From an uncultured candidate division Zixibacteria bacterium (GTDB lineage: Bacteria > Zixibacteria > MSB-5A5 > GN15 > FEB-12), in assembly GCA_937900185.1 (NCBI GenBank), contig CALCCW010000021.1, forward strand, positions 1 through 14,578: a stretch of 14,578 nucleotides of DNA, written 5' to 3'. The notes under the pieces are model-generated. The model was given only the letters and a program-made list of their open reading frames with translations. It did not search any database and was not told the origin of the DNA. Shown piece by piece: positions 1 to 14,578 of this stretch; position 1 is the first letter of the stretch, and each line of letters opens with the position of its first letter. The translations under genes were made by a program, and so were the position numbers.

Positions 1-14
1 CGCTCTTCAGATCT
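1..14. other. Probable Illumina adapter remnant at the contig 5' end. The sequence CGCTCTTCaGATCT is the reverse complement of AGATCGGAAGAGCG with 1 mismatch.
   Basis: Direct read of the first 14 nt. It matches the TruSeq adapter 3' end apart from one base. It mirrors the perfect adapter found at the 3' end of the window. Confidence 0.5.
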
Positions 15-892
15 AGCCCCGAAGTATCGGCATTATCTATGATTTCAAAAGAAGCCAAAAGTGATTTAACTGAATCAGCCAAACTGTCAATTATCATAAT
101 TGTAGTGTCAGAGTAAAAAGCAGTAAGAGGTATACTAAGATGACATCCGGTTACATTACATGTTGCAAAGTATTGTTGTGATGTGTTTTTATCTTCTAAC
201 CTGAATGTATGTTCGGCAAATATATATCCCTGTCCTGCTCCAAAACCACTACCATAATGACATTTTATACATCCATTTGTTGTATGGGGATTTGCTTCAG
301 GGGCTTCTATATTTATAAAATATCCATTTCTTCCGCTGATAACATCAGCTTGAGGTGATACATGAGGACCAAAATTTTCATCCAAAATTATAGTACTGCC
401 GCTGCCGACATCTTGGGTTGCTGAATGACAATGAGCACAAGAATTTGAAAGCCCTAAATTTGCTCCTAAACCGCTTACAAAACCTATCGTACCGCCGGCT
501 CGCAATGTATCCAAATTCCAAGCACCATATTCTCCGGTATGAGGAAGATGACAGGTAAAACAATTTATTGCTGAATATGCTTTTATTGATGTAATAGACG
601 AATCCACAATCTTTAAGAATCCTTCGTGGGTATGACATTTTGTACAAGAAACATCCATAATATCTAAATCTAAAAGAGCATAATTGGCATGAGCAGAATT
701 ATCAAACTGACCCCTCGGGCGAAGCAAAAGGTTATCTGTGTCATTGTGACAGTCAAAACAACCAACCCCCAAGGTTGAATCAGTCATGATAATCGTATTA
801 TTCTCAGTTACTAAAGTGTCACAACCTACTTGCAGCATAATTGCGATAAATGTCATAAGTATTATAAACGGGGTAATTTTACGAAAATTCAT
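2..892 (-). CDS. Multihaem c-type cytochrome, 3'-truncated at the window edge. The N-terminus carries a signal peptide and a possible lipobox.
   Basis: Manual reverse-complement translation from ATG (rc) at 890-892 begins MNFRKITPFIILMTFIAIMLQVGC. No minus-strand stop (tta/cta/tca) occurs in this frame down to nt 2, so the ORF runs off the window. This explains its absence from the ORF track. Five canonical CxxCH haem-binding motifs are present: CFDCH, CTKCH, CFTCH, CAHCH and CIKCH. There is one CX4CH motif (CNVTGCH). The track ORF 378..647 is an out-of-frame shadow of this gene. Confidence 0.8.
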   Translation of the reverse strand, partial: MNFRKITPFIILMTFIAIMLQVGCDTLVTENNTIIMTDSTLGVGCFDCHNDTDNLLLRPRGQFDNSAHANYALLDLDIMDVSCTKCHTHEGFLKIVDSSITSIKAYSAINCFTCHLPHTGEYGAWNLDTLRAGGTIGFVSGLGANLGLSNSCAHCHSATQDVGSGSTIILDENFGPHVSPQADVISGRNGYFINIEAPEANPHTTNGCIKCHYGSGFGAGQGYIFAEHTFRLEDKNTSQQYFATCNVTGCHLSIPLTAFYSDTTIMIIDSLADSVKSLLASFEIIDNADTSGLDLKS

Positions 893-1099
893 CTGTGCGT
901 CCTCTACAATATCTTTCTTTAAGAAATATTAAGAATTCATTACTACTTATATAACCTTAGATAGCATCTGTGTCAATTTTTTTTATCAATCATATAAAAT
1001 GCTGATACTATCATATTTTCAATTATTTCAATAAGTTAAACTAAACTTGGTGAAGTATCTTCATTCATTGTTTCAAAATTGAACAGTTTGAGCTGTTTT

Positions 1100-1130
1100 T
1101 TGAATTCTGTTTGGCTCATTTAAGTAAATT
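1100..1130 (+). promoter_or_regulatory. Candidate sigma70-type promoter for the SPFH/zinc-ribbon cassette: -35 TTGAAT, ~19-nt spacer, -10-like TAAATT.
   Basis: Sequence read only. TTGAAT lies at 1100-1105 and TAAATT at 1125-1130. The site is in the 300-bp divergent intergenic region upstream of the ATG at 1193. The spacer length is not ideal. Confidence 0.2.
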
Positions 1131-1192
1131 AAGAAATGAGAAAAAATGCCGAAAATAAAAGAAAAATATGAAATTGAATAGAGGAGACTATT

Positions 1193-2317
1193 ATGTCATT
1201 ATTATTAGAAGTAATTGAATGGATGGACCCATCCGGCGATGAAATGATTTACCGTATTCCGCAGGAAGGTTCTGCCGATTTTAAGTTAGGTGCTCAACTT
1301 ATAGTACGAGATAGTCAAATGGCTTTCTTTTTCAAAGATGGGCATGCTGCCGATACATTTACGACCGGACGGCATACGCTTTCGACATTAAACGTTCCCA
1401 TTTTGACCAGATTACTGGCTTTCCCATTTGGTTTTAATTCACCATTTCGTGCAGAATGTTATTTTATAAATTTAAAAACGTACACCGATATGAAATGGGG
1501 TACAAAAAATCCGGTTACATTTAAAGACAGTAAACTTGGTTTGATTCGTTTGCGTGGTCATGGTGCTTTTACAATGAAAATTAAAGAACCGATTCTATTT
1601 TTAAATTCTATTGTTGGTCGTCAAGCAAAATTTACAACTTCTGAAATTCAAGATTATCTTCGTGATGTTATTATCGCACGTATGAATGATATGCTTGGTG
1701 AGAAACTCGATACGATTTTAGATCTCCCGTCAATCTATACCGAACTTGCCGAAGATTTTAAAGAATTAGTCAGCTCTGAATTTGAAAAATATGGTTTAGA
1801 ACTTGTAGATTTTTATATCTCTTCAATCACTCCTCCTGAAGAAGTAACCAAAATGATTGACCAGCGTTCCGGTATGGAAGCTGTTGGCGATTTAGATAAG
1901 TTCCTCAAATTTGAACTGGCTAAAGGGTTTGGAGGCACAAGTGGCTCAGGTTCTGCCGGAGCAAATATGGGGATGGCAGCCGGTATTGGTATGATGGTAC
2001 CTTCTATGATGCAAAAAGTATATTCACCGGATCAAACCGAATTAAAACGTGAACCGGTTGCTACTGTTACCTGTCCAAAATGTCATACCGACACACCCGA
2101 ACAGTCTCGTTTTTGTTACCGATGCGGTCATCAGATGATTGTACAAAATATCTGTCCTGCCTGTCAGAGTTCACTTCCGTCAGAAGCAAAATTCTGCTTT
2201 GAATGCGGTTTGAAGCTTGATGTGAAAACAACCTGTCCGCATTGTTCGGCTGAACTAATTGCAGGTTCCAAATTTTGCGGCGAATGTGGTAAGAATATAG
2301 ATGGCGATAATAGCTAA
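1193..2317 (+). CDS. SPFH/band-7-like protein of the YdjI/COG4260 type with a Gly/Met-rich linker and three tandem C-terminal zinc ribbons (zinc_ribbon_2-like)
   Basis: A strong RBS (AGAGGAG) sits 7 nt upstream of the ATG. The N-terminal ~240 aa ([21 protein letters not shown]...[17 protein letters not shown]...[14 protein letters not shown]...) resemble the COG4260 family of SPFH-domain proteins with a C-terminal Zn-ribbon, recalled from memory. [25 protein letters not shown] linker follows. The C-terminus has three ~28-aa repeats, each CPxC-x9-FCxxCG. The family assignment is from memory, not a search. Confidence 0.65.
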
Positions 2318-3701
2318 AAAAGAAATAAAAGGATTCCGTATCGGTGTCAGCTGCCCCGGATGCGGGGGAGAACTGGAACTTGAGGATAATTTTTTTGCTG
2401 TTGAGTGTCATCATTGCGGTTCTGCTCTTAGGCTAATAATGCCCGATGCTCCGCCTACTTTTGTTGCCGAAGTACAAATTACAAAACAGAAAGCCAGATA
2501 TGCGATTGACCGGTATCTCAAAGATGCCGGTAAACCGCTTACGCATTCAGATTATCAACTCAAACGGATGTATTACCCTTACTGGAAAGTTGATGCGATA
2601 CTTTTTCGACTCAGAAAGGGTGTTGAAAAAAAAGTTGTATCTTCTGAGTATTCTGATGATAATGAAAAAACGTACGAAACAGAAAAAATTGATATTTCTC
2701 TTTCACCGTACACTACAACACTTACTGCCGGAATGAACTATGACGGACTGCCTGATACTTTGGGGCTTCGCTCTGAATATCTCAAACTTTTCCCTTTATC
2801 TGATGAAAAAATTGACGAGAACTTTGATTTGCTGCCTATTATAAAATCATGGGAAGAAGTCAGAAAATCTCTCCATCAACATTTGGGAGCGATAAGCTCA
2901 TTTGATACAAATCTCTTTGGAGTAAATAAAACTGATATCTATGGACCTAAAGCAATGCTTCTGTATTTTCCATTTTTTCTTTTTGATTTTTATGATACCG
3001 ATGGATTTAATCGTTTTGTTATAGATGGTGTTACCGGTCGAGTGTTAAATCATATTACTTCTTTGGAGTTAGCCCCATCGGAGACATCTGAAACAGAAAA
3101 AATCACTTTGGGCGAAATATCTATTGTCTCACATCGATGCAGCAACTGCGGAGAAGATTTACCGTCGGAAGAATCATTGGTGTACATCTGTAAAAACTGT
3201 CAGGTTATAACAGATTTAGAACCCGGCGTTGAAATAGACACAATTCGGCAAGTAGTGCATCCGGTCAATCCTAATAACATCTTGGTACCATTTTGGGCAT
3301 TTAAAATAAAAGATATTGATGAATCTGTGTTAAAATCTATTTTTGGCGGTATATATCGGTCTGACAAAGTAGTTATTCCGGCTTTTCGGGTTCAAAACTA
3401 TAATGCTATTTTTAAACTAAGCAAAAGAATGTCCGCTGCCTTTCCTCAATTTGATTTTGAAAATATAATCACTATGGATAGACAATATGCTCCGGTGGAT
3501 TTACCGTTAAACGAAGCTCAGGTACTTACCGAAGTATTTGTAACAACCGATCAATATAAAAAAAATATCACTCATAAAAAGACAGAAAATCATTTTCAAT
3601 TTGATGATATAACTCTTTTTTATGCTCCCTTTCATTTGGAAAGTTATTTCTATGTCGATTCAGTTTTGCAGGCAGTAACTTTTGAAAAAAACCTCATTTA
3701 A
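2301..3701 (+). CDS. Internally duplicated zinc-ribbon protein of unknown function, translationally coupled to the upstream SPFH-like gene
   Basis: The start overlaps the upstream stop by 17 nt (ATGGCGATAATAGCTAA). An N-terminal CPGCGG-x15-CHHCG ribbon opens the first half. A second ribbon, CSNCG-x12-CKNC (residues ~280-300), opens a second half. The halves share hydrophobic motifs: [12 protein letters not shown] vs [12 protein letters not shown], and [16 protein letters not shown] vs [17 protein letters not shown]. There is no obvious TM helix and no recognised catalytic motif. Confidence 0.6.
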
Positions 3702-4070
3702 TATTCCTCTGACTTAGTAAACAAAACAGACGATAATTTTAGTTTTCAAATTGAGCCGTCAGGAACCCATTCCTGACATGAATTGTAGAGAACAGGCATG
3801 CCTCAACCCTACAAAAATAAGCTGAACAGCAGAAAATTTGGAACTAATTGCCTCCTATGTAGTAGAATTCACAACATCCCAAAACTGCCATTTATTTCAC
3901 TTGCGATTGCACTTGCAATTACCTATTTTTGAGCGTGTAAAAATGAATTTTAAGGATAAAAAATAATTATTAATATACCGTATTCCATCTTTTTAACTAT
4001 TTCTCCAAGTCATACTGAATTTGTTGAAGTATGTTCATGTTAAATACGGTATTTTTATATGGAGTGAAGA

Positions 4071-6704
4071 GTGTACAGATATTACAAACTATTGTTACTC
4101 ATCGTAACCGTTTTTCTTTATCTGCCGGTAGTCGGGTTTGCCGATATACCGGAATTTTTTGACCAACCCGATTCTGGCTATACAACCAATGTTGTGACAG
4201 ATATTATTACTCACGATAGTGCCATCTGGTTTGCCACCGATGAAGGGTTGAACTTTTCTTATGACGGCGGACAATCCTGGTTGTTATATGATAACAGTAA
4301 CGGATTAGTCTCCTCATCTATTTCAGCTTTATTTTCATTGCCATCTCGGTTTGGACAAAGAATTTGGGCAGCAACCAACCATCAGGAAAATATCGGAGGA
4401 GTCATTACCGGAATTTCCGATGGTGTTTCATACTCAGACGACAGCGGTCTCACATGGACTCAGGTTGATTTTGAGACTGCTCCAAATGACATTCCTTATG
4501 TATGGGGTGGAGACAGAACTATTTTTGATATTACCGGTCATTATGACCCAAACAATGACTCCTTGGACAATTGGGTGTTCTTTACTGCTTTTGCAGGCGG
4601 CTTTTTAGCCTCGCGTGACGGCGGTGAAAGTTGGAAACGAATTTTTCCTACCGTTGCAGATTCTATTCAATTTGAGGTTCCTAATGCTCAACCGTCTTTA
4701 CGAAATAGATACTTCTCCTGTGTTGCCGATACATCGCATGGCGATACTCTTATAGTATGGGCTGGGACTGCCGGCGGTATTTTTCAATATGTTTTTGCAG
4801 AACCCAAAGATAAACCGTTTACCAAACATGTGACCGATATAGAATTTTGTGACAGTTGTGGAACAGGAGATTCAAGTTTTGTTTATTATGGCGGATTAGA
4901 AGGATTTACTCGTGGTAATAAATTAACCGGTCTTGCTGTCAGTAAATTTATATCAGATGGTCTACTGGGAAGTCAAATAACATCAATGCTTGATTTTGGC
5001 GGTAAACTTTTCGTTGGTACTGCAGCTAGTGCTGATGACTACACTTCAAAAGGTCTTGCTGTTTCAACAGACTTTGGTGAGAGCTTTACTGCCACATATA
5101 ATCAACCTGCTTTTGAAGGTGCCGGACATAGAATTTCAGATTTTGCGGTTATGAATGACCGAATATATATGGCTCTTGAAGAAAATGGTTTGTATGTTTC
5201 CAATGACACCGGAGCGAACTGGAACTATGTTATAATAGACACCCTTGATACTACTCCTGACAATCGCCGTAATGTTGTAAATGCTTTAGAAGCTGTCGGA
5301 GACACTCTCAACATTGGTACCGACTCCGGGTTGGTCAGGCTGTATCTTTCCGCATCGGGAGCAGTCGACTCCTCACTGCAATTTGTTTTCCCAAGCAATT
5401 CAACATCCTCAACAAAAATTATCAAGGTAAAAACTCAACCATTAAGTAATGGTGATGTCAGGTTATGGACAGTCAATGTTCCTCTTGATACCGTACTTAA
5501 TCTTGCTACTGCTATAACATCATATTCACTTGACGGAGGTCAAACATTCCTGCCGCGATTTAATGTAAACGGACTTAACAGAAACATTGGTTTTATTGGT
5601 GATACAGCAGTTATCATTGGTGACTACGGTACGGTATATACAGATATCGGCGGTGTTTTGCCGTCAGAATCATTCCCGATATATCAAAAAGTTCCTCTTT
5701 CTGTAGATACTTTAACTAACGATACAACTTTTGTCGTTCTTGATTCACTAAATGCCGATTCGTTAACTTCTATAAAAATAAAAGGTGATACTGTAATTGT
5801 CGGTGGCAACAAAGGCTATGCTGTTTCTTTAGACAGAGGTAGCTCTTTTAATATTACCAGAGTAAATACAGAGTTTCTTGCTGCTGATTTTGTATTGAAT
5901 TATACATCTGCCATTCAAGGTATTGACGGTGATTGGGTTCCTGCTTTGGAAGTAGAATATAATGATTCATTTGTTTTTGCCCGTGTTTGGGCATCAGTTA
6001 GACCTACCTTTGGTGGTGTTCCGGGTATTTCGGTTAGTTGGGCTGCACCTGTTGTAGATACATTAGGTGATACTTTAAGATATGAAAGATTATGGGGGAG
6101 AGTACATGATGAATTTGCATGGAATTTCGCCCTTGCTTCTGATACTATATTTGCCGCAACAGATAACGGTCTAATATATGGCATAACAGATTCTCTCCTT
6201 TTTGGTGATATTACCTATGATTGGACAACAGTTGAAATGCTTGATTCAACAGGTGCATCGCTTCTATTAGAAGGTACTCCGGTATATGCGGTAGAAGTTG
6301 ATGACAACTATATATGGGCTGGCACAGGTGACAGAACAGTGAGGATTGATCGTTCAGACCTTACATTATCAAAAGCATTTTATGTCGAAGACCCTACTGA
6401 TGAAGTGTACGCCTTTCCAATTCCATTTAGTCATGCTAACTCAAATAGACTTGATTTTCATTTTATTGTAAAACAGCAGGCAGCTATTACTATTGAAATT
6501 TATGATTTTGCCATGCATTTGGTTAAACGTGTTGTAGACAATGTTACCTACGACCCGGGAATCTATCCGACCGCCGGTGCAAGCAGACATGTTTGGGATG
6601 GCTTAAACGGCAAAGGCGATGAGGTCGCTGTCGGGATGTATTACTTTAAAATTATATATTCAACCGGTGAAGTTCACTGGGGTAAAATTGCGGTTATTCC
6701 ATAA
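4071..6704 (+). CDS. Secreted BNR/Asp-box repeat (beta-propeller) protein with a T9SS-type C-terminal sorting domain
   Basis: GTG start with GGAG RBS 6 nt upstream. An upstream in-frame ATG at 4059 is followed immediately by a stop. The signal peptide is VYRYYKLLLLIVTVFLYLPVVGFA. Multiple Asp-box motifs (S-x-D-x-G-x-T/S-W/F) are present: SYDGGQSW, SDDSGLTW, SRDGGESW, STDFGESF, SNDTGANW, SLDGGQTF, SLDRGSSF. The C-terminal ~95 aa (AFPIPFS...ITIEIYDFAMHLV...WDGLNGKGDEVAVGMYYFKIIYSTGEVHWGKIAVIP) match the T9SS type-A / FlgD Ig-like sorting-domain pattern. Confidence 0.8.
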   Translation: MYRYYKLLLLIVTVFLYLPVVGFADIPEFFDQPDSGYTTNVVTDIITHDSAIWFATDEGLNFSYDGGQSWLLYDNSNGLVSSSISALFSLPSRFGQRIWAATNHQENIGGVITGISDGVSYSDDSGLTWTQVDFETAPNDIPYVWGGDRTIFDITGHYDPNNDSLDNWVFFTAFAGGFLASRDGGESWKRIFPTVADSIQFEVPNAQPSLRNRYFSCVADTSHGDTLIVWAGTAGGIFQYVFAEPKDKPFTKHVTDIEFCDSCGTGDSSFVYYGGLEGFTRGNKLTGLAVSKFISDGLLGSQITSMLDFGGKLFVGTAASADDYTSKGLAVSTDFGESFTATYNQPAFEGAGHRISDFAVMNDRIYMALEENGLYVSNDTGANWNYVIIDTLDTTPDNRRNVVNALEAVGDTLNIGTDSGLVRLYLSASGAVDSSLQFVFPSNSTSSTKIIKVKTQPLSNGDVRLWTVNVPLDTVLNLATAITSYSLDGGQTFLPRFNVNGLNRNIGFIGDTAVIIGDYGTVYTDIGGVLPSESFPIYQKVPLSVDTLTNDTTFVVLDSLNADSLTSIKIKGDTVIVGGNKGYAVSLDRGSSFNITRVNTEFLAADFVLNYTSAIQGIDGDWVPALEVEYNDSFVFARVWASVRPTFGGVPGISVSWAAPVVDTLGDTLRYERLWGRVHDEFAWNFALASDTIFAATDNGLIYGITDSLLFGDITYDWTTVEMLDSTGASLLLEGTPVYAVEVDDNYIWAGTGDRTVRIDRSDLTLSKAFYVEDPTDEVYAFPIPFSHANSNRLDFHFIVKQQAAITIEIYDFAMHLVKRVVDNVTYDPGIYPTAGASRHVWDGLNGKGDEVAVGMYYFKIIYSTGEVHWGKIAVIP

Positions 6705-6714
6705 TTAAGGAGAG

Positions 6715-7707
6715 ATGGTAATGAAAAAAATATTATTATTTGCAGTTCTGACATTATTCTGTCTGTCAACATCTCTCTTAGCTGAAGATGGTGATGCAGG
6801 TTATGCCGGCAGTTTTTTACAAGTTCCAATTGGTGCCAGACCGACAGCAATGGGTGGTGCATTTATTTCTATTTCAAATGATGCCTCCGGAAGTTTTTAT
6901 AATCCTGCCGGGATGTCTATAATCAAAAAATCAATTTTTGCTACTTCTTATAGAGCTATGCAGCTTGATAGAAAACTTGGATACACGGCGATTCTATTTC
7001 CGACTCAAGGAAATTCAGTTCTTGGATTTAGCTGGCTTTATGCCGGTTCGGGATCAGTAGATGCTCGAAATGATGATGGTGATTTATTAGGGAATACGTT
7101 AGAACAAAATAATCACCAAATTTCTATTCTGTTCTCAAAAAGATTTGAAAAATATTTATCTTTAGGATTTAAAGGTTCTTATTTGTACTCTAAGTTTGCT
7201 GAAATGTCTGTCTTTTCTGTTGGTATTGATTTAGGAGCAACTTTATATATAAGCCGGTTGTTCAGCAGAGAAAAAAGAGATTTAATGTCTATTCAGGATA
7301 TACAAGTTGGGCTTGTCGTGAGAAATTTAGCAGCTAATTTTAAGTGGAATAATGATAATTATTTGGCTGCACATAGCGGATCTGCTTTTGGAGGTTCTGA
7401 TCATATTGATGATTTCCCTGTAGAAATCGGCATTGGCGGTTCAGCAAGATTTTTTAATAGAAAACTTTTATTGAGTTCAGATATTGTGAAAAACAGCAAA
7501 GAAAATATTATTCTACATGCCGGAGGAGAATATTTTATTACCAAACAATTTGCTGCTCGTGTAGGATATACCGATAGAAGCTTGACTACCGGATTTGGCT
7601 ATGTTTTTAATTTAGATAAATTTGGCTTAGTGTTTGACTATGCCTATTCATCAGAAAAAGTTGGTGAAGGTTCGGAACATATATTTTCATTTGACATATT
7701 ATTTTAA
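6715..7707 (+). CDS. Outer-membrane beta-barrel protein of the FadL-like PorV/PorQ family, probably T9SS-associated
   Basis: AAGGAG RBS. The signal peptide is MVMKKILLFAVLTLFCLSTSLLA. The N-terminal motif IGARPTAMGGAFISISNDASGSFYNPAGM matches the FadL/PorV-family signature (GLGRAYSGEGA.ADDAS....NPA). The protein ends in Phe (FDILF), as is typical of OM barrels. It lies immediately downstream of the T9SS cargo gene. Confidence 0.6.
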   Translation: MVMKKILLFAVLTLFCLSTSLLAEDGDAGYAGSFLQVPIGARPTAMGGAFISISNDASGSFYNPAGMSIIKKSIFATSYRAMQLDRKLGYTAILFPTQGNSVLGFSWLYAGSGSVDARNDDGDLLGNTLEQNNHQISILFSKRFEKYLSLGFKGSYLYSKFAEMSVFSVGIDLGATLYISRLFSREKRDLMSIQDIQVGLVVRNLAANFKWNNDNYLAAHSGSAFGGSDHIDDFPVEIGIGGSARFFNRKLLLSSDIVKNSKENIILHAGGEYFITKQFAARVGYTDRSLTTGFGYVFNLDKFGLVFDYAYSSEKVGEGSEHIFSFDILF

Positions 7708-7716
7708 AGGTGAAAA

Positions 7717-8610
7717 ATGAATAATTTGAAAATTGCAATTCTCATTGTGACTCTCCTGTCAGTCGGTCAGATTTCTGCCCAAGATGGGTTAGCCTTGCTG
7801 CAGACAGCACAAGGTGCTAAACAAGCAGGGTTTGGAGAGGCTGTTGTATCTCTTGCAAACCAAGTAAATGGGACCCATTATAATCCTGCCAATATGATAT
7901 CTATTGACAAGTTTACCGCATCGTTTGGACATACTGAATACTGGGAAAATATTAATTTAGAGTCAGGTTTTTTTGCCGCTCCTCTTACATCTAAAGTAAA
8001 TCTACATGGCGGTATCCGTTTTGCCGCTGTGAATGAACTGGAAAATAGAACTCGTGCTACCGAAGAACCTATTAGTTTATTTGACTTTCATGATATATCT
8101 TTCAAAACAGGACTTACGTATGTTAAGAGTGAAAAACTCTCTTTTGGTTTTGCTTTTGGATGGTTTTTTGAAAAAAATGAACTTTGGAACGGTTCTGCTT
8201 TTAATGTCGATTTAGGAATGCATTATCAAGCATCTCCAAACATTCAACTTGGGGCTGCTGTGACAAATCTTGGTTCCTCGTTTCAATTGACAGCTGATGG
8301 TCAAGAAAGTTCTAACGATATTTCTCTTCCCACAAGGTATTCCGTCGGCGGCAGCTATCAATATAATAAATTTATCGGAGCAATTGATGCTGTAATTATC
8401 AACGATGATTTTAAACTGCATGTTGGTACAGAAGCACATTTGCATGAGATGTTTGACGTTCGTGCCGGATATATGTTTAACTATGACAGTAAGGATTTTT
8501 CTGTCGGGGCAACTTTTACAAAACGAAATATTAAAATAGATTATGCATTTGTACCGTATTCTAATAATTTAGGATCGACACATCTGTTTAATTTCACATT
8601 CAGCATATAA
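7717..8610 (+). CDS. Second FadL-like PorV/PorQ-family outer-membrane beta-barrel protein, a paralog of the upstream gene
   Basis: AAAGGTGA RBS. The signal peptide is MNNLKIAILIVTLLSVGQISAQ. The N-terminal motif QGAKQAGFGEAVVSLANQVNGTHYNPANM and the C-terminal region (DVRAGYMFNYD...DYAFVPYS) parallel the upstream protein. The gap to the previous gene is 9 nt. Confidence 0.55.
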   Translation: MNNLKIAILIVTLLSVGQISAQDGLALLQTAQGAKQAGFGEAVVSLANQVNGTHYNPANMISIDKFTASFGHTEYWENINLESGFFAAPLTSKVNLHGGIRFAAVNELENRTRATEEPISLFDFHDISFKTGLTYVKSEKLSFGFAFGWFFEKNELWNGSAFNVDLGMHYQASPNIQLGAAVTNLGSSFQLTADGQESSNDISLPTRYSVGGSYQYNKFIGAIDAVIINDDFKLHVGTEAHLHEMFDVRAGYMFNYDSKDFSVGATFTKRNIKIDYAFVPYSNNLGSTHLFNFTFSI

Positions 8611-8636
8611 AATCTTTTTAGGAGTGTTATAAGATT

Positions 8637-9755
8637 ATGGCAAAATACAAAATCGCCTGGCTGCCCGGTGACGGTGTCGGCAATGAAGTTTTGGAAGCAG
8701 CAAAAATAGTCCTCGATAAATTAGAACTTGATGCCGAGTACATTCATGGCGATATAGGCTGGGAATTCTGGAAAACTGAAGCAAATCCGCTTCCTGATAG
8801 AACTATCGACCTTATGAATAATACTGATTGTGCTTTGTTTGGTGCGATTACTTCTCTGCCAAAGGAAGAAGCCGAAAATGAACTTATTCCCGAACTGCAG
8901 GGGAAAGGACATGTATATGCATCGCCGATTGTCAGGCTCAGACAAGAGTTTAATCTCGCAACAAACTTACGTCCGTGTAAGGCATATATCGGAAACCCTC
9001 TGAACTATAGAGATGATATCGATATAGTTGTTTTTAGAGAAAACACTGAAGGGCTCTATGTCGGTTTAGAATTTCATCCGCTTCCTCAAGAATTACGTGA
9101 CTCTATACATAAATATAACAAAAAAATGGCTCGCTTTGACAAAGTTGCCAATGAAGATTTGGCGATTTCTATGCGTATTTTCTCTCGTGAAGGATGCCGT
9201 TCTATTGTGACAGATGCTTTTGAATATGCTAAAAAAACAGGACGGAAATCTGTCACGGTTGTTGAAAAACCAAATGTCATCAGAGAAACATCAGGGCTCA
9301 TGGTTCGCACAGCTCGTGAAGTTGCTAAAAACTACCCCGGTATTGAACTTTGGGAAACAAATATCGATGCTATGTGTATGTGGCTTGTAAAAAATCCGCA
9401 GAATTATTCTGTCATCGCAACATCAAATATGTTTGGTGATATTGTCTCAGACCTATGTGCCCAACTAATTGGTGGTTTAGGTTTTGCGTCATCGGGCAAT
9501 ATCGGTGAAAAATATGCAGTCTTTGAACCAACTCACGGTTCTGCTCCAAAATATGCAGGTCAATACAAAGTCAATCCTATGGCGACACTTTTGACTGTCA
9601 AAATGATGCTGGACTGGCTTGGCGAAACTGAAATGGCTCAAAAACTTGAAACTGCTATCTCTGAAGTTATTGCTGAGAAAAAAGTACGCACCTACGATAT
9701 GGGCGGTTCCAATACGACCCTTGAAATTGGCGAGGCTGTCGCAGCAAAACTGTAG
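8637..9755 (+). CDS. Isocitrate/isopropylmalate dehydrogenase superfamily enzyme, most similar to isocitrate/homoisocitrate dehydrogenase
   Basis: TAGGAG RBS. N-terminus is IAWLPGDGVGNEV. Central region is RLRQEFNLATNLRPCKAY...DIVVFRENTEGLY (compare E. coli Icd ALRQELDLYICLRPVRYY...MVIFRENSEDIY). Metal/substrate loop is NMFGDIVSDLCAQLIGGLGFASSGNIG (compare IDH NLYGDILSD...GGLGLAPSANIG). Confidence 0.85.
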   Translation: MAKYKIAWLPGDGVGNEVLEAAKIVLDKLELDAEYIHGDIGWEFWKTEANPLPDRTIDLMNNTDCALFGAITSLPKEEAENELIPELQGKGHVYASPIVRLRQEFNLATNLRPCKAYIGNPLNYRDDIDIVVFRENTEGLYVGLEFHPLPQELRDSIHKYNKKMARFDKVANEDLAISMRIFSREGCRSIVTDAFEYAKKTGRKSVTVVEKPNVIRETSGLMVRTAREVAKNYPGIELWETNIDAMCMWLVKNPQNYSVIATSNMFGDIVSDLCAQLIGGLGFASSGNIGEKYAVFEPTHGSAPKYAGQYKVNPMATLLTVKMMLDWLGETEMAQKLETAISEVIAEKKVRTYDMGGSNTTLEIGEAVAAKL

Positions 9756-9785
9756 ATATTTAAGGATACTAAATATATATAATCC

Positions 9786-9821
9786 AAGCAGGTTGAATTT
9801 ATTTCAACCTGCTTTTTTATT
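9786..9821. terminator. Bidirectional Rho-independent terminator between convergent genes
   Basis: Stem AAGCAGGTTGAA (9786-9797), loop TTTATT, stem TTCAACCTGCTT (9804-9815). TTTTTTAT follows on the plus strand and an A/T-rich run follows on the minus strand. The stem overlaps the rdgB stop codon (9804-9806). Confidence 0.7.
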
Positions 9822-10409
9822 TAACCTATTTATAATCAGAGTACGGACTTCCTGAAGTGCCAACCCTCTATGAGATATTATATTTTTCTCTTCAATGGTC
9901 ATCTCTGAAAATAGTTTTTGTGATTGCGGGTAGAAAAAAATCGGGTCATACCCAAAACCATCTCTATCGTCTATAGATTCCGCTATGAAGCCCTCAGCTA
10001 TGCCGTCGACGGTTTCAGTAGTAGACTCATCCCAACAGATAGTCATCACACAGCGGAATCGTGCCGTTCGTTTCTCAATAGGAATGTTTTTTAAATCATC
10101 AATAAGCTTTTTGCTATTATCTGTATAAGTTACATTTTCTCCGGCGTAGCGGGATGAGTAAACCCCCGGAGCTCCACTTAAGGCATCTACTTCAAGTCCG
10201 GTGTCGTCTGCCAAGGCGGGGAGACCGGTAAATTCATAAATTGCTTTTGCCTTAAGCAGAGAATTTTCTTCAAGAGTTGTGCCGGTTTCTTCAATATCGG
10301 GAAACTCTAAAAAATCATCACGAGTCATAATAGTGATAGGCAGGTCATCCAAGAGATTTTTCATCTCTTTAATTTTGTCTTGATTATTGGTAGCTAATAC
10401 AAGCTGCAT
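9804..10409 (-). CDS. rdgB: Non-canonical purine NTP pyrophosphatase (dITP/XTP pyrophosphatase, RdgB/Ham1 family)
   Basis: Begins MQLVLATNNQDKIKEMK. C-terminal region reads ...DGFGYDPIFFYPQ...TIEEKNIISHRGLAL, which are classic Ham1/RdgB motifs. Length is 201 aa. Confidence 0.9.
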   Translation of the reverse strand: MQLVLATNNQDKIKEMKNLLDDLPITIMTRDDFLEFPDIEETGTTLEENSLLKAKAIYEFTGLPALADDTGLEVDALSGAPGVYSSRYAGENVTYTDNSKKLIDDLKNIPIEKRTARFRCVMTICWDESTTETVDGIAEGFIAESIDDRDGFGYDPIFFYPQSQKLFSEMTIEEKNIISHRGLALQEVRTLIINRLNKKAG

Positions 10410-10917
10410 AATTTGTCTATTCCAATTTTAGTTTTTTCTTTAATCATAAATTAGTAGTAAACGGATGATATACGCAATCATTTTTTGTAAATTTTTCCGC
10501 AATAGTCATTGCGAACGGAGTCCGCAATTAGCGGAAGAAGTGTGGTAATCTTATTTTTGAGACCTGCACTTATTCCACTTCCATACAAGGAAATGACAAT
10601 TTTAAAAATATTAAAAGCAGAATGAGCATCCTTTCCGCCTTGGCGGACTCAGTAGGGGACAAGCAGCCTGTTCCTCTAAGACAGCCTCAATGCCCTGTCA
10701 GAACACAAATGGAAATGTTGAGGCATGCCTCAACCCTACAATTGTTTCCCCGAGGAATTAAGGGGTGAGTTTATTTTCATAGTGTTAGGGCTGGACTTCG
10801 TGTCAAGCACGGAGATGAGTTCAAGAGATAGAGATGTCTGGTTTCTCTCAATTATACTTTTTTAGAAGCGGAACCGAGACCTACTATTTTATAAATGGAA
10901 GTGTATATCATGATTTA

Positions 10918-11757
10918 TTAGTATCTGCTAATATCGACTCTGGTGATATTGATGATTTCTCTGCCCATGAAACGTGATGCGACCGATGAAAACTTTTCGG
11001 GAACATCTGATACAAAATATTTTAAATCTCCTTCAGGAGCAGGAACTTGAGAACTATAAGGATGTAACAACTCCATGGTTGTGATTTTTCTAAACGATTC
11101 TTTGGCAGTTTCTTCACCGGAATCAATTAACTTTACATTGTCACCCATAATCTCGGTGATGATATTTTTGAGTAGAGGATAATGGGTACAACCTAAAACT
11201 AAAGTATCAATGCCGACATCAATCATAGTCTGTAAATAATCGCGGGCAATCATATATGTCGCCTCTTTGTCAATATATCCCTCCTCAACAAGGGGAACAA
11301 AAAGAGGACAGGCTAAAGAGAATACTTTCAACAGTGGGTCAATTTCATGAATAAAACTTGCATAAGCATTTGAGTTGATCGTTGCATTGGTTCCGATGAT
11401 TCCGATTTTCCCGTTTTTGGTTTCTTCAGCAGCAGCCTTTGCTCCGGGTTCGATAACTCCGACTATTTTAATATCAGTATCTTTTTGAATCTCCGGTAAT
11501 GCTGTTGATGATGCTGTATTGCAGGCACAGATTATAAATTTAACTTTTTGTTCTGAGAGGAAAGCGATGTCTTGTTTTGTAAATTGTGTTATAATTTCTT
11601 TTGATCGTCCGCCGTATGGGGTCCGTCCAACATCACCGAAATACACAAAATTTTCAAACGGGAGTAATGCAATAATCTCTTTTAAGACAGTTAAGCCTCC
11701 GACTCCCGAGTCAAATATTCCTATTGGTGCTGTGCGGTCATTGTGTAATGTATCCAT
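10918..11757 (-). CDS. murI: Glutamate racemase
   Basis: IGIFDSGVGGLTVL, the CNTAS catalytic Cys motif and the GCTHYPLL second catalytic Cys motif are all present. Length is 279 aa. The gap to the upstream amidase gene is 6 nt. Confidence 0.95.
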   Translation of the reverse strand: MDTLHNDRTAPIGIFDSGVGGLTVLKEIIALLPFENFVYFGDVGRTPYGGRSKEIITQFTKQDIAFLSEQKVKFIICACNTASSTALPEIQKDTDIKIVGVIEPGAKAAAEETKNGKIGIIGTNATINSNAYASFIHEIDPLLKVFSLACPLFVPLVEEGYIDKEATYMIARDYLQTMIDVGIDTLVLGCTHYPLLKNIITEIMGDNVKLIDSGEETAKESFRKITTMELLHPYSSQVPAPEGDLKYFVSDVPEKFSSVASRFMGREIINITRVDISRY

Positions 11758-11763
11758 TTGAAA

Positions 11764-13248
11764 TTAGTTGCTTTCGTATTTTGATTTGAATCTTTTGATT
11801 GCTTTATAGACAGATTTTGCAACTTCTTTTTGGTACTTTTTGCTTTTAAGAAGTTTTTCTTCTCTTTTGTTCGAAATGAACCCTGTTTCTAAAAGAACCG
11901 ATGGAGCGTAGACTTTATTTAAGACAAAAAAGCCTGCTTGGTCAACACCTCTTGCTGGAATTTGTAGATTTTTGCGAAACTCTCTATCAACCATAACGGC
12001 GAAGTCATGTGATTCTGTTTGGAACTCGGTCATAATCATTTCATTTATGATACCTAAAATAGGGTCATTAAAGTCAATCATTGGAGTAGTCTCTGTTGAA
12101 CTTTCCGGTTCTTGGTCTCTTAAGAAAGCAGAGTTTTCAAATTGTGCAACCGAGCGTGCAGAATCATTTTTTGCCTGAGCCAAAAAGAAAACATTCCATC
12201 CTCTGACATGTGTTTTCGGCGATGCGTTGGCATGAATTGAGATGAACAAATCACATGCGGACTGGTTGGCAATTTTTGCCCGTTCCTCAAGGGTCATAGT
12301 TTTATCTCGGTCACGAGTCATAATGACTTTGAACTGTTTATCTTTCCGAATGAGTTTGGCAAGTTCTTTGGCAATGGCAAGTGACACATCTTTTTCACGA
12401 ATATTTTTCTGCCCGACAGCACCATAGTCGTTACCACCGTGTCCGGCATCTATGACAATAATATCAATCTTCTTATCAGGTCCGATAGTTGTTTGGGAGT
12501 CGTTTGGGTCCATCTCAAAGTCGGTATCAGCAATAGAAATCTGAATTCGGGAAGGGTTGTTTTGCAGTTTATGATGCCATTTATTGATTTTTCTCTTTAA
12601 GCGAATTGAAATTTGTCCGGTACTGTTTTGCTGATGTGTCTTCAGCTTATACATATATTTGGAGTTCATTCGAGATTGAATTTGAGAACGGTTTAACCTG
12701 CCGTTACGAATTGAAATATTTATCCAGTTTCCCTCGGTAACAAAAATATCATACGCCAATGCGGATGTAAGAAATACTTCCAAAAGAAGTCCGTTTGCTT
12801 TATTGGTACAAGAGATATCAGTTACATTAAAATATTCTGAATTGATACGAATTGTTTTGTTTGTTTTGTCCCAAACAACTTTTTGAAAAATAACTTCATC
12901 CCAAAATCGTATAAATGTCTCGGCAGGCAAAAAGAGTTTACCTTTTTTATAAACAGACGGGTATGTCATGTTAAGCAAAGAATTATTACGCTTGAAATAT
13001 GGTGAGCCTATCACAAATTCAAACCTGTTCGTATCTTCAACAAATTGAATCGTTTGTCCGAGTGATTTCCAATCAAGAGTTCCGCCGACTAATTCTACTA
13101 TTTCGGAAAAGGAAACATAATGTATATCATCTTTTTTAAATGAATCTATCTTTTCTTCAGCACCTGAAATCAGCAAGGTAACGTCTTTTGCCATAGAAAC
13201 ATTAGGGAGCAAGAGAAGTATTAATATAAGAGCAATATATTTACGCAT
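11764..13248 (-). CDS. N-acetylmuramoyl-L-alanine amidase (Amidase_3 family, AmiC-like) with an N-terminal targeting/AMIN-like region
   Basis: Signal peptide is MRKYIALILILLLLPNVSMA. The C-terminal catalytic domain begins IIVIDAGHGGNDYGAVGQ...KDVSLAIAKELAKLI...ISIHANA. It is followed by EFRKNLQIPARGVDQAGFFVLNKVYAPSVLLETGFISN, typical of MurNAc-LAA domains. Confidence 0.85.
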   Translation of the reverse strand: MRKYIALILILLLLPNVSMAKDVTLLISGAEEKIDSFKKDDIHYVSFSEIVELVGGTLDWKSLGQTIQFVEDTNRFEFVIGSPYFKRNNSLLNMTYPSVYKKGKLFLPAETFIRFWDEVIFQKVVWDKTNKTIRINSEYFNVTDISCTNKANGLLLEVFLTSALAYDIFVTEGNWINISIRNGRLNRSQIQSRMNSKYMYKLKTHQQNSTGQISIRLKRKINKWHHKLQNNPSRIQISIADTDFEMDPNDSQTTIGPDKKIDIIVIDAGHGGNDYGAVGQKNIREKDVSLAIAKELAKLIRKDKQFKVIMTRDRDKTMTLEERAKIANQSACDLFISIHANASPKTHVRGWNVFFLAQAKNDSARSVAQFENSAFLRDQEPESSTETTPMIDFNDPILGIINEMIMTEFQTESHDFAVMVDREFRKNLQIPARGVDQAGFFVLNKVYAPSVLLETGFISNKREEKLLKSKKYQKEVAKSVYKAIKRFKSKYESN

Positions 13249-13253
13249 ATATT

Positions 13254-13718
13254 TTATAAATCTTTCTTTAAGGCAGATTTAATTTTTCGGGCAGCATCTG
13301 CTTTAGCGATGACCTCACGTTTATCATACTTCTTACGTCCAATAGCCAGGGAGAGTTCGATTTTAAATACTTTACCTTTTAAATAAATAGAAAGAGGAAT
13401 CAGGGTCATCCCTTTTTGTTCAGTTTTAGCTTTGAGTTTACGTATCTCTCTTTTATGAAGCAGTAATCTTCGGATTCGCAGAGGATCATGATTGTTCTCG
13501 TTTGACATTTTATATGGAGAAATATGCAGATTTTTCAGCAAAACTTCTCCATTGTTAATTTCTGCATAGGCATCACTGATATTAACTTTACCGTCACGCA
13601 TAGATTTAACTTCACTTCCCAAAAGAGAAATTCCGACCTCAAGAGTAGCGGTGATTTCGTAATCATGTCTTGCCTTACGGTTTCGGACAATTATTTTATG
13701 TTTCTCAGACTGATTCAT
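13254..13718 (-). CDS. smpB: SsrA-binding protein
   Basis: IIVRNRKARHDYEI...LLGSEVKS...LLLHKREI are characteristic SmpB motifs. Length is 154 aa. The stop lies 5 nt before the amidase start, indicating an operon. Confidence 0.95.
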   Translation of the reverse strand: MNQSEKHKIIVRNRKARHDYEITATLEVGISLLGSEVKSMRDGKVNISDAYAEINNGEVLLKNLHISPYKMSNENNHDPLRIRRLLLHKREIRKLKAKTEQKGMTLIPLSIYLKGKVFKIELSLAIGRKKYDKREVIAKADAARKIKSALKKDL

Positions 13719-13877
13719 ACCGACAGAATAGGATTTTTCAGCCGATTTTGCAATTAAAAAGAGCTAAATCATTATGAAAGATATAGTTAATTTACTGTTA
13801 ACTGTTTACAGCAATATGTCGATACTTATTAATGATGATAGTAAGTATCAATGTTCCTTGTAGATAAGGGGGAAAGT

Positions 13878-14276
13878 ATGACTGCTAATGAAGCGAAACA
13901 AAAACGTATTTTGATAATAGATGATGATGAGGTAATTACCGGTTTGATTCAGACTCTCTTGTCAAAAGAAGGGTATACTGTTTATACTGCGAATAATGGT
14001 CTTGATGGCGAAAAAATGGCTTTAGAGAATAAACCGCATCTCATTTTTATGGATATTAGTATGCCGGAACAAGATGGCTATGAAACAACAGAAAAAATAA
14101 AAAATTATCCTGAATTACGTGAAATCCCGATTGTCTTTTTAACCGGGCAATCTGCCGGTGAAGATAAAGGAAGAGCGTTTGCCAAGGGGGGAACCTCTTT
14201 TATATGTAAACCATTTGCCAATCAACAGCTTATAAGTTTAACAACATTGATTCTTGAAACTGTTCAAGTTGATTAA
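13878..14276 (+). CDS. Single-domain CheY-like response regulator (receiver domain only)
   Basis: A GGGGGAAAG RBS favours the internal ATG at 13878 (MTANEAK...) over the track start at 13851. Receiver residues are the acidic pocket IIDDDE, the phospho-acceptor in FMDISMP, Thr in FLTGQ, and Lys in CKPF. No output domain is present. Confidence 0.85.
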   Translation: MTANEAKQKRILIIDDDEVITGLIQTLLSKEGYTVYTANNGLDGEKMALENKPHLIFMDISMPEQDGYETTEKIKNYPELREIPIVFLTGQSAGEDKGRAFAKGGTSFICKPFANQQLISLTTLILETVQVD

Positions 14277-14337
14277 GGTTTTTAATAAAGAAGTCGATAT
14301 AGTTTGCAGACACTAAAAAGAAAGAAATTACTAAGTT

Positions 14338-14406
14338 ATGTCATATAAACTTGACTTAAATACAGCCAAGATTTTCATCGTTGATGATGAACCGGAAATT
14401 ACTGAA
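14338..14406 (+). CDS. N-terminal fragment of a second receiver-domain response regulator, truncated by the adapter junction
   Basis: MSYKLDLNTAKIFIVDDEPEITE is a typical REC N-terminus. The reading frame then runs straight into the Illumina adapter at 14407, so the downstream residues and the stop are artefactual. Confidence 0.55.
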
Positions 14407-14464
14407 AGATCGGAAGAGCGTCGTGTAGGGAAAGAGTGTAGATCTCGGTGGTCGCCGTATCATT
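14407..14464. other. Illumina TruSeq universal adapter (reverse complement): non-biological contamination
   Basis: Exact 58-nt match to AGATCGGAAGAGCGTCGTGTAGGGAAAGAGTGTAGATCTCGGTGGTCGCCGTATCATT. Confidence 0.97.
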
Positions 14465-14578
14465 AAAAAAAAAAGAAAAAGAGAAAGAGACAGAGAAAAA
14501 AAAAGAAAAGAAAAAAAAAGAGAGAAGAGTAGGAGTAAGAACTAGTCAATAATCGCGAAGCAGATTAACATGAGAACA
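14465..14578. other. Low-complexity poly(A)/AG-rich tail and unrelated sequence downstream of the adapter. It is not contiguous genomic sequence.
   Basis: The run AAAAAAAAAAGAAAAAGAGAAAGAGACAGAGAAAAAAAAAGAAAAG... sits directly after the adapter. This is typical of read-through junk or a chimeric join. Confidence 0.85.

What the first reader, a model, noticed from the sequence alone, without database searches (positions are those of the whole stretch)
1193..3701. Translationally coupled two-gene cassette: SPFH (YdjI/COG4260-like) protein with a triple zinc-ribbon tail, plus a duplicated zinc-ribbon partner and no PspA or NfeD
Gene 1 looks like the COG4260 / B. subtilis YdjI-type SPFH (band-7) protein. 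In Bacillus this type sits in the pspA-ydjGHI membrane-stress locus. Gene 2 overlaps gene 1 by 17 nt (ATGGCGATAATAGCTAA), so it is presumably made stoichiometrically with it. Gene 2 is a 466-aa soluble protein made of two homologous halves, each opened by a C4 zinc ribbon. Neither a PspA/ESCRT-III gene nor the usual SPFH partner NfeD is adjacent. The cassette is divergent from a multihaem cytochrome gene and upstream of a T9SS cargo operon. An SPFH scaffold paired with a zinc-ribbon-rich partner and no known effector is a plausible uncharacterised envelope-stress or membrane-remodelling module. A defence-system role cannot be excluded.
Basis: partly seen in the sequence, partly recalled or inferred. 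Interest (0 to 1): 0.75.

Follow-up and report, generated by a model that had tools for sequence, protein, structure and literature searches.

The report
SPFH protein with tandem YdjG-like partner
This is a real, tightly linked two-gene unit that pairs a YdjI/SamI-type SPFH (band-7) protein with an anchor-less, doubled relative of Bacillus YdjG/SamG, so it is a stripped-down variant of a known membrane-stress module and not a new kind of system.

Summary
Gene 1 (1193-2317) is a Band_7_1 SPFH protein with a Gly/Met-rich linker and three C4 zinc ribbons. Gene 2 (2301-3701) overlaps it by 17 nt and has two C4 ribbons and no Pfam family.

The main correction is that gene 2 is not an orphan. Profile-profile comparison shows it is two tandem copies of the cytoplasmic module of B. 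subtilis YdjG/SamG (zinc ribbon plus YpeB/NTF2-like domain). It lacks YdjG's C-terminal membrane helix.

The linkage is very strong:
- 79 of 79 testable genome loci of the close family have the SPFH gene directly upstream.
- 55 of 56 loci of a clade only about 17-20% identical have it too.
- 69 of 76 loci show a start/stop overlap.
- One locus carries an in-frame fusion of the two genes.
- Five of six proteobacterial and other plasmid contexts also show Band_7_1 followed by a YdjG-like gene.

PspA, YdjH/TPM and NfeD are absent from all flanks examined. No defence signal was found, and the neighbourhood is housekeeping.

The best reading is a minimal, PspA-independent SamI/SamG-type module. The proteins probably form a complex under the membrane. 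The complex, its membrane association and its function are inferred, not shown. Novelty: new variant of a known kind.

The parts
1181..1186 (+). Shine-Dalgarno-like GAGGAG, 6 nt before the gene 1 ATG
   Evidence: Read from the sequence. Function not tested.
1193..2317 (+). Gene 1: YdjI/SamI-type SPFH protein, 374 aa
   Evidence: ORF. Pfam Band_7_1 E 6.8e-67. BLASTP to B. subtilis YdjI (P0277) E 2e-34 over the full length. 66-90% identical homologues in 79 loci.
1247..1879 (+). SPFH / Band_7_1 domain (aa 19-229)
   Evidence: Pfam PF13421, profile positions 1-210 of 211, 225.6 bits.
1922..2023 (+). Gly/Ser/Met-rich low-complexity linker (aa ~244-277)
   Evidence: Sequence [34 protein letters not shown]. 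It aligns with the equivalent low-complexity stretch of YdjI, which is described for SamI in bioRxiv 10.64898/2026.02.06.704340.
2060..2293 (+). Three C4 zinc ribbons (aa 290-367)
   Evidence: Pfam DZR E 2.3e-22 with 3 stretches, plus Zn_Ribbon_1 and Zn_ribbon_3. Six CxxC pairs are visible in the translation.
2301..2317 (+). 17-nt overlap of the gene 1 stop with the gene 2 start
   Evidence: Sequence. 69 of 76 related loci show an inferred overlap of 8-44 nt, always in the same relative frame.
2301..3701 (+). Gene 2: soluble tandem YdjG/SamG-like protein, 466 aa
   Evidence: ORF. 158 homologues found by the word-index search. 971 cluster representatives found by the profile search. AF2 model pLDDT 80.5, pTM 0.78.
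2346..3053 (+). N-terminal YdjG-like module (aa 16-251): C4 ribbon (C18..C39, nt 2352-2417) plus an alpha+beta domain carrying the YYPYWK and DGVTGRV motifs
   Evidence: hhalign of the YdjG family against the gene 2 family: 96.6%, E 5.9e-10, YdjG 54-307 aligned to gene 2 16-251. Against the diverse family: 98.0%, E 3e-13. Against half 1 alone: 98.4%, E 9.4e-15.
3108..3698 (+). C-terminal, more divergent second copy of the module (aa 270-466): C4 ribbon (C280..C300, nt 3138-3200) plus an alpha/beta domain carrying the PFW and FYAPFH..YFYVDS motifs
   Evidence: hhalign half 1 vs half 2: 97.6%, E 2.6e-12; without the ribbons 90.5%. YdjG family vs half 2: 96.0%, E 4.4e-9.

Best explanation
The cassette is a minimal, free-standing version of the B. 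subtilis ydjG/ydjI (samG/samI) pair.

Gene 1 is a cytoplasmic SPFH protein of the YdjI/SamI type. It has an SPFH domain, a low-complexity linker, and three zinc ribbons where YdjI has one.

Gene 2 is two tandem copies of the module that forms the cytoplasmic part of YdjG/SamG (C4 zinc ribbon plus YpeB/NTF2-like domain). It lacks YdjG's membrane helix.

The two proteins are made from overlapping reading frames. They most likely form one complex in which the YdjG-like protein is the obligate adaptor or organiser of the SPFH oligomer on the inner face of the cytoplasmic membrane, acting in membrane surveillance or maintenance.

Shown: the homologies, the architecture, the near-invariant linkage, the conserved overlap, and one natural fusion.

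Inferred: the physical interaction, the membrane association (neither protein has a TM segment), and the physiological role. The role is taken by analogy from B. subtilis. There, YdjG and YdjH are needed to localise YdjI, and YdjI recruits PspA and restrains SamGH signalling.
For: Gene 1:
- Band_7_1 E 6.8e-67 plus three ribbons.
- Full-length similarity to real YdjI.

Gene 2 compared with YdjG taken from the real operon L088:
- Single YdjG sequence vs profile: 94.8%.
- Family vs family: 96.6% and 98.0% over 217-222 collinear columns that include the PFW and (D/N)G.TG+V motifs.
- Reciprocal hmmsearch: the A2 model scores YdjG at 49 bits and the A1 model at 31 bits. Ribbon-only proteins score 8 bits or less.

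Linkage:
- 79/79 testable loci.
- 55/56 in a clade about 17-20% identical.
- 4 of 6 further distant members.
- The flanks fall into at least seven different contexts while the pair stays constant.
- Overlap in 69/76 loci.
- An 843-aa in-frame fusion in L060.
- A Band_7_1 gene followed by a YdjG-like gene in Ralstonia, Vibrio, Paracoccus, Comamonas and Novosphingobium replicons.

Functional analogy comes from PMC8581546 and bioRxiv 10.64898/2026.02.06.704340.
Against: - No experiment exists for this family.
- Neither protein has a membrane anchor. PspA and YdjH are missing from all flanks, so the Bacillus mechanism cannot simply be transferred.
- In the Bacillus two-hybrid data YdjI interacted with YdjH and PspA. 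No direct YdjI-YdjG contact was reported.
- With the ribbons removed, the YdjG vs half 1 alignment drops to 88% and shifts register. Part of the signal therefore rests on the ribbons and on an internally repetitive helix-hairpin unit.
- The YdjG model was too poor for a structural cross-check (pLDDT 52.7).
- A subgroup of the family (P0207, P0215) is not next to an SPFH gene.
Confidence: 0.72

Rival explanations
1. The pair is a new stand-alone SPFH scaffold that works without PspA and without any membrane anchor. For example, it could be a soluble or peripherally bound cage whose tandem YdjG-like subunit cross-links SPFH oligomers through ribbon-ribbon contacts. Its client or function would be unrelated to the Bacillus Psp/Sam stress pathway.
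For: - No TM segment in either protein.
- No PspA or YdjH within +/-8 kb in 80 loci.
- The partner is duplicated and the SPFH tail triplicated.
- Gene 1 is very strongly conserved, 66-90% identity across the clade. This suggests a core housekeeping job.
Against: Whole genomes were not searched, so PspA or an anchor may be encoded elsewhere. Homology to YdjG and YdjI makes a related role the economical assumption.
Confidence: 0.2
2. The cassette is an anti-phage defence or abortive-infection module, with an SPFH scaffold plus a zinc-ribbon sensor.
For: SPFH and zinc-ribbon domains do occur in some defence contexts (general knowledge).
Against: - No PADLOC model hits either protein; the best is E 0.022 on a ribbon.
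- PHROGs gives ribbon-only hits.
- The neighbours are housekeeping genes: Iso_dh, Ham1, MurI, amidase, SmpB, ETF, Dus.
- There is conserved synteny and high sequence conservation, not the patchy island-like distribution typical of defence genes.
- No nuclease, protease, NTPase or other effector domain is present.
Confidence: 0.04
3. Gene 2 is a nucleic-acid- or ribosome-binding zinc-ribbon protein, as automatic names on some homologues suggest (RpoP, S27E, L37AE, DUF1610). Its adjacency to the SPFH gene would then be incidental.
For: Source names on several homologues. Weak ribbon hits to LysW, eS27, eL24 and RPABC4.
Against: - All such hits cover only the 25-35-residue ribbons and lie below family cut-offs.
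- Linkage of 79/79 and 55/56, the conserved overlap and the fusion exclude incidental adjacency.
Confidence: 0.03

Closest known systems
B. subtilis YdjI / SamI (SPFH protein of the sigma-W pspA-ydjGHI = pspA-samGHI operon)
   Same: Band_7_1 SPFH domain, no membrane anchor, Gly/Met-rich low-complexity linker, C-terminal C4 zinc ribbon. 25% identity over the full length, E 2e-34. Encoded next to a YdjG-type gene.
   Different: Three ribbons where YdjI has one. The gene lies upstream of its partner; in Bacillus it is last in the operon. No pspA or ydjH nearby.
B. subtilis YdjG / SamG (annotated 'TFIIB-type zinc ribbon-containing protein')
   Same: C4 ribbon followed by the same alpha+beta (YpeB/NTF2-like) domain, with PFW and (D/N)G.TG+V motifs. 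Profile-profile 96.6-98.4%. The order of secondary-structure elements is the same.
   Different: YdjG has two adjacent ribbons, one domain and a C-terminal TM helix (341 aa). Gene 2 has one ribbon per module, two modules and no TM (466 aa). Identity is too low for Pfam or BLAST detection. No Pfam family covers the domain.
Proteobacterial Band_7_1 + YdjG-like pairs (Ralstonia GMI1000 megaplasmid, Paracoccus and Comamonas replicons)
   Same: Same gene order: the SPFH gene first, then the zinc-ribbon partner immediately downstream on the same strand, with no PspA.
   Different: The partner keeps its C-terminal TM helix or helices. The SPFH protein carries SHOCT-like, GYF-like or HTH tails in place of zinc ribbons.
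SPFH-NfeD pairs (stomatin/QmcA-YbbJ) and HflK/C-FtsH
   Same: An SPFH protein encoded with a dedicated partner.
   Different: No NfeD or protease gene here. This SPFH subfamily lacks the N-terminal membrane anchor.

Membership tests
YdjI/SamI-type SPFH (Pfam Band_7_1, COG4260) | Band_7_1 profile match above the gathering score | tested here: met
   225.6 bits against a cut-off of 24, full profile coverage.
YdjI/SamI-type SPFH (Pfam Band_7_1, COG4260) | C-terminal zinc ribbon after a low-complexity linker, and no TM anchor | tested here: met
   Three DZR stretches. The linker aligns with that of YdjI. Max KD19 is 1.27, and that window lies inside the SPFH domain.
YdjI/SamI-type SPFH (Pfam Band_7_1, COG4260) | Needs YdjG/YdjH for membrane foci and recruits PspA | not testable with these tools
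   Experimental property (PMC8581546).
YdjG/SamG family | Zinc ribbon(s) followed by the YpeB-related NTF2-like domain | tested here: met
YdjG/SamG family | C-terminal transmembrane helix | tested here: not met
   After the DGVTGRV motif gene 2 continues into a second ribbon and domain. No hydrophobic window reaches 1.0. In the 220 full-length family members hydrophobic peaks are rare and not at a fixed position.
YdjG/SamG family | Encoded beside a Band_7_1 gene | tested here: met
   79/79 and 55/56 loci.
PspA-centred Psp system (pspA-ydjGHI type) | A PspA/IM30 gene and a YdjH (TPM) gene in the operon | tested here: not met
   No Pfam PspA_IM30 or TPM hit in the window ORFs. No tblastn hit of B. 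subtilis PspA or YdjH at E<=1 in the window or in 160 related loci. Whole genomes were not searched.
SPFH-NfeD operon | An adjacent NfeD gene | tested here: not met
   No NfeD among the Pfam hits of the window ORFs.
Known anti-phage defence systems (PADLOC-DB) | A match to a defence-protein model | tested here: not met
   Zero families for gene 1. Only ribbon-level hits at E 0.02-0.07 for gene 2.

The most novel reading that the evidence does not exclude
The conserved core of the Bacillus Sam/Psp module is not PspA but the SPFH + YdjG-like pair. This pair would be ancient and widespread across Zixibacteria/Calditrichota, a large soil clade, Proteobacteria and Firmicutes. In the Zixibacteria-type lineage it has become a fully soluble, self-sufficient complex: a triple-ribbon SPFH protein plus a duplicated, anchor-less YdjG. 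That complex would work without PspA, YdjH or any integral membrane partner, which implies an SPFH function not tied to membrane insertion.
Probability: 0.25. Interest if true: 0.6.

Novelty: new variant of a known kind. Interest (0 to 1): 0.48.

Why it matters
The role of YdjI/SamI-type SPFH proteins is only beginning to be worked out, and so far only in B. subtilis, where they are viewed through PspA.

This cassette shows three things. First, the SPFH protein and a YdjG-like zinc-ribbon protein form a deeply conserved pair far outside Firmicutes. Second, the pair persists without PspA or YdjH nearby. Third, the partner can lose its membrane anchor and duplicate.

This points to the SPFH-YdjG contact as the core of the system. 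It gives a previously unannotated family (no Pfam; about 970 cluster representatives) a testable assignment. It also identifies tractable proteobacterial versions in which the pair could be studied.

Tried and rejected
- BLASTP of the two halves of gene 2 found nothing. hhalign with the shallow A1 profile aligned only the ribbon. The duplication became visible only with the diverse A2 profile.
- NCBIfam, PADLOC and PHROGs gave only ribbon-level or no hits.
- PDB sequence searches for gene 2 (profile) and gene 1 found no relative with a solved structure.
- The A2 alignment was too diverse for a metagenome scan. I replaced it with the A4 sub-clade.
- The AF2 model of YdjG from a shallow alignment was poor (pLDDT 52.7).
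- The sigma-70 promoter and terminator scan was at background level and uninformative.
- A literature search for COG4260 and Band_7_1 found nothing specific.
- I considered and rejected three readings of the cassette: a translation/RNA-binding ribbon protein, a defence system, and incidental adjacency.

Full report
**1. The observation**

The window holds two same-strand ORFs, 1193..2317 (374 aa) and 2301..3701 (466 aa). The ATG of gene 2 lies 17 nt before the end of the gene 1 stop codon; the shared stretch is ATGGCGATAATAGCTAA at 2301-2317.

Gene 1 matches Pfam Band_7_1 over the whole profile (E 6.8e-67, aa 19-229). It ends in three double-CxxC zinc ribbons at aa 290-367, which give three DZR stretches. 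A Gly/Ser/Met-rich linker lies between the two parts.

Gene 2 reaches no curated cut-off in Pfam, NCBIfam, PADLOC or PHROGs. Only its two C4 ribbons, at aa 18-39 and 280-300, give weak hits.

Neither protein has a TM-grade hydrophobic stretch.

The rest of the window is housekeeping: Iso_dh, Ham1, glutamate racemase, Amidase_3, SmpB and a response regulator. It also holds a divergent c-type cytochrome with five CxxCH motifs, and a BNR/FlgD_ig-like protein followed by two FadL/PorV-like barrels. There is no PspA, TPM or NfeD.

**2. Gene 2 belongs to a real, well-conserved, unannotated family**

A word-index search of 5.8 billion proteins found 158 homologues. Nearly all are 460-525 aa. Where a source names the organism, it is Zixibacteria or Calditrichaeota.

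In a 49-sequence alignment all eight ribbon cysteines are invariant. So are the motifs YYPYWK, FG.N.T, YFPY, DG.TGR, HRC..CG.DLP, PFW and F..PFH.E.YFYVDS.

A profile search of 1.84 billion cluster representatives found 971 proteins at E<=1e-3 and 108 at E<=1e-30. These include full-length members only about 17-25% identical to the window protein.

AlphaFold2 with this alignment gave a confident model (pLDDT 80.5, pTM 0.78).

**3. The linkage to the SPFH gene is close to absolute**

- A scan of one genome per species returned 119 relatives, of which 80 loci were fetched. In 79 of them a gene 1 homologue (66-90% identical) ends at or just before the gene 2 start on the same strand. The only exception has just 96 nt of upstream sequence.
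- The pair is constant while the flanks fall into at least seven unrelated contexts.
- In 69 of 76 evaluable loci the inferred gene 2 start overlaps the gene 1 stop by 8-44 nt, always in the same relative frame.
- In one locus (L060) the two genes are fused in frame into an 843-aa ORF. This is either a natural fusion or an assembly indel.
- Six more distant members were looked up individually. Four lie directly downstream of a Band_7_1 + DZR gene. Two, including one from a Deltaproteobacteria MAG, do not.
- A metagenome scan with the most distant sub-clade (A4) gave 80 loci. Of the 56 with at least 700 nt upstream, 55 carry a gene 1 homologue (~50% identical) immediately upstream.

Incidental adjacency is excluded.

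**4. What gene 2 is**

The literature on the Bacillus pspA-ydjGHI (samGHI) operon describes three relevant proteins. YdjI/SamI is a cytosolic SPFH protein with a low-complexity linker and a C-terminal zinc finger. YdjG is a membrane protein with zinc ribbons. YdjH is a TPM-domain membrane protein (PMC8581546, PMC9239133, bioRxiv 10.64898/2026.02.06.704340). [quoted passage not shown]

I retrieved the real operon from a B. subtilis chromosome (L088) and compared sequences:

| Comparison | Probability | E-value | Extent |
|---|---|---|---|
| YdjG single sequence vs gene 2 profile (A1) | 94.8% | 5e-8 | 147 columns |
| 20-sequence YdjG profile vs A1 | 96.6% | 5.9e-10 | 217 collinear columns, YdjG 54-307 to gene 2 16-251 |
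| YdjG profile vs diverse family profile (A2) | 98.0% | 3e-13 | 222 columns |
| YdjG profile vs N-terminal half alone | 98.4% | 9.4e-15 | 234 columns |
| YdjG profile vs C-terminal half | 96.0% | 4.4e-9 | 216 columns |

The alignments run from YdjG's second ribbon to the NGQTGKVVG motif just before its TM helix. They pair IPFWMFD with YYPYWKVD, and LLPVWMVSYDY..AMNGQTGKV with [21 protein letters not shown].

As a control, plain hmmsearch scores YdjG at 31-49 bits with the gene 2 models. The ribbon-rich gene 1 proteins score 8 bits or less.

One caveat applies. With the ribbons cut off, the YdjG vs half 1 match falls to 88% and shifts register onto a similar helix-hairpin unit. The AF2 model of YdjG was too poor (pLDDT 52.7) for a structural cross-check, although its order of secondary-structure elements agrees.

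**5. The internal duplication is real**

With the diverse profile the two halves of gene 2 align at 97.6% (E 2.6e-12, 209 columns). Without either ribbon they still align at 90.5% (E 1.4e-6, 145 columns).

Gene 2 is therefore two YdjG-like modules in tandem. The second module stands where YdjG has its TM helix.

**6. The pair is general**

tblastn of gene 1 against plasmids and chromids hit 157 records. I inspected six:

- Five have a YdjG-like gene directly or almost directly downstream of the Band_7_1 gene: the Ralstonia GMI1000 megaplasmid, a Vibrio plasmid (where the partner is split), a Paracoccus chromid, and Comamonas and Novosphingobium replicons. NCBI names the Comamonas gene 'TFIIB-type zinc ribbon-containing protein'.
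- In these the partner keeps one or two C-terminal TM helices. The SPFH protein carries SHOCT-like, GYF-like or HTH tails in place of ribbons.
- A Bacteroides plasmid has a membrane protein and a ribbon-TPR-like protein instead.

**7. What is absent**

B. subtilis PspA and YdjH gave no tblastn hit at E<=1 in the window, the 80 genome loci or the 80 metagenome loci. This covers only about 4-8 kb on each side. Whole genomes were not searched.

**8. Interpretation**

The cassette is a reduced, rearranged member of the YdjI/YdjG (SamI/SamG) kind. It consists of an SPFH protein with a triple ribbon and an anchor-less tandem YdjG-like partner, made from overlapping frames.

The most likely mechanism is a stoichiometric complex in which the YdjG-like protein organises or localises the SPFH oligomer beneath the membrane. 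Its role would be membrane surveillance or maintenance, by analogy with Bacillus.

The interaction, the membrane association and the physiology are inferred.

Because no component has a TM segment, the Bacillus anchoring logic cannot apply unchanged. Three possibilities remain: an unlinked anchor exists, binding is peripheral, or the complex is soluble.

Defence is unlikely. There is no PADLOC hit and no effector domain, the synteny is with housekeeping genes, and sequence conservation is high.

**9. Novelty and score**

Gene 1 is a known type. Gene 2 is a new, unannotated, divergent branch of a known partner family, and its architecture (tandem, no TM) has not been described in the papers I could read.

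Two points are of moderate interest to the SPFH/Psp field. The SPFH + YdjG-like pairing is ancient, and it is independent of PspA. Neither overturns the existing picture.

Verdict: new variant of a known kind; interest about 0.48.

Noticed in passing
L084 4347-4841; L093 2324-2818; 37 of the loci L092-L171: In other clades of the family a conserved ~164-aa all-helical protein sits immediately upstream of the SPFH gene, giving a three-gene order. It has no Pfam family and no TM, and its N-terminus reads MS.AQKLE.L.R..PGV.GYQDKE. It is absent from the window and from all 80 Zixibacteria-type loci. It could be a third component with a PspA-like role.
   Followed up: partly
L060 6852-9383: The gene 1 and gene 2 homologues are fused in frame into one 843-aa ORF. 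This is either a natural fusion or a 1-nt assembly error in the overlap region.
   Followed up: partly
window 2-883 (- strand): A divergent ORF runs off the window start. It has a lipoprotein-like signal (MNFRKITPFIILMTFIAIMLQVGC) and five CxxCH haem-binding motifs. Its Pfam hits to Cytochrome_C7 and MtrC/MtrF-like domains are below cut-off. In most related loci this position is instead occupied by a PKD-repeat-like 509-aa protein.
   Followed up: partly
window 4071-8610: An 877-aa BNR/Asp-box protein with a FlgD_ig-like C-terminus is followed by two ~300-aa FadL/PorV-like beta-barrel genes and by Iso_dh. This block is syntenic in about 30 related loci. One homologue carries a precomputed PorV hit.
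   Followed up: no
L001-L080, gene 1 / gene 2 junction: All 69 inferred overlaps have lengths of the form 3n+2 (8, 11, 14 ... 44 nt). Gene 2 therefore always sits in the same reading frame relative to gene 1, and its start lies just after the last CxxCGK of the ribbon tail.
   Followed up: no
L081 5995-7446; L085 4121-5572: A subgroup of the gene 2 family is not adjacent to any SPFH gene. It includes P0207 from a Deltaproteobacteria MAG chromosome, and P0215. Whether an SPFH partner is encoded elsewhere in those genomes is unknown.
   Followed up: no
window 3760-3779: An 8-bp inverted repeat, GTCAGGAA-CCCA-TTCCTGAC, lies about 60 nt after the gene 2 stop with no T-run after it. It may be a transcript-end hairpin. 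The terminator scan did not call it.
   Followed up: no

Follow-up and report, generated by a model that had tools for sequence, protein, structure and literature searches.

The 21-nt sequence AGGCATGCCTCAACCCTACAA, which occurs twice in a 14,578-nucleotide stretch of DNA from an uncultured candidate division Zixibacteria bacterium (the whole of this stretch is referred to here as the window), very probably represents the core, the right half-stem and the foot of a GTAG-tagged repetitive extragenic palindrome (REP) of the type linked to REP-associated tyrosine transposases (RAYT/TnpAREP) of subclass 2.4 (Bertels group 4). Such hairpin-forming REPs are a known kind of selfish or structural element that a domesticated tyrosine transposase disperses. 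The window contains one intact and one decayed copy of this ordinary dispersed repeat, which is not a shared regulatory switch. Sequence comparison established the anatomy of the element, its family membership, its association with RAYT genes in other genomes and its presence or absence at orthologous loci.

Exact matches to the 21-mer were located at 3794-3814 and 10721-10741, in both cases on the + strand and between genes, and no further copy was found in the window when both strands were searched with up to three mismatches, giving a density of 2 copies per 14.4 kb. The earlier note had described these two intergenic copies, together with an 18-nt palindrome at the second copy and an 8-bp hairpin near the first; all were recovered, the palindrome GTTGAGGCATGCCTCAAC at 10717-10734 and the hairpin GTCAGGAAcccaTTCCTGAC at 3758-3777. 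Among the identities that it had proposed, that of a small dispersed repeat (REP/MITE-like) was supported by the GTAG foot, the palindrome and the dispersal of related copies in a Zixibacteria MAG. A repeat finder also revealed longer imperfect palindromes around both copies, AATTGTAGAGAACAGGCATGCCTCAACCCTACAA and AATGGAAATGTTGAGGCATGCCTCAACCCTACAATT, of which each 21-mer copy is the right part and which had previously been overlooked. Copy 1 has a left part that complements the right part found in copy 2, which yields the ideal form TTGTAGGGTTGAGGCATGCCTCAACCCTACAA. Read on the minus strand, the element consists of the foot TTGTAGGG (GTAG) followed by the hairpin GTTGAGGCATGCCTCAAC, and a palindrome with GTAG at its foot is characteristic of GTAG-tagged REPs. 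Both copies are closer to the stop codon of the upstream gene, copy 1 lying 93 nt past the stop of the ORF at 2301-3701 and copy 2 lying 177 nt past the murI stop; the element is on the + strand at both sites, and the flanking genes are on the + strand at copy 1 and on the - strand at copy 2.

Copy 2 is an intact right REP (TTGTAGGG and GTTGAGGCATGCCTCAAC, 10717-10741, - strand), within which the 21-mer occupies 10721-10741. Its hairpin GTTGAGGCATGCCTCAAC, with a 7-bp stem and a CATG loop, folded as single-stranded DNA at -5.6 kcal/mol (z = -3.55). Alignment with loci L006 and L007 delimited a head-to-head (GTAG-outside) REP dimer at 10652-10741 (no strand assigned), composed of a left REP, an internal hairpin, a spacer and this right REP. 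The left REP, GTAGGGGACAAGCAGCCTGTTCC (10652-10674, + strand), is degenerate, its intact form GTAGGGAACAGGCATGCCTGTTCC being present at 3762-3781 of L007, and the internal hairpin GACAGcctcaatgccCTGTC (GACAG..CTGTC; unstranded) spans 10680-10699. Directly 5' of the dimer lies a small hairpin, TCCGCCttGGCGGA (10634-10647, unstranded), and on the other side a repeat module beginning with TTGTTTCCCCGAGGAATTAAGGGGTGAGTTTATTTTCATAGTGTTAGGGCTGGA (10742-10800, + strand) forms part of a BIME-like mosaic and follows the same REP in L007. A further segment, GCGGAACCGAGACCTAC (10868-10884, - strand), is tentatively assigned to a second class of GTAG REP (GTAG-GTCGRAACC...GGTTYCGAC), of which it is probably a relic; intact copies of this class flank the RAYT gene of L027 and are also found in L005 and L007. 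The dimer composite aligned with L006 and the following module with L007, both from a related Zixibacteria MAG and both at non-orthologous sites.

The same dimer layout with another left stem was found in L019 and L021 and, as tandem arrays, in an Oscillospiraceae MAG, and the stems observed on the two sides differed (AACA/TTGA, GCGG/TTGA and AAAA/TTGA). Because the stem of one REP in a dimer (AACA or GCGG) is unlike that of the other (TTGA), only the feet can pair across the unit. The fold of the whole dimer (10650-10743) was no better than that of shuffles (z = -0.2/-0.7). The possibility that the dimer or the mosaic forms one large structured element was also considered and found to be unsupported, with z values of -0.2 to -1.1 for the whole folds. 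The earlier note had further reported a similar GTCAG(G)AAC motif before both copies. At copy 1 the hairpin that includes the motif is real; at copy 2, the octamer GTCAGAAC (10697-10704) is composed of the 3' arm (CTGTC) of the hairpin GACAG..CTGTC at 10680-10699 together with AGAAC, and the homologous composite in L006 reads CTATCGGTAC at the matching position, so that its likeness to GTCAGGAAC is probably coincidental.

Copy 1 is a hybrid 'double-foot' REP (3783-3814, unstranded) with the structure TTGTAG-AG-AACA-GGCATGCC-TCAA-CC-CTACAA, in which the first 21-mer (3794-3814, + strand) provides the core, the right half-stem and the CCCTACAA foot. Its feet, GTAG at 3785-3788 and CTAC at 3809-3812, enclose a left half-stem, AACA, of the partner REP type (GTAGGGAACAGGCATGCCTGTTCC in L007) and a right half-stem, TCAA, of the TTGA type. 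Since these half-stems come from two different REP types, pairing is limited to the feet and the core; copy 1 is palindromic only across the 8-nt core GGCATGCC, and it folded as single-stranded DNA no better than shuffles (-2.6/-3.5 kcal/mol, z = -0.8/-1.1). When the sequence between both AGGCATGCCT cores of the head-to-head dimer in L007 was deleted in silico, the product matched copy 1 at 31/32 positions. Copy 1 is read as a non-folding hybrid, probably produced when such a dimer lost the sequence separating its identical GGCATGCC cores; unable to form the hairpin, it can at most be a dead copy. The adjoining hairpin GTCAGGAAcccaTTCCTGAC (3758-3777, unstranded) is, judging from its fold and its copies in L017, a member of a separate family of small hairpin repeats; this 5.4-kb extension of the window has three further copies (2379-2401, 2745-2764 and 2774-2793). 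The combined region 3755-3816 folded at -10.2 kcal/mol (z = -3.67).

To find related copies, a collection of 185,579 species-representative genomes was scanned with the 20-mer GGCATGCCTCAACCCTACAA, which gave 16 loci in seven genomes. These comprised Ignavibacteria-type MAGs (L001, L004 and L011), Zixibacteria MAG contigs (L003, L005, L006 and L007; JAJRQO01), the Oscillospiraceae MAG SIG506 (7 copies), one Anaerolineaceae MAG and Oceanobacter kriegii. A scan of the JGI metagenome collection gave 4 loci, and the same 20-mer had 0 matches among viral contigs, which leaves a phage vehicle without evidence. The 26-mer GGTTGAGGCATGCCTCAACCCTACAA was common to 16/16 loci of the genome collection and to 3/4 metagenome copies, the exception, L020, having GGTCGA. 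Exact copies of the element were few, with 4 in the related Zixibacteria MAG and 4 metagenome loci. Most of the other copies had no long reading frame across them, the exceptions being a RAYT ORF and an MmeI-family ORF (L001).

The intact form of the element is a 32-nt 'double-foot' palindrome, TTGTAGGG-TTGA-GGCATGCC-TCAA-CCCTACAA, which in L004 folded at -14.8 kcal/mol (z = -7.3). The perfect double-foot palindrome was present in L001 and L004, the GTAGGG...CCCTAC form in L001, L004 and L022, and the hybrid form in copy 1 of the window. Together, the copies define a scaffold family, GTAG(G/A)G-N4-(G/A)GCATG(C/T)C-N4'-CCCTAC, in which about 4 stem base pairs vary in a compensated manner. Across an alignment of 16 hairpin types, pairing was found in 93.8% of the cells and double-sided changes in 28, compared with 7.3 in shuffles, and all four variable stem pairs covaried, with 5-8 double-sided changes each; this count is partly circular, as a palindrome scan supplied most of the sequences. 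The foot GT[AG]G/C[TC]AC was found on 11/12 distinct CATG-centred palindrome types (fetched loci, arms of at least 5 bp), and every retrieved copy, like the two in the window, had GTAG/CTAC, with alignment columns G3, T4 and A5 invariant. The element thus has the features of a GTAG-tagged REP, namely a stem-loop palindrome of 20-40 bp (copy 2), a GT[AG]G foot, an extragenic site and compensated stem variants; copy 1 forms no short stem-loop palindrome (z = -0.8).

The family is associated with RAYT genes in other genomes. In a Melioribacter MAG (L011), an ORF of 184 aa that recurs in L018 encloses the element and has the HuH motif NHIH as well as WQ and YIELNP. Its matches were to NCBIfam REP_Tyr_transpos, with E = 1.4e-12, and to Pfam Y1_Tnp, neither of which reached the trusted cutoff. 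The RAYT genes in L011/L018, L022-L024 and L025 all carry the subclass-2.4 motifs NHIH, WQ and YIE(L/Q)NP, and their E-values against REP_Tyr_transpos range from 1e-12 to 7e-17. The Ignavibacteria RAYTs scored under the trusted cutoffs of both NCBIfam and Pfam, and REP_Tyr_transpos fitted them far better than transpos_IS200. The in-frame palindrome, which these genes carry between HuH and Y, encodes VGLRHASTLQ (P0001, P0008 and P0009), and in the P0008 and P0009 contigs the insert reads GTAGGGTTGAGGCATGCCTCAACC(C/T)TAC at the DNA level, with hairpins of the same family flanking the gene. Flanking by the same REP family was found at the Ignavibacteria loci L011, L022 and L025; in L011, the hairpins on both sides of the gene have the same scaffold with other stems (GTAGGGTCAAGACATGCCTTGACCC, GGGGACAGGGCATGTCCCGTCCCTAC, AGGGACGGGGCATGCCCAGTCCTTAC and GTAGAGTCGAGACATGTCTCGACCCTACAA).

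A protein search identified 685 homologs. Among the 120 homologs listed, GLRHAST was present in 6, and the segment from HuH to the LxNI(I/V)GSFKSAVTK helix was hypervariable (18-84 aa) and resembled translated GTAG hairpins (VGLRHASTLQ, VETGHAPSLQ, VETRHASSLQ, VGTCHGMSLQ and others). The P0008 (L022) and L011 RAYT genes are syntenic, with an FMN-reductase neighbour in both, as expected for a vertically kept, domesticated single-copy gene. Searches by tblastn with the Ignavibacteria and L027 RAYTs as queries detected no RAYT in the window, in L017 (5.4 kb), in L026 or in L028. In L027, the one RAYT gene found in this relative lies 8 kb from the syntenic region, and its motifs (DHMH and YIHYNP; NCBIfam score of 142.7 bits) place it in another subclass, so that no Zixibacteria genome yielded a RAYT of subclass 2.4; the REPs on either side of it are of another GTAG class, GTAGGTCGAAACCcctgtGGTTTCGAC.

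Several known systems were compared with the element. Like the hairpins of IS200/IS605 (IS608 and ISDra2), it combines a single-stranded DNA hairpin with a 5' guide tetranucleotide and a Y1 HUH enzyme; unlike them, it contains no transposase and has no distinct left and right ends, its associated protein is of the RAYT type, and no Y1 or TnpB ORF was found in the window. Rickettsia palindromic elements are likewise small repeats of palindromic form, and they may be found in frame within protein-coding genes, as the REP is in the RAYT and MmeI-family ORFs; unlike the element, they are about 100-150 bp long, are lineage-restricted and have neither a GTAG foot nor a RAYT link. With GTAG-tagged REPs (E. 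coli REP/BIME and S. maltophilia SMAG), the family shares palindromes of 20-40 bp, a terminal GTAG, compensated stems of 6-13 bp, head-to-head dimers 1-100 bp apart, BIME-like mixed clusters, sites that are mostly 3' of genes and occasional in-frame intragenic copies. The stems of E. coli REPs are bulged and imperfect and their copies number in the hundreds, whereas the element has perfect stems, a conserved GGCATGCC core and a low observed copy number. In the GTAG superfamily, compensated stems, clustering, intragenic copies and sites preferentially 3' of genes have been described, and the REP arrangement seen most often is the head-to-head dimer with GTAG outside (Di Nocera et al. 2013, PMC3733652). 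The Pseudomonas REPIN-RAYT system (Bertels and Rainey 2011, PMC3116915) likewise has two inverted REPs with a spacer and a RAYT link, the replicative unit being tied to a single-copy, vertically inherited RAYT. In a REPIN, however, one REP is an inverted copy of its partner and the pair forms a single long hairpin, whereas the dimer here has different stems and folds at shuffle level over 10650-10743.

The sections of Quentin et al. 2018 (PMC6006769) on which we drew describe subclass 2.4 TnpAREPs as having the motifs NH[IFV]H, WQ and YIxNNP, as abundant in Cyanobacteria and Bacteroidetes and scattered across many phyla, and as associated with long and double-foot REPs, including in-frame REPs within tnpAREP between HuH and Y. 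According to these sections, a double-foot REP has a 5' GT[AG]G, with the 3' end bearing the reverse complement of that tetranucleotide, and such REPs possibly arise from the central deletion of an inverted dimer. The family described here agrees with that account in its bottom-of-stem G-C pairs, its REPs flanking and in frame in tnpAREP, its low to moderate copy number, its RAYT motifs, its scatter over many phyla and a double-foot form explicable by dimer deletion; the arrangement of in-frame and flanking REPs is thus already described there. It differs in its Zixibacteria-like marine host, a phylum not named in those sections, and no description of the TTGA/GGCATGCC stem and core sequence was found in the parts of the REP/RAYT literature consulted. 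Bertels group 4 RAYTs occur in 17 bacterial classes, and their flanking 16-mers are only moderately frequent (Bertels et al. 2017, PMC5581495), which fits the low copy numbers of the element. By homology with the REPtrons studied so far (PMC8266576), the single-stranded hairpin with its GTAG foot would be bound by an HUH/Y1 enzyme, with GTAG thought to resemble the IS200/IS605 guide tetranucleotide in its choice of the cleavage site. The enzyme would cut beside the hairpin and transfer strands, so that REPs and dimers would spread into intergenic DNA, mostly just 3' of genes, and the copies would subsequently decay or recombine. We infer that such RAYT-driven mobilisation may have operated in the host organism of the window.

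The identical 26-mer was found in five phyla beside unrelated genes, inside the RAYT ORF and inside the MmeI-family ORF. One explanation would be that the in-frame REP of a subclass-2.4 RAYT serves as a portable master copy, such that the horizontal transfer of this gene by itself seeds the same REP population in a new host. This explanation, which we regard as quite improbable, would account for the presence of GGTTGAGGCATGCCTCAACCCTACAA in Zixibacteria, Ignavibacteria, Oscillospiraceae, Anaerolineae and a gammaproteobacterium. Convergence is a simpler reading and is quantitatively adequate: with a conserved scaffold and about 4 free stem base pairs there are 256 variants, so lineages may arrive independently at one 26-mer. 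Because about 5% of species carry subclass 2.4 according to Table 1 of PMC6006769, seven genomes with this variant among 185,579 are unsurprising.

We also compared the two sites with orthologous loci. The window MurI was 85-86% identical to proteins of two NCBI MAGs, the closest named matches being Zixibacteria. One of these MAGs, the Zixibacteria GCA_024280215.1 (L027; MurI identity of 85%), carries 4 exact copies of the element on four other contigs, two of these copies lying in composites that are homologous to copy 2, indicating that the element is dispersed in a close relative. The gene labels murI and rdgB proposed earlier agreed with Pfam matches (Asp_Glu_race and Ham1p_like), and the label 'T9SS cargo' for the gene after copy 1 could not be verified, as the 877-aa ORF matched BNR alone, with no sorting-domain match. 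The gene following this ORF belongs to the PorV/PorQ family. A local alignment of the copy-1 spacer with its ortholog in L026 covered 234 gene-proximal nt (window 3837-4070) at 79% identity; the 135 nt with both hairpins of the copy-1 site corresponded to 45 unalignable bases, and neither GGCATGCC nor GTCAGGAA was found over the 20.8 kb of L026. The murI-rdgB spacer is 508 nt long in the window and 57 nt long in L028, where the REP that it contains, GGTTCAGGCATACCTGAACCCTACAG, is a different one and is oriented the opposite way; the spacers of L026 and L027 include a DCC1-like gene. Such turnover is expected of a mobile or decaying repeat and argues against a conserved operator.

A role as terminator or 3' stabiliser is documented for some E. 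coli REPs, and the element might have been exapted as an RNA, a terminator or a 3' stabiliser of the upstream gene. This alternative is compatible with the REP identity, and we consider it unlikely. It accords with the siting of both copies, 93 nt and 177 nt past the stops and so nearer to the gene upstream, with the reported location of REPs mostly 3' of coding regions (PMC3733652) and with the minus strand of copy 2, on which a terminator scan flagged the 7-bp hairpin followed by the tail ATTTCCATTT. Against it, the T-run behind copy 2 is poor, and copy 1, which folds no better than shuffles, gave no terminator-like site. The copies are also opposite in orientation to local transcription, and the orthologous spacers have no element or a different one. 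The structured RNA suggested earlier finds no backing in this orientation or in Rfam, which had no match at either 21-mer site at E <= 1; a tRNA/tmRNA scan likewise found nothing at these sites. The sole Rfam match in the window was a sub-threshold L20_leader on a terminator-like hairpin at 9676-9826. Judged from its sequence, copy 2 may possibly have a secondary role as a transcript-end hairpin for murI.

The end of an IS200/IS605 element, or a derived PATE/MITE, would present TnpA with a subterminal hairpin to recognise, perhaps accompanied by a TnpB omega-RNA. RAYTs are homologous to the TnpA of IS200/IS605, and each relies on a hairpin with a 5' guide tetranucleotide (PMC8266576); moreover, a conserved repeat of ~110 nt in the Oscillospiraceae MAG ends in the hairpin. 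The latter was examined as a candidate IS605 right end or omega-RNA and rejected, because the alignment revealed tandem GTAG-outside REP dimers. With no tnpA or tnpB (Y1/TnpB ORF) near either window copy, associated proteins that match REP_Tyr_transpos far better than transpos_IS200, and a RAYT locus that is syntenic between L011 and L022, as for a domesticated single-copy gene, such an origin is very improbable. The shared operator put forward in the earlier note, at which a transcription factor would bind TTGAGGCATGCCTCAA and co-regulate the cargo gene and rdgB/murI, appears still less probable and hardly credible. It draws on the perfect 18-nt palindrome of copy 2 and on the occurrence of the sequence in two intergenic regions, but the palindrome of copy 1 is reduced to the 8-nt GGCATGCC, the conserved 234 nt upstream of the cargo gene exclude the element, L026 has no copy at all, and the stem in L028 is different and its orientation opposite. 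An operator would also leave unexplained the conserved GTAG foot and the identical 26-mer near unrelated genes in five phyla and inside RAYT and MmeI-family ORFs. As for a chance repeat or an assembly artefact, the Illumina adapter at 14407-14464 marks the end of the window as an artefact of assembly, but dinucleotide-preserving shuffles of the window (n = 200) produced 0 matches to AGGCATGCCTCAACCCTACAA, the independent contig L017 reproduces copy 2, and the element was found again in many genomes, which makes the probability of this explanation vanishingly small.

The preferred reading therefore remains that of a GTAG-tagged REP of subclass 2.4 type, and both motifs and the surrounding mosaic should be annotated as REP/BIME-like repeats rather than as candidate operators or novel RNAs. 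The two-copy pattern calls for no new mechanism. Copy 1 provides a natural illustration of the origin proposed for double-foot REPs, in which an inverted dimer loses the sequence between its cores, and the range of the GTAG-REP/subclass-2.4 'double-foot' family is extended to a Zixibacteria-like marine lineage.

A RAYT (REP-associated tyrosine transposase) was found at L027, a locus of a related Zixibacteria MAG (GCA_024280215.1) that is syntenic with the window. This gene encodes a bona fide RAYT, which scores 142.7 bits with NCBIfam REP_Tyr_transpos and carries the motifs DHMH and YIHYNP, and it has inverted GTAGGTCGAAACCcctgtGGTTTCGAC REPs on both sides (22-48 and 581-607, with the RAYT at 60-563). 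Together these parts make up a full REPtron, of another class, and the syntenic genes smpB-amidase-murI lie ~7.5 kb downstream of it. Outside the phylum, the Oscillospiraceae MAG SIG506 contained seven copies of a ~110-nt dimer (L002, L008, L010, L012, L013, L015 and L016), in which GTAGGGGCGGGGCATGCCCCGCCC is followed by a conserved spacer of ~57 nt and then by GGTTGAGGCATGCCTCAACCCTAC, some copies being arranged in tandem. The right-hand REP of these dimers is identical in type to that of the window, and the dimers constitute a population of REPs within a Firmicutes MAG.

Several short repeat modules make up the murI-rdgB spacer of the window (10410-10917, 508 nt) as a BIME-like mosaic; examples lie at 10505-10525, 10634-10647, 10742-10800 and 10868-10884, the last of which is, tentatively, a probable remnant of a second class of GTAG REPs. 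GCGGACTCCGTTCGCAATGAC of this spacer was found again at 4217-4237 of L017, the independent contig overlapping the window, and its TTGTTTCCCC..ATTAAGGGGTG..TTTTCAT module recurred in L007, from the same Zixibacteria MAG as L027. In the syntenic loci of two relatives, L026 (10866-11273) and L027 (10861-11265), murI and rdgB are separated by a DCC1-like gene, which is absent from the corresponding spacers of the window (10410-10917) and of a further relative, L028 (4651-4707). In L026, a methyl-accepting chemotaxis gene also separates rdgB from icd, and icd itself is broken up into two ORFs, of 56 and 311 aa.

GTCAGGA(A)..(T)TCCTGAC hairpins, located at 3758-3777 in the window and at 2379-2401, 2745-2764 and 2774-2793 in L017, form a distinct small repeat family in the window's organism. 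In two instances, a (T)GTAG(G/A)G foot directly follows the hairpin, and one neighbouring sequence, CGTCGGGAAcccTTTCCCGACG, resembles the REPs with a CGTC tag described by Di Nocera et al. 2013 (PMC3733652). An inverted repeat, CATACTGA..TGAAGTATG (4012-4038), lies within the conserved stretch upstream of the cargo gene; in the L026 spacer (reverse complement of 20025-20321, positions 216-260) this repeat is split by an extra 18 nt that include the palindrome CAGCTTGCAAGCTG. It bears a resemblance to the GTCACCCTGAGC..GTCGAAGGGTCA hairpins of L027.

Where the convergent icd and rdgB meet, an inverted repeat, AAGCAGGTTGAatttattTCAACCTGCTT (9786-9814), is followed by a T-run, and its right arm overlaps the stop codon of rdgB; this element looks like a bidirectional terminator. 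The same inverted repeat accounts for the sub-threshold match to Rfam L20_leader (24.2 bits versus a gathering score of 58.7). The last part of the window, 14407-14578, is an assembly artefact: 14407-14464 is exact Illumina adapter read-through of 58 nt (AGATCGGAAGAGCGTCGTGTAGGGAAAGAGTGTAGATCTCGGTGGTCGCCGTATCATT), a poly-A/G run follows it, and 14407 is the exact point where L017 departs from the window.

REPs also occur within and beside coding genes. At L001, a locus with the same REP family, a 924-aa MmeI-family restriction-modification ORF (2327-5101, minus strand) holds a perfect double-foot REP in frame at 3502-3531, in the part that matches the methyltransferase domain of MmeI (…SRVEACLNPTKVAFVSTNSITQGEQ…). 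The RAYT of L025 is likewise adjoined by an MmeI-family gene, with REPs before that gene. Among the 120 listed of 685 protein homologs (P0001-P0120) of the L011 RAYT (6517-7071), the HuH-to-helix segment is hypervariable (18-84 aa) and reads as translated GTAG hairpins, with several tandem units in some proteins, such as P0070 and P0027. Such translated segments are already known from the work of Quentin et al. 2018 (PMC6006769), but they are very pervasive in metagenomic proteins of Ignavibacteria and Bacteroidota.

Follow-up and report, generated by a model that had tools for sequence, protein, structure and literature searches.

A phylum-wide Zixibacteria gene trio encoding a double beta-propeller protein and two PorV/PorQ-family barrels as a candidate PorZ-PorQ-like surface complex

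To our knowledge, nearly all work on type IX secretion has been done in Bacteroidota. C-terminal domains (CTDs) bind the loops of carrier barrels, and such carriers can be cognate to the protein they carry (PMC10994853, PMC9143113). PorQ anchors PorZ and PorV anchors PorU (PMC5562754, PMC10947112), while type B cargo has cognate PorP/SprF-like carriers, with sprF adjoining sprB (PMC9143113). PorZ itself consists of two propellers and a C-terminal sandwich, and shows a likeness to BT4663 (PMC5121618). In another outer membrane machine, the FadL-family barrel BamG holds the surface lipoprotein BamH in place, and these Bacteroidota BAM subunits are reported to be conserved in six of the seven other FCB phyla (PMC12611786).

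Here we describe a locus from an uncultured Zixibacteria genome (Candidatus Zixiibacteriota), located in a stretch of 14,578 nucleotides hereafter called the window. Positions 4071-9755 hold four genes on the forward strand, separated by intergenic gaps of 10, 9 and 26 nt, and an open reading frame check matched exactly the positions and tandem same-strand order given in the initial annotation. The genes encode a propeller protein, two outer membrane barrels (OMP1 and OMP2) and a member of the isocitrate dehydrogenase (IDH) family:

3702..4070, no strand: upstream intergenic region of 369 nt, presumed cluster promoter, with GGAG at 4061-4064 before the GTG
4071-6704, + strand: propeller protein gene (877 aa), GTG start, GGAG 7 nt upstream
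4071..4142, + strand: predicted signal peptide, residues 1-24, ending ...VVGFA before D, assigned by eye
4158..6386, + strand: two tandem beta-propellers, residues ~30-772, about 14 four-stranded blades
6387..6704, + strand: CTD beta-sandwich, residues 773-877 plus the stop codon, ending ...WGKIAVIP
6715-7707, + strand: OMP1 gene (330 aa), probable true start at 6721
7717-8610, + strand: OMP2 gene (297 aa)
8637-9755, + strand: IDH-family gene (372 aa)
9786..9824, no strand: hairpin and T-run with a 12-bp G+C-rich stem

For OMP1, the ATG at 6721 is the more likely true start, because it is preceded by AAGGAG and orthologues are 327-328 aa long; the first gap would then be 16 nt. The upstream intergenic region contains neither an open reading frame nor an Rfam match, and promoter scanning did not rise above chance. 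The terminator scan was also not above chance overall (6 sites against 4.3 expected). Its sole strong site is the hairpin 30 nt past the IDH stop codon, with no terminator-like site between the four genes, in agreement with the earlier statement that the IDH-family gene lies before the first terminator. The hairpin itself (9786-9814) reaches into the 3' end of Ham1, a convergent gene, and the site is likely a bidirectional terminator common to Ham1 and the IDH-side cluster. The four genes may be co-transcribed.

The AF2 model of the 877-aa protein (pLDDT 87.8, pTM 0.81) comprises two seven-bladed propellers and a C-terminal sandwich, preceded by a hydrophobic helix (residues 2-16) and a low-confidence linker (residues 19-29); the signal-peptide region is the least conserved stretch of the propeller family. 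Seven Asp-boxes of the form S-x-D-x-G-x-x-[WFY] occur at residues 63, 122, 181, 332, 377, 486 and 586, and the Pfam BNR model (PF02012) is passed at 27.8 bits (cut-off 27), which agrees with the original description of a BNR/Asp-box protein. Foldseek placed the sensor domains of BT4663/BT4673 first (E 6e-20), followed by PorZ (5M11, E 4.4e-17) and then GH74, and the best profile-sequence match was likewise to BT4663/BT4673 (4a2l, E 1e-9). By sequence, the propellers group with Asp-box, sortilin, Ycf48 and ‘F510_1955 glycosylhydrolase’ families and not with PorZ, whose propellers are of the Reg_prop type. Analogy to PorZ, BT4663 and Asp-box propeller families makes the binding of a glycan or other surface ligand their most likely role. 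The PorZ equivalog (NF052228, cut-off 260 bits) gave no match to the window protein; relatives scored 12-32 bits, and with a single exception among the proteins tested the match fell on the CTD. With a maximum of about 32 bits, membership of the PorZ sequence family was rejected.

The initial annotation had called the CTD type-A-like, a description of which the C-terminal beta-sandwich stands but the type A assignment does not: neither of the models chosen beforehand to test it, TIGR04183 (type A, cut-off 23 bits) and TIGR04131 (type B), matched the window protein at E<=1, nor did TIGR04183 match its isolated CTD. Among 28 orthologue CTDs, TIGR04183 gave sub-threshold matches in 12 (best E 0.017), reaching up to 20.7 bits in distant relatives, and TIGR04131 gave weak matches in three (best E 0.011). 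Por_Secre_tail (PF18962) matched one of the 28 and CHU_C (PF13585) weakly matched 27 (best E 1.8e-4; window CTD 15.2 bits against a cut-off of 27). The closest models were FlgD_ig (PF13860) and the CTDs of PorU and PorZ. FlgD_ig matched all 28 orthologues (best E 3.8e-10); the window CTD, at 24.4 bits, falls just short of the cut-off of 27 bits, which several homologues exceed (30.1, 34.1 bits). The C-termini of the PorU and PorZ models matched 25 and 19 of the 28 (best E 9e-5 and 5.7e-6, respectively), weakly but always in register (~997-1078 of 1095 for PorU; ~664-741 of 757 for PorZ). The CTD thus appears, as judged by these profiles, to be T9SS-like but atypical. It is also the most conserved region of the protein: 19% of its columns are invariant, compared with 7% and 3.2% for the two propellers. 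Such conservation fits a permanent interface and is not expected of a cleaved signal; in type A CTDs, the translocon-contacting surface is reported to be poorly conserved (PMC10994853).

Both barrels were found to belong to the PorV/PorQ family as modelled by NF033709 (cut-off 90 bits), which OMP1 and OMP2 pass at 112.3 and 116 bits and which matches 19 of 19 OMP1 orthologues (best E 5e-36); the NCBI name for a protein identical to OMP1 is ‘PorV/PorQ family protein’ (P0129). The OMP1 model (AF2, pLDDT 85.4) is a 14-stranded FadL-like barrel with its N-terminal segment inside, closest in Foldseek to Flavobacterium johnsoniae PorV (8gl6_F, E 2e-12, TM 0.68; 6h3i_F; TM 0.66-0.68) and then to FadL, TodX and TbuX, bearing out the first description of these proteins as FadL-like PorV/PorQ-family barrels. 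The structure 8gl6_F represents PorV within the SprA translocon with a bound CTD. Scores for the PorQ equivalog (NF033711, cut-off 220; OMP1 76.9, OMP2 67 bits) and the PorV equivalog (NF033710, cut-off 250; 52.2 and 42 bits) lie below threshold. The window barrels score higher for PorQ than for PorV, whereas the OMP2 orthologue of lineage L086 leans the other way, so that neither barrel is assignable to PorV or PorQ. PorP_SprF (PF11751, cut-off 22.3 bits) did not match the window barrels; the OMP2 orthologue of lineage L101 passes it marginally over a partial stretch (23.6 bits), which shows the closeness of these barrel families.

OMP1 and OMP2 share 25% identity (BLASTP, E 1e-12), and their family profiles align over the full length (E 1.6e-38, 23% identity). 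The paralogy implied by the earlier term “duplicated pair” is therefore confirmed, but a recent duplication is not, as the two fall into ancient orthologous groups, OMP2 apparently representing a second, anciently diverged PorV/PorQ-family barrel. Because both groups are retained everywhere, OMP1 and OMP2 are non-redundant.

Among loci taken from GTDB species representatives, all 66 complete Zixibacteria loci with room for the trio show propeller, OMP1 and OMP2 in this order, with gaps of mostly -4 to 17 nt and variable flanking genes. Three deeply divergent lineages (30-35% identity) share this order and both orthologous barrel groups. The synteny survey suggested in the initial annotation thus returned an intact trio throughout, and its view of the barrels as dedicated agrees with a trio never found separated in the phylum loci surveyed. 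Its premise, that PorV-type barrels are as a rule shared and have their genes elsewhere, leaves out PorQ-PorZ, PorV-PorU and the PorP/SprF-like carriers; with such dedicated pairs known, the arrangement is less unusual than suggested there. The propeller protein is single-copy and phylum-wide, its neighbours being housekeeping envelope genes (murI, amidase, smpB), and one Zixibacteria lineage has a second pair in which a PorV-family barrel gene comes after the gene of a CTD protein.

We propose, with slightly better than even confidence, that the trio encodes a phylum-wide surface complex working like PorZ-PorQ or PorU-PorV, in which the propeller protein is held by its own barrels; the trio appears to be a local variant of an anchoring scheme already known, not a system of a new type. 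As drawn here from sequences and models, the signal peptide would export the 877-aa protein to the periplasm, and a type IX-like route would carry it over the outer membrane with the CTD beta-sandwich as the recognition element. The CTD would be kept uncleaved and remain attached, at the extracellular loops, to a PorV/PorQ-family carrier cognate to it, retaining the protein at the surface, with the carrier barrels supplied by the OMP1 and OMP2 genes directly downstream. One barrel would carry and anchor the propeller protein, and the other probably has a second role in the same complex. Counting against this reading, the window protein attains no T9SS sorting-domain model, its propellers are of the Asp-box sequence type and not the Reg_prop type of PorZ, and one CTD cannot obviously fill two barrels.

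On a rival reading, which follows the cargo view of the initial annotation, the protein is ordinary secreted cargo: a GH74/sialidase-like Asp-box hydrolase or glycan binder with private shuttle barrels that leaves by the type IX route, loses its CTD to cleavage and is either set free or linked covalently. We consider this unlikely, and the “cargo” label probably wrong for what seems to be an envelope component found once per genome across the phylum. The Asp-boxes would fit such a role, as would weak GH74 sequence matches (7kn8, E 5.9e-6; 2cn2, E 0.004), a sub-cut-off score for the ‘F510_1955 family glycosylhydrolase’ model (46.8 bits for the window protein, up to 95 in relatives, cut-off 175) and the position of GH74 structures directly after PorZ in the Foldseek ranking. 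However, none of the hydrolase models attains its cut-off against the propeller protein, a single-copy gene lying amid murI, amidase and smpB is unlike niche-specific hydrolases, and a CTD that is the most conserved region is unexpected for a cleaved signal.

Decidedly improbable, in our view, is a role outside type IX secretion, with the FadL-like barrels forming part of another outer membrane machine (a BamG-type BAM accessory or a hydrophobic-compound channel) and the propeller protein acting as an extracellular or periplasmic partner. BamG structures do occur among the OMP1 Foldseek matches (9hiv_F, E 4e-8; 9n2d_B; 9hjm_F), 3 of the 19 OMP1 orthologues match BamG weakly (best E 7e-4), weak BamI matches fall on the propeller (E 0.014-0.04), and the BamG-BamH pair would serve as a precedent, with Bacteroidota BAM subunits reported that widely among FCB phyla (PMC12611786). 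Yet the PorV/PorQ models are far stronger than BamG (5e-36 vs 7e-4), BamI is a six-bladed lipoprotein largely confined to class Bacteroidia (PMC12578637), and the propeller protein is not a lipoprotein and carries a CTD matching those of T9SS components. Membership of BamG and BamI was rejected, the scores being below the respective cut-offs (250 and 370 bits) and BamI reaching 13-15 bits on a single Asp-box region.

The literature searched contained no coverage of a SprA/Sov translocon, PorKLMN motor or PorU sortase in Zixibacteria. We give very little credence to the idea that these bacteria are without canonical SprA/PorKLMN and that the tandem PorV/PorQ-like barrels serve as a self-contained export-and-anchor device, with the second barrel as the first one's translocation partner; if true, this would be a two-partner-like system built from FadL-type barrels behind CTD proteins.

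The IDH-family protein matches Pfam Iso_dh (PF00180; E 7.6e-89, 298.8 bits, residues 5-368). None of the substrate-specific equivalogs (ICDH, HICDH, IPMDH) attains its cut-off, the best IDH equivalog being AksF2 homoisocitrate dehydrogenase (336 bits vs cut-off 540), and among solved structures it is nearest to NAD-dependent isocitrate dehydrogenases and to homoisocitrate dehydrogenase. The protein is 74-93% identical across the phylum. Its gene follows OMP2 in 52 of 58 loci, with a gap of mostly 11-45 nt (full range 5-248 nt), and is absent there in six; the deep lineages L086 (with an inserted gene) and L087 keep it as a neighbour, and in lineage L085 the trio is present and the IDH gene missing from its position. 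In one lineage the trio is preceded immediately by a citryl-CoA lyase gene, a hint at a TCA-cycle neighbourhood. The adjacency highlighted in the initial annotation is real and conserved, but lost in the six loci and in L085, and nothing was found that links the enzyme functionally to the trio. Given the losses and the citryl-CoA lyase flank, the gene appears to encode a highly conserved central-metabolism enzyme that is a frequent but dispensable neighbour and not a functional partner; it would sit behind the module, probably read through from the trio, and outside the module's function. Functional membership of the module, such as producing or altering a surface-glycan or lipid precursor for the propeller complex to use, would accord with the frequent adjacency without an intervening terminator, the retention in L086 (despite the insertion) and L087 and the unattained equivalog cut-offs, but is to us scarcely credible in view of the loci that retain the trio without it, an identity level typical of core metabolic enzymes, its closest solved relatives and the citryl-CoA lyase neighbour.

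The cluster offers a compact operon-level case from another FCB phylum, combining an atypical, highly conserved CTD with two putatively cognate carrier barrels, and could help show CTD-carrier matching, PorZ-like CTD retention and the nature of an ancestral attachment module. CTDs like that of the window protein escape the standard type A and B models, and counts of T9SS-dependent surface proteins in candidate phyla are therefore probably too low.

Compared with known systems, GH74 xyloglucanases and other Asp-box double propellers share the Asp-box repeats and the double seven-bladed propeller, whereas the genomic context in Zixibacteria is one of housekeeping envelope genes and not of polysaccharide utilisation, and hydrolase models stay under cut-off. 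BT4663/BT4673 of Bacteroides thetaiotaomicron likewise combine a double seven-bladed propeller with an Ig-like domain behind it, and bind glycans, but they are periplasmic, dimeric sensor domains of hybrid two-component systems on a histidine kinase, while the window protein lacks any transmembrane or kinase segment and carries a secretion-type CTD at its end. SprB-SprF (type B CTD) provides the example of a cargo-specific FadL-like carrier or anchor barrel that can be encoded beside its cargo; its barrel is of the PorP/SprF family in contrast to the PorV/PorQ family found here, and the window CTD does not reach the type B model.

PorU keeps its CTD and docks on a PorV-family barrel, and the genes porU and porV are adjacent in Porphyromonas gingivalis and F. 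johnsoniae; the C-terminus of its model matches most of the window orthologues, although the window protein is without a C25-type peptidase domain and its barrels score 52 and 42 bits where the PorV equivalog demands 250. PorZ-PorQ, a sub-complex of the type IX attachment complex of P. gingivalis, differs in several ways. The window propellers are of the Asp-box type and lie far under the PorZ model cut-off; PorZ-PorQ has one barrel where the window has two, with all three genes adjacent; and it belongs to Bacteroidota. PorZ, which like PorU keeps its CTD, is an anionic-LPS binder that feeds the PorU sortase. The likeness of PorZ-PorQ lies in the two seven-bladed propellers with a C-terminal beta-sandwich of ~85-105 residues, in the weak match of the window CTD family to the CTD region of the PorZ model, and in a 14-stranded barrel of the PorQ/PorV family that anchors PorZ on the surface, barrels of this kind being those that adjoin the window protein.

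ORF calling recovered four genes on one strand at exactly the coordinates that the initial annotation had given, encoding a secreted-type propeller protein, two PorV/PorQ-family barrels (OMP1 and OMP2; together the trio) and a member of the isocitrate/isopropylmalate dehydrogenase (IDH) family:

4071-6704, forward strand: propeller protein, 877-aa ORF
6715-7707, forward strand: OMP1, 330-aa ORF
7717-8610, forward strand: OMP2, 297-aa ORF
8637-9755, forward strand: IDH-family protein, 372-aa ORF
9786-9814: 12-bp hairpin and T-run, the sole strong terminator-like site, common to the convergent Ham1 gene

The genes are separated by 10, 9 and 26 nt, and a Shine-Dalgarno-like motif precedes every start. 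For OMP1, the second ATG at 6721 is more likely than that at 6715 to be the true start, because AAGGAG is better spaced from 6721 and the orthologues are 327-328 aa long. Promoter predictions across the window did not exceed chance, nor did the terminator scan as a whole, and no Rfam family or tRNA was found in the window. Neither 1-1192 nor 10410-10917 contains a credible ORF, Rfam match or tRNA; the latter, a 508-nt ORF-free interval separating Ham1 from murI, shows no conservation with its counterpart in a close relative (locus L005) and is absent in some relatives, the two genes being adjacent in loci L001 and L007. Two genes that overlap by 17 nt occupy 1193-3701: one encodes a 374-aa Band_7/SPFH protein with double zinc ribbons at its C terminus, the other a zinc-ribbon protein of 466 aa and unknown function. 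Approximately half of the related loci carry these two genes upstream of the trio. At the window end (14465-14529), downstream of a response-regulator gene, is a tandem repeat that is A-rich and of low complexity.

Conservation of the trio was surveyed in 80 loci from GTDB species-representative genomes, together with loci from assemblies. The propeller-OMP1-OMP2 order was intact in all loci with enough sequence (66/66), with gaps mostly of -4 to 17 nt and variable flanks, and both this gene order and the two barrel orthologue groups were retained in deeply divergent lineages (30-35% identity). In one of these, Zixibacteria SM23_73_3, the OMP1 and OMP2 orthologues are separated by an inserted gene for an MBL-fold metallohydrolase (L086:8038-8877), with the IDH gene still following OMP2. 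Metagenome-assembled genomes of Candidatus Zixiibacteriota / GN15 are the source of the full-length homologues of the propeller protein (40-99% identical, ~870 aa). For intermediates linking the family to Bacteroidota PorZ, or orthologues outside Zixibacteria, 1.84 billion representatives were searched with a profile, with a follow-up search; no full-length orthologue was found outside Zixibacteria, the source-named distant full-length relatives were Zixibacteria, and KSB1, Latescibacteria and Calditrichia yielded only shorter or partial relatives.

The propeller protein possesses a putative signal peptide (residues 1-24, inferred by eye) and seven Asp-box motifs, and its Pfam BNR score barely exceeds the model cut-off. 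A confident AlphaFold2 model (pLDDT 87.8, pTM 0.81) comprises ~14 four-stranded blades and, after them, a beta-sandwich at the C terminus (CTD, residues ~773-877). Foldseek searches of the PDB with this model gave the sensor domains of Bacteroides thetaiotaomicron BT4663/BT4673 as best matches (E 6e-20), followed by PorZ (5M11; E 4.4e-17) and then by GH74 xyloglucanases; BT4663 was also found by sequence with the propeller family profile (E 1e-9). PorZ has been described as two seven-fold propellers with an 85-residue CTD, and as "reminiscent" of BT4663 (PMC5121618); the propeller protein and PorZ therefore share the same domain architecture.

The initial annotation had described the CTD as a type-A-like T9SS sorting domain and proposed checking it against TIGR04183 and TIGR04131, both of which fail to recognise the window protein. 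A broader scan gave the following matches.

Profile matches to the last 105 residues of 28 orthologues, each scanned singly
FlgD_ig (Pfam): 28/28 orthologue CTDs matched, best E 3.8e-10
CHU_C (Pfam): 27/28 matched, best E 1.8e-4
PorU model, C-terminal end: 25/28 matched, best E 9e-5
PorZ model: 19/28 matched, best E 5.7e-6
TIGR04183: 12/28 matched, best E 0.017
TIGR04131: 3/28 matched, best E 0.011

Matches to the PorU and PorZ models always fell in the CTD portion of those models, and it is exactly these two type IX components whose CTD is left uncleaved. Sequence membership in PorZ, PorU, type A CTDs or type B CTDs was rejected, all scores lying under curated cut-offs. Conservation across the family alignment is highest in the CTD, where 19% of columns are invariant, compared with 7% and 3.2% in the two propellers; the CTD makes up 12% of the length and contains 20 of the 58 invariant positions. 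Such high conservation is the pattern that a permanent protein-protein interface would be expected to show, whereas in type A CTDs the surface that contacts the translocon is reportedly poorly conserved (PMC10994853).

Both barrels pass the PorV/PorQ family cut-off of 90 bits (OMP1, 112 bits; OMP2, 116 bits), and NCBI already calls an identical OMP1 copy a "PorV/PorQ family protein". Their assignment as PorQ or PorV equivalogs was rejected, with scores far under both cut-offs; both window proteins lean towards PorQ rather than PorV. OMP1 and OMP2 share 25% identity (BLASTP) and align across their full length in profile-profile comparison (E 1.6e-38), and are, on the sequence evidence, old paralogues. 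What had been taken for a duplicated pair is instead two ancient, non-redundant genes, given the two orthologous groups kept in divergent lineages. The predicted OMP1 model (pLDDT 85.4) best matched Flavobacterium johnsoniae PorV in the SprA translocon (8gl6_F and 6h3i_F, TM 0.66-0.68), including its substrate-CTD-bound state, followed by FadL/TodX/TbuX and then BamG. Kinship with BamG/BamI was rejected, the matches being marginal.

In one Zixibacteria lineage, a third PorV/PorQ paralogue (PorV_fam, 224 bits) was identified directly behind another protein ending in a similar CTD; the pairing of barrel and CTD protein therefore recurs in Zixibacteria. The gene order in this lineage (L101:2549-10008; also L089 and L086:12-2069) is a TonB-dependent-receptor-like gene, a gene for a 1153-aa protein with a T9SS-like CTD, the third paralogue, citryl-CoA lyase and the propeller trio, so that a CTD protein precedes a PorV-family barrel a second time. 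The 1153-aa protein was rejected as a PorU sortase, having no peptidase match, no Pfam domain and matches only to CTDs. Screening ORFs of 950 aa or more in ~1.1 Mb of retrieved loci, which are mostly from Zixibacteria and represent local flanks only, detected no T9SS core genes, and no account of type IX secretion in Zixibacteria emerged from a literature search.

The IDH-family gene follows OMP2 in 52 loci, mostly at a distance of 11-45 nt (full range 5-248 nt), and is missing from this position in six loci with room and in one lineage (L085). Its product is 74-93% identical across the phylum; its nearest relatives of known structure are homoisocitrate dehydrogenase and isocitrate dehydrogenases of the NAD-dependent type, and none of the substrate-specific models reaches its cut-off. 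A citryl-CoA lyase gene lies immediately upstream of the trio in one lineage. We found no tie of the IDH-family gene to envelope function, and interpret it as a gene of central metabolism that is a conserved neighbour of the trio but separable from it, and possibly co-transcribed with it. The protein exceeds these structurally solved relatives in length by ~35-40 residues, and a break at about residues 130-170 divides many model and PDB matches in two, suggesting an insertion at this site. In a complete Zixibacteria chromosome (L009:11464-11529), only a 22-residue, 91%-identical IDH remnant was detected after OMP2, which could reflect a pseudogene, sequence masking or rearrangement.

Taken together, the best-supported reading is that the trio encodes a phylum-wide putative surface complex, in which the double propeller would first be transported through the outer membrane and would then be anchored by a cognate PorV/PorQ-type barrel. 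Binding of a CTD to carrier loops is a mechanism known from the SprA-PorV-CTD structure (PMC10994853). The observation made in the initial annotation is thus confirmed and its interpretation partly supported: the proposal of a dedicated anchor pair was broadly right, subject to three corrections, of which the absence of a recent duplication is one. The propeller protein, previously regarded as cargo, looks instead like a core envelope component, and the dedicated pair, previously regarded as unusual, has clear precedents. The proposed anchoring of propeller by barrel parallels PorZ-PorQ and PorU-PorV, and its logic also parallels that of the cognate PorP/SprF-like carriers that serve type B cargo, as exemplified by the adjacent sprB-sprF pair (PMC9143113).

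Follow-up and report, generated by a model that had tools for sequence, protein, structure and literature searches.

The contig analysed here, 14,578 nt long in all and hereafter called the window, raises the same question at each of its ends: where does the DNA of the organism stop, and what is the sequence that lies beyond it? The initial annotation considered both ends to be artefactual. It identified positions 14407–14464 as an exact reverse complement of the Illumina universal adapter, followed by a low-complexity tail, and it suspected a second adapter remnant in the first 14 nt. Comparison with adapter references and with same-species contigs that extend across both junctions bears this out. 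It is close to certain (probability of about 0.98) that both termini consist of Illumina TruSeq adapter that escaped trimming and entered the contig with the outermost reads, and nothing of substance counts against this. The native sequence is that of positions 15–14406, and the ends are a well-known type of assembly contamination rather than a biological feature.

Adapter sequence at the two contig ends

A scripted comparison set the window against TruSeq and Nextera adapter sequences. The reverse complement of the 58-nt TruSeq universal adapter (AATGATACGGCGACCACCGAGATCTACACTCTTTCCCTACACGACGCTCTTCCGATCT) is identical to the 3′ segment at 58 of 58 positions, as had been claimed. For a 58-mer, the number of such matches expected by chance on both strands of the window is ~3.5e-31. 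The first base of the segment, the A at 14407, is the A-tail base of the adapter. Since native DNA likewise has an A at this position, the library fragment ends at either 14406 or 14407.

At the 5′ end, window positions 1–14 (CGCTCTTCAGATCT) and the final 14 nt of the universal adapter (CGCTCTTCCGATCT) disagree at a single position, compared with two for the equivalent end of the index-side adapter. The base that discriminates between the two adapters at this end is nt 1, which is a C. At a fixed end, one mismatch or fewer has a probability of 1.6e-7, which rises to ~6e-7 when both ends and both adapters are considered. The 14-mer belongs to the universal adapter arm also present at the 3′ end, of which it is the ligation end in forward orientation, and not to the index adapter. 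The earlier suspicion of an adapter-like 5′ end was therefore well founded (13 of 14 positions agree), while the proposal that it represents the other adapter end did not hold, as nt 1 assigns it to the universal arm.

Both copies are terminal, and both have their ligation (T-overhang) end against the insert: …CTTCAGATCT directly precedes the insert at the 5′ end, and AGATCGGAAG… directly follows it at the 3′ end. Hence, the ligation ends of the two copies (…GATCT and AGATC…) point at the native insert, as they do in a library molecule. When the whole window was scanned with AGATCGGAAGAGCG, allowing up to two mismatches, the two terminal sites were the only matches, compared with 0.03 expected, and none of 200 shuffled sequences had two or more matches. 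No further 12-mers of the TruSeq or Nextera adapters were present elsewhere within the window.

The adapter at the 3′ end is followed by a tail of 114 nt (14465–14578) composed of 72 A, 25 G, 9 T, and 8 C. The tail opens with exactly 10 A and contains a purine-only run of 38 nt, whereas no such run in the 14.4 kb of native sequence exceeds 14 nt. The initial annotation described this tail as low in complexity, and its composition agrees, although over approximately the last 45 nt it moves from A/G-rich to a near-ordinary mixture of all four bases. A run of 10 A and then low-complexity calls is an off-template signature, and the same A10 occurs after adapter sequence in a contig of the same species (L010, below).

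Independent assemblies extend across both junctions. An exact sequence look-up of the 141-aa receiver protein encoded at 13851–14276 led to three contigs with the same protein: L001 (ENA ERZ909563 k127_38873), L002 (NCBI GCA_011040975.1, DREA01000459.1), and L003 (Logan SRR7787658_97). Each of them follows the window with 100% identity as far as position 14407, where the agreement stops, and continues from there with ATAGTCGATACTTTT... In alignment, the three contigs read ...ACTGAAATAGTCGATACTTTTCTGACAGAACACGG... across the junction, versus ...ACTGAAAGATCGGAAGAGCG... in the window. The gene that continues past this point encodes a 133-aa single-domain response regulator (MSYKLDLNTAKIFIVDDEPEITEIVDTFLTEHGFQVL...STGKF; L001 3488–3889, PF00072).

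Two contigs are informative at the 5′ junction. L004 (ENA ERZ909563 k127_189430), located via the neighbouring 374-aa SPFH/zinc-ribbon protein, corresponds to window 15–4231 with one mismatch and starts exactly at nt 15. L010 (ENA ERZ1742237 NODE_23177), which is from the same species, matches window 15–1273 at 99.84% identity. In place of window nt 1–14 it reads …CCGTATATGTC / AGCCCC… at the junction (marked by the slash). Read in the opposite direction, it continues as ...GGGGCT / GACATATACGGTT, and the encoded cytochrome as ...TSGL / TYTVGDTISQAQAEAYYNYLLFKNDRSRGIHN, in agreement with Zixibacteria homologues. Because L010 runs on in line with these homologues, nt 1–14 are not native. Accordingly, native continuation replaces the adapter segment in independent assemblies at the 3′ end (L001–L003) as well as the 5′ end (L010). 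An exact 40-nt scan of JGI metagenome contigs with window 31–70 gave no match.

The ENA MEGAHIT assembly of DRR093004 has two contigs at this locus, one equivalent to window 15–4231 and the other probably running from ~9363 onwards. The middle (approximately window 4232–9362) is unassembled there and is continuous in the window.

Native sequence on either side of the junctions

The adapter at the 3′ end creates a spurious reading frame. The forward-strand ORF at 14338–14466 reads MSYKLDLNTAKIFIVDDEPEITE / RSEERRVGKECRSRWSPYH and then stops, with 23 native codons and 19 adapter codons joined in frame for a total of 42 aa. Its TAA stop straddles the boundary between adapter and tail, with the T supplied by the final adapter base and both A's by the start of the tail. 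Neither this ORF nor its 23 native residues have a Pfam match at E ≤ 1, and in an exact look-up of the gene-position collection the 42-aa fusion was not recorded as a called gene product. A receiver domain (PF00072) spans ~110 aa and is absent from the 42-aa ORF, whereas the full-length native 133-aa gene in L001–L003 does carry one. Of this genuine PF00072 gene the window retains no more than the 23 N-terminal residues, so that the 42-aa ORF should not be filed as a response regulator. That it might be a real, short response-regulator-like peptide was considered and rejected. The translation and the three contigs, which have the 133-aa gene instead, confirm two statements of the initial annotation, i.e., that the adapter is fused in frame to a response-regulator N-terminus with a false C-terminus and stop, and that the apparent 42-aa response-regulator “protein” is not biological.

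The native locus is a tandem of single-domain response-regulator genes (141 aa and 133 aa) that lie 61 nt apart (window 13851–14406, with L001 3001–4553). The upstream gene, at 13851–14276, is complete and encodes the 141-aa receiver protein (PF00072). The smpB gene lies divergently upstream of the pair, and in L001 and L002 the 133-aa gene is followed by a phasin-family gene (PHB_acc_N with or without Phasin).

At the other end, the contig cuts a reverse-strand gene for a multihaem cytochrome c. The first ~290 residues hold five CXXCH motifs and one CX4CH motif for haem binding, with weak matches to Cytochrome_C7 and to MtrC/MtrF-like families that fall below the Pfam cut-offs. As read in the window, the ORF ends in four residues, D-L-K-S (nt 13–2), that are encoded by the adapter. 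In the Leu codon that precedes them (16–14), the third base alone comes from the adapter, and CTN specifies Leu regardless.

The initial annotation regarded the final residues of the cytochrome as non-biological, which is correct for DLKS, although the loss goes beyond a few final residues and the cut is not near the C-terminus. By comparison with its homologues, whose reading frames are ~630–790 codons from stop to stop, the gene is cut in the middle, at about residue 293. A scan of GTDB genomes with the 292 native residues returned five relatives with 31–64% identity, mostly from Candidatus Zixiibacteriota MAGs, and no contig of the same species. In four of these (L005–L008; 38–64% identical, from Candidatus Zixiibacteriota or FCB-group MAGs), the frames are 629–792 codons from stop to stop. 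Beyond the point of the window cut they continue as ...ADTSG(L/I/Q)(T/V/M)(Y/F)....YNYLL...D(R/G)S(R/K)GIHN..., followed by long C-terminal regions, versus ...ADTSGL / DLKS in the window. The fifth and most distant relative (31% identity) has a frame of only 351 codons. Finally, a protein search found P0001, a 486-aa protein that is encoded on L010 and is 100% identical across all 292 residues. Its precomputed Pfam annotation is a weak PKD-type match (PF18911). These cytochrome comparisons suggest a Zixibacteria-like marine organism as the source of the window. The features at the two ends are collected in Table 1.

Table 1. Features at the two ends of the window, with the evidence for each
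Feature	Position	Strand	Evidence
Terminal 14-mer of TruSeq universal adapter (CGCTCTTCCGATCT), one mismatch (C9->A); not biological	1..14	.	L010 differs; L004 begins at nt 15
Native 5′ part of multihaem cytochrome c gene with 6 haem-binding motifs; ATG at 892-890; cut at fragment end	15..892	-	P0001, homologues
Native first 23 codons (MSYKLDLNTAKIFIVDDEPEITE) of 133-aa single-domain response regulator, second of tandem pair	14338..14406	+	L001-L003
Spurious 42-aa ORF; 23 native and 19 adapter codons (RSEERRVGKECRSRWSPYH); TAA from adapter T and two tail A's	14338..14466	+	No Pfam match
Complete TruSeq universal adapter, reverse complement	14407..14464	+	58/58; L001-L003 identity stops at 14407
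Exactly 10 A; would fit T10 spacer of surface-bound P5 oligo	14465..14474	+	Same A10 after P7 end in L010
Probable off-template base-calling junk, A/G-rich, mixed in ~last 45 nt	14475..14578	+	Composition, no significant matches

Several other features lie in the native interior. The 374-aa SPFH/Band-7 protein has C-terminal double zinc ribbons, and its gene overlaps by 17 nt with that of a 466-aa protein (window 1193–3701), whose only matches are to DUF7351 and, weakly, to a HypA-like zinc ribbon at the N-terminus. From this arrangement, the two genes look like an operon pair. An exact 21-nt direct repeat, AGGCATGCCTCAACCCTACAA, occurs at 3794–3814 and 10721–10741, with similarity confined to the 21 nt. 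Its copies sit in two long, ORF-free intergenic gaps (3702–4070 and 10410–10917), neither of which has an Rfam or tRNA/tmRNA match, and the second copy lies within a perfect 18-nt palindrome, GTTGAGGCATGCCTCAAC (10717–10734). The repeat may be bound by a protein, or may represent a short intergenic element present in more than one copy. Searches of the whole window with Rfam (at the gathering threshold and at E ≤ 1) and with ARAGORN yielded nothing relevant, and a single sub-threshold match to an L20 leader (E = 0.45).

Origin of the terminal sequence

The terminal reads probably came from short inserts and ran through them into the adapter. At the 3′ end, a library fragment stopped at 14406 or 14407, where the read entered the complement of the universal adapter and passed through the whole of it (58/58). 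The A10 that comes next suggests that the read then crossed the ten T's by which the P5 oligo is tethered to the flow cell. Surface-bound P5 and P7 oligos with a T10 spacer are described in PMC11123353 and PMC13584795, which are third-party re-implementations and not Illumina documentation. From here the read probably kept calling bases without a template, to give the A/G-rich tail; phasing noise or bleed-through from a neighbouring cluster is a candidate origin for its last ~45 nt. With >172 non-native nt in one read, the read length would have been ~250–300 nt. Off-template calls that are A-rich, and not G-rich, suggest four-colour chemistry. At the 5′ end, a fragment stopped at window position 15 and the read retained 14 nt of the same adapter arm, and the one-base mismatch is likely a base-calling error. 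If the adapters were left untrimmed, or only partly trimmed, and no competing read followed the native path, the assembler would have kept the adapter tip.

Other origins can be envisaged for each part of the terminal sequence. An adapter-identical segment might truly reside in the DNA of the organism, as part of a laboratory construct or of horizontally acquired synthetic DNA. Beyond its presence in the contig nothing speaks for such an insertion, which verges on the impossible given that the response-regulator gene is intact and lacks the insertion in three assemblies of other data sets, that the segment is at the very end of the contig, and that the gene does not resume after it but gives way to A10 and junk. 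A chance resemblance is conceivable for nt 1–14 in particular, since only 14 nt are involved and one of them is a mismatch; the initial annotation had left this open. That these positions are genuine genomic DNA is nonetheless highly improbable. A match this close has a probability of ~6e-7 at a fixed contig end, L010 differs there and its extended ORF fits the homologues in a way that the DLKS of the window does not, L004 terminates exactly at nt 15, and the opposite end of the same contig bears a full adapter.

Part of the tail, especially 14534–14578, might instead be real DNA from a second template, by way of a chimeric molecule or a mixed cluster. The replacement of A/G-only sequence by all four bases in the last ~45 nt would accord with this idea. 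However, BLAST of the tail against 50,697 phage records, performed in part with PhiX-type spike-in bleed-through in mind, produced chance matches of 25 nt (E = 0.3 for the best of them, in 2.3 Gb), a result that weighs little against a non-phage source. Only chance matches of 10–15 nt, none significant, were obtained in the native part of the window and in ten loci fetched for comparison. Moreover, the complete adapter and A10 mark where the library molecule physically ends; the tail comes after that point, where no ligated template is possible, and L010 has similar mixed junk after its own adapters. A second template is thus improbable; even if one were involved, the tail would remain technical in origin and say nothing about the biology of the organism. 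Untrimmed adapter with off-template calls behind it remains the preferred reading of the 3′ end.

Adapter contamination and its consequences for annotation

The contig ends resemble TruSeq universal-adapter read-through contamination in every respect compared: an exact adapter in terminal position, with its ligation end to the insert, poly-A and junk after it, and absence of the segment from independent assemblies. Contamination of this kind is screened for with UniVec/VecScreen, NCBI FCS-adaptor, and the adapter lists of cutadapt and Trimmomatic. In contrast to the usual case, the whole 58-nt adapter and 114 nt of off-template calls survived in the contig, which points to long reads with little or no trimming. 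A related problem is known from Oxford Nanopore data, where PMC13182109 deals with adapter and barcode contamination in GenBank, with synthetic library oligonucleotides left in deposited assemblies by incomplete trimming; both the platform and the oligonucleotides differ from those seen here.

Adapter-derived spurious peptides provide a second parallel. The 19-aa RSEERRVGKECRSRWSPYH of the window is what the reverse complement of the universal adapter encodes in frame 1. P0001 has a comparable C-terminus, ...RKSTRLNSSHIPLSRMPSSA, which corresponds to a translation of the TruSeq index adapter with index ATTCCTTT and represents the same class of artefact from a different arm. Unlike spurious peptides that have entered protein collections, the 42-aa fusion of the window is absent as a called gene from the collection searched. 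The ending of P0001 results from adapter contamination of L010 itself. At one end of this contig (2078–2161), the TruSeq index adapter with index ATTCCTTT is followed by A10 and junk, and an internal reverse-complement copy of the index adapter at 269–302 precedes ~268 nt of junk.

The value of these findings is for quality control only. Trimming of the contig to 15–14406 removes the false 42-aa protein, the false C-terminus and stop, and the four false cytochrome residues. It also stops the adapter from seeding spurious similarity matches or false joins of unrelated contigs. As the comparator L010 proved to be contaminated too, end-of-contig annotations in metagenome assemblies of this kind should be routinely screened for adapters.
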